From Chiloscyllium plagiosum (Eukaryota), in assembly GCF_004010195.1 (NCBI RefSeq), contig NC_057752.1, positions 11,704,693 through 11,768,692 on the forward strand: 64,000 nucleotides of DNA. Reading direction: 5' to 3'. Shown here piece after piece: positions 1-64,000 of this stretch (within the stretch, counting starts at the first letter, position 1; the number at the start of each line of letters is the position of its first letter). The position numbers were made by a program, and so were the translations under genes. The notes below the pieces were generated by a model, which ran no database searches, was not told the origin of the DNA, and saw only the letters and a program-made list of their open reading frames with translations.

Positions 1-286
1 AACGGTGATAGGTTGGAGAGGAGGGTGGGGCAGATAGGTGGGAAGGAAGATTGACAGATAGGACAGGTCATGAGGGTAGTGCTGAGCTGGAAGGTTGGAA
101 CTGGGGTAAGCTGGGGGCAGGGGAAATGAGGAAACTGGTGAAGTCCACATTGATACCCTGGGGTTGGAGGGTCCCGAGGCGGAAGATGAGGCGTTCTTCC
201 TCCAGGTGTCGGGTGGTGAGGGAGCGGCGGTGGAAGAGGCCCAGGACCTGCACATCCTCAGTGGAGTGGGAGGGGGAGTTGAAATG
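1..286 (-). mobile_element. Penelope-like element (Neptune-type) 3' fragment
   Basis: Encodes HFNSPSHSTEDVQVLGL...RLGTLQPQGINVDF (GIY-YIG C-terminus). Same family as the segment 48450-48735. Confidence 0.85.
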
Positions 287-2296
287 TTTAAATTGTTTCA
301 CTGGACAAAGGTGGCTAGAATTCTAATATTAACTGGAATTAGATTTTCAGAGAACAAAACCCACACTTTCAAAACAGACGTCTGAAACCGGAAAAAAGAA
401 ACTCCAGGGGGACCATTCATTTCCAGCAGCCATCATGGTTCACAAGGCACATTCAACGGAAACACGAGGGACAGAGGACTCAATGATAGCAGCAATCTGA
501 GACCACCTCGATGCAAGCTGACTCTGCCAACACTTAAAGCAGAAATGTCACTCAAAGTAGCAGGGATGGCGATACCTCCCACTATTAAAACAGAGACTTG
601 GGCAAGTTCAACAGAAGAATGGACCCCAAAAATGTCCTGGAAAACTCCAAAACATTCCTTCACTTATGAGTGAATATCCCTCCGTTTAAGAAAGGACTGC
701 ATTTAGTTTCACTTGTTCTGAGCACGTAGGGAGAAAGGCATTCACTAAAGCTGAGATTTCGCTGAAAATTCACCCAACCTGACAGCATAGCCCTCAGAAA
801 TAAATATTAATCCAGGAGACGTGGAGTATTATAGAGAGGGGGACAGAAAATGAATGGGAAGGTCCACCTCAGGTCGTAGTGAAGAAATTAATTTTACAGC
901 ATAGCGACCAAACTATCGGGGTGCATTCCTTGAGGTGATGAGTACACACCGACAGAATCTGGACCCGTCATAGAAAGCAATGAGGCACCATGCAGTTTGC
1001 ATAATCATATGTTGCATAATAATGAGGACCACATTAAGGCAGGTGCAGTGCTGACTGAATATGGACAAAATGATACAAAGACAGAATAACGCTATTTTCC
1101 ACACAAGATAATAACTAAATGTAGGCACTAAGGTAACGTGCATGCCAGAAAGAGCCAGTGAATAGAAGAATGCCACAATTATAGGGAAGGCGTTGGCAAA
1201 ACAAAATTGCCTTAATGTGCAAGGTAAGGGACAGAACGTAAGCTCCATGGGTTGGCAAAATGAGGGAAAGATGTCAGAGGCTAAAAAATGTACTCCGAGT
1301 TCTGAAAGTGGACCTGGAAGTGAGCATAATCCTTGGAAAAGATCACAAACTTACAGAAGGAATTCTTATCATTGGAAGGGGAGATCTTGAAATAATCCAG
1401 AACGAGATGGAAAGATCAGTAGAGGTCATCATTGGACAAGAACAAGGACAATGAAGTGGGTTGGGAATATCACGGGAAGTGGAAGCTCTGGTTGTTGTCC
1501 CGTTCCTGCCTCAGTTGAAGCAAAATGCTCAGAGAAGCAGTAGTTTTACCTCCTTCATCTTTATTCCGGGCTCTGGAGGGGGGGGGAGAGAGAACAATCG
1601 CCCATGTGTACATAGACATGAGTTCACTGTCTTCTCTGGAATAGCAGATTCTTAATGAATTATATAGTCACTTACAGCGAGGAGCATCCAGATAAAGCAA
1701 CATACATATTGATTGGGTGACTTACCCAATTTTAACCATGTTAACTGGCTTCACATAATGGATACTTTTTCCCTTGTTAAATGACCTTATATAATGAATG
1801 TTTCCAATATTGTTAAATGGCTCTACATAATGAATGCTTTTCCACCTTGTTAACCCATTACCCTTGCCTCCAGCACCCTATTGTTAACTGCATGTTCTTA
1901 TCTGATCTGAGTCATACTCAGCTGAACCTCTTGTTTCATAAAACTCAAAACCTAACTCTTTCCCTACCTGCTCATACCTTATACACTTTCTCATTATGAT
2001 CGAGATGTTTTAATGGCTGTAAACAAATTAGAAGTTGATAAAGGATGACAAAAAGAGTTGGAGAGCTGGGGTGAAAAAATATTGATGTCTACACTAAGAA
2101 ACTTGTCAGACAGATGGATCTGCATAGGAAACGTGCTTCCTGATAGAACATATAAGGCTAAAGCCAGACTTGTGGTTTGGAGTTTTGGAGAAAAAGTTGC
2201 TCATCAAGATGTTACAGTATCTTCCCCTATTGCAGGAAGAGTGAAGTTGAAGATCTCTTTAGCTCTTATAGCGACATAATCCTGGGATCATAAGTC

Positions 2297-2665
2297 AATT
2301 CCACTCCCTCCACCACTGATGGTCAGTAGCAGTAGTATCTACAGGATGCACTGCAGAAATTCACCAAAGATTTTTAGACAGCACTTTCCAAGCCCACAAT
2401 CACTACCATCTGGAAAGACGAAGCTATTAAATACATGGGGATATCACCCACAGGTTCCCCTCAAAGCCATTCACTGCCCTGTCTTGGAAATATGTTGTCG
2501 TTTCTTCAGTGTCACTGGGTCAAAATCCTGGAATTTCCTCCCTAATAGTATTGTGAGTCTACTGACACCACATGGACTGCAGCAGTTCAAGAATGGAGCT
2601 CACCATCACCTTCTCAAGGGCAACTTGGGACAAGCAATAGTGATGCCCACGTCCCATGAGTGAAC
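2297..2665 (+). mobile_element. Non-LTR retrotransposon 3' fragment (CR1/L2 group)
   Basis: Encodes IYRMHCRNSPKIFRQH. Same family and tail as 8722-9390 (-). Confidence 0.7.
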
Positions 2666-3873
2666 AAAAAAAATATAAAAGTTGCAATTTTACAGGGTGA
2701 AAACTGTGAAAAGCAAGTATTTTTGAAACCACCAAAAGAAGCAGGTGGTGTAGAAGGGAAGCTGTGGAGATTTATGGGTGCAATGACAGAATGGTAATTC
2801 TCGGTTAGGTCCATCTTGCTGAAAGTAGGTTGACTTCAGCTTAAAGCAGACCAGCAATGTTCTACTGGTATCACAGAAGGAAATGGCCAGGCATTTTAAG
2901 ATGCACATGGGGAGTTTCTATGGAATTTCAGTGATGTGTGGTATTTAAAATAAAAAGGGAATTTACAGTTGGAAGTCAAGCTTTGTGGACTTTTAAATAT
3001 ATAAAATTAGACATCAAGCAGAATAAGTCAGGAGTGACTTTAGATCAGCAGTCTTAATTGGAAAGTGTAAATTGCATCCTGATGCATTGGGTCAGGTCCC
3101 CACAAAAAGGTGATTTTGCATCCAAGGAAGGGACAGACAAGAAATTTGATTGGACAGTTAAACTGGATTGCACTCAAACTCAACCCAGTGCCAGTTATGA
3201 TGTATTGGAACTGAGTGCTGTGATGAAATGTGCTACTGTTGAGGAAGTCTTGAGGGGAGGGTGAATAAAACATTAAAGAAATTCAGTTCAGAAAAATGCA
3301 GACTCCAGTCTTTAGCATTGGCTGACCCAGAAAATGAGGCTCATCCTTTTTATTGGTCCTTCCTTGTTCTCAGCAAAGGGGGTTGCTGAGAAAAGAATGA
3401 GAATTGACCTTGCTAGTAAGAAGTAAATCTGAGAAAGAAAGATGTCCAAAATAAAGTGGATAGAGACAAATCACCAGCTGTCAGACTGATCCAAAAGAAA
3501 AGGTGCTTTCGCCAGTAATTTCATGGAGAACCTTGAAGGGTGGGGGGGGGGGGGGGCAACTATTATTAGCAGTATGAAAAGGAAGAAAGAAAAAGCAACT
3601 TTTGTTGGGGTTACTTTGTGATTAAACACGTCCTAATTTTTTTGTTCCAAACAAAAAAGCGCAAATACGCAAGGTTGATGGTATTATAATAAATATTTTA
3701 AAAGTTGATTGGTTGGATTATAAGACACAATAGAGAATATGCTAGCAATTCATTTTGTTTACTTTTGATTAGTTTTGTTCAATGATTGTTTATCAGTCTT
3801 CAGAAGTTTTATTTTAAGAAAGGGCAGTCTGTTAATTTAGCAATTTAAGTGGGTGATTGGGATTGATTGATTA

Positions 3874-4103
3874 ATTGTTGAGAGTGTGGTGCTGGAAAAG
3901 CACAGCAGGTCAGGTAGCATTCGAACAGCAGGAGAATTGACATTTCGGGCAAAAGCCTTTCATCAGCCCTTCTCATTCCTGATGAAGGGCTTTTGCCCGA
4001 AACATGGATTCTCCTCCTCCTCGGATGCTGCCTGACCTGCCATGCTTTTCCAGCACCACACCCCCGACTCTAGTCTCCAGCGTTTGCAGTCCTCACTTTG
4101 GCC
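3874..4103 (+). mobile_element. Short inverted-repeat PLE-derived element, family A, with degenerate hammerheads on both strands
   Basis: Arms are copies of the Neptune 3' end. CTGATGAAGGGCTTTTGCCCGAAA at 3979-4002, but the cleavage triplet is mutated. Flanking repeat TTGATTGATTA at 3863-3873 and 4104-4114. Confidence 0.8.
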
Positions 4104-4297
4104 TTGATTGATTAGTTAGATAAGGGGGCAACAGTTGGGACAGTTGCATGAAGGAACTGTAAGACTGAGTCATTAATAAACTTTGGTTTCTGTCTTACCA
4201 ACCGGCTTCACATAGTAACTTACTTCGTTGAAACTGTAATTTTTAGTTAATTGCTCAACATAAACTTAGACACGAGGGAGAAATTAAGATTCCTATG

Positions 4298-4512
4298 CAG
4301 GTCAGTCTGCTATAACAGGTGTTTCGTTAACACGAATTTGCTGTAACGCAATTGATGAATTGGGGACACTGTTTCTAAAGTTTGAACTTTTAAAAATGTG
4401 TGTTGGCTGTAACACGATTATATTGCCAACGCTTAAAGCGCTGTTTCTAAAGCACGATTTTTCTATAATGCGGGGCTGCACAAGAACCATCGCATTATAA
4501 AAGAATTGCCTG
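4298..4512. mobile_element. Tc1/mariner (Tigger-like) MITE
   Basis: CAGG...CCTG ends with an imperfect TIR (CAGGTCAGTCTGCTATAAC / ATTATAAAAGAATTGCCTG). TA on the right side only. Confidence 0.55.
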
Positions 4513-5574
4513 TACTCACCCAACTTCCCCAACTCACCAACTCTTGTGCATTCACAGTATAGACAAGCAGTACTGAGAAACACCTGTATGTGAGAGGGGC
4601 GAAACAAAGGAAATTGATTCTTTGGTGAGAGTTGAACATTTATTCTAGGGTCCCAGGTAAGAGTGAACCAGCTTGGTTGCAGAAGTGCATTTGTCCTCAA
4701 TATGTCCTTGCAGATGGGACTTCAAGATTAAATTGAGGTTGTTGCTCTGAGTTTTGAGGAGTGACTGGTATAGATGTTAGAGTGGACTCTCCCACAGCAA
4801 GAAAAGCAATCCTTTTTAGCTCTTCTGTCCATGTATTCGTGGAAATGTGGATGAATTCACATAAAAGCTATGCTTTGCAGAGTGATATGTTCTAGAGAGG
4901 TGTTTTAACAATCGGTCAAAGAAGCAGCAGGTACAGAAGCTAAACTAGATTTTTAATTCATTCATGGGAGGCGGACATCACTGGCTAGACCAGCATTTAT
5001 TGTCTATCCCTTATTGCCCAGAAGACAACTGAGAGTCAAGCATATTGCTGTGGGTCTGGAGATGGAATCTAAACAAATGCACAAACCTTCTGGCATATTC
5101 ATGTTGTATGTTGATTACCACGTCTGGTGTTGGCATTGTGGAATTTGTAAAATGTGTTATTTATAAAATTAGAACCGAATATAAAATTGTAGGTCAGGCA
5201 GTGAGGCTTTCAAATATCAACCAGAATAGGTCACAAATAACTTGAGATCAATAGTGCTGTTTAGAGTGTTGCTTTTATCCCAGTTAATCATCTAAAGTTA
5301 AGACAGAAAGCTGTTATATCTAAAGAAGCGACAGAGTAGGTGTAAAGATTGATTGTAAGCTGAGCTAGTTATGTACTTCTCTTGTCTTGTTTATGTTGGA
5401 GTTAAATACTTAATAAAACTCCCTGAAGTCAAGAACATTTTAAGGGCAAATAAGTTATGGAAACTAAACCTGGTGAGCATGTACTTGCTGGGAGGGAAAG
5501 GAAATCTCTAAAATTAATTGGATAGATGCAAGTCATCAACTGTTTTTGTATGTGTATTTCTTTCTGTAAAGCAC

Positions 5575-8137
5575 TGTTCAGGATCTTAGAGGGCAGATGT
5601 CTTACAATGTAGTGGCTAAGTGGGGTGCACTTTGGGGCCAGTGATCATAATTCTATTAGTTTTAAAATAGTTACAAATAAGGATAGACATGTTCTAAAAG
5701 TTCAAGTTCGAAATTGGAATAAGGGCAATTTTGATGATACAGATAAACAATCCTTTATTTGAAAAACTCCAAAATCCAAAGCTTTTTCGTGAAGTTTTAT
5801 TTCTCCATAACAACGTTGTTTGGCATACAAACAGTTAACCCAGCTCGCACCCACTCAGATGTGACATGGGCGCGTGGCCCTGCACTGGCAGGTGTCAAGT
5901 CTGTCTCCGGGCTCGTAAGTACTCACAGGTGTGTCTGCTGTTTGGTCAGATTTTTTAACTTCACTGTTAAATTGTCACTTATTCCGAAATCCGAAGAATT
6001 ACGAAAACTAGCTGGTCCCAAGGGTTTCAGATAAAGGATTGTGTACCTGTATGAGGCAAGAACTTTCAAAACTTGATTGGGAGAGGCTATTCACATATAA
6101 AGTGAGGGCTGGAAAGTGGGAGGCCTTCAAAAATGAGATAACGAGAGTCCAGAAGCAGTATGTTCCTATTAGTGTAAAGGGCAAGGCTGGTAGGTGTAGG
6201 GAATGCTGGATGACGAGAGAAATTGAAACTCTGGTCAAGATAAAGGAGGAGGCATAAAGCAGGTATAGGAAGCTGGGACCGAGTAAATCCCCCAAGGAAT
6301 ATAAGGACAGTAGGAATATACTCAAGGAAAATCAGGAGGGCAAAAAGGGGACAGGAAATAGCTTTGGCAAATGGAATCCAAAGAAATTCTACAAATACAT
6401 TCCGGGCAAAACAGTAACTCGGGAGAGAATAGGGCCGCTTAAAGATCAATAACTATCTTTGTATGGAACTGCAGGAAATTGGTGAAACATTAACTGAGTA
6501 TTTCAAGTCACTATTTACTATGGATAAGGATATGGAAGCTAGAGAGGTTTGAGAAATAAATAGTGATATCTTTAAAAGTGTTCATATTACAGTGGACGTG
6601 GTGCTGTACATCTTAAAACACAAAGGTGGATAAATACCTAGGACTTTATCAGGTGTATCCCAGAACTTTGTGGGTAGCTAGGGAATTGATTGCTGGGCCA
6701 CTAGCAGATATATTTGTATCATCAACAGCCACGGGTGGCTAATATTCTTAGTATATTGCTATTAATTAAGAAAGGTGGTAAGGAAAAGCCAAGGAACCGT
6801 AGACTGGTGAGCTTGACATCAGTGGTGGATAAGCTGTTGGAGGGAATTCTGAGGGATAGGATTTCCATGTAATTGGAAAGGCAAGAACTGATTAGGGATA
6901 GTCAACATGGCTTTGTATGTGGGAATTTGTATATCACTAACTTGATTGAGTTTTTGGAAGAAGTGACAGAGGATTGATGAAGGCAGAGCAGTGGAATTGT
7001 CTATGTGGACTTCAGCAAGGTATTTGACAAAGTTCCGCATGATAGACTGGTTAGCAAGGTTAGATCACATGGAATCCAGGGAGTGAGAGGCACTTGAATA
7101 CAAGAGTATACCTGGCTTGAAGGTAGGAGACAGAGGGTGATGTTGGAGAGTTAGTTTTTGAACTGGAGACCTGTGACCTGCAAGGATCACTACTGGGTCC
7201 ACTGCTTTTTGTCATTTATATAAATGATTTGGATTTCAAAAAGGAGGAATGGTTAATAAGTTTGAAGATGACAGCAAAATTGGTAGTGTAGTGGACAGCA
7301 CAAAAGGTTTTCTCAGAGTACAGTGGGACCTTGATCAGATGGGCCGAGGTGTGGCAGATGGGGTTTAATTTAGATAAATGTGAGGTGTTGTATTTTGGAA
7401 AGGCAAATCAGAGCAGGGCTTATACACTTAATGGAAGGGTCCTGAACAGTGTTGCTGAACAAAGATACATTGGGGTGTAGATTCATAGTTCCTTGAATCC
7501 CAGGTAGGCAGGGTAGTGAAGAAGGCTTTTGGTACACTTGCTTTTATTGGTCAGTGCATTGAGTATACAAGTTGAGATGCCATGTTATGGCTTTACAGCT
7601 TTTGGTTAGGCCACTTTAAGAATACTGCATTCAATTCTGGCCTCTGTTCTATAGGAAAAATGTTGTGAAACTTGAAAGGATGCAGAAAGGATTTACAAGG
7701 ACATTGCCAGGGATGGAGCCTTTGAGCTATAGGCAGAGGCTGTTTTCCCTGCAGTGTTGGAGGCTGAGGGGTGACCCTATAGAGGTTTATAAAATCATGA
7801 GCATGGATAGGGTGAATAGCCAGAGTCTTTTTCTCAGGGTAGGAGGGTCCAAAACTAGAGGGCATAGGTTTAAGGTGAGAGGGGAAAGATTTAAAAAGGA
7901 CCCGAGGAGCAACGTGTTCGCGCAGAGGGTGGTGCATGTATGGAACGAGTTGCCAGAGTAAGAAGCGGAGGCTGATACAATTACAACATTTAAAAAGCAT
8001 CTGGATGGGTATATGAATAGAGAGGGTTCAGAGGGATATAGGCCAAATGCTGGCAAATGGGACGAGATTTGTTTAGGATATCTGGTCGGCATGGATGAGT
8101 TGGACTGAAGGGGCTGTTTCTGTGCTGTGCATCTCCA
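5575..8137 (+). mobile_element. CR1 LINE, 5'-truncated, degenerate ORF2
   Basis: Broken RT frames (KLERMQKGFTR..., RLRGDPIEVYKIM, TRGHRFKVRG) and a CR1 3' UTR. Confidence 0.92.
5740..6049. mobile_element. Tigger/pogo-like MITE nested in CR1
   Basis: TA duplication at 5738-5739 and 6050-6051. TIR CAGATAAACAATCCTTTAT / ATAAAGGATTGTGTACCTG. Removal restores the CR1 reading frame (FDD-MRQELSKLDW). Confidence 0.85.
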
Positions 8138-8721
8138 TTATTCTATATGGAGGATTGGGGATCTGTTAATTATATGTTTATTGTGTTTAATTGTAGGAAG
8201 GTGGAGATTTAGTTGTTGTCCTGTAAATGGGCACAAAGCGAAACTCAGGTTGCTAGGTTTAAAGTTGCATGTTTGTACTGCGTAACTCCCTGAATAAATG
8301 CTTATAACATGGTGTAAAGAACGGCTCCAGTTTTCTCCAGTTGGTTCTCTGGAGTAGAATAAAACAGAATAACAGATATGATTAGATCCACATAAATCAA
8401 ACAATCCAAATAGTTTTTATTTAATTGTACAAAATCATGAATATATTAACCCTTATTTGACTAAAATTAACGATGATCCTGCATTGTGCTTTCACAAGTG
8501 CAAGCATCACCTTACGTGTCTGTTTTAAAGAAAACTCAATTTTTACTTGACCTAGCTGATTTGTATGTTAGAACAATTGAATGAGGAGGCCATTTGACAG
8601 ATTATGTATATCCTTGATCTTTGAAAGAGCTACCCTTTTTGCCAATTGCTTGAAATTTGTGTCCTCTGAATTTCTATCTCTCTACACTATTGAGACTCCT
8701 TGTTATGAAACTGTTTTAACA

Positions 8722-9390
8722 TTCATTCATGGAATTTGAACATTGCTGACTGGGCCAGCATTTATTGCCCTTCTCTAATTGCCCCTTAAAAAGGTCAAGG
8801 TGAGCTGCCTCTTGAACTGCTGCAATCCATGTGCTATAGTTAGCCTACAATACGCTGAGGGAGGGAATTCCAGGATTTTGATTCAGTGACACTGAAGGAG
8901 CAGCAATATATTTCCAAGTCAGGATGGTGAGCGGCTTGGAGAAGATCCTGCAGGTGGTGGTATTCCCACTTATCTGCTGTACTTGTCCTGCTAGTTAATA
9001 GTTGTTGTGGTTCGGACGATACTGTCTAAGGAGCCATGGCGAATTTCTGCAGTGCATCTTGTAGATGGTACACACTGCTGCTACTAAGTGTTGGTGATAG
9101 AGGGTGTGAATGATTGTGAATGTTGTGCCAATCAAGTGGGTTATTTTGTCCTGGATGGTGTCAAGCTTCTTGAGTATTGTTGAAGTTGCACCCATCCAGG
9201 CAAATGGAGAGTATTCCAAGACTCTGACCTGCTTTTGTAGCCACTGTATTTATGTGGCTAATCTAGTTCAGTTTCTGGTCAGTGGTAATCCCGAGGATAC
9301 TGATGGTGGGGGAATTCAGTGATGGTAATGCCTTTGAATGTCAAGGGGTGATGGTCATTTCCTAGCATTTGTATGGCACAAATGTTACTC
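8722..9390 (-). mobile_element. Non-LTR retrotransposon 3' fragment (CR1/L2 group)
   Basis: ORF 8995-9219 MEYSPFAW...LDTIQDK...CTIYKMHC is a LINE ORF2 C-terminus. Tail GGGCAATAAATGCTGGC. Confidence 0.75.
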
Positions 9391-10250
9391 AATTTTCCTG
9401 AGCCTCCTTTCTCTGCCTCACTTATCTTGGGTAGCTAAAGGTTTAGAAGTTATTTAGTGTTGGATACCTTTCCTATTGCCTCATGGGAATGTGTTTGCAC
9501 TTGAACCCTGTCCTCTTTGAAAGCATTTCATTGTTTAAAGCTATGTTATCAATTAATATTTGATTCCATTCCACCTGGCCCAGATCTCTGTTCACTTCAC
9601 CAAAACTTCAGTGTAAGGTTTTTTTTGCTTGACTCTTCTTTATTCTCTTTTCTAACTATTCCAGACTCTAGTGATATTGTGATCACTACTTCTGAAACAC
9701 ACTCCCACTGAAGCATATTCCAATTCTTCCCCAGATCCAGATCCAGCAATGCATCCTTCTTCATTGGGTAGGAAACACATTGAACAAGAAAGGTTCTCCT
9801 GAATGTATTTAATGCATTACTCCCCCGTTTATAATTTGCACTGTTACTATTCTAGACTCTCTCAAGATAATCAAAGTCCCCTATTATAACTACGGTGTAG
9901 ATCTTGCATCTTTTAGTCATTTACTTTCAGTTTGCTCTTCTATCTCCTCCTTATTTGATTAGTTGCAGCATAATACCTCTTTTATCGTTCCATCATTCTG
10001 CCCAAATAGCTTTTCTGTCATCCATCTCCAGAGTTTGAATAATTTATTACAGCAATGCTGACCCTGCACTCTGGTGTCCACTCCACTGCAAAGTTTCCTG
10101 ACATATTTTCCTGGTGTCAAGGCTGTGCATTGGGCAGATGATTCAGTAAAGCAGCCTTGAAATGTGAATAGTTATCAAGCCAATATTTTACATTACACCA
10201 AGTGGATTGTTTCTGAAATGTCTCATGGTGAATTCTCTATTTTCTCACAG

Positions 10251-10370
10251 TACATCCAAGCAGAGCCACCAACAAACAAGTCTCTTTCCAGTCTGGTTGT
10301 CCAGCTGTTGCAGTTCCAGGAGGAGGTGTTTGGAAAACACGTAAGCAATGCACCTCTTACCAAATTGCCA
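10251..10370 (+). CDS. SMARCC2: SMARCC2 coding exon (human exon 2 equivalent), phase 0-0
   Basis: ttctcacag|...|gtaagt. Encodes [40 protein letters not shown], matching the recalled human SMARCC2 sequence rather than SMARCC1 (YVHADAPTNKTLAG). Confidence 0.96.
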
Positions 10371-10894
10371 GTAAGTACCACAATCCATTTCCATCAAATG
10401 TGTGTGTGACCATTAGCACTGGTTTAACTAGGCACTGGAGGAGGCCATTCAGTATTACAGCCTGTTTTGCCATTCACTTGGATAATGATTTGTATCATAA
10501 CTCTATCAGCCCACCTAGGTTCCAAAACTTTTAATCTCTTTATCTATCAAAAATCTATCAGTCTCTGTTTTGAAAGATTCAGTTCAGCACCAGACTCAAA
10601 CAGTTTCTTGGGAGAAAGGTTCAGATTTCTATCCTGCCATTGTAGGAAGAAGTGCTTGCTGAATTCACCCCGAATGGCCTGGCTGTAACTTTAATAATAT
10701 ATCAACTTGTTGTGAAAGCACTCCACCATAGAAAAGAGTTCCTCTTTATCTACTTTATGAAATTCTGTAATCATGCTAATATTTCAATTAGATCACTCCT
10801 TAATTGCCTATATTCAAGAGAACACAAGCCTGTGTGGTTATTTGCTATCAATGGGGGGAATCCATAATCCGAAAAAAGTCCACAAGCACTTTGA

Positions 10895-11790
10895 GAGGAA
10901 AAGACAGATTTGTGTTCAACTAATCTAATTGAATGTTTTGATGTTGTAACAAAGACTGATGAAGAGAATACAGTTTATGGTGTCTGTATGGATTTTAAGT
11001 TGATTTTTTACAAGGTACCACATAGATAGCTGGTGAGCAAAATTGAGGCTTATGATATAGAGGAGTCATTGTCACCTGGAATGGAAGATTGGCTTTAGGA
11101 CAGAAAACATGTCGTGGTAGTGGGTTATTTCTCACACGACAGAATGTGACATCCTGCAGGCATCAGTGCTAGGATCACTGCTTTTTTTTTGCTAGGTATG
11201 AATGACTTGAATTTTGAAATACAAAGTAAAATTTCAAGGTTTGCTGATGATACAAATTCTGGAAGTGGCAAACAGTGAGAATGAAATGAATTCCCAGCAG
11301 CAAGATGTTTATAGGTAAGCAGAATAAACAGCCAAATGGTGGATGGAGTTTAGTGTAAAGACATTTTAAGGTTATGCATTTTGACAGAAGCGATAGGGAG
11401 AGTCAGTTTGTTTAATTGCACAATTTGAAAGAGTATGCAGAGAGACCTGGGAATTCATATGCAGCGATCTTTGCAGGTGGCTGGACATAGAAGTCAGCAA
11501 AACATGTAGGATATTGGGATGCATATACGGAGACATTGAATACAAAAGCAGAAAGTGATGCTGACCCTTTATAAAGCTTTGGTTAGGTCACAGCTCAAGT
11601 ATTGCATCCAGTTCCAGTCACACTTTAGGATGCAAAGAGGATTTATCGGACAGGTTACAGGAATTGGGGCTATTTTAGTTACGAGGTTAGGTTGGAAAGG
11701 CTGGAGTTATTCTTAAAGCAAGAGAGATTGAAGGGAGATTTGATTGATGTGTACAAAATTATGACAGGCTTAAGATCAAACAGACAAGGA
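10895..11790 (+). mobile_element. Old degenerate CR1 RT fragment
   Basis: FADDT-like codons near 11240; RLKGDLIDVYKIM. Confidence 0.8.
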
Positions 11791-12065
11791 AAAAAGCATT
11801 GCACTTGGATGTTTCCAAATCAAGCTCAGCTCAGTAACACTATGTTCAAGGTTTGTGTAAAGATTTGTAGCTCAGGTGCTGTTTGCAGTTATTGTGGGTA
11901 TGTTCACCAAGCTGGGAAGTTGGTTTGCAGATATTTCGTTCCCTTTCTAGGTGACATCCTCAGTGCTGTGGAACCTCGTGTGAAGCGCTGCCGAACTGTC
12001 GATTGGAATTTATATGGTTTCATTCCCGTTTCTTCCAGTTGTTTGTTGCAGTGGTCGGTATATTG

Positions 12066-12175
12066 TGTTAGGATCGAGCCCTCCACTATCACCTGATGAA
12101 GGAGCGTTGCTTCGAAAGCTAGTGTGCTTCCAATTAAACCTGTTGGACTATAACCTGGTGTTGTGTGATTTTTAA
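12066..12175 (+). mobile_element. Family B hammerhead-bearing short element nested in a Poseidon-type PLE
   Basis: 12-bp TSD GTCGGTATATTG at 12054-12065 and 12176-12187. Confidence 0.85.
12090..12124 (+). ncRNA. Minimal type I hammerhead ribozyme motif
   Basis: cac-CTGATGA-A-GGAGC gtt GCTTC-GAAA-GCTA-gtg; palindromic AGCT stem III. Confidence 0.7.
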
Positions 12176-12769
12176 GTCGGTATATTGGGTCTAGGTCTAT
12201 GTGTTTATTGATGGAGCCCATGAATGAGTGCCAAGCTTCTAGGAATTCTCTGGCTGCCTTCTGTTTGACTTGACCTATTATTGTTGTGTTGTCCCAGTCG
12301 AATTTGTGGTCCTTGTCATCTGTGCGCAAAGGTACGAAGGATAGCTGGTCGTGGCATTGATGTCTAGTTGATGTTCATAAATGTGGATCGCTACTTGTCT
12401 GCCTGTTTGTCCTATAGAGTGTTTTGTGCAGTACTTATACTATGTTTCTGTAATGGGCAAAATCCCTAGAATTATACAGCGTATCAGGACCAAATTTAGC
12501 ACCATGATTCTGTGACGATCTATCCAGGCCTTGAATGCATCTCCATTCAAGTTGAATTGATGAAAGGTAGTCTCACACCGAGAGCACAGATTTCAATGTA
12601 ATGCATTTTGTCCACTGTTGTATGAGAGCCACTTTGATGAAGGAAAGAACCACTAAATGAACATCCGTACTCTCCACTGTCCTCTCCAAATTTTTCTTGT
12701 TGAAATATTTCTCAACTCCAGTTTATTAAGTTAACATAGATCCTGCTTCCAATGCTATTTCTGGCGTAA

Positions 12770-13255
12770 GCAGCAAGGAGGAGCATGGAAGTAGATATGT
12801 GAGATATTGCAGCATGTGGCAAATGAGTAGGAAAGTGGGATTAAACTGGATTGGATAGTGAAGGCTGCATTCAGTGAGAAGGAGAATGGGACTGGACTGA
12901 GTGGGATATTCAAGGGTGCAGGCAGGGAGAGGGAGAGTAGGATTAGACTGATGGGGATATTAAAGGTTGTGAGACGTGAGGGGGAGTCTGGGAATAGTGT
13001 TGGGAGAATATTAAAAGATGCAGGGAATGAGGGACGAGTGGGATTGTGCTAGGTGGGATCATAGAGAGTGTGAGGAGTAAATCGTAGAGCAGGATTTGAC
13101 AGGCTGCGATGTTAGTGTGCTTCATGAGAAAGAGAGTGGGATCAGACTGGTTGAGATATGAAAGAACGTAAGGAGAGTGGCATATGAAAGCATATTGGTC
13201 GTTAAGGAGAATGGGATTTGGCTGGTTGGGATGATGTAGGATTGTAAAAGTGAGT
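12770..13255. repeat. Degenerate purine-rich minisatellite
   Basis: Recurring GAGAGTGGGATTAGACTG...GATATT-like unit of roughly 40-45 nt. Confidence 0.6.
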
Positions 13256-13619
13256 GTAAAAAGAGTAGGCAGCTCTACTTTGTCAACCTCCTATCCTGCA
13301 ATCCTGGTCAGGAGATATTAAAGAGAATTGGAAGTTACTCTTTGCAGAATCTGTTAAGGAAAGCAATGGATTTAATTGAACGTGTAACTCAGTTCATTTA
13401 AAGCACCTGTTGAAGAGGGTCTTGTAGAACAATGGTAGTATTTCTGCCTCTGGGCCAGAAGCTCCCGGTTCAAGACCCAGCTGCCCTGGAGGTGTGCATA
13501 ACATGTTCAGACAGCTTGATTAACAATAATTTTTTAAGGCACCTGTTGATAGGCGATTTGGAGACTCTCCACTATCTTCTCATATCCATTGCCTACCAGA
13601 TAGACTCATTGACGTTTAC

Positions 13620-14115
13620 AACACAGAAGGATGCCATTCGGCCCATCGCGTCTGCACTGGTCAACAAAGATCTGACTACACGAAACCCATTTTTCAGCTT
13701 TTGGCCCATAGCCCTGGAGGCTATGGCGATGTAAGTGATTACATACTGCTTAAATGTTTTGAGAGTTTCTAACTCAACCACCCTTTCAGGCAGTGAGTTC
13801 CAGACTCCCACAACCCTCTGGGTGAAAACATTTCTCCTTAATTCTAAGCCTTCCAATTCTCAACTGTAAATCCATCCCCTCTGGCTATTGACCCCTCTAC
13901 TAATTAAAAAAATGCCTTCCTATCTGCCCTATCTATCCCCCTTACAATCTTATGTGCCTTTCTTAGGTCCCCTCTCAACAATCACTGCTTCAAGGAAAAC
14001 AACCCCACCCTATCCAATCTTCCCTCATATCATTGATCCTCCAGCTCAGGCAGCATCCTGATGAATATCTTCTGTATCCTCTCTAGTGCACTTACATCCC
14101 TCCTTTAATGTGACC
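13620..14115 (-). mobile_element. CR1 3' fragment
   Basis: Encodes RRNVFTQRVVGVWNSLPERVV. Confidence 0.85.
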
Positions 14116-14694
14116 AGATAATTGAGTTTCCACTGAAGGGAGACAACGAAAAGAGTGAAAGGAATCCCTGACAGAAGAAAAGTAAATTATATGTTCACTC
14201 CAATCCAACTGAAATTTCTGATTTAATAGTTTGTAATGATCTAACCTTCTGAAAGCTAAATGAAATATTTCCAAATGCAACTGTTGTGGCCTTCCTGCAA
14301 ATTCACAGGAGATGTTGACTGTTCTTACTGCAAGTATTCTGCTCAGGTTGAGAGGTATATTCCTGCAGTTCAAATACAAATCGCTCATCCTTGAAGCGAT
14401 CTGTCCCAACTGGCATACTCTCTCCTTGCAAAGGGGAAAACAAAACATTCGTCAGGTTGTGCAAGGGCAGAATTAAAACAACCGTTTAAATGTGGAATCC
14501 CTCCAGCACACCCCAAGACCTCCTGAAAGCTTCCATTTGAGCCACATTGCTCCAACATTTATACATGAACACTTCCTGCAAACAAAGATATTTGTGGAAA
14601 CTTGTACAAGATTAATTGTATTTAAGGAAATGTTTGGAGACAGAAGTATTAACACCTTCGGCTGGATTTGACTATCATTTGGTGCTGGTACTAA

Positions 14695-14802
<108 letters not shown>

Positions 14803-14949
14803 TGAGTTGGTTTTCTTTGATACTGTCACTGTTCAAACACATTTTACAGCACAGTTTTTTTTCTTCACACCACTGCAAGCTGTACTACTGTAATAGTATT
14901 ATCATACGTATCCAAAGGTGGGGTTGTAGCATTGTTGAAATTACCCTAC

Positions 14950-17900
14950 TGTTATGGACCAGGCCAGACCCTAACTTTACTGTTTGTTTGAAGCAGGTGT
15001 AAACAGAATATGGAAAGATATAGGAGCAACAGAGTGGTGATGGGAGATACTAATTTTCCCAACATTGACTGGGATTCAGTTAGTGCTAGAGGTCTGAATG
15101 GAGCAGAAGTTGTAAGGAGCATCTAGGAGGGATTTATACAGCAGTATGTAAATAGTCCAACTCAGGAAAGGGCCATACTGGACCTGGTGTTGAAGAATGA
15201 GTCCGGCCAGGTGGTTGAAGTTTCAGTAGGGCATTAATTTAGGAATAGCGATCACAATTCCATAAGTTTTAGAATACTCATGGACAAAGATGAGCATGGT
15301 CCTCAAGGAAGAGTGCTAAATTGGGGGAAGGCCAATGATACCAAAATTCAGCAGGAGCTGGGGAATATGGATTAGGAGCAGCTCTTGGAAGGTAAATCCA
15401 CATTTGATATATGGGAGGCTTTTAAAGAGAGGTTGATTAGAGTGCAAGACAGACATGTCCTTGTGAAAATGAGGGATAGAAATGGCAAGATTAGGGAACC
15501 ATGGGTGACAGATGAAGTTGTGAGACTCGCTAAGAGGAAAAAGGAAACATACATAAGGTCTAGGTGACTGAAAACAGATGAAGCTTTGGAAGAATATTGG
15601 GAAAGTAGGACCAATCTGAAATGAGGACTTAAGGGGGCTAAAAGGGGTCATGAAATATCTTTAGCAAAAAGGGTTAAGGAAAATCCCAAAGCCTTTCATT
15701 CGTAGATAAGGAGCAAGAGGGTAACTAGAGAAAGTGTTGGCCCACTCAAGGACAAAGGAGGAAAGTTATGCGTCGAGTCAGAGAAAATGGGTGAGATTCT
15801 TAATGAGTACTTTGCGTTGGTATTCACCGAGGAGAGGGACATGACAGATGTTAAGGTTAGGAATAGATGTTTGATCGCTCTCAGTCAAGTCGGCATAGGG
15901 AGGGAAGAAATGTTGGGTATTCTAAAAGGCATTAAGGTGGTCAAGTCTATCCCAGGTTACTGAAGTAAGCAAGAGAGGAAATAGATGGGACCTTAACAGA
16001 TAGCTTTGCAGCATCCTTGAACACTGGTGAGGTCCCGGAGGACTGAAGAATTGCTAATGTTGCCCCCTTGTGTAAGAAGGGTAACAGGGATAATCCAGGT
16101 AATTATAGACCAGTGAGCCTGATGAGTCAATGGTAGGGAAGCTGCTGGAGAAGGTACTGAGGGATAGGACCTCTTTACATTTGGAAGAAAATGGGCTTAT
16201 CAATGATAGGCAACATGGTTTTGTGTAGGGAAGGTCATGTCTTACCAACTTAATATAATTCTTTGAGGAACTGACAAAGTTGATTGATGAGGGAAGGGCT
16301 ATAGATGTCACATTCATGGACTTCAGTGAGACATTTGATAATGTTCCCCATTGAAGACTGATGGAGAAAGTGAAGTCGCATGAGGTGTACTAGCTAGATG
16401 GATAGAGAACTGGCTGGGCAGCAGGAGACAGAGTTGTAGTGGAAGGGAGTTTCTCAAAATGGAGAACCGTGACCAGTCATGTTCCACAGAGATCCTTGAT
16501 GGGACTATTGTTGTTTGTGATATACATAAATGATTTGGAGGAAGGTATAGGTGGTCTGATTAGCAAGTTTGTAGATGACACTAAGATTGGTGGAGGGGCA
16601 GATAGTGAAGGGGACTGTCAGAGAATGCAGCAGAATATAGATAGATTGGAGACTTGGGCAGAGAAATGGCAGATGGTGTACAATCCGGGCAAATGCAAGG
16701 TGATGCATTTTGGAAGATCCAATTCAAGAGCGAACTATACAGTAAATGGAAAAGCCCTGGGGAACATTGATGTGCAGAGAGATCTGGGTGTTCAGGTCCA
16801 TTATACCCTGAAGGTGGCAACGCAGGTCGATAGAGTGGTCAGGATGGTTTCCTTCATCGGATGGGGTATTGAGTACAAGAGTTGGCAGGTCATGTTACAG
16901 TTGTATAGGACTTTGGTTCGGCCACAAGTGAAATACTGCGTACAATTCTGCTCGCCACATTACCAAAAGGATGTGGATGCTTTGGAGAGGGTGCAGAGGA
17001 GGGTCACCAGGATGTTCCCTGGTATGGAGGACACTAGCTGTGAAGAGAGGTTGAGTAGATTAGGATTATTTTCATTAGAAAGACAGAGGTTGAGGGGGGA
17101 CCTGATTGAGGTCTACAAAATCATGAGAGGTACAGACAGGGTGGATAGCAAGAAGCTTTTTCCCAGAGTGGGGGACTCAGTTACTGGGGGTCATGAGTTC
17201 AAGGTGAGAGGGGAAAAGTTGAAGGGAGATATGTGTGGGGAGTGCTTTACGCTGAGGGTGGTGGGTGCCTGGAAAGTGTAGCCAGCGGAAGTGGTAGAGG
17301 CGGGCATGATAGCGTCACTTAAGATGTATCTAGACAGATACATGAATGGGCAGGGAGCAGAGGGACACCAATCCTTAGAAACTAGGTGACAGGTTTAGAT
17401 AGAGGATCTGGATCAGCACAGGCTTGGAGGGCCGAAGGGCCTATTCCTGGGCTATAATTTTCTTTGTTCTAAAGTGGATATTCCAGAAGTGATGCAGCTG
17501 CTCAAACCACTAGGTTTTAAACAAAACAAACTTTAATTACACAAACAAAGGAGAACAGAATATAGAAGTAGCTTAACCTATCCAAAAACCCAACAGACTG
17601 TCCTGTATTGTTCCAAATGCTTGCACCAATCCCCATAAACACCCTTTGGCACAAAAGATAAAATCAAACACAGGGCTTTACAGGAGAGAGTGAAATGGCA
17701 GAGAGATTCAGCATGGAACACCCTCTTCCATGTATCTGTTTCTTGGACCAGCAGTCTCAAACTGACTGACTGCTTTCAGTGAACAGCCAAACTGCTAAAG
17801 GTCAAACCAGAGAAAAGCTGAGCTGGGAAAACTGGCAGCTCCCCTTTCATTGTACAGGTGTTTTTTTTTTAAATAACTTGAAAACCTTTTGCATGAGACA

Positions 17901-18024
17901 GTGTCAGTTAGCAATAATCAAACTGGCCCTAAAACTTAGACTTTTCAGAATTGCTGCTTTTATGATCTCTCTGGAAAAAAAGGCCAAGGACAGCATAACT
18001 TTGTTAAAGGAGCAGCATTGTACA
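14950..18024. mobile_element. Solo LTR interrupted by a CR1
   Basis: TGTT...TACA ends with 4-bp TSD CTAC at 14946-14949 and 18025-18028. Related copy at 49773-50275. Confidence 0.7.
15004..17470 (+). mobile_element. CR1 LINE, 5'-truncated (endonuclease end through RT and 3' UTR)
   Basis: GDTNFPNIDW and LDLVL endonuclease-like codons. 280-aa ORF at 16439-17281 with SKFVDDTKIGG. Confidence 0.93.
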
Positions 18025-18191
18025 CTACATTGCACAGACCATTATCCCAACTATCTCATTGTATTAATACAAGCAGATCTCATTCCCTCTGAACTGTCCC
18101 AGGGATCACTGATGGGGAAATGTACTATGTGAAGTAATCCAGTGATGCGTGACAGATCTATTCTTCAAACATGCTCATACCATCCGTCTGA

Positions 18192-18317
<126 letters not shown>

Positions 18318-18422
18318 TGAATATTACATGAAGAAGAATATATCTTTTGCCTGAAGTGAATTGTATATGTCAGGATTTTTTTCTTGAAAAACATTTTGAA
18401 GCATTCTTATATTATTTTGCAG

Positions 18423-18515
18423 AACAACTGTTTGTCTCGACCCAACATCTATATAAACTCAGATATAGAACCTAAGTTACTGAGTAAACTGAAAGACATC
18501 ATTAAGAGGCACCAG
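18423..18515 (+). CDS. SMARCC2: SMARCC2 exon 5 (93 nt)
   Basis: ttttgcag|...|gtatgt. Encodes [31 protein letters not shown]. Confidence 0.96.
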
Positions 18516-19607
18516 GTATGTTTGTTTGATGACAGTTAAGTTGGAATTAGCCTGGTTGTAATATTGCAACACAAGTCTCCAGTTCAGTATTAGCAGGAAA
18601 AACTCTTAGTTTTTCTGGCTATTTCGATATTTCAAAATGTAGCACCCTTCACTCATCTCAAGTGAGCATGTGCATTCTTAATATTAGACATATGTATTTC
18701 CTGGGATCACTTTGAATTCCTCTTCACCAGTTTACAACGTGATTCCATTAGGTTTTGAGACTTTTAGCTTAGTTTTTCCCCTACTACATTATGCAGTCCT
18801 ATCTTGCACTATGTTATCCCATGTTGGCAATGCTATATACTGGTCAAGCAAATGGCACAGAAGCATTTGATCACATTTCCCTTATGCCAGCCTATTTTAG
18901 CATAATTTAAGTCCCCCATTATTACTACTCTACTGCTACTGAAAATCTTTAGGTTGCCTGTAGATCTCACTGTTGATCATGTACTTGCTATTCAGTGGTT
19001 TGCCAATGTATTCCCAATAGAGTCACAGATCCTTGATCAGCTCAGTTCAGATAAGCTTTCCATGACCATTCATTGCCAGCCCATAAATGCACCGGAGTGG
19101 AAGTTGTAATGATGGTGGGTCACTTTTGAACCACTACTATGAGCATTCCAAGATCTTGATCTGCCAATAATAATGAAACACATTTTGGTGAGCTTTTTTT
19201 AATTTTGCTGCCTCTAAGTAATCTGGTGGATAGAAATGGTCCATGTTGCTTGTGACAGTAATAGTATCAGATCCCAAGGCTGCATTGAAAAGACTCAGTT
19301 GTGTAGTGCCATTAGTTCTCCAGGGCGAGCCCATCTGATTGTTCTTTCTTTCGTGCTCATGGACCATACTTAGCTCAGCTCATCTCCTGGATAATGACAT
19401 ACATAGTCCAGAATCCTGGATGCAAACTTCATCTGCCATTCCTTAGTGCTGCTTGTTGTATGGGCAGATTTATGTGTTCTTGCTTAAATATGCCTAGCCT
19501 TATTTCACTGGAGAGACATTTGGCTCTTTCTTTTCTGAAGTATTCTTTTTATTAAGCCATGACTATGTCTGTCTTTGTGCCTTAATTATTTAAATGCTTT
19601 TCAACAG

Positions 19608-19677
19608 GGTACTGTTACTGAGGACAAGTCAAATGCTTCACACGTTGTTTACCCTATTCCCGGCAGCACTGAAGAAG
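19608..19677 (+). CDS. SMARCC2: SMARCC2 exon 6 (70 nt)
   Basis: tttcaacag|...|gtgagt. Encodes [23 protein letters not shown](E). Confidence 0.95.
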
Positions 19678-20456
19678 GTGAGTTTTGTGGTTCTCCGTTT
19701 TCTCAATCCAGTATATAGTCTTAGTTGCTTAGTCAAGTGAGTTCACTTTGTCATTCTGAACTGAGTGGTTACTTCTTAACATTTGGTTTTCAACTTGAGC
19801 AGATTTGTTGTTTGTAGTAGGTGTTGGTTTGGAATTCTGTTTTGTCCTGGGCCAGCTGAATTTGGAATTTCCAGTGTTCTTGAAATTATTTCCAGAATCA
19901 TGAATCTTTTCCTACTCAAACATATGAAGTTATCCAGGAAAAATGTTCCCCAGTGACAATAGGCGCAATGAGTAAGGTTGCTGAGCATTAGGTTTATGAA
20001 GATTATGTGACTCAGGCTCTGATTTTTCCTCTGTTTATGTCTTTTGTTCTGCTTTTTCGGACAGGCATTCCTGAAATGTTTATGTTCCAGTCCTGAAGGT
20101 GATATGTGGAGTCTGGTAACTGGATACATTTCCAGAAGACTTAACAACTCATTTATATTCATAGTGCGACTGATGGAGTAATGGCGCTTGATTATCAGCT
20201 CTCTCTTTCTGTCACCATTCATAATAAAAACAGCATGGCTGACCAGTTCTCTTCACTATTCCAGTCATTCCAACATTAGTTTGGAAAAGGATCCAAGTTG
20301 AACTGGTCATTGCAATGCTGTGATCAGACCAACTGTTGACATTCAGTCTATATTCTGGAAGCCAGGAATCTTGGATTGAGTTACACATCTGTGTGTTAAA
20401 AGTCCAAAATCAACAGGAGGTTGGTGGCACCATAAAATAGTGTTTATTACAGTAAG

Positions 20457-20634
20457 GAGAAAGTGAGGTCTGCAGATGCTGGAGATCAGAGCTAAAAATG
20501 TGTTGCTGGAAAAGCGCAGCAGGTCAGGCAGCATCCAGGGAACAGGAGAATCGACGTTTCGGGATTCCTGAAGAAGGGCTTATGCCCGAAACGTCGATTC
20601 TCCTGTTCCCTGGATGCTGCCTGACCTGCTGCGC
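20457..20634. mobile_element. Family A inverted-repeat PLE-derived element
   Basis: 14-bp TSD TTTATTACAGTAAG at 20443-20456 and 20635-20648. Perfect 53-bp arms at 20511-20563 and 20585-20637. Confidence 0.9.
20564..20599 (+). ncRNA. Minimal type I hammerhead ribozyme motif
   Basis: attc-CTGAAGA-A-GGGC ttat GCCC-GAAA-CGTC-gatt. Confidence 0.7.
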
Positions 20635-21120
20635 TTTATTACAGTAAGTCCTCACTTCACGTTGCAGTTGTAACTTTAAGTGAAAATTGATTTCCATAGG
20701 AATCCATGTTAAAGACAGAGTTACATTCCTGCAGACAGCTTTTTCTTTTGGGAAAAAATCTTTGTACAGATTCAAATAATGTCCTGTATGTGTATTCCTA
20801 GCTGAAATAACTTGAAACATAAAATTAATAACTAAATATAAAATCTGGGTAGTTAGCTACGTCAGGACATTTCTCAACAGAAAACAACGTGAAAACATTA
20901 AGTTGAAAAAGTGTACATTCCAAAGTACCTATATTCATAAATAAAATACCCTTTAAAATAAAGCCAGCCTCCAAAATAAAGAGGAAATGCAATATATATG
21001 TAATTACTAGACATAAATATTGAGTAAATTCTCTTGAAGTTTTAATTGGCCAGGCTGTATCTAATGGCAAAAGCTGGTCAGTGCAAGCAGAACAATTTAC
21101 ATTGACATATGTCTGCTGTG

Positions 21121-21370
21121 ATTTGGAGGAGCCGGTGTTGGACTAGGGTGGGCAAAGTTAAAAATCACACAACACCATGTTATAATCCAACAGGTTTATT
21201 TGGAAGCACTAGCTTTCAAAGTACTGTTTCTTCATCTGGTGGTTGTGAAGCAGGACCATAAGACACATAATTTATCGCAAAAGATTCCAGTCTCATGCAG
21301 CTGGAATGATATATGGAATAAATCTAGATTTAAGTCTTTCATCTTTTAGAATGAGTTTGCTAGGTTCGGT
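21121..21370 (-). mobile_element. Family B element, longer degenerate copy
   Basis: AAAGTTAAAAATCACACAACACCA... shared with 37339-37549. Hammerhead core decayed. Confidence 0.75.
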
Positions 21371-21496
21371 CTGCTGCAAACTTAAACTGAAACTCGCAGT
21401 GTTAAAATTTTTGACTGTGTTGGTTTTATATTTTTGTCTTATTAAATTTAAATACAGGTTATCTCCATCTAAATGGAGACATTCCAATAACATTCC

Positions 21497-21708
21497 AATA
21501 AAAACAAAATACTGTAGATGCTGGGAATCTGAAACAAACAGAATGCTGAAGAAAGTTAGCGGGTCTGGCAGCATCTGTGGAGAGAGGAACAAAGTTAATG
21601 TATTAAAACAAGTATGACACCTCTTCTACAGAACTAGTTCCAAAGAAGAGTCATACCTGACTCAAAATATTACTGCTGATTTCCTTCAGCATTTTGTGTT
21701 TGTTTCAG
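21497..21708. mobile_element. Family C inverted-repeat PLE-like short element (degenerate hammerhead)
   Basis: Terminus ACTGTAGATGCTGG. AAGAAGAGTCATACCTGACTCAAAA resembles a decayed CTGAAGA-stem-GAAA. Related copies at 45565-45680 and 54620-54745. Confidence 0.6.
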
Positions 21709-23905
21709 TTCAACATTGTTCCCTACAGATTCCTGTGTGGCCTGCCTGCTCTCGAGAATTTTCACCATACTTTTGCTCGCCCTGAATTTCTATTCTTGCC
21801 CTCAGTTCCTCTTCACTGCGCATTCTTTATACTTCTGGTGTTGGCTTTTTCTGCTGCCAGCAGTTCCAAATTTATGATCAAATCTTGGGCTCCACACTGT
21901 AGCAGACATGTGTCAGTGTCAGTTGTTCTGTCTGCACCGACCAGCTTCTGCCATTAGATGGAGCCTGAATTTTTATTGATGACTTCAAATGAAAATGACC
22001 TGTACTTAAATCTAATAAGACAAAAATATAAAACCAATACAGTTAGAAATTCTGGATCTAACATCTGAGCTATATCATGTGTTAAAAATGTACATTACAG
22101 TTATTCAATTGGCTCATATTACTTCTAAATAAAATCAATATTTGATGCTTCCACCTTTCAGAAAATTGTGGTAGGGTTAGGGTTAGATTGATAGGATAAT
22201 ATCCTATCTAGAAACAACCAACCAGATCCTTGGTCCCTCCTCCTTTTGCTTATTGTGCTACCCTAACTTTGCTATACTCTTCCCCAAATCCCTCACCATG
22301 TCCCTTTGCCCTGACCAACCCACTCTATTACTTATTTCCGTCCTCTTAGCCTGCTGCACTATCTAGTGTCGCCTATTCTGGATTGATATGTTCCAAGGAT
22401 TTTATATCATCTCCCATGCAAACGAACAGCCTCTTTTCCCCCATCTCCAACCACTCTTCAGAGAAACATGTGCAGTTTTTAATGCCACTAAGACTAATCA
22501 CCTCACTGCTCACAGCAATGATGCAGGCTAGCTTTAACTGTAGTTATGAGGTTATGATTCTGGGTCCTCCATTGGTTTGTGATCTGTGTGGTTGCTAGCT
22601 GCATGCAACAACTTTATAATGCTCCCAAATTAGACACAAAGTTACTGCCTGCCTTTGAATCAGTGGATGTGAGTCAATCATGCATTGCAATCCTCACATC
22701 TGCTTTTGAGGTTATCAAATTTATCCCTCAAGCACTTTGCAGCTTTTGTATGAAAAATTACGTGAATAAAGATGTTACAAGTCACTTACCATCTGTTTTC
22801 AAGTCTTTGGGATAAAAGACCCAAAGAGTACAAGTCATGGTACAGAATGAGGACACACACTAAGGTAGGAGGCACAGACCCTTGGGTGTGAGTGCTAATA
22901 AGCCTCCCAGCAATGTGACTGTTATTACCTGGAGGAAGAATCCACTGGCAATGAGAACCAGTTCCCTCACTTCTTATCCTCCTACTCCAACAAAGTCTTT
23001 TAAAGGGTATAACAGCCTCCCTGAGGATGGCAAGATAACATAGTGGGCACTCTCCATTTCTTCCTTATCCATCCTGCACAACAGCACACCTGTCTGAAAT
23101 GGGGTTTTTCACGATGTTGAGACAGCTCTCCTCATGCCAGTTACTTAGAAGCACAACTCTAAAATTCAGATGATCTTAACCTCCAGCTCAAAACTTTCAT
23201 ACCCCACATCTCTTAGTTCACCTTTCTCAAGTCACTTTGCACATACACCTAAATTGATACTATTCCCCTCATTAACTCTTCTTGCAGGAGAAGTCAGTGC
23301 AGCTTGTCCATCAGAGACCAGTGACTTGAGGGGCTATCTCCACTTTTAAATCCTTTTAAAAGTGAATGGGATTCAACTCTGCGTTTTCTGTGGGAGTTGA
23401 GAAAGTTGGTGGATTCTTGCTAGCACCAGGTGAGCAGCTGAGCTCTTAATTGGCTGCCATATAAAACAGACACATACGAATATCCAGCTGTTTCTCTGCT
23501 TTCTTAATCTCAGTGGGACAATTATTACCTCTTATTTAGCCTCTGTGCTTCTCTTCTGTAAATTCATCATAAGATGGGAAGGGTGGTCAAGGGAGTAGTA
23601 AGACGCTGAGGAAGGTATGGTGAGTTGATTGCAACAGTAACAAGGGAGAAGAGATAATACCAGCCCATCCAGCATTTCCAGCCCTACGTTAATGTGTATT
23701 AACCCTCGTTAACACCAAAACACCATAAGACATCGGAGCAGAAGTAGGCCATTCAGCCTATCACCTCTGCTGTACTATTCACTTAAATCATGGCTGAGAT
23801 AGACAGATTTTTAATCAGTAAGGAAATCCAGGGTTATAGGAAAAAGGCAGGAAAGTGGTGTTGAAGATTATCGGATCACCCCCCCCAACTAATTTAAAGT
23901 TCTCT

Positions 23906-24062
23906 TCAAAGTTTGTGAAGCGGCAGAGACAAACCACTACAAATGCTGGAGGAAACATCACAGAAGCGCTTCACAAGAGTCTCCCAAGCACTGAGGATGT
24001 CACCTAGACAAGGGACGAAACGTCTGCAACACAAATTCCCAGCTCAGTGAACAGAACCACAA
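23906..24062 (+). mobile_element. Poseidon-type PLE 3' end, short insertion
   Basis: 11-bp TSD TAAAGTTCTCT at 23895-23905 and 24063-24073. Matches the 3' end of the 37245-38330 element. Confidence 0.85.
23988..24027 (+). ncRNA. Minimal type I hammerhead ribozyme motif
   Basis: gca-CTGAGGA-T-GTC(acctagacaagg)GAC-GAAA-CGTC-tgc. Confidence 0.72.
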
Positions 24063-24214
24063 TAAAGTTCTCTCTACAGCTGTTAGACACTGGTCCCAGA
24101 ACAGGTCATGTGAAGCCCATCCCTACAGAACAGTTTTCTACCCCAGTGGTGGTGCCATCATCCAATGGACTGAAAGACATTCCTTCCGCACGAGTGTTTG
24201 AGCCATGTATTTAA

Positions 24215-24770
24215 CTCATAGTGTCATTTAGCATGGACCCTTCAGTCCAACCTGTCCATACCGACCAGACATCCCAGTCTTGCTTAGTCCCATTTACCAG
24301 CATTTAGCCCATATCCCCCTCAACCTTTCCTATCCATGTACCCATCCAGATGCCTTTTAGATGTTGTAAGTGTATCCACCTCCACTTCCTCTGACAGATC
24401 ATTCCGTACACAAACCACCCTCTGCATGAAAAAGTTGCTCCTTAGGTCCTCTTTAAATCTTTCCTCTCTCACCTTCAGCCTGTGCCCTCTAGTTTTGGAC
24501 CCCCCCCCCACTCCCAACCTGGGAAAAAGACTGTGGCTATTCACCCTATTCATGTCCCTCATAATTTTATAAACTTCTGTAAGGTTTACCCCTCAGCATC
24601 CAACGCTCCAGGGGAAAGAAATCCCGGCGTATTCAGCCTGTCCATACAAGTCGAGCCCTCCAGTCCCAGCAACGTCCTTGTAAATCTCTTCTGAAGCCTT
24701 TCAAGTTCAGCAACATCTTTCCTATAGAAGGCTGACCAGAATTGTGTGTGGTATTCGAAAATACTCATCA
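24215..24770 (-). mobile_element. CR1 3' fragment
   Basis: Encodes KTRGHRLKVR..., ELERLQKRFTR. Confidence 0.88.
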
Positions 24771-24779
24771 ATGATATAC

Positions 24780-25275
24780 AACTAACTCCTTGACTTTATT
24801 TACTCTATGCCAGTTTGCTTGTGGCTCAGGTAGTAATCCAGAGATTATTACTTTGGAGATTCTGCTTTCTAATTTAGCTCCTAATTATTCAAAGGCTTTC
24901 AGCAGAACCTCTTTTCTCGTCCTACCAATGTTGCTACCACAGTGAATGACGGCGACTGGATCCCTCCCCTTCCTCTCCAGGTTCTACTGCAGCCTTAAGG
25001 AGATGTTCTTAACCCTGGTGCCTGGCAAGCAACACAGCTTTTGGGGCTCACGTTTATGGCTTCAAAGAACAGCATCTAACCCCTTAATTATTACTGTTTG
25101 CTACCACTACTACATTCCTATTTCTTCTCTCACTTGAATGGCTCCTTGTACTAAGGTGCTGTGGTCAGTTTACTCATCCTCTCTTCAGTCCCCACTCTCA
25201 TCTGTGCAGCTTGCAAGAACCTCATAACCACTGGACAACTGCAAGGGCTGAAGCTCCTGATTTTTAACCCCCTAA
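24780..25275 (-). mobile_element. Old CR1 ORF1 (esterase-like) remnant
   Basis: Minus strand reads NIGRTRKEVLLKAFE*LGAKLESRISKVIISGLLPEP. Confidence 0.7.
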
Positions 25276-25563
25276 ATGTTCAAGATGGTGCCGCAGTAGC
25301 AGGACTGAGCCCAGGGCTCGTCCACTCCCATCTGCTTTCTTTCACTTTTCTTTCTTCTTTTTGCTTTTGCTCTTTTTTTTCCTTTTCTTTAAAGCCTGGA
25401 GAATAGCAGGTGAAGGGGGAGGCCTCCTGCAGCAGTAGCGCCAAGTCGAGCCAGACACTGCTCCACCCCAACTTCGGGTCTCCCAGCAAGTGAGAAGCAG
25501 GTCCAGGACTGACTCTCCCAGCCCAAACTCGCAGGCTGAGCTGAGGCTCCGGGTCCATGCCTA

Positions 25564-25903
25564 GGCCCAAGATGCATGAAGGAGCCGTAGCGTTGGCAAA
25601 AGGGATGGAGGACCCCATCGACCTATGGCAGGTAGAAGCATCTGGAGGAGTGATGGATGAGGAACAGTAGGTACGGAACCCGTGCATTCCCAGGCCTGTG
25701 GCTCCAGTTCAGATGTGGTAATTGCAATTGTGAGGCCCAAGATGCATGAAGGAGACGTAGCGTTGGCAAAAGGGATGGAGGACCCCATTGACCTATGGCA
25801 GGTAGAAGCATCTGGAGGAGTGATGGATGAGGAACAGTAGGTATGGAACCCGTGCATTCCCAGGACTGTGGCTCCAGTTCAGATGTGGTAATTGCAATTG
25901 TGA
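25564..25903. repeat. Tandem duplication, 2 x 170 bp
   Basis: Units 25564-25733 and 25734-25903; four substitutions seen. Confidence 0.92.
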
Positions 25904-28900
25904 CAGTGGCGGAGGCCTGTAACTGAGACCCCAGAGCCCGTTTCAGAGATTCTGGCTGATGTCAACCAGCAACTGGTGGAGCAGCAGATGAGGAACAAGC
26001 AGAAGAGTGAAAGATGAATTCTATTGCAGTAAGTTTTTCAAGATGGCGCTGGAACATGGCGACACTTCACGTATAACACGTGAAAAAACACTTATCACTA
26101 ATTATTATGTGCATGTGGCAATATGTCTTAAGTCCTATCTGACTCGCACACAGTCACACCATCCTCTCTCTGATCCCAGATTAATTTTGAATGACCCAGT
26201 CTCAAGGGTGTGACCACTGTCTGGACGTAGCCCAATGTCTGCATTTCAGACTCTGGTTCCTCAACTATGATCCAAAGTTCCTCAAGCTGCAGACAGGTGT
26301 ATTAGCTCTAGGTCATATTCGTGTCCGTTAGCTCCCACATATTGAATTAGCAACAAATCGCCCATCTTGTCATCACTATCATATTTGATTTAATTTATAA
26401 ATAAATTACTAATGATGTTTTGATTTTATGAAAAGAAATAAGTCATGTGTATCAACCTTGTACTTCAGTTATTTTTAAGAGAAGAAGAAAAACGCTAGAG
26501 ACCTAAACACAGACTGAAGAACTGAGTTTTATTTTAAAACCTGGATATGTTCACTAATCCTGCTGACCAATCAGTTTCTTTCCCTGTACTCTCATCACAC
26601 TGTGGTTTCTAACTCAGTTGCTGTCTCACTGCAAGTCAGCTCTTGAACCACACCTTTTATCCCCTCCCACTTTCCTCTTGCTCTGGAGAGTTTGGTGCAC
26701 CAAATTTCCACTTTGAGCCAGATTTCCAACAGTATACTCACTCGGCCTTTGCCTCACTCTTCTGAGGTCTCACACTGACCGTGTTCCTTTCTAACAATAC
26801 CAGCACTATGCTCCAGACGTGTGACCTGTAGTGGTTCCCTAGCCAGAGGAAGCTGCTGTGTTTCAAGGATCATCTGAGTTCCACAAACCTTTGATACAGC
26901 ATTTGAGGAAAAAGTCATCTGTCATGATCCAGACCCCCAGTTACACTGGGAAGAGCTCAAGAGTAGGTGATAGAAGGGCATGTGTAAGTAACCAAGGGAA
27001 GTACAGTGTTAAGAAACACCAGGGTATTTGTCTGCTATTATTACATGAAAAGGAATTGTCCACTAACCGTATTGCATATACTTATTCATGGAGGTGACAG
27101 TCATGAAGGAACGTATGGATTTATGTACTGCAGCTGATTTATTATACAAGCTGACGTTGAATTGTAGTTAAGGAAGATAGTTTCTTTGGCACTGGTTGTA
27201 GATTGGCCACAGAGGGGATCAGAATGCTTTGTAAAAAGTGGGTGGTGTTACACAGAAGTGAAGACTGTGGAGGTAATCTGTGTTGGGATAGCCCTTGTAG
27301 CAATCACCAAGGACTGCTGAGAGCAGTGGTGATTCTGCTGATCTGCCAACTGTAACAACCAAAGGTTTGAAGTTGTGATGGGTCTAATGATTCTGGGCAG
27401 GCAACCTGGAGGATACTGCAGCATTCAGTCTGACCTCTTCAGGCATTGAAAATGTGTTTTCACACACAAAACGTTTCATCAATGAACACCTCATTGTGAT
27501 TCCTCTCTGTTAATGTTTGGGCCACTCTATCTGGAATCATTATCCATCGGAGCAAGGATTATAAACTTTGCCATCCAGAAGTAATCCTTTGACATTATTT
27601 TCAATGGAAGTTAGAGTTGAAATTACAAAGTTTGAACTGCAGGAATTGTTGTCATTGAGTTTTCAGGACATTGAGGAAACGGAAGCTTATCCGTTCACCA
27701 TGGTTGTGTGTGTGCTGTGGGCACCTTCAATTCAATGTAGATGCTGTTGATCACATCCTGTACCTTGTTTGGCAAAATGGGAAAATCATTGAGCAGAGTA
27801 CTGTCCTGGTGTTCATTGATAAGTCAGTCCCTGTGACTGCCTGATGTTACCCTCTGCCTCAGGATCTGAGGATAGAGATCATCTTTACAACCAAAGAGAA
27901 AACAATACGGCCAGCTGCTTTAACCTCAGGCTATCTTGTAGCTGGTCAGTTACACTGCTGTCCCCTTTGCTGTTGTGCACTCTACTTAATGTAGGATTTT
28001 TCAGGAAAATCCTGATTTTGCCTGTGCTGCTTGGGAGATCTTGTGATGCTTCCCTGCATCTGGGCCAGATGCTCTGGATTCAAATCCCACCTTTGGACTT
28101 ACGGGCCATTGAAATTGTGTCATAGCACAATTCAAACAGGTTGATCTGTAAATCCTACTGATAAACCTATGGCAGGCAGTAAGAGCAGGAGAGTATCCTG
28201 GTCTCCCAGAACCATGTGGGAGCTGGAGCGTAACAACCTCTTCACGTCATAGACTCCACACATAGGACCTTGCCATCAGCAAGCGTCATCCTCATTCTGA
28301 GGGACTATCTGTCTCTCTATTGCATATCCTAGGAAGAGGTGGTGTCCCTGATGAGTTACATTGTATTTAAGTAGTAACTGACTCTGCTGCATCTCATGAG
28401 GCTCCACTCCCCCCCCCTTCCTCCTGAGTATCAACAACAAACCTAAGTCTTTGGGGTAAGGCAGGGGCATTTCATTATAACATTCATGAGACAACAAGAT
28501 GTACAAGTTCAATTATGTTCTTTTAAATATTTAATTTTCTTTGTGTTGCCCTGGGGTTTATAAATTTCAGAATAAGGGACCTTGTTGGCTGACAACCCAA
28601 CTGCGAATGATAGGGCAAAGGAGTGGAGTGAGTAAGCAGACAGAGCCTGAGAAATAAAGTTCATAGAAAACTTGTAGGGTTTGGGGTTACAGAGATGAGA
28701 GAAACAACATCATAAATGATGAGCATTTCAAACTGTGATGCTGGAGGAGCAGGGCCAGGACATGTCAATAAATTTCAGTGACCAGGACTTGATGGAAAAT
28801 GGGATTTGGGGAGCAGAGTTTTTTTAAAAACTCATTCATGGGATGTGGGCATTGCTGGTTAGGGCAGCATTTATTGCCTATCCCTAATTACCCAGAGGAC

Positions 28901-29498
28901 AGTTAAGAGTCAACCACATTGCTGTGGGCCTGGAATACCATGCAGACTAGATCAGATAAGAATTGTTGGAAATGAGACAGATTATCAGGGAGGTAGGTGT
29001 GGAGATGGGGGCAGAGATTTGCAAGGTCTGCAGAGGTTGAATTGAGTTTCAGTGAAGAAGTTTATGGCACTTTTGAAAGGAGACCTTGCAAGGCCTTCCT
29101 TGTAAGTACAAGTTCTTAAATAAAAGGAGATATTTACATAACCAACGAGTGAAGACAGGAAGATTGGTGCTAACCAATTTAGTGGCATTTACGATAACAA
29201 ATTTCTCATTGATTTTCCTTCAGAGCTTGCTGTTCCTCTGCCATGTTTGCTGCTCACAACTAAGCATGGGTGAGAACTAGCCTGTGGTTCATGGAACGGC
29301 TCCTCACCAATTCTGAATTCTGCTTACAGTAACAATTTTCCCTAGTCACACCCATCCCGATTGGATTTTCTCAGATATTTTGGTGCCTTCTAGAGGTGAA
29401 TGCACTCCTGAGTATTTTGAGCCCTGAAATAAAACGTGCCTTTTTTTTGGACAGATTAAATGTTAGTCATAGTCTCTAACATGTCAATTCTCTTCCAG

Positions 29499-29568
29499 AA
29501 GAGTGGGTGCGGCCAATAATGAAGCGAGAGAAGCAGGTCCTCCTACATTGGGGTTATTGTCCTGACAG
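29499..29568 (+). CDS. SMARCC2: SMARCC2 exon 7 (70 nt), chromodomain-like region
   Basis: tcttccag|...|gtaagt. Encodes (E)[22 protein letters not shown](S). Confidence 0.95.
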
Positions 29569-29844
29569 GTAAGTATCTAGCTTTCAGTTGCATGTTAGAT
29601 TAAAGTAGCCATGTCTATGCTACAGAAAAAGTTTGGAGGAAAAGTTAGTACAGTTTACCTTAGCTCAGTTATATAATCAGAGACTATTAATACAGTGACA
29701 CAGGGAGAGCATTCATCTATTGAGTCTTCGCTAGCAATTGGTAGAGAGTAAATAAGATTACAGAGATGATTGCTTGATTGAAAGACTGGTATGGTAGAAG
29801 TGAGTTCCAGTTCATGGAGCACTGGTGCCAATGCTTGGGAAAGT

Positions 29845-30840
29845 GGTTACTAGTGGTGTGCCACAAGGGTCTGTTTTGGGACCACTGCTGTTTGTCATTT
29901 TTATAAATGACTTAGACGCAGGCATAGGTGGATGGATTAGTAAATTTGCAGACGACACTAAAGTCGGTGGAGTAGTGGACAGTTTGGAAGAATGTTACAG
30001 GTTGCAGGGGGACTTGGATAAACTGCTGAATTGGGCTGAGAAGTGGCAAATGGAGTTCAATGCAGCTAAGTGTGAGGTGATGCACTTTGGGAAGAAAAAC
30101 AGGAAGGCAGAGTACTGGGTCGATGGAAAGATTCTTGGTAGTGTGGATGTGCAGAGGGATCTTGGAGTCCATGTACATAGATCCCTGAAAGTTGCCACCC
30201 AGGTGGATAGTGCTGTTAAGAAGGCAAACGGTGTGTTAGGTTTCATTCGTAGAGGGATTGAGTTCCGGAGCCACAATATTATGCTGCAACTAGATAAAAC
30301 GCTGGTGCGGCCACACTTGGAATATTATGTACAATTCTGGTCCCCATATTTCGGGAAGGATGTGGAAGCATTGGAAAAGGTGCAGAGGAGATTTACCAGG
30401 ATATTGCGTGGTGTGGAGGGAAGATCTTATGAGGAAAGGCTGAGAGACTTGAACCTGTTCTCATTGGCAAGAAGAAGGCTTAGAGGGGATTTGATAGAGA
30501 CATACAAGATGATCAGAGGATTAGATAGGGTAGACAGTGAAAGTCTTTTTCCGAGGATGATGATGTCAGCGTGTACAAGGGGGCATAACTACAAATTGAG
30601 AGGTGATAGATTTAAGACAGATGTCAGAGGCAGGTTCTTTACGCAGAGAGTGGTAAGGGCATGGAATGCCCTACCTCCTAATGTAGTCAACTCAACCACA
30701 TTAGGGAGGTTTAAACAATCTTTGGATAAACACGTGGATGATTTTGGAATAGTGTAGGGGGACGAGCTGAGAATAGTTCACAGGTCGGCACAACATCGAG
30801 GGCTGAAGGGCCTGTTCTGCGATGTATTGTTCTATGTTCT
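29845..30840 (+). mobile_element. Young 5'-truncated CR1 with an open RT frame, nested in an older CR1
   Basis: 310-aa ORF SGVPQGSVLGPLLF...SKFADDTK...RVVRAWNALP. (TGTTCTA)-type tail. Confidence 0.95.
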
Positions 30841-31409
30841 AGAGTGGGATCTGTACCAGTGGGGTGGTCTATACCTGAACTGTGATGGGGCTGGTATTCT
30901 TGCGAACCACATAACTAGGGAAGTAGAGTGGAATTTAAACTCAATAGTGGAGGCAAAGACCCAAATTTGGGAAGTTGTGAATTAAAGTGTGGGGGAAATG
31001 CAACAGGTAAAGGAATTAATGTGGGAAATGATAAGCAGACAATGACAGGAAGGGACAAGAGAATGCAGATCCAAGAGCAGATCAACAGATAAAGACTAAA
31101 GATAAAAAGGGCAAAACTTAAGATAGGAAAAGTTTCCTCGTATTTAAAAAAAGAAAGGACTTAACAAAGTAAGTATTAATCCTATAAAAAAATTAGTCTG
31201 GAGAATTAGTAATCTGCCAATGGTTTTAATTTTCCAAATACCTAATGTAACTTTTTTTTCCAAAAAGGGAAGACGTGTGTACTGTAGACTTAAAAACGTT
31301 AAGTGTTCAGGGATTGAAAACATCAGCAATAGCTCTTTCCTGGAATAAACTGTTTGCTGAGATTTAAGAGGCAAGGAGAAATTATTATAAAGGAATTAAA
31401 AACATGTTA

Positions 31410-32505
31410 ATTATTTAGATTTCCAGAAGGCACTTAATAAGGCACTACATCAAAGACTATTGCAGAAAATTAAAGTTCATGGTGTAGGGGTAATGTATTA
31501 GAATGGAGAGAAGATTGAGTGGCTAACAGGAAGCAAAGAGTACGAATAAGTGGATCTTTGTCAGGCTGACAGGATGTCACTAGTGGTGTGCCACAGGTGC
31601 CGTGCTAGAGCCACAATACATAAAGATTCAGGTGTGAGTTGTGCAGAGGACATGAGACTATAAAGGGTATTGATAGGTTAGATAAGTGGGCAAAGAGCTG
31701 GCAAATGGAGGACAATGTGAGAAAGTGTGAAATTGTCTATTTTAGCAGAAATATTTTTTTAAAAAGCACATTCTCTAAATGGTGAGAGGTTGCAGAGTTC
31801 TAAAATGCAGCAAGACCTGGGTGTCCTAGTTAATGAATCGCAGAAGATTAGTATGCAAGTACAGCAAGTAATTAGGAAAGCTAATACAATTGTGTTAGCT
31901 AATACTGTTGTGAGGGGAATTGAAGCCAAAAGTCGGAAGGTGATACTTCAGTTATAGAGGGCATTGCTGAGACCTCATCTGGAGTATTGTGTATAGTACT
32001 AGTCATCGTATTTATAGAAGGATGTTAATCACTTGAAGCAGTCAGAGAATGTTTTCTCGACTAATACCTGGAACGAGTGAATTGTCTTCTGAGGAAAGGC
32101 AAGGCAGGTGTTATCTGGTGTTTAGAAGAGTTAGAGGTGACTTAACCAAAACCTTTAAGATTCTTAGAGGACTTAATTGGTTGCATGTTGAAAGCACGTT
32201 TTGTCATGTGGGAGAATCTAGAACTAGGGAATCATAGTTTTAAAAATAAAGAGAGATCTATTTAAACAAAGATAAGGAAACCTTATTTTTTCTCAGAGCG
32301 TTGAGAATCTTAGAATTCCCTTCCTCAAAAGGCAGTAGGGTGTGGAATCTTTATATATTTTTAAGGGCGAGGTAATAAATTCTTGATTACCAAAGGGATG
32401 AAATGTAATCAGACATATGCAGGAATGTAGAGTTCAGGTTAAATTCGGATCGGCCATGACCTTAAGCAAGCTTAAGGGCAGAGTGGCCTACTTTTGTTGC
32501 TTGCT
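31410..32505 (+). mobile_element. Old degenerate CR1 RT and 3' UTR
   Basis: TSGVPQ codons near 31580; RRVRGDLTKTFKILRG. Confidence 0.8.
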
Positions 32506-32978
32506 CCTGTGATCATACTGTTGTCGCATCAATTACTTTTTCTAGGTGTTGCTAAACACTACTTCCAATACTCACCAATCCAAGCATTACATTTTAAAGG
32601 ACACAGTTCATCTCAGTCGATTTCATTGTGTCACTTGTCTGCAAAGTTATGTTTCAAATATCTTTTCAATAATTAAATGAATAACTGTACAGGTTTGTGT
32701 TATAAAGAAATGTAAATTGATCAGAACTTTGTGGCTGTTTTTAATTCTTTAATGGAATTCATTTCGGACCAACTTAACTCAGTTAGTATTTATCCAAATT
32801 CTGATGAAGCGTTGTTCAGAACAGCAATCTAGAGGTTGGAACCGAGAGATTTTCATGTTTTAATAATATTGTTGAAGCGTAATAATATTATTACAAGAAA
32901 TTTGCCTGATAATGTTAGCCTGCGGCCAAGTCTGCTCCATTACGGTGTTGCATTTATTCCTGTGTTATGTTCCTCTAG

Positions 32979-33054
32979 TTATGATACATGGATTCCAGCC
33001 AGTGAAATTGAGGCATCGGTTGAGGATCCCCCACCAACTGAGCGGCCCAGGAAG
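32979..33054 (+). CDS. SMARCC2: SMARCC2 exon 8 (76 nt)
   Basis: tcctctag|...|gtttgc (weak donor). Encodes (S)[25 protein letters not shown]. Confidence 0.93.
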
Positions 33055-34455
33055 GTTTGCGGATTTATAATTCCTGATCTCTTCAAGTATGCATATTTGT
33101 AATGTTTCATAAATGAGAATTCTACAGATTTTGGGCATTTAGCAAAGTTTTGTGAAAAGGGAATCATATTTGACAAATTCATCACAGTACTTTAAAGATG
33201 TCACAAGTGGTATGGGTAAAAGGCATGGAATGTACTTGGATTGCCAAAAAGTGCAACAGAAGCTTTTATTGCAGAAGATGGTGTTGGGGTGATAATATCA
33301 GTATGGATGGAGGATTGGTTAGCTAACAGGAAACCGTGTTGGGATAAATGGATTATTTTCATGTTGGCAAACAGCTGACAATCTATATGAATGAGTTAGA
33401 TGAACTGTGTTGTTGCCATATTTGCTGATGATACAAACATAGGAAAGCAAATTGTGAGGAAGATACAAAGAATCTGTAAGGGTAATAGGTTCAGTTTTGA
33501 AAAAACATTTAATGCACAGCTGTGGTATAGAAGCGTAGAAGGCCATTCAACCCCTTGAGTCTCCTCTGCCATTCAGTATGGGCATGGCTGAACATTGAGC
33601 TCAATACTTGAATTTCCCACCCACCATAACACGAGGTAAATATTGCTACAACTCTACAGGGCATTGGTGAGACCACATATGGTGTACTGTGTATTCTTTT
33701 GGTATCTTGCTCAGTGGGATAGACTTGCATTCAGAACAGTTTTGAGAAGATTCAGGAGACTGATTCTTAAGCTATAGAGAGTTGTCTTATGAAGAATGAT
33801 TAAGCAGTTTGAATTAACATTCTCTTCGGGGTAGAGCAGATGAAGGTGTGACTGAAGAGATGGTGCAACAGGGAGAGCTTCAGATTCCTGAGACATTGGG
33901 GCCATTTTTGGGATAAGTGTATTCTGTAAAAGCTGGATGGGATTCGCCTGAAAAGGAATAGGACCAGCATCCTCACATGGAGGTTTACCAATACCATTAG
34001 GATGGATTGAAATGAGATTGGTAGGGGGTAGTATCTTGGCAGTAGTGCAGAGAGGTGAGACAATGAGAGGGATTAGACTTTAAAATCCTAGTCAGTGAGT
34101 CTAGAAGGCAGAGGAAAGATAGGCCAGGTAAGTATGTAATATATAATGAAATCATGCAGTGTCAGCATGGCTTCATGAAGGGAAATGATACTAGACAAAT
34201 TTACTTGAATTCTTTGAGGATGTTACAGAAGAGATTAAAAGAGAACCAGTTGATGTAATACACTTGCATTTCCAAAAGACATTCAATAAGATTTCAAACA
34301 TGAAGCTGCTTAAGTTAAGACCCCATGGTTTTGGAGGAGTATGTTAGCATGAAAGAAGATGAGCTAACTAACAGAATTCAGAGAGTCGGGATAAAAGGTA
34401 TGGCAACCTGAAATGGTGTGTCACAGTGCTGGGACCACAGTTATTTGCAATATAT

Positions 34456-35130
34456 TGTTACGACACGGGGTAAACCCCCCCCCCCCGGCTAATTTTAAAC
34501 CCGACACACAGAGAGGTGTACCGCGCACCGCAATCTGTTAAATTTTGAGAGGCAAAAAACTATCCCAGAGGTCACCATTTTAAGTAAACAAAATTAACAA
34601 TTTTATTCTTAAGTCCAACAGAGAACACTAAAACCAACAACTACTTACAACTCCTTTGTCTTAAACCTATCTTTTACCTCCCACTCTATAATACTGATCC
34701 GATAAATTCCATCTTAAATTTACGGTAACATCAATTTCAAACCCAGGGATAGTCTTCAGATATTGAACTTTCTCTGTAGATTCCTCTAAGTCGACTTTGG
34801 TGTTCTGCTGCACGAATTTCTTTTAGATGGATACCTTTCAGAGAGTCATTCTGCTCGCAGTCTGTTGGTTCTTGGCAGCTCTTTGTAGTTCTCCCCCTAA
34901 CTGTTTGGCTTTATACCTCAAAACATCAGATCATTTGATCGGTTTGATGTCCTCTCAAACAGTAAAATTCAAATTCGATTGGATTTGGTCTCTGAAGCAT
35001 AATTTAAACTGGCCGAATTTGAATTTGTTTTTGTTCCATGGCAACACAACTCCAGGTATTTGTTTCGACCAAGCGTTACATTTTTACCTTGTTCAGGACA
35101 CTGTGCTTTCAGACCATGCTCTCTCTCTCG
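34456..35130. mobile_element. Probable solo LTR
   Basis: Begins TGTTACGAC and abruptly interrupts a CR1 RT remnant. Right end not resolved. Confidence 0.4.
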
Positions 35131-35520
35131 ATGCTCAAGAACCCATCTATGTCCATCTTAAATATACTCAATGACCTGGCCTCAACAGCCTTCTGTGGCA
35201 ATGAATTCCATAGGTTCACCACTCTCTGGCTGAAGACATTACTTCTTATCTCCGTTCTAAAAGGTCTTCCCTTTACTGTAAGGTTGCGTCCTCATATCTT
35301 AGTCTCCCTGACCAATAGAGACATCTTCCCAACATCTACTCTGTCCAGGCCTTTCAATATTCTGTATGTTTCAATGAGATTCCCCCCTCACCCTTCTAAA
35401 CTCTATCGAGTAAAGACCTCAAACGTTCCTCGTATGTTAAGCTGGGACCATTCTCGTGAACCTCCTGTGAACATGCTCCAGGGCCAAGATATCTTTCTTG
35501 AGATATGAGGCCCAAAACTG

Positions 35521-35841
35521 GGCGGCACGGTGGCACAGTGGTTAGCACTGCTGCCTCGCAGCGCCTGAGATCCGGGTTCAATTCCCGCCTCAGGCGACTG
35601 ACTGTGTGGAGTTTGCACGTTCTCCCCGTGTCTGCGTGGGTTTCCTCCGGGTGCTCCGGTTTCCTCCCACAGTCCAAAGATGTGCAGGTCAGGTGAATTG
35701 GCCATGCTAAATTGCCCGTAGTGTTACGTAAGGGGTAAATGTAGGGGTATGGGTGGGTGGCGCTTCGGCGGGGCGGTGTGGACATGTTGGGCCTAAGGGC
35801 CTGTTTCCACACTGTAAGTAATCTGTAAGTAATCTAATCTA
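35521..35841 (+). mobile_element. HE1-type tRNA-derived V-SINE
   Basis: A box TGGCACAGTGG, B box GGTTCAATTCC, V domain GTGGGTTTCCTCCGGGTGCTCCGGTTTCCTCCC, (AATCT)n tail. Confidence 0.92.
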
Positions 35842-35894
35842 ACTACGCACAGTACTCCAAATGTTCCCCGACCAGAACCTTCTACAGCCTCAGA

Positions 35895-37244
35895 AGTACA
35901 TCTGTTAGGCATGTGTGGATGAAGTTGCAGGGATATCCATTCTTGGCGAATATTCTGTAGAGATGGTGTTCTTCTTCTTGCGTTCATAGGTTGGGAGTAC
36001 TGCAGTGTGTTGCAGCCCTTTTGAAGAAAGTACTAATGCAGGTTCTCTTGTGTGTGTTAGGGTGGTTGCTGTTGTAGTTCAGGACCTGGTCCATGTATGT
36101 GGCTTTCCTGGTGTATGTGACTTTTGTGGTGCATTCACCATTCTGTGTTGTTTGTACTATCACACCCAGGAATAACAGTTGATTGTTAGTTTCTTCCTTT
36201 CTCATAAATCTGATCCCTATGAGTATGGTGTTGATAATCCGGCGTGTGTTCTCGATTTCTGTTCTCTTAATGATAACAAAAGTGTTGTCTACATATCTGA
36301 TCCAGAGTTTGGATTGGATTTGTGATAGGGCTGTTTGTTCCAATCTTTGCATCACTGCTTCTCCTATGAGCCCAGAGGTGGGTGAGCCTGTAGGTGTTCC
36401 ATTGATCTGTTCATGTTTGGTTGTTGAATGTGAAGTGTGTTGTCAAGCACAGGTCTAGTAGTTTGAGTATCCAGTCCTTGTTGATAGGTTCCCCGTAATG
36501 TTGTCTGTTCTGCCTGTCCAGGAAGTTGGCTATTGTCCCTCTGGCTGGAGTTTTGTCAATTGAAGTGAACCGTGCCTGTGGGAGATTTGTTATAACCAAA
36601 GCAGCCATCTTGTCACATGTTAAAAGCCTGGAAACAATTTTAAATCTCATATTAGAGTCTGCTTGTTAAGCTTGTACATTCCCAGGCTCAGTGAGTTGGT
36701 TGACCTTGTAGCTGTACTAACACATGATTGTGAAACTCTTTCCCAGCATGGGAATGTTCTTCTTTTCCAAGAATCTATTGTAATACTAACACTTGCTTAT
36801 CAGATACTAACTAGCACTGTCCAGACACTATGTGACTGGGGCTAGTGACTGGGCAAAGTGTCTACTTACTCATCATACTGCAATTAACAGTTGGTAATTG
36901 TTAAATGATTGTAACCTATACAATCATGCAACTCTCTGTATCTCGTCGGAGTGACTTGTGACCATTGGGTCGACTTGTCTCTTCCCATGAGCTCACGAAT
37001 AAACAGTCAATAACTCGAGGTTTGTGTGGCATGATTCATTGTTCTTCTAAATTGGACCACTACGAGCGAATCACCCACTTCATCATTCATTTCATCCCTG
37101 ACAGTGCCGTTACATCAAATGAGACCATTGCTTTGTTCTTGTCTATGTTTATGTTCTTGATGTTGTCTAAGAATTCTTGTCATGATTGTATGGAGCGTTT
37201 AGATCCGCTAATAAGATGTTGTAGTTTTTGTTGGAGAGAACATT
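35895..37244 (-). mobile_element. Poseidon-type PLE RT region (inverted part, interrupted)
   Basis: Encodes MVSFDVTAL (about 37130-37100), FTSID, LLDLCLTTHFTFN, WIRYVDNTF, LNYNSNHP. Confidence 0.85.
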
Positions 37245-37338
37245 AAGAGAACAGAAATCGAGAACGCACACCAGATTATCAACACCATACTCACAGGGAT
37301 CAGATTTACAAGAGAGGAGGAAACCACTCCCATTCCTG

Positions 37339-37549
37339 ATTTGGAGATGCTGGTGTTGGATTGAGGTGTACAAAGTTAAAAATCACACAACACCAGGTTA
37401 TAGTAGTCCAACAGGTTTAATTGGAAGCACACTAGCTTTCGGAGCGACACTCCTTCATCACCTGATGAGGAGCATTGCTCCGAAAGCTAGTGTGCTTCCA
37501 ATTAAACCTGTTGGACTATAACCTGGTGTTGTGTGATTTTTAACTTTGT
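37339..37549. mobile_element. Family B palindromic element nested in a Poseidon-type PLE
   Basis: 13-bp TSD ACTCCCATTCCTG at 37326-37338 and 37550-37562. About 75-bp arms at 37368-37445 and 37477-37551. Confidence 0.9.
37459..37492 (+). ncRNA. Minimal type I hammerhead ribozyme motif
   Basis: cac-CTGATGA-GGAGC att GCTCC-GAAA-GCTA-gtg. Confidence 0.72.
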
Positions 37550-39629
37550 ACTCCCATTCCTGGATGTGATGGTACAAACAACACAGAATGATGAATGCAT
37601 ACACAAGAGAAGCTGCATTAGTACTTTCTTCAAAAGGGCTGCAACACACTGCAGCACTCCCGACCTATGAAGGGAAGAAGAAGAACACCATTTCTACAGA
37701 ATATTCGCCAAGAACGAAATTCCCAACTTCATCCGCACATGCCTAACAGACAGACAACGCAATGAGGACATGCCATGACCCAACACACTAACCACGCTAC
37801 CTTATATAAAAAAAGCATTTTGGAACTAACAGCCAGACTTCTCTGCCCAATGGGATCCATAACGGCCCATAAACCGACAGCCATGCTTGGGCAACAGCTC
37901 ACCAAAACAAAAGACCCTATCATGTGTAAGACTGATGTAATTTACAGGATTCCATGCAAAGACTGCACGAAACACTATAGCAATCCGCATCCACAAACAC
38001 CAACTAGCCACTAAACGCCATGACCAGCTGTCACTAATAGACATACACACAGAGGACAAGAACCACATTTGACTGGGACAACATAGGGCAAGCTAAACAT
38101 AGCACAGTCAGAGAATTTCTAGAAGCATGGCACTCAGCCGTGGACTCCATCATCATGCACATTGACCTAGACTGGCCACTACAGCAGAAACTGAGCCAAA
38201 TAAATTCCAGAAGAGACAGTACAGCAGTGTTTCACAGGAAGATCCAAAGCACAGAAGATGTCACCTAGACAAGGGGCAAAATGTCTGCAAATCAACTTCC
38301 CAGCTCAGCAAACATACCCACAACCACAATAGTATAAATAGTGCAAGGCGAAAGTTGAAAAGGAATTAGTAAAGCTAAGTGCGCATAAGAATGCATTGGC
38401 TGGCAAAATAAAGGTTTTTTTAAAAATAAATAAAGAGCAAGAGAAAGGCTAAGGAAAGTAGGGACCATCGAGGTAATTTGGACCCAGAAGATGTTGATAT
38501 GATCCTCAATGAGTACTTGGAGTCGTTCTTCACAATGAAAAAGAGCGATGCAGGTAAAGACATCAGGATTGAGCACGGTGAAATATTAGTGTACTACTCA
38601 GTGTCCCCTTCATGGTGGGGAGAGACCTGAATCAATCCGTGATAGTCAGCATGGATTTTTTAAGGCAAGGTCATGTTTGCGATATTTGATAGGACATTTT
38701 GCGAAGATAACCAAGACTGTTAATGAGTTTTTTTTCTACTTGGGCTTTAGCAAGTCTTTTGATAAGGTCCCTCATGGTAAGCCAGTCAAAATAGTAAGAG
38801 CTCTTTGGATCCAATACATGGTGGCACATTGAATCAAAAATTAGCTGAAAGGCAGGAAGTAAAACGGGGTATTTCTGTGAGTCTATAAGTTTCAAAGAAT
38901 GAGAGATGATCTTTGAATAATAAAATTCTGAGGGCCTTTGATATGGTGGGTGCAGAGAGGGTGTTTCCCTTTAAGAAAGAGTCTACCCAAGACGCAGAGT
39001 TTAAAATTGAGTATCCCACTTAAGACGGAGATGAGGTGAAATTCCTTCTCTTCATTTTTGGTCTTTGGATGTCTCTTCCTCAGAGAGCAGTAGAGACTGA
39101 GCATTGAGTTTATTCAAAGTCAAGTCAGAAAGATACTTAAATTATAAGGGAGTTGAGGGTTATTTAGTGGGGTGGGTGGAGGAGGACGTGGTTTTGAGGC
39201 CACAATCAGATCAGCCATGATCTTGTTGAGTGGAGGAGCAGGCTTAATGGACCAAATTATCTACTCTTCTTTCTTACAATCTTATGGAACACACTGCCTA
39301 CGGTGGGCCAGGTGAACATATTAAACCCAGTAGCAGGGCAGCTAAAAAGTTCTCTAACCTGAAAGGTCTTGAGCTTCTGAAGTGTTACTGTCCCCCTATC
39401 TTCCAAGATCTCTGTGTTGGTTGAGATTGTGGACCCTTTGTTAATTGGATTATTGTGCAGATCATCCTCCTGTCTTCCCTGATTGCTCCTGAGTGTCCTA
39501 CTCATCATATATCCTGTTTACAGAACAGTAGTTCTGATTGAGAGATGAGAGGCATTATTAGAATACAAAATTTTAAAATCAAAAACGTTATGAGCGGAAG
39601 ATTATAGGGATCTGAGTCATGTGAGCTAC

Positions 39630-41274
39630 AGTGGGAATTATGGCAGAACCACGGGCAAAATGCATCTCGACATTAGGCCCACATCACTGAATCCTTTATG
39701 CACTTCCCAAGTGGCAAGGTCAGTTTCTCACTGGGCAGCAATGAGTTCCCATTTGAGCATGATTATAACTTGTTAAATGCTTTATTAGTGCCACAACGTG
39801 CCTCAGTAGTGTTCAATCTCCTATCTTCCTAAGTGTGTCAAACGAGCAAGATTTTGGCAATTCTCGACATGGAAATCAGAATTGGCATACTTGAACCCAC
39901 TGCTTGCTTCAAAAGACCTCCTTGTTGGACACCAGGCACACTCCATGGGTGCGAGCCGTGCACACATCTCTTATCTGTGGACATTGGCATCTGACAAGCA
40001 CCACTTTCCAAGAACCCTCATGGCATATTTTTGGTCCACTTATAGGGCGCTCCTACACTTCATTGATACACCAGCAATTAACATTGTAATGCTGCTGCGA
40101 AGCGGCTGTGTGCTCAGGGACATACACCCAATCCATGGACTAGTCCAGGCTGCATCTCTGACTCTTCACTTATTCTCATCACGCTCCTTTAATCTGCCTG
40201 AATGCTCACAGCATCCTTGCTTTGTCTTGCTTTTTTGCACTTTGTCCCCTCAGGCAGAGACACCAGCTCACTACTATTGTGTTGGCATGCTATTTAGAGC
40301 GTACATACAAAGGCAGAAAGCTTGTTGTTGTCAGCCATCCTCAGTCAAGTCAAGGGAGAGAACCTACACCTGGGGTCCTGGTCACAGCAAGTTAAGAGCA
40401 GCCAGTGATACTTGTCCAGGGGCTTGAACATGGTCAGTCAGTCACAAAGGATAGTCAAAGTCAGGATGCTGTCCAAATACAGGCCACCACTCATCTTGAG
40501 TTTCTCTGCCCTGTTGTGAGCTTTCCTTTTCCTGCAATGAGAGAGTGGTGGGTATTGAGGGACATTAAAATGTGGGCACAGGTGGGGAGATGTCCCCGGC
40601 AAGTGAGGAGGCAACCCAGTGGCCATGCAGAGTTAGAGGTGTTGGGGTTGGGGTGGGTAAGAACAAGTAAGGGAAGACATTACAGACAATAGCGAGTGTA
40701 CTAGAGCATGAGCCTTGGTGGGAGATAGGTAAATTATCATACAAATCGTGACTCTCATGCTGGCTAGGTAGAGATGAGCATTGACCACCTTCCTACAATG
40801 ATGGGATTCCTCCAGGTGACTAATACTGCACTGACCGTGGTGGTAACCTGGGACCAGGCTGGCATGGTCTGCCCTTGTGGTGTCTGCTGGACCTGGAAAA
40901 ACAGGATGTCCTGCTTGTGTACTCCCTGTCTGGTAGGACCTCCAGGTTCCTGCCAGCAAAGCTTCATTTGTCTACCATGTCTGGGGTAAATGTCAGGAAC
41001 CATGCCTGAATGGTGCTTCTGTGGACGTGCAACAGACTTTTAAATGTGTCAGCAGTGCCAGTGAATTCCAGGATATCCTGGCAGTGGCAAGCTGTTTCGG
41101 GAATGGTGTATGGTAAAATGGGACTACAGGCATGATGGGTGCCAGAGTAGCAGATTAGTTAATTAATGGGTGAGTTCAGTAAGGTATGGTGAGAAACCTC
41201 AGTGCCTCGCAGCGATAAAACCTCCGAGAATCTCGTCACAACTTGCTCTTCGTCAAAAAAAATAAGATTCAGCC
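39630..41274 (-). mobile_element. PIF/Harbinger-like DNA transposon remnant with a Myb/SANT-like pseudo-ORF
   Basis: Minus strand 40760-40975 reads, with frameshifts, NLEVL..KQDILF..QTMPAWSQVTTTVSAV..RN..CRKVVN. Terminus GGGCTGAATCTT. Left boundary uncertain. Confidence 0.6.
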
Positions 41275-41642
41275 CTGGAAAATGATGCCAATTAACTGCA
41301 GGAAGCTCGGAATTGGTTGTTTGACACTCTGATCTGTTTTAGCACCATTGCAAGATGGTTTGATAATATCGATTGGAGAGGACTATTTCTCTTTGTTTCA
41401 CAAAGCTAAAGTAGAAGTGGGATGGTTTGTATTTTAGTTAAATAAGTTAACAGTTCCTTACCTGTCCTTACCAGCTGCTGTGAGTGAGACCTGAGCTTTC
41501 AGTAAGATTTCTTATATTCATCTGCTTTTAACTCATTTGACAGCATGTGGACTTTTTTTTGAGTTTGAATTTGATTTATTGTTGTCACACATACCAAGAT
41601 ACCGTGAAATTTCCAAGACTAACTATTCTTATTTGTTGAAAG

Positions 41643-41774
41643 GTTCATGCTAAGTGGATAATGGACACTGATACTTTTAATGAATGGATGAATGAGGAGG
41701 ACTATGAGGTGAATGATGACCGGGCACCTGTTGTTCGAAGGAAGAGAATTTCTGCCAAGACATTAACAGAAGAG
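41643..41774 (+). CDS. SMARCC2: SMARCC2 exon 9 (132 nt)
   Basis: gttgaaag|...|gtaatt. Encodes [44 protein letters not shown]. Confidence 0.95.
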
Positions 41775-41834
41775 GTAATTTTTACTGTTGTCCAATTTCC
41801 TTCCTTTATAACCAGTCAGTGATTGGTAGTTTTG

Positions 41835-42053
41835 GGAGAAAGTGAGGACTGCTGATGCTGGAGATCAGAGCTGAAAATGTGTTGCTGGAAAAGCGCAGCA
41901 GGTCAGGCAGCATCCATTCCTGAAGAAGGGCTCATGCCCGAAACGTCGATTCTCCTGCTGATTCCTGAAGAAGGGCTCATGCCCGAAATGTCGATTCTCC
42001 TGCTCCTTGGATGCTGCCTGACCTGCTGCGCTTTTCCAGCAACACATTTTCAG
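41835..42053. mobile_element. Family A inverted-repeat PLE-derived element with tandem hammerheads
   Basis: Perfect 46-bp arms at 41871-41916 and 42008-42053. TSD core GTAGTTTTG at 41826-41834 and 42058-42066. Confidence 0.9.
41916..41996 (+). ncRNA. Tandem pair of minimal hammerhead ribozyme motifs
   Basis: attc-CTGAAGA-A-GGGC tcat GCCC-GAAA-CGTC/TGTC-gatt occurs twice with a 45-nt period. Predicted cleavage after 41947 and 41992. Confidence 0.72.
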
Positions 42054-42552
42054 TGATGTAGTTTTGCTCAATATTGTCTGTTTTTTCCTCAAGATTGTCC
42101 TCTAGATATTTTTCCTCAAGGTAGTTGTTTTAAATTAGATATACTTCAATAAAAACAGATCACTGGAAGTTTTCAGAAGAGATGTTCACTATCATCTATT
42201 ATTTGAGAATAAATCATTTGGTAAATAAATGTGTACCAATTCAAAGCTTAAAGAATCAAATACTGGAGCTTTTTTCATTGCTTTCCCAACAAAATTCAGT
42301 CACTCAATTCTTTATTTGTTCACAGCCATTATCCAGCAGCAGCAAGAAGTTTCTTTTAGGAACTACTTCTGGATTTTGTTCCACCTTAGCCATTGGGCGA
42401 TATGCTTTCACTGACGAACTTCACTTCTTCTGTAACTGAGAGGCATTTCTTGTCTAGAAGTGTAATTACATTTGGTGATTTAGTGCTTTCTGATAGGATG
42501 AGGTTTCACTGGTTATGTGAAAAATTAGTGACTCCTAAACCTTTATTCCAAG

Positions 42553-42668
42553 GTGCACAGCCCAGACTCAGATCGGAGAGATAAGAAGGGAAGCAGTCAC
42601 AAAAAACGGAAACGTTCGCCTTCTCCTTCACCAACTCCAGACTCCAAGAAAAAGAACACCAAAAAAGG
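42553..42668 (+). CDS. SMARCC2: SMARCC2 exon 10 (116 nt), basic NLS-like region
   Basis: ttccaag|...|gtgagg. Encodes [38 protein letters not shown](G). Confidence 0.95.
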
Positions 42669-44039
42669 GTGAGGCACTTCCCTTGTCTCGGGAAATTATT
42701 GTTTATTTTAAAGTTAGAAATGTTAAAAGCTTTTGTTTTGATCATATGTGAATTTATTATGCAAAATTTAGAAAGGTATGCCAGCATTCACATCCCCATG
42801 CTGCTAGCCCAAGATATTATGATAAACACATTTACACAGTTATACCATTCAAAGGATTTCAAAGTATGAAACACTTGGAAAAAAAAAGGCAATATGATGT
42901 GACCGTTATACATTCAGGTCCCCACTGTGACTCCTTTTCAAAAATTGCAAGTGGAAAACTGTATGAGATTTTTGGGATTGAAGAAGTTTAAAGGAGCAAG
43001 TTGTTAGATTTTGATCTGGTGTTAAATTTCAGTGCTCAAAAACAATCTGAATCTTTTCAATCTTGTTACTCCAAATTGCTGGAGAACATGTCACTGCCCT
43101 TGCATGTCCTGTCCTGTTTTAAAAACTGGCAGCAGCCAAAATGTATTATTCATAAAAATTATATTTTGGGGTGCTAGTATCTTGTGACAGTCTCCAAATG
43201 TTGTAATACACTGTCTGAAAAGGCTTCCCAGGAAGTTTCCTTCAAAGCAAGAGTCGTGTTTTTGGGCAAATGTAAGGAGTAATTGAAAGTGTTACTGGAG
43301 TAGTTCTGTGTTCAGGTTATTAATACACTGAAATACTAAAAGACTTATAGACATTGTCACATTTTCGAGTATCATATATGCAAAGTGTACATCACATCTT
43401 TAATTGGCTCAAATCTGACTATGAAAAACATCAAATTGTTATAAATTGAATAATATTGGTCATCTGAAATATTATTGAAAAGGTCATAGAAGTGGTAATG
43501 ATGAATGAGTAAGTAATTCCCAATAAACAAGCAACGAGGAGGAGAAGGGGAACTACTTCAGTTATACAAAATACTTTGAGAGCGGGGAGGAAGCCTTTTG
43601 GCCGCCATCTTTGCTTTGTAAAATAAGATTTAAAACACAACAAACAGACAAATAATTCCTGACCAAAGCTGTGAATTAAAGAATTCCCCACCACCTTGGA
43701 AGAACAACAGATTTGTTCACAGAGACATTACACTTGGAAAACTAGAGCTTGACTTCGCTCAATTCCTGGAGGTTGCTGTCTTCGCCTGGACTGTTTTGGT
43801 ATTACCGCATGTACAGCCTTCATGTCCCATGAAGAAAGAGGAGCATTCTTGGGCTGTTCATGTTGCATTTATGATGTCCTTGCAAATCTCAAAGTGCACA
43901 TTTAATAATATTCATAATCTATCCATCTATTAGCAGTGGTGTCATCACGCCATTGAATACATGAATTTACTGTACAACAGGGATGTTACGTAAATTGAAT
44001 TATCAGGCCTACTAATTTAACACATCTTCCCCAACTCTT

Positions 44040-44400
44040 TCTGTGTCATGCACAGCATGCCTACTTTATCTTGCACTTTCTCTTTTCCATTGTTACTCTC
44101 TGTCTCCATCTCCCTCTCCCTCTGTCGTATTCCACATCCTCTGTGCCTTTTTTTTACACTTCTCTGGCTTTCTTCTATTTCTTTCTGTGTTGTCATTTAT
44201 CTTTCTCACTCATTCTACCTCACCCTTTTTCTCTCGCTCTTTTTGTGCTTCATGATTTCTGTATTTCTGTCACTCCCTCTGTCTTCCGACTTTGTCTTTC
44301 TCTTTTGTTGTCTCTGATCCCCTGTGATATAACCTTGTTATCCAGTCTACCATGTGGAATGTTGTTGAGCCTTTTTTAACCTCTCTCCTACTTCCTCTAT
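44040..44400. repeat. Pyrimidine-rich low-complexity tract
   Basis: CT-rich sequence producing spurious F/S/L-rich ORFs. Confidence 0.8.
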
Positions 44401-45054
44401 CTGAGTACTCATATATTTACTAGAAAAGCAAAAGGTTTATATCTGTAGTGAAGCCAAAACAAAATAGGAGGGATTTTTCAGTGGACAAAAATAAATCCTT
44501 CATTTTGGCATTGTAAGTTCAACAGATCTAGTTTTTTTCCTGAGGTAAACCCAAAATAGTTTAATTAAGCCACAAAGAATGATTGAAGTGTAAAATTATC
44601 TTAGGAGGTCAAAAGAAAATTTGTTGTCCAGTGTACTTTGCAAGAAGTTCTGAGCTGAGATAAACAACAGGACAAAATTGCTGTTAATGTCCTGTGAGAA
44701 ATTGTGTACTTCACATACACACTCTAGGAAGCCAAGGTCTTCATGTAGAAACTTTAATGAAAATACTTAAATGAAAAAAACTTTATGGCCAAGCACAGTT
44801 GTTAATTTGGAAGTAATTATACTTAAGAGCATACAAATTGGGAGCAGGAGTTGGTCATTTGACCTATCGAGCCTGTCTGCCATTTGATAAATTCACAGTT
44901 GCTCTGATTTGGCTTATATTTTCCTGTCTACCCTTTATACCCTTTTACACCTTTGTCAGTCAAGATTTTATCTCACTTAGCCTTTAAAATATGCAATAAC
45001 CTTGCCATAAGCTTTTCTCTGGAAGAGAATTTCACAGACTATGGGAAGACAATG

Positions 45055-45295
45055 GCCCCCTGGTATTATATCTTGACTAGTTTTCCAGAGACTCAGGTAA
45101 TATCCTAGAGACGTGGATTCAATTCCCACAATGGTCGAATTTGAATTCAATAAAAATCTAGAATTAAGAGTCTGATGATGATCAAAACCCATCTGGTTCA
45201 CTAATGGCCTTTAAGGAAAGAATCTGCCATCTGGGCAATCAAGGATGGGGAACAAATGCTGGGTTAGCCAGCAATGCCTACTTCCCATGAATGAC
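45055..45295 (+). mobile_element. tRNA-head SINE-like element sharing the tail of the 8722-9390 LINE family
   Basis: B-box-like GGATTCAATTCC. Tail AAATGCTGG...GCCAGC..GCC.AC.TCCCATGAATG also at 4955-5070 (-), 28833-28960 (-) and 52755-52865 (+). Confidence 0.6.
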
Positions 45296-45980
45296 TTTCA
45301 AAAATGGATTAAGGACTTTTGGAGGAAAAAATGTTCTTGCCTCTACCTTCAAAGGGAGATTCTTTATTTTTACAAAAATGTCCCATGGTTTTTTCAGCAT
45401 CCATTCTGTCACGTCCCTTCAAGATCTTGCATGTTTCAAAATCACCTGTCATTCTTCTCAATTCCAATGAATGCAACCTAACCAGTTTGATTATACCTCA
45501 CTGGATAATCACTTCATCCTTGAAATCAATGGAGTAAATCTCTAATGTAAAACATAAGAATGGGGGATGCTGGAAATCTGAAACAAAAACAGAAATTTTG
45601 TAAAAATTCATCAAGTCTGGCAACATCTGCGAAGAGAAAAGAGTTGATGTTTAAAGTCCAGTGACCTTTCTCCAGAACTTTATAGCATTCAGGAAAATGT
45701 AATATTTAATTTGATGGTGGAAGTGGTTGGGACGGGGGGGTGGGGGGCAGGCTTGAGCTGATAGGTGAAGATGGTGCTTCGAGAGAGAGAGAATAACGAA
45801 GAGGATTGTTCCATTTTTTAATGCTGCTTTCCTGCGGGTTTACATTTTTCCCACATGCTACTCCATTTGACAAATCTTTGCCTACAGTCTTATTTGTGTA
45901 TCCCTTTGCAGATGCCTTATGTCCCCTTCACAACTTATACTCTTTGTGTCTGTTTTATCAGTCAACCTAGCAACCATGTA

Positions 45981-46340
45981 CAGTAAACTTTTTATTAACC
46001 AGCACCTATGGGAGCAGGAGTATGCTGATTGATCAAATATTCCAGTTGATCAAGAGATCCACATAATCAATATGTAAACACACTGTAAGTAATAGAAACG
46101 TAATTCAAGGGGTGAACACATCACTTTATTTACAGCATAAATCACTTAAATAATAATGCAGCTTTGCCTTAAATAAAGCTTAGTGGCAAAGAGCCTTCTC
46201 ATTTACACCCTCAGTTGACTCTTTAGACACTATGAAGATTGCGCTAGTACAATTAACTTCTAATGTTTGAGGTATATAATTTTTGCCATTTATCAAGAGT
46301 GCTGGTTCATAAGGTACCAGTTAAAACAAAGTTTGCTCTG
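45981..46340. mobile_element. Tigger-like MITE nested in an old minus-strand CR1 (about 45800-47240)
   Basis: TA|CAGTAAACTT...AAGTTTGCTCTG|TA. Confidence 0.7.
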
Positions 46341-47262
46341 TATTTGGTCCCTACATCCAAATAATTGATATAGATTGTGAACAGTAGATCCCTGTGGCAC
46401 TCCACTAGTTACAGCTTTCTAACCCGAAATTGACCTATTCATGCTTACACTATGAACTCTTATTCTGTGCAGCAACATTTGATGTGGCAACTTATCAAAT
46501 GCTTTTGAAAATTCATCACACATCTACGGGTTTCCGTCTGTGCATGTTGCTTGTAATTCCTCAAAGAACATGAATAAGTAATTCAACCATGATTTCTCTT
46601 TCACAAAGCCATGTTGACTGCCTGATTGCAATAAGATTTCTGAAATGCCTTGCTATAACCTCCTGAATAATAGTTTCTGGTATTTTCACAGATGTTGGCT
46701 AACCGCCCGATAGTTTCCTTTCTGACCCCCTCCTTCCTTGAATAGAAGAATTTAATTTTTTTACTTTGAAGACACCTTGTCAGAATCTAGGGAATTTTGA
46801 AAAATTAGAATCAATGCATCTACTATCTCAGCAGTTACTTCTTTTAAGACCCTGGAATGAAGTCTGTCAGATCTGGGGTCTTGTCAAGTTTTGGTTCTAA
46901 ACATTTTCTCAGTACCCTTTTCCTTGTGAATGTAATTGTTTTAAGTTCCTCCCTCCTTTTTATAACTTGATTTTATGGATGATATTTGTGTTTTTTGTAG
47001 TAAAGACAGGTGTGAAATATCAGTTCAGTACTTGTTTCCCAAATTAATTCAGCAGACTTGGTCTCTGGAGGACCAACACTCACTCAAGTCCTCCTTTTCC
47101 TTTGTGAACTACTTATAAAACCTCTAACTGTTATATTTGTTGCTCGCTTTTTCTCATACTGTATTTTTTTCCCCTCTGCTTTTTATTGTCATTCTTTGCT
47201 GGTTTTAAAATTCTGTCCAATCTTCTGATCTATCACTAACTTTTGCTAAATTGTCCACTTTC

Positions 47263-48226
47263 AAAGAACATAGAACAGTACAGCCCCTTCAGCCCTCACT
47301 GTTGTGCCACCCTTTTATCCTACTATAAGATCAAACTAACCTGCATACCCTACATTTTACTATCAACCATGTGCCCATCTAAGAGTCACTTAAATGTCCC
47401 TAATGTATCTGACTCTACTACCACTGCTGGTGCGTTCCACACATCCACCACTCTTTGTGTAAAGAACCTACCTCTGACATCTCCCTCAAATCTTCCTCCA
47501 ATCATCGTAAAATTATGCTCCATGGTGATAGCCATTTCCGTCCTGGGAAAAAGTTTCTGGGAATCCACTCTATCCATGTCTCTCATCATCTCGTACACCT
47601 CTATCAACTCACCTCTCATCCTTCTTCACTGCAATGAGAAAAGTCCTAGCTCTGTAGAGCGGCATGGTGGCTCAGTGGTCAGCACTGCTGCCTCACAGTG
47701 CCAGGGACCCGGATTCGATTCCAGTTTTGGGCGACTGTCTGTGTGGAGTTTGTACATTCTCCCAGTCTCTGTGTGGGTTTCCTCCAGGTGCTCCAGTTTC
47801 CTCCCACAGTCCAGAATGTGCAGGTCAGGTGAATTGGCCATGCAAAATTGCCCGTAGTGTTAGGTACGTTAGTTAAAGGGAAATGGGTCTTGGTGGGTTA
47901 CTCTTCGGAGGGTCAGTGTGGACTTGTTGGGCCAAAGGGCCTGTTTCCACACTGTAGGGAACCTAATCTAATCTAATCCCTCAACCTTTCTTCATAAGAC
48001 ATGCCCTCCAGTCCAGGCAGCATCCCAGTAAATCTCCTCTGCACCCTCTCTAAAGCTTTCACATCCTTCCAATAATGAGGTGACCAGAACTGAACACAAT
48101 ATTGCAAGTGTGGTCTAACCAAGGCTCTGTAGAGCTCAGCATAATCTTGCAGCTCGTAAACTCAATCCCCCTGCGAATGAAAGCCAACACACCATATACC
48201 GTTCTTAACAATCCTATCAACTTGGG
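47263..48226 (-). mobile_element. CR1 3' part, interrupted by HE1
   Basis: Encodes MRGELIEVYEMMR...FFTQRVVDVWN. Confidence 0.9.
47657..47976 (+). mobile_element. HE1-type V-SINE
   Basis: A/B boxes, V domain, (AATCT)n tail. Confidence 0.92.
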
Positions 48227-48227
48227 T

Positions 48228-49737
48228 AGGCGAAAGTGGGTACTGCAGATGCTGGAGATCAGAGTCAAGATTAGAGTGGTGCTGGAAAAGCAGCACATCA
48301 GGCAGCATCCGAGATGCAGGAAAATCGACATTTCGGACAAAAGTCCTTCATCAGGAATGAGGCTGGGAGCCTTAGGGGTGGAGATATAAATGGGAGGGGG
48401 TGGGGCTGGGCAGAAGGTAGCTGAGAGTGCATTAAGTGGATGGAGGTAAGGGTAAAGGTGATAGGTCGGAGAGGAGGGTGGAGCGGATAGATAGGAAGGA
48501 AGAGGGACAGGCAGGACAGGTCATCAGGATGGTGCTGAGCTGGAAGTTTGGAACTGGGGTAAGGTGGGGGGAGGGGAAATGAGGAAACTGGTGAAGTCCA
48601 CATTGATGCCATGGGGTTGAAGGGTCCCAAGGCAGAAGATGTTCTTCCTGCAGGCGTCGGGTGGTGAGGGAGTGGCGATGGAGGAGGCCCAGGACCTGCA
48701 TGTCCTCAGCAGAGTGGGAAGGGGAGTTGAAATGTTCGGCCATGGGGCGGTGGGGTTGATTGGTGTGGGTGTCCGGGAGATGTTCTCTGAAGCGCTCTGC
48801 GAGTAGGTGTCCAGTCGCCCCGATGTAAAGAAGACCGTATCGGGAGCAACGGATACAATAAATGACGTGTGGAAGTGTCGGTGAAACCTTGATGGATATG
48901 GAAGGCTTCTTTGGGGCCTTGGACGGAGGTGAGGGGGAGGTGTGGGCGCAGGTTTTGCAATTCCTGCGGTGGCAGGTGAAGGTACCATGAGGGGAAGGTG
49001 GCTTGTTAGGGGGCGTAGACCTGGCCAGGCTGTCGCGGAGGGAACGGTCTTTACAGAAAGAGGATGGGGCAAAGGGGGAGGGAAATATTTCTCTGCTGGT
49101 GAGGTCTGTTTGTAGGTGGCGGAAATGTCGGCGGATGATGCAATGTATACGGAGGTTTGTGGGGTGGAAGGTGAGGACCGGGGGTTCTGTCCTTGTTGCG
49201 GTTGGAGGGGTGGGGTTTGAGGGTGGAGGTGCAGGATGTGGATGAGATGCATTGGAGGGCATTGGTGTGTTCTGTGGTGGAATCGGTCTTCCTGGAAGCA
49301 GATGAGGTGGAGGAATTGGGAATAAGGGATAGCGTTTTTACAGGAGGCAGGGTGGGAGGAGGTGTAATCCAGGTAGCTGTGGGAGTCGGTGGATTTGTAG
49401 AAAATGTCAGTGTTGAGTCGGTCACCGTTAATGGAGATGGAGAAGTCCAGGAAGGGGAGAGAGGTGTCAGAGATGGTCCAGATGAATTTTAGGTCTGGGT
49501 GGAATATGTTGGTGGAGTTGATGAATTGTTCAACCTCCTTGTGGGAGCACGAGATGGCACCGATGCAATCGTCAATGTAGCGGAGGAAAAGGTGGGGACT
49601 GATGCTGGTGTAACTCCGGAAGATAGACTGTTCTACGTAGCTGACAAAAAGACAGGCATAGCTGGGGCCCATGCGGGTGCCCATGGCTGCGCCTTTCATC
49701 TGGAGGAAGTGGGAGGATTCGAAGGAGAAATTGTTGT
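48228..49737 (-). mobile_element. Penelope-like element (Neptune-type): RT, Cys linker, GIY-YIG, 3' end with hammerhead
   Basis: GAAMGTRMGPSYA, RYIDD, LPFLD, YLDYTSSHP; CHRRNCKTC linker; VIYCIRC...YIGATG. Frameshifted. Confidence 0.92.
48323..48358 (-). ncRNA. Minimal hammerhead motif at the Neptune-type PLE 3' end
   Basis: attc-CTGATGA-A-GGAC tttt GTCC-GAAA-TGTC-gatt. Confidence 0.68.
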
Positions 49738-49772
49738 GGACCCCAAGATACCTCTGTTCCTCCACACTGCCA

Positions 49773-50275
49773 AGAGTGATGCAGCTGGCCCACCACTCAG
49801 TTTTAAACAAACCAGAATTTATTTACCCACGAACAAAAGAATTTAGAATACCATAAGTATTTGAAACTCAACCGATAGAAAAATGGAACTCAGCAAAAAG
49901 CTGTTCCGATTTCCTGCAACATTCCATAATGTCCCCTTTGCAAAAAAGGTAAAATCAAACACAGGGTCTTACAGGAGAGATGTCAGAGAGAAATTGCAGA
50001 GAAAGTCAGCCAGAAAACTTCTGTTGAATCCAGGAACTTTGTCCTCAGCTAAAACTTGACCAGAAGCTTCAAACAGGCTCCTTGCTAAAACCAAACAAAT
50101 CAAAACCCTGAACTCTGAGCACGGGCCACTCCCCTTTCATTGTACAAGTGCTTTTAAAAGAAACGTGAAAAGCCTTTTCAAGTAAATATTTCCAGACATA
50201 TCGGAACCTCTGCCGTTTACAACCCCTTTTGCAAGAAAATGACAATGTAACTTTGCTAAAGGAGCACATTGTCAC
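49773..50275. mobile_element. Partial solo LTR, same family as 14950-18024
   Basis: Shares GTGATGCAGCTG...TAAAATCAAACACAGGG...TAAAGGAGCA...CA. Confidence 0.65.
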
Positions 50276-53200
50276 ACCAACATTTGACCGATACCCCTCT
50301 GAACCTTCCTATTCATGTATCCATCCTGATGCCTTTTAAATGTTGTAATTGTACCAGCCTCCACCACTTCCCCTGGCAGTTCATTCCATACACACACCAC
50401 CCTCTGTGTTTAAAAAACGTTACCCCTTGGGTCCTTTTAGATCTCGCCCCCCCTCACCTTAAATGTACGCCCTCTAGTTCTGGACTCCCCCACCCCAGGG
50501 AAAAGACCTTGTCTATTTACCCTATCCATGCCCTTCATGATTTTCTAAACCTCTATAAGGTCACCCCTCATCCTTCAACGCTCCATGATGGTGCCATCTT
50601 AGTTACAAAGTTACCTAGGTATAGATACTTAAGGACAAATTCTTTGAAAAATAAAGAAGTAAAAAGTCTTTCCAACCCAGTCCATGCTGGCACTTCGCCT
50701 CCAGTAACTGGAAGAGAGAGGTCCACTGCCTTGTTACTGGGCCCACCTCACTGACTTTGCTGAATCCACAGTCGCCCCGCAATCAGGAGTCCTCAACGTC
50801 ACTGCTAACCAGAAGTCCCCACTTTGGTCCAACTGCAACCAGGAGTCCATGGTTCCGCTGCTGCTTCGATGATACCAGGATACCTGCTCTGGGCATAACA
50901 CATTGCAGCCCTTGCTATGCCTGCACCAGGTGTCCCCACTCTGGGCCCATTGCAACCAGGAATCTCTAGCTCCACTGTGAGATCAGCCATCTTCACTCTG
51001 GTCCACTGCCAGGTCTGGATGCCATTGCTACTTTTGTCGCCGACCCTGAAGGATGACAATGCTTTGGACGGGGTGGAGAGAAGGTTTACCAGAATGGGTT
51101 TTAGTTATGAGGCAAGGTTGGATAAACTCAGATTGTTTTCAATTGAAAGACAGAGGCTGACGGGCAACCTGATTGAGGTCTACAAAATTGAGAGTCATAG
51201 GTAGGGTGGATAGTCAGAGACTTTTTTCCAAGGTGGAAAGGTCAACTACAAAAGAGCACAGGTTCAAGATGAAAGGGGGAAAGCGTAGGGGAGAAGTGCA
51301 GAGAAAGCCTTTCACCCAGAGGGGTGCCTGGAACGTACTGCCAGTGAAGGTGGTGGTAGCGAGCATATTAGCACTATTTAAGGTGTATCTTGATTGACGC
51401 ATGGACGGGAGGCAAACAGAGACATAGAAACCACACATGGGCATTACGTAGCTGGTCTAAATAAGGCTTGGAATGGCACAGGCTTGGTGAGCTAAAGAGC
51501 CTGTTCCTGTGTTGTATTGATTCGTATTATCTTGTATTGTACTGATCTACGCCTTGATTTCCAAGTTCACTTTAACCAATTCTATCTTTGTAACCTTGGA
51601 GTTGACTTTAAATTTCAAACATTAGTCTTCAACCCACTCTCCCTCAAACTGAATGCAAAATTCAATCATGCTATGATCACAGCTACCCAGAGATTCTTAT
51701 GGCATGTTACCAGGTCTAGAATAGTCTGCTGGCTGGTTGGCTCTAAAATGTGCTATTAGAGTCATAGAGATGTACAGCACCAAAACAAACTCTTTGGTTC
51801 AACTTGTCCATGTCAACCAGATATCCCAACCCAATCTAATTCCACCTGCCAGCACCTGGCCTATATCCCTCCAAACCCTTCTATTCACGTCCAGATGCCT
51901 TTTAAATGTTGCAGTTGTACTACCCTCCACTGTTTCCTCTGGCAGCTCATTCCACACATGCATCACCCTCTGCGTGAAAATATTGCCCCTTAGGTCTCTT
52001 TTCTATCTTTCCCCTCTCCCCTAAACCTATGCTCTCTAGTTCTGGACTCTCTCACTCCAGAGAAAAGACCTTGTCGATTTACCCTGTCCATGCCCCTTGT
52101 GATATTATAAACCTCCATAAGGTCACCCCTCAGCCTCTGACGCTCCAGGGAAAACAGCCCCAACCTATTCAGCCTCTCCCTATGGCTCAAATCCTCCAAC
52201 CCTGACAACGTCTGCTATTCTAAGAAATTGTCTCTTAAAAAGCACTATAAATCCATCTTCCAAGCTAACTTGGCCAATTTTATTTAATAAACTACTCCGA
52301 TAAGTGACTTCTTAACTGTTAGATCTTATCTCTACCAAGAGAGTGTTATCTCTCGCTGTTGTATCACTGTTACCCTTAAAGTATTTTTGTTGTGTTTAAA
52401 ACCTTATTTTAGAAAATTCAGCTACTCTGTAAAACATGGCGGACAAAAGACCTTAGAATTGGTACTCTTAGATAGTCTTCTCTAAGAATTTAATCTGAGT
52501 GAATCCCAGAAAATAAACATGACTGTCACACATTCATTTGGAGGAAGTTTCCTCAGAATGGATTTTCACCCAAGCAACTGAAAGAAGTATAGTCAGAGTT
52601 TATAAATTGTTTAATATAAACTTTATAATGATTATATTGAGTGACAGGAATGAAAACATCAGAACTAAGTCGAAGAAATTGGTGTAAAGCAGTGAAGTGT
52701 AGTGGTGAAGGGTACTACAAAAGGCATCTAACATAAAAGGTTTTTGTTTGCTATGGACATGGACTACAGTGTTTCAAGATGGCAGCTCATCACAACCTTC
52801 TCGAGGGCAGTTAGGAATGAAAGATAAATGCTAGCTCAGCCAGCAATGCCCACATCCTATGAAAGAATTTTGTTTTAAAATACACAAACATTTCTACCAT
52901 AGTCTTACTCTGGGTGATTGAGGTTTTCTATGGACAAGTGAACAAAGAGACCTTGGAATGCAGGTTGATAGCTCCTTGAAAGTAGAGTCGCAGGTAGATA
53001 GGATAGTGAAGGTGGTGTTTGGTATGAGCATTGGTCAGAGCATTGAGTATAGAAGTTAGGAGTTCATGTTGCAACTGTACAGGACATTTGCTAGGCCACT
53101 TTTGGCATATTGTGTGCAATTCTGGTCTCCTTCCTATCGGAAGGATGTTGTGAAACTTAAAAAGGCTTCAGAAAAGATTTACAAAGATGTTGCCAGGGTT

Positions 53201-53642
53201 GGAGGGTTTGGACGATAAAGGGAGGCTGACTAGGCTGGTGCTGTTTTCCCTGGAGCGCCAGAGGCTAAGGGGTGACCTCATAGAGGTTTACAAAACTATG
53301 AGGGGCATGGATAGGATAAATAGACAAAGTCTTTTCCCTGGGTTGGGGGAGTCCAGAACTAGAGGGCATAGGTTTAGGATGAGAGGGGAAAGATATAAAT
53401 AAGACCTAAGGGGCAAACTTTTCACACAAAGGGTGGTACGGGTATGGAATGAGCTGCCAGAGGAAGTGGTGGAGGCTGGCACAATTGCAACATTTAAAAG
53501 GCATTTGGATAAGTACATAAATAAGAGGGGTTTAGAAGGATATAGGCCAAATGCTAGCAAATGGGTCTCGATTAATATCTGGTTGGGATGGACAAGTTGG
53601 ACAGAAGGGGCTGTTTCCATGCTGTACATCTCTATGACTCTA
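50276..53642. mobile_element. Cluster of CR1 3' fragments: 50276-50586 (-), 51050-51520 (+), 51757-52210 (-), 52935-53642 (+)
   Basis: Repeated LFSLERQRLRGDL.EVY and TRGHRF motifs on both strands. Confidence 0.88.
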
Positions 53643-53862
53643 AGTGTTATGACAAGGAACACTGATTTGTCAGCATTAGGAGACCTGAGGGATAACTCTA
53701 CTGAGATAAGGTCCCAGGGCAGAACCAGGGGCAAGCAGTTGTTTAAATTAACAGAGCTGGAGTCAGAGGTTAAGCCATTCAACAGATAAAGGCAAGGACT
53801 ATGCTTTAAAATGTAATGGCAGCAAGAAACGGTGGAACTCTCAGTTAAGCAACATATATTAT

Positions 53863-54028
53863 AGTCAAGAGTGTGGTGCTGGAGAAGCACAGCAGGTCAG
53901 GCAGTGATGAAGAGCTTATGCCCGAAGCGTCGATTCTCCTGCTTCTTAGATGCTGCCTGGCCTGCTGTGCTTCTCCAGCACCACACTCACAAATTTGATC
54001 TCCAGCATCTGCAGTCCTCACTTTCTCC
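53863..54028 (+). mobile_element. Family A inverted-repeat element with a defective hammerhead
   Basis: 13-bp TSD CAACATATATTAT at 53850-53862 and 54029-54041. Core reads gTGATGA...GAAG. Confidence 0.88.
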
Positions 54029-54233
54029 CAACATATATTATGGGAACAGTTGGCAGAACTGTGGGCATGGCTAAAGGGAAAATATTTGTAGGCAACTGTA
54101 TGCAATGTCTTTAAAGAGTTGGGTTATTGAGCTGAAGACTGGGATGCCAGAATATTATTATTGGCAGCATGACCAGTGGCCAAGTTTTTAGGCACCAGAA
54201 ACACTTTTCTTAAAATAAAAATGCAATCAAAGT

Positions 54234-54521
54234 GGGCAGCACGGTGGCTCAATGGTTAGCACTGCTGCCTCACTTGGGTGACTGTCTGTGTGGAGTTTGC
54301 ACATTCTCCCCGTGTCTGCGTGGGTTTCCTCCGGGTGCTCCGGTTTCCTCCCACAATCCAAAGATGTGCAGGTCAGGTGAATTGGCCATGCGAAATTGTC
54401 CATAGTGTTAGGTGCATTAATCAGCGGGAAATGGGTCTGGGTGGGTTACTCTTCAGAGGGTCGGCGTGGACTTGTTGGGCCGAAGGGCCTGTTTCCACAC
54501 TGTAGGGAATCTAATCTAATC
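54234..54521 (+). mobile_element. HE1-type V-SINE with B box deleted
   Basis: A box, V domain, (AATCT)n tail. Confidence 0.9.
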
Positions 54522-55129
54522 TTAAAAAAAATTACACCAGGAACACAAATATTAAAGAAATTAGTTAGTTGCACCATTCATTGTTTGTGCAACAAAACAA
54601 GGGTAAACAACTAAATTAAAAATAAAATATTGTGCATGCTGGGAATCTGAAGCAAACACCATGCTGGTGAAACTCAGCAGGTCTGACAGCATCTGTGGAG
54701 AGAGAATCAAGTTAACATCTCGAGTCCAGTGTGATTTCAGAGCTAAAAGGATTTGGAAAGTGATTTTTTTTTCCAAGTAATTTTGACAGGCAGAGGAGGA
54801 GCAAGGGCTCTGTGTACAGTTTTTAATAATGATGTACAGAATTAGAGCACTTCACCAAAAGAAGAGCACAGCATAGCCAGTGTCTAGCACTGACCAAAGA
54901 TTTGCCAATTAGTTAAAAATATACTTCTGTGGTGGCCCTGTTGTTTATTGCTGCCATTAAAACTTGAACAGCTAAATTGTAATTGTGCAGCAGACCCTTC
55001 AAGTTGCACTACAGTAGATCAGGTAGCAGTTCAAAAAACAATTTTTGATTAGATTATTTCCTATAGCTAAATAAAATGTAAACATCACTAAAATTTTAGC
55101 TTGAAGAGAGAACCTAAATGGGAGAACTC

Positions 55130-55430
55130 ATCCTCCATCATTCCCTCCCTATGTCGTATTCTTTCTCTTTCCTCTTGTTCTCCTTGTCTCTCTTTTTCCT
55201 TTGTCTTCCATCCTTCTCCTCTTTCGCACCTTCCTTTCCCGTTCTCCTTTCTTAACTCTTTCTTCCTTTTGCCTCCGGCCTTCTCTTCCCTTTTGCACTC
55301 TCTTAATATTTACCCTCCCCCTCTCTCTTTTCTGCTCCTCTGGCTCACTTCCTTTCTCCTTGCCCCCTTTACATCAAAATAAAAACATTACCTCCTTCAG
55401 TTTTTCTTTCAGTCTTATCCCCTGTGTTGC
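55130..55430. repeat. Pyrimidine-rich low-complexity tract
   Basis: CT-rich. Confidence 0.75.
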
Positions 55431-58400
55431 CTCACATTGAAATTGTCTCTAAGAACAGTATCTGATGTTTCCTCTGTTCAATTTGCCACCTTACTTCAAC
55501 TATATATTTATGGGCTTTAAAATACATATTGTGTATGTCATCTACTCCTAAGTGAATAACTATGACTTGTTTATCAGCTTCATCACTCTTTTCGAGATGA
55601 GCCACTGTTTGCAAACTCTCTAGTGCAATCTGTCATCCTGTTTCTGTGAGTCTTCCCTTTCTTTCCAATTTTTACTATCTAATCCATTTATTATCTCCGT
55701 TGCATTATTACTGCTTCTGCCCTCCTTATTTTTTTTCTTCCCTATATCTTGTCTGACTGTGTCTGATCCTGATTTGACTGCCTGTGCTTTCCTTTTTTCT
55801 GTTCATCTATCAGGTACAGTTTACCTTTCGTGACCTCTTTATGCTTCGCATCTCTAGATGTGTTAAAAGATTTTGGCTCTGCCAACAATGTCCACATCCA
55901 ATTAATTCATTTTGAAAAAAAAAATCAGAGTTTGATGTCTCAGTTTTGCAGTTTCAGTTTGCATAAGGAAAAGCATTTACATTGTTATGGCTTGGAATGC
56001 ACTGCCTGAAGGAGCATAAGCAGGTTCAATATTAATTTTCAAAAAGGAATTGGATCAGTATTTGAAGGGGTAATTTTTGAAGAGTAGTGAGCAAAAGCAC
56101 AGAGTGAAACTGATTGTGTAGCTTCTGTAAAATTGTCACAGGCACAACAGAGTAGTTGGTCCCCTAGTATATTATATGATTCCATATGGCCATTAAAACT
56201 GCTTATTTAAGATGAAGAATGCTGCAAAAGCTGTTCTTTAGATAGTGTGCCTTCTGTCTAGTGATGAGGTTTGAGTTGAAATTTCTGCTCGGCCTAAGTG
56301 CTGGGAATTTCCAGCTAGTCTGTATCATGGGAGTTGAAGTTCTCACCCTTTTCATGTGAAACTTGTACCCATGGTGTCCTAATCAGGATATAGATAAGCA
56401 GCAGCTGGCGAAGTGGGTTTTGTTAATATTTTGTTTCTGCTATATATCGCTTATATATCTATGTATGATAGGATGTTTGCAGTCTCTTGTTAATCTTTTC
56501 ACCATTATAAATTGCTAAATGCACATTGACCGTGGGATCTTGTCATACTGTCATTTTACCTCCCACCTGGGGTAACACCATCAACAGGAGGGTGTAAATG
56601 CAGAGGCATTTTCTATTTTGATTGATGTAGAAATTTAAAATATAAAGATAAAATGAATGACCTTGAAATGCAGTAAGTCTGCATGTTCTGGTCTAAATAT
56701 CTGCTGCCCTTCCCCCTCCGCCTTCCAACCTTGCTTTGCTTGGCCACACTTGATTTGGGCTTCCTGCATTTGATAGAATGAGCAGATAGCGAGATAAGTG
56801 ATAATTCTGAGTTGTTTTAGTGAAGGGTTTTTAGGATCACTGACGTCGACTCATAGCAGCAGGGTCATCTGGGCACATCCACATGGCTTTTTGATGCTGA
56901 CTCTGGCCATTCTGCACCATGCAGAATGATATACCATCTGTTTAAGTGCTGATTCCCAGACACACAAGGTGGGCAAAACCAACCTGGGCGATATTGCACC
57001 AAATAATTGTTTGGGAATGACAAATTCACTTGATAGAAATAAAGGGGAGAAAAATAGTGTAAATTACTGGGGAAAACGATTTGGAAAGATTTGCACTGGA
57101 GCTATTTGGAAGAAACAATGAATTAGGAAAGGAAGAACAAAAGACAGCTCCCATCTTAAACAAGTTTTGTGAGTGGTCTAGAAGTAGTATTACTAACACT
57201 GGGAGATGGTATAACATTCGATAACAATATGGTCAGCAATACATCAACTGATATTGATCTAATCAATTTGGTGTGGTCGGAATGTTCAACATCAGAATCT
57301 GCAGTCCGGGCCCCAATCTGTCATGTTGTTTCTAAATCATGATATCAACCAGCACATGATCTTAAATTGTTTAGTTTCTATGCCATTGCCTTTCACAACA
57401 TGAAAGTAGCATGTTTTGCTCAAAGGAGGCAAGTGGGGAAAGCCAGTCTCGGAATGGGATATGAGCACTTTAACGCAGAAGACGCAGCTCACTGACTTCT
57501 GAATCTCATTAAAACTTTAGAAGAAGTTTTAAGAAAGGCTCCAGCGTGCGTGCACTGACCATTCTTCAGTGCAGTTTAATTAGGTTGTTGCTTGTTACAC
57601 ATATAGTCTGGCGGTGAATATCAGTGATAACCTGAGCTTCAGCTCCAAAATCATATAAAGCCCCTTGGATTTTTGACAGTTTGATTTACCCCAGCTTGCA
57701 TTGCTGTTAGGTTATAACAAGGTTTCAGTTTCTCCATGGCAATAGGTTTGGTTCATATTCTTAGTTTACATGTTTCATTCTATTTCAAAAGCAGCCAGTC
57801 TGCATCTTTGTTCTCTTTCAGGTTCATCCCAAGAATTAGGTTGTCAGCGTCGGCCTACGAACCTCTAGAGAAAGTATCAGCTGCCCTTATTAGGACGTTA
57901 CACATTTGAGTAAATCAAACCAATGCTGCTCATTTGATTACAGGATTCATATTTGGCAATGCTGTTGACAGTTTGTGTTGCAGCAAGCATTGACTGATCA
58001 CGTTCACAAGGTGGTCATAAGGCAGACAGAACAAGCCAGAACATTGAGAGAGGCAATTGGAATTTTTAACGCTCAGTGCAGAAAAGAACCCCCCAACCTT
58101 GGCTGTTGCTCAATTCAGCTGCTGGCACTAGCACATGCAATATATTGGCTGCATCAAAACAAATAACCAGCATTCACAGCTGGGGCAGGAGATCAGCGTC
58201 AACCTCTGTCAAAGGCTTTAAATACCATGAAAGTTGCAGTAATGAATTCACAGTTTCACCATCTGTGGATGATGTGCGCAAAACTGACTGGGTAGAATTG
58301 GTGTACCAGTGGACCATGCAATTTTAGGCAGTCGCCAAAGAGGGCCATTGTCTCGTTTTTAGTTTTATCACCGCCCTATCTTTGAGCATCAAGTACAGGC

Positions 58401-59079
58401 GGCCATGCTGCAGCAGCAAGCAACAGTTCAAATCTTGAACTCAAGCGCAATGTGTGGCTTTTAGTCTGTCAGTTTGTGAAATGGGTGGCTTCATTTCGGG
58501 AGCACGCCCAAGAGGTTTTGCACAATAATCCAGTCAGACCATTAAATAATTTTATTTTTGACATCTGCTGAGATTGACAAGTTGCTAAAAATTACAAACT
58601 ATTCCACCTCAAGCAGGAGACAATAACAGGAGCATTGTATAGTTCCCAAAAGCATAATTCCCACAGGTGTAGAAGCCTGAAGTGTTTGGATTTGTCACAG
58701 GAAAACTGAGCAATTGGTCACACACACGCACATTCTGCACTTTGACCGGCAGCTTTGTTCCTTTTCTTATACAGCTTTTTTTCCCTGCCTCCCTGTGAGT
58801 GAGTGCTTGGTTTCACCTCTTTTCATTGCGTATTCTCATTTATTCTTGTGTGCCTCACGTTCTTTCTGTATCTCTGTTTCTCTCCTCCTCCAGATCCCCT
58901 CCCCCCCTCCCCACCGCCGCTGCCTCCCAATTCCCTATCCCCCATTTAAAACAGTTGTTTTCTTAAGTCATACAGATCATTTCATGGAGGCCAGGCCAAC
59001 TCTGACAGTTACGATATCAGTTGAACAAGCTATCATTTTCAGAAAATAGTCCAGGAGGTGAAATGTACAGATGATAAAT

Positions 59080-59281
59080 GATTTGGGCCTTGAATGTGTT
59101 GCCAGTGGATGAGGTAGAAGCAGATATGATAGCGTTTAAGAGACATTTAGACAGACACAAGAACAGGTAGGGAATAGAGGGATGCAGACTATGTGCAGGC
59201 TGATGGGATTAGTTGAGAATGACATCATGGCTGGCACAGACATGGTGGGCCAAAGGGTCTGCTCCTGTGCTGTACTATTCA
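59080..59281 (+). mobile_element. CR1 3' end
   Basis: TTTAAGAGACATTTAGAC and CR1 tail GGGCCAAAGGG...CCTGTGCTGTAC. Confidence 0.8.
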
Positions 59282-60459
59282 GTGACAGAGAAGTAACAAA
59301 GCATGAACTTATTTGTCTTATCAGGTGGACAGATTCCTTGATCTGAGTTTTTATTGTGAAAAACAAAAAAAAATTCTTTAGAAGATTCATTTTGATTTTT
59401 TTCTTTTCTAATACTGACTGACGTAGTAATTAGTTGCATTGCCAGAATAATTGTTTAAATTCAGGACTTTGAGCAAACCTGAATAATGGTGCAGTCATTT
59501 CTGCTCTTATAGTACTGCTTAAGAGTTGTTTATTTCAAATGTGCACAAATAAAAGAAATGCTTCAACATTTGCTTTGACTATTTTTAATGTATTGCAACA
59601 TATTTAAACATTCATCAATGGATATATGTCATGCCCACACAAATATGGAACACCAAAAATCATTGGGAGGGAAGGCCAGCTGAACAAAAAAATAATAAAT
59701 GCCTGGACAGGTGCAAACACCGCGATTCATGTTCCCGAGAGGGGGTAGGCTTATGGAGTTTCCAAGAGGACCTGGGCAATTTTAAGGGTAAGTTTAAAGA
59801 TATTTTTGGTGAATTTTTTTTTGTGTGGTTCTTATTTCCCAAACCTTAGACTTCTACTGTGAACTTGGGTTAATGAGAAACAAGATAGCAAATGAACACT
59901 TGTTTTGAAAGCTCTTCAATTTAGTTTGTTCTCCTTGAATATTGTGTTTCTGGCAGCATATCTAATGAGTATTTGCTCAGAAAGATGTTTGTTTCCAGGG
60001 TAATTGTCATTTAATCTATTTTTTTGAATAAGTGGTATTTCAACTAGTCAGATGGTAATGTGACATACACTTTGCATGTATGATGCTTTCAATTTACAAG
60101 GATACACACCAGAGGCAACTCTTCTGATTATGAGAGTAGATTCTGAGGGAGCATGAGACTGAATGACCAATGGATGGTTAATACCTTCAAAGATTTATTT
60201 TCCTCCATCTTCATCAAAAAGACTGTAGGCACCCTAATATGGAGGTGAAATCTCTAAGGAGAATGAGGATGGCGAATGTTTGAAATTACAAATAAGGACT
60301 GGACAAATAAGCCGAGACTTGGAGGACTTGTGCATGACCTAGATGCACGGCATACAGTGGTGCTTAGGAAATAGTTAAGGATGTATTGGAATACCCACAC
60401 ATTGCAGAAGACAGCTGTTAAGCCAATATGTTATAAAATTACAGACATGCGAGAAAATA

Positions 60460-60870
60460 CATTGCCCCTCTACTGTTCGTATTGTGTCTCAATCCCCCTG
60501 TATTGTTAATATGACTGTACTCTCAAGCGTCCTGTAACATTAATATTATTGTGCCCTCAATTATCCTCTACTGTTAAGATTACCTGTAATCCTCCTGTAG
60601 TATTAACATCACGGTACCTTCAGTTTACCTTTACCATTATTATCACTATTGTCAGTCTTCCTTTACAATTGATACCACCACCCTAAACACACCTGCACAG
60701 TTAACAACACTGTGTCCACAATCCCCTTGTAACATTAATATCAATAACTTTAATCATGTACTGTTGATATCACTGTACCCTCAATCTTCCTGTGCCATTA
60801 CCATCACTGTACTCTGAGTCCTATATTGTTAATATCATGGTAACTGCAGTCCCCTTATACTGTTAGTGTA
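60460..60870. repeat. Degenerate ~30-bp minisatellite
   Basis: Recurring TGTTAATATCACTGTACCCTCAATCCCCTGTA-like unit. Confidence 0.75.
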
Positions 60871-61019
60871 TTGCTAAATTCAGTACTGGCTTTTTCCCCA
60901 ACTCCATTGTGTTTTATTTGCTAATTTGTTCAGTTGAGCCAGTTCTATATCACTGGAAAATTCATCGTCATCTGCATGATATCTGGGTATGTTCTGCTGC
61001 CATACAGGAATATTGTTGA

Positions 61020-63365
61020 CTGCATTTCTAAAATCCCAATATTCTGTAGTAGATGGATTCATTTGAGAGAATTGCAGTGGGTTTCTGGTGAGCACTGTAG
61101 ACTCATCCCTTTGAATGCAGTTTTCAGTTTCTATAAATGACTTGGATGAAGAGATCGAAGCTGTGGTCTGTAAGTTTGCTGATCAGGCAAAGTTAGGTTC
61201 CAAAGTAAATTGTCAAAAGGACATAAGGAAGATACAAAGGGATATAAATAGGTTAGGGAGTGGGCAAAAATCTGGCAAGTGGACTGTAATGTGGGAATGT
61301 GAGTGTTTGTCAATTTCAGCAAGAAGAATAAAAAAGGAAGCATTTTATCTAAGTGAACAGAGATTGCAGAGAGATGCCCTACTGTATGAATCACAGAAGG
61401 TTAGTATGCTGATACAGCAAGTAATCAGGAAAACTCATCGAATGTTATAGTCTATTGTGAGGGGAATTGAAGAGAAAAGTAGGGAGATTATGCTTCAGTT
61501 ATACAAAGCATTGATTGGACCACATGGAGAACTGTAAATGCATTGAAAGCAGTTCAGAAAAGGTTTAGTTTAGAATCCCTATGGTGTGTAAACAGGCCCT
61601 TCAGCCCAACAAGTCCACACCGAACAGTATCCCACCCAAGCCCATTTCCCATGACTCTACATTTACCCCTGACTAATGCACCTCAAAGGTACGAGACAGG
61701 GGGTGCTGGTGGAGGGTTGTTTTTCAGACTGGAGGCCTGTGACCACTGTATTGTCACAAGGATTGGTGATGGGTCCACTGCTTTTCATCATTTATATAAA
61801 TGACTTGGATGTGAGCATAAGGGGTACAGTTATTAAGTTTGCAGGTGACACTAAAATTGGAGATGTAGTGGACAGCAAAGAAGGTTACCTCAGGTTACAA
61901 CGGGATCTTGATCAGATGGGCCAATGGGCTGAGAAGTGGCAGATGGAGTTTAATTCAGATAGATGCGAGGTGCTGCATTTTGGGAAAGCAAATCTTAGCA
62001 GCATTTATACACTTAATGGTAAGTTACTACGGAGTGTTGCTGAACGAAGAGACCTTGGAGTGCAGGTTCATAGCTCCTTGACAGTGAAGTTGCTGGTAGA
62101 TAGGATAGTGAAGAAGGCATTTGGTATGCTTTCCTTTATTGATCAGAGTATTGAGTACAGGAGTTGGGAGGTCATGTTGCGGCTACAGGCCACTGTTGGA
62201 ATATTGTGTGCAGTTCTGGTCTCGTTCCTTTTGGAAAGATGTTGTGAAACTTGAAAGAGTTCAGAAAAGATTTACAAGGATGTTTCCAGGGTTGAAGGAT
62301 TTGAGCTATAGGGAGAGGTTGAATAGGCGAAAGCTGTTTTCCTTGGAGTGTCGGAGGCTTAGAGGTGACATTATAGAGCTTTATAAAATCATGAGGAACA
62401 TGGATAGGATAAATAGACCAAGTCTTTTCCCTGGGGTGGGGGAGTCCAGAACTAGAGGGCATAGATTTAGGGTGAGAGGGGAAAGATATAAAAGAGACCT
62501 AAGGGGCAACTTTTTCACACACAGCGTGGTACGTGTATGGAATGAGCTGCCAGAGGAAGTGGTGGAGGCTGGTACAATTGCAACATTTAAAAGGCATCTG
62601 GATGGGTATATGAATACAAAGGGTTTAGAGGGATATGAGTCAGGTGCTGGCAGGCGGGACTAGATTGGTTTGGGATATCTGGTCGGCATGGACAAGTTGG
62701 ACCGAAGGGTTTGTTTCCATGCTGTAAACTCTATGATCCTAACCTGCACATCCCTGAACACTATGGGCAATTTAGCATGGCCAATTCACCTAACCTCCTC
62801 AACTTTTGGAGGAAACCGGAGCACCCGGAGGAAACTCACGCAGATACTGGGAGAATGTGCAAATCCACGCAGAGTCTGGAATCGAACCCGGATCCCTGGT
62901 GCTATGAGGCAGCAGTGCTAACCACTGAGCCACCGTGCCGGCCCAACTGGACTAATACCTGGTATGGGCAGGATGTCTTGTGAGGATAGGTTGAATAGGG
63001 TAGGTTTGTATCTGCTAGAGTTTAAAAGATTAAGGGGCAGTTTGTTTGATTCTTTAAGATCCTGTGGGCCCTTGACAGGGTAGGTGTGAAGAGGATGTTT
63101 CCTCTTGAGGGAGATTCCAGAACTTTAAAAAAAAAACGACCTTCACCCATTTAAGACAAAAATGAAGTGTTTTTTTTCTGATGTTTGAGAGTCTTTGGAA
63201 CTCTCTTCCTCAAAAGGCAGAACGTTTGAATAATTTTTGGGCAGAGGATGAGAAAAAAGTGAAGGGATGAAAAGTTATCGGAGTAGGCAGAAACATGGAG
63301 TATTCAGATCAGTGATGATCTTATTAAATGGTGAAGCAGGTCCGAGGTCTACTCCTATTTCATAT
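61020..63365 (+). mobile_element. Nested set: old CR1, then HE1 SINE (-; 61566-61683 and 62738-62942), then younger CR1 (+; 61686-62737)
   Basis: CR1 RT ORFs at 61676-62254 and 62121-62663. The HE1 halves rejoin at ...AATGCACCT/AACCTGCACATCC. The old CR1 resumes at about 62945. Confidence 0.85.
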
Positions 63366-63889
63366 TTTCATAATATGTAAAGATTTCCAAAAGAAAATAA
63401 TGAAGTCTAATATAACTTTCCTTCAAAGTGTTTCAATGAAATGTCTTTATGAATATTTGACTACAATGTGTCCTTCTCAATTTCATAGCATAGAAAAAGC
63501 TTTGATGCTATTAAATTTGTCAGTACCGTCTCATTGGCCCATAAATGCACACCCTTAGATTACTAGCCAGCACTGGAAGATCACTGAACAACAAACCTAA
63601 TGCAAAATATCCTCAAGCAACCAGCCTCGTGTGAGGGGCCTGTCTCTGATTGACATAGTGAATTTGTCTGTGTTCTCAATGCTTTCCTTCAGGTTTTATC
63701 TGATCTGATCATTCAATTTTTCAGATGTTGGAATCACCTCTGATATGTACATTTAAATGTCCCCTTGTCCTCCTTAGCAGTCCTTTGACCAATCAGTTGA
63801 CCTGATTCTGGTGGTCTAGAGCACATACCAGTTAGTAATTATCTCCCCAAACCATTTTTTTTCCTCTCCATATATCCAGTGTATCCACA

Positions 63890-64000
63890 GGGTCATAGAG
63901 ATGTGCAGCACAGAAACAGACCCTTTGGTCCAACTCGTCCATGCTAACCAGATATCCTAACCTAATCTAGTTCCATTTGCCAGCACTTGGTTCATATCCC
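63890..64000 (-). mobile_element. CR1 3' end (runs off the window)
   Basis: Reverse complement of the CR1 3' UTR seen at 8040-8135. Confidence 0.85.

Follow-up and report, generated by a model that had tools for sequence, protein, structure and literature searches.

A fold-back Penelope-like element end with tandem minimal hammerheads in a SMARCC2 intron of Chiloscyllium plagiosum

Two minimal hammerhead ribozyme cores lie 45 nt apart within a perfect 46-bp inverted repeat in a 778-nt intron of the Chiloscyllium plagiosum gene SMARCC2. We judge it highly probable that this structure is the folded-back end of a Penelope-like element (PLE) whose hammerhead was likely doubled by a template jump, and that the doubled ribozyme, predicted to be nearly inactive, is likely neutral for splicing. 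The locus is a passenger stub, one copy of a very abundant transposon end without the character of a locus-specific device, and as a passenger in a normally spliced intron it is of little weight in itself. What reaches beyond it is the natural series of ultra-short hammerhead tandems, at least 146 in number and varied in spacer. This series appears to record the stopping point of the Penelope reverse transcriptase (RT), which on uncut RNA is the front edge of stem I, together with the places where the enzyme lands again, and it provides a ready test set for asking whether PLE minimal hammerheads cut unaided when they have a cis partner. A PLE end stub with a minimal hammerhead is of a kind already known; new here are the reading of a single site as type III-like and, for the ultra-short tandems, their number and anatomy. 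No literature on 40-45-nt hammerhead tandems of this sort was found in a search of article main texts.

Layout of the insertion in the SMARCC2 intron

The window is the whole stretch of 64,000 nt that was analysed, and element positions are counted from +1, the first base of stem I. The features of the locus are as follows.

41643..41774 (+): coding exon of SMARCC2 that precedes the intron, 44 codons (protein match to human residues 237-280; splice joint in RNA-like contigs)
41775..42552 (+): GT..AG intron with the insertion, 778 nt (spliced RNA-like contigs)
41817..41834 (+): left copy of the target-site duplication, 18 nt (read by eye)
41835..41870 (-): one-sided PLE-end tail, 36 nt, element about +94 to +129, unpaired in the hairpin (element alignment; tail concept from PMC8557442 and PMC11167929)
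41871..41916 (-): antisense arm, element +48 to +93, the left strand of the 46-bp stem, ending short of the hammerhead
41916..41959 (+): first sense unit, element +1 to +44, with core 1 (41920-41947), the scissile bond after C41947, then 12 nt
41960 (+): single extra G at the joint, in neither duplication register; base-paired to C41952 in the model of stem I
41961..42053 (+): second sense unit, element +1 to +93, with core 2 at 41965-41992, in which 41989 is a CpG-type C>T change, and the right stem strand 42008-42053
41943..41991 (+): modelled type III-like cis hammerhead, predicted cut after 41947 (folding model only)
42051..42066 (+): right copy of the target-site duplication, 16 nt, of which 3 nt are shared with the end of the arm
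42553..42668 (+): downstream SMARCC2 exon

A preliminary description of this DNA had reported a 45-nt duplication with two complete cores at 41920-41947 and 41965-41992, and the cores are exactly as it described; the direct repeat (41916-41959 and 41961-42004) is 44 nt long, with a spacing of 45 and a single difference between the units, C41944 versus T41989. The 46-nt inverted arms that it placed around the cores (41871-41916 and 42008-42053) likewise match perfectly and do not pair with them, the antisense arm ending before the hammerheads. Its account of the host intron also holds, since the intron runs from 41775 to 42552 (778 nt, GT..AG) with core 1 lying 145 nt past the donor, and the upstream exon matches human SMARCC2 residues 237-280 with 75 bits, as against 55.5 bits for SMARCC1. 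From the 41947 cut position to the acceptor there are 605 nt. The insertion is surrounded by a target-site duplication of 18 nt on the left (41817-41834) and 16 nt on the right (42051-42066) that differ by a 2-nt indel; the left copy was delimited by eye, the script score being only 9 nt owing to the indel.

This copy departs from the majority sequence at two positions, 41853, where its variant is present in other copies, and 41989, a CpG-type change. These departures fit neutral decay and are too few for a selection test. Four further copies of the same family are found in the window, near 3879, 20456, 48229 and 53872. The preliminary description had overlooked these copies, the target-site duplication and the nature of 41835-41870 as a one-sided tail. 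An Rfam scan of the whole window at gathering thresholds gave 0 matches, the library missing these minimal motifs. The window also contains a 171-nt tandem duplication of 97.7% identity at 25563-25903.

A very abundant repeat family and its parent element

Exact matches to a 32-nt core pattern number 41,891 genome-wide and those to a 32-nt arm pattern 66,367, with 0 for the reversed controls. Anatomy was read from the first 100 arm matches, which all lie in the first 3.6 Mb of one contig and merge into 81 loci, a sample biased towards young copies rather than drawn at random from the genome. Fold-backs account for 39 of the 81 loci. Amongst 41 sampled fold-back arm pairs, one long and one short arm occur in 38, a target-site duplication in 34 and a perfect stretch of at least 46 nt in 21, and because 21 of the 41 pairs reach that length the SMARCC2 stem is average for its family. 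The SMARCC2 stem has a fold z-score of −10.2 and none of 200 shuffles folds equally well; the structure is far above chance for random DNA yet typical of its repeat family. Stem and tandem had been presented as a special arrangement; both recur across the family as products of insertion, and a purpose-built display stem was rejected since such stems are generic. The same count bears on the idea that what matters, if anything, is the 46-bp double strand itself, as a substrate for editing or dsRNA binding or as a loop-out that shortens the intron. In every full-length fold the stem is the dominant feature; with perfect stems at least as long in 21 of the 41 pairs, it is generic. The reads looked at for A-to-I editing in the stem derive from other copies. 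We regard such a role as very unlikely.

The ends of the sampled fragments point to the RNA that was copied. Starts fall at +1 or +2 in 69 of 122 fragments and at the cut site (+33) in one of the 122, from which the template RNA would therefore have been mostly uncut; 3' ends cluster near +90 to +95 and +128 to +132. Three fold-backs (L146, L160 and L167) contain 129-276 nt of other sequence between their inverted arms inside one target-site duplication, a possible capture of host sequence.

Among 28 loci selected on sequence lying past the tail, 8 have the core 160 nt ahead of the ATG of a long ORF, and 20 have a second core 178-524 nt into the ORF. The most informative locus, L098, is a decayed 3.3-kb element with an inverted 5' copy, a direct copy, a last core at ATG+3036 and a broken ORF containing ADKG and YIDD, which we take to be RT motifs. 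The N-terminus may be Poseidon-like. A DKG motif has been reported for PLEs (PMC8557442). Pfam searches of three pieces of the L098 ORF and a PDB search of one returned no matches. The RT part of L098 is 77% identical over 114 aa to an element in the window whose next frame matches GIY-YIG (PF01541, E 2.8e-4), at 21.6 bits and thus below the cut-off of 22.6; the endonuclease region of L098 is an N gap, and GIY-YIG is seen through the sister element only.

At 48229-49846 (minus strand) the window holds a 5'-truncated, broken PLE with RT and GIY-YIG remnants that ends in a sister hammerhead at 48354. Other pieces of Penelope-like families lie at 11889-12393, 21051-21607, 35901-36442, 37241-38323 and 54617-54715, and there is a minimal hammerhead of another Penelope-like family at 12093, a palindrome at 37365-37554 and an RVT_1 match, below the curated cut-off, at 35984-36442.

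Four tested features, namely the pLTR sequence of an element with an RT ORF, an inverted 5'-truncated copy, a one-sided tail and a target-site duplication, identify the SMARCC2 insertion at the level of sequence as the end stub of a PLE, presumably of the EN+ type. The published insertion scheme for PLEs comprises partial tandem pLTRs, an inverted 5'-truncated copy and a one-sided tail of 30-40 bp (PMC8557442; PMC3846280), the tail being explained by two internal start sites of reverse transcription (PMC11167929). Like these complex insertions, ours has an inverted copy at the 5' side, a tail of 36 nt that only one of the arms carries, 3' ends at two points some 36 nt from each other, a target-site duplication and a hammerhead at the front of the pLTR, and in parent copies the ORF starts shortly downstream. 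It differs in having no ORF remnant and in that its partial tandem is only 44 nt, so that the hammerheads are 45 nt apart.

Origin of the tandem

A genome-wide search for short-spacer sense tandems gave 146 matches, and 7 loci, SMARCC2 included, share this exact joint. Tandems that restart at the 5' end form a continuum. Those whose upstream piece breaks off within the core number 471, the two classes that extend slightly beyond the cut site 97 and 146, and the class reaching furthest 48; the patterns behind these counts differ, and the numbers are only roughly comparable. Of the first 30 of the 146 tandems, 29 have a second copy that begins at the 5' end, 25 have 0-3 extra bases at the joint and 17 keep CTGAAGA intact upstream. 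A variant of the stem II loop is shared by both units in 15 of 18 tandems. Joints at +43/+44 were seen in 15 of 30 tandems examined; this cluster is a local hot spot that distance decay alone leaves unexplained, and we infer that its cause is TCC/TTCC microhomology at +43/+44. At SMARCC2 the joint runs from +44 through one G to +1, and G41960 faces C41915 and C42005 in the two 45-nt registers. The base preceding +1 in 50 sampled fragments is G in 8 and C in 35.

Taken together, these sequences are likely best explained by a template jump of the RT at the 5' end of the RNA. A duplication of 45 nt after insertion, by local DNA slippage or repair, would equally leave near-identical units, but neither 45-nt register is clean (G41960 is opposed by a C in each), both units begin exactly at element +1, the same joint is found at 7 separate loci and the second copy goes back to the 5' end in 29 of 30 tandems. 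We therefore consider a DNA-level origin unlikely. Still further down the scale, with an almost negligible probability, is an assembly artefact in the repeat. No short-read contig spans the element; against this, there is a one-base difference between the units, the G at their joint has counterparts elsewhere in the family, the element is connected to both flanks in one contig set (X1) and to the right flank also in contigs of X5 and X10, and a collapsed or looped assembly cannot account for 146 heterogeneous joints.

By a template jump the locus could have been built as follows. The starting material is a 129-nt unit; a 3.3-kb element carries this unit at both ends, and a decayed RT-type ORF lies between them. 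The RT would have started at +93 or +129 and run on until the 5' terminus of the RNA at +1, where stem I begins, and a template copied as far as +1 would therefore have been uncut. In vitro, an uncut RNA template has been reported for an anole PLE (PMC11167929). A G would then have been added at the 5' end, possibly opposite the cap, before the enzyme returned by a jump to +44 and made a second copy of the first 44 nt. A second, inverted cDNA that stopped at +48 would give the 46-bp stem with its one-sided tail, and staggered nicks at the insertion site would have left the target-site duplication.

Three-unit hammerhead tandems are present at L034, L060, L186 and L187. Two loci, L057 (C3:59235684) and L058 (59248904), are 13 kb apart in opposite directions and have the same unusual joint and core variants in different flanks, hinting that one complex copy may have served as template for the other.

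With its two consecutive PLE-derived units, each with a complete hammerhead, the locus resembles non-LTR retrozymes and has the two units that their definition asks for. Retrozyme units are described down to a length of 51 bp (bioRxiv 10.64898/2026.07.22.740005), whereas the unit here is 45 nt, the joints vary by locus and there is no array. We found no sign of the tandem spreading as a family of its own (7 loci with this joint versus 41,891 cores, with heterogeneous joints), and a retrozyme family was rejected because the joints are heterogeneous among loci.

Folding models and the fate of the intron

The preliminary description had classed the cores as PLE-type minimal type I hammerheads, and indeed both units have the conserved core positions C3-A9, G12-A14, A15.1-U16.1 and H17, the extra base before stem II and the G10.1-C11.1 pair. 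Its proposal that ACGU and AUGU can pair in cis is also sound: the palindromic, loopless helix III is intact in unit 1 (ACGU), and AUGU in unit 2 gives one G.U pair. The motif thus resembles metazoan PLE minimal hammerheads (PMC4209133) in its CUGANGA core, the extra base before stem II, the G10.1-C11.1 pair, the loopless palindromic ACGU helix III, the short stem I and the presumed dimer requirement. It differs in its stem II, 4 bp here versus 7-8 bp in Schistosoma families (PMC4209133), and in its natural cis partner 45 nt away, which would give one site a type III-like topology.

That partner had led to the suggestion of a ready-made cis dimer. In the models this is topologically possible, with only the 41947 site plausible, as a type III-like fold in which core 2 acts. 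Helix III (41943-46/41988-91) would have 4 bp, one of them G.U, stem I (41948-52/41960-64) 4 bp plus a U.U mismatch and a 7-nt loop, and stem II (41973-84) 4 bp. The earlier estimate of about 2-3 bp for stem I suits the 41992 site, where core 1 acts and the long stem takes one of those bases, and is too low for the 41947 site. Nearest-neighbour penalties relative to the ensemble are 7.0 kcal/mol (41947), 11.8 kcal/mol (41992) and 13.1 kcal/mol (both), computed by a folding model that has neither tertiary nor Mg2+ terms and is uncalibrated against a known active hammerhead. The 41947 penalty stays between 6.6 and 8.0 kcal/mol at all 16 nascent lengths tried, and in an isolated 53-mer the active fold lies 2.7 kcal/mol above the ensemble. 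The penalty arises because a second palindrome, UCGA, spans the scissile bond and offers a stronger register (−5.4 kcal/mol versus −0.1 for helix III). The ACGU helix III overlaps the UCGA palindrome at 41943-41950 and 41988-41995, and the UCGA register may be a brake built into the whole family. Release of a 45-nt fragment, which had also been proposed, needs both cuts, modelled as 13 kcal/mol uphill, and was rejected since it requires the weak second site at 41992.

Amongst 41 natural joints, the SMARCC2 copy ranks sixth of 35 formable sites in closeness to the active fold (range 3.7-68.8 kcal/mol), because its antisense arm stops before the cores. In the models, L063, L034, L187, L023 and L012 come nearer than the SMARCC2 copy to an active cis fold.

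A U6 snRNA copy (Rfam RF00026, 90.4 bits; L131:1511-1621, C10:45249815 region, minus strand) is joined directly to the base after the predicted cut of a sister-subfamily hammerhead, the sole match to that pattern in the genome. This junction suggests that ribozymes of the family sometimes cut in vivo. In published work, dimeric and trimeric minimal hammerhead constructs cleave weakly (PMC4209133; review PMC6765202), the hammerhead of an anole PLE is inactive without its protein (PMC11167929) and one of nine Xenopus dimers cut (bioRxiv 10.64898/2026.07.22.740005). For the SMARCC2 copy, slow cleavage in a test tube at high Mg2+ is possible though doubtful, and in terms of cutting RNA the ribozyme is predicted to be too weak to matter for the gene.

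Several observations could be read as signs that the duplication made a working cis ribozyme, with the 41947 site cutting a real fraction of SMARCC2 pre-mRNA and so lowering or tuning its output. A loop 1 of 7 nt allows the topology, stem I gains a pair from the extra G, the cores are left uncovered by the antisense arm (hence rank 6 of 35), the 53-mer is only 2.7 kcal/mol from active with all catalytic core bases intact in both units, U6 is joined at the family cut site, and CPEB3 sets a precedent for an intronic ribozyme that modulates splicing (PMC10919898). Against them stand the 7 kcal/mol penalty and the stronger competing register, the G.U wobble left beside the core by a CpG-type change, the normally spliced contigs of two studies, and the absence of any sign of conservation of this copy beyond close relatives. 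The time available also counts against it, 605 nt to the acceptor compared with 9,931 nt and a half-life of 2-3 min for CPEB3 (PMC10919898); with transcription in mammals quoted at 3.5-4.1 knt/min (PMC10919898), 605 nt would amount to seconds at the mammalian rate. We give a working ribozyme only a slim chance. Equally slim is the chance of its broader form, in which template-jump stutter yields self-sufficient type III-like cis ribozymes at well over 100 loci and the SMARCC2 copy, which in the model the short antisense arm leaves free and the 46-bp stem clamps, would cut pre-mRNA at 41947 in cells. Were this true, the locus would be a snapshot of the birth of retrozymes and intronic ribozymes. 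The domesticated intronic ribozymes (RECK, CTCL and DTNB, PMC6155905; the HDV-like CPEB3, PMC10919898) are likewise sense-strand self-cleaving motifs in introns of conserved genes, but they are canonical, fast or deeply conserved, whereas the SMARCC2 copy is a young high-copy stub with a target-site duplication and a CpG-type change.

The preferred reading is a nearly inactive, splicing-neutral insertion. In the pre-mRNA the units would favour an inactive 6-bp UCGA pairing across the scissile bond, with the active 41947 fold a minor species, and after any cut the long stem (−94 kcal/mol) would hold the two halves of the intron together. Exon tethering, in work attributed to Dye et al. in 2006, is said to let splicing survive an intron cut. 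RNA-like contigs from two studies (X5 and X7) join both exons correctly across the intron, although contig depth is no measure of splicing efficiency and is compatible with a cleaved minority. Competition with splicing, as first proposed, thus finds little room: the intron is spliced in two studies, the acceptor follows 605 nt after the cut, and the stem would clamp the halves. Raw reads from one run (X21, 604 reads) cover the exons to a depth of about 5-7, leave the unique intron uncovered and show no accumulation of ends, but they are too thin and of the wrong chemistry for cleavage and weigh neither way; a second run (X22) gave none.

The insertion also appears to have persisted. Of two further organisms, organism C (X14 and X15) yielded no informative contig, and an empty site was seen nowhere. 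In the other, organism B, one contig has its start 28 nt into the right arm and continues through to the flank, with about 98% identity in the intron. Since the right arm is joined there to the same flank, the insertion probably predates the split from organism B.
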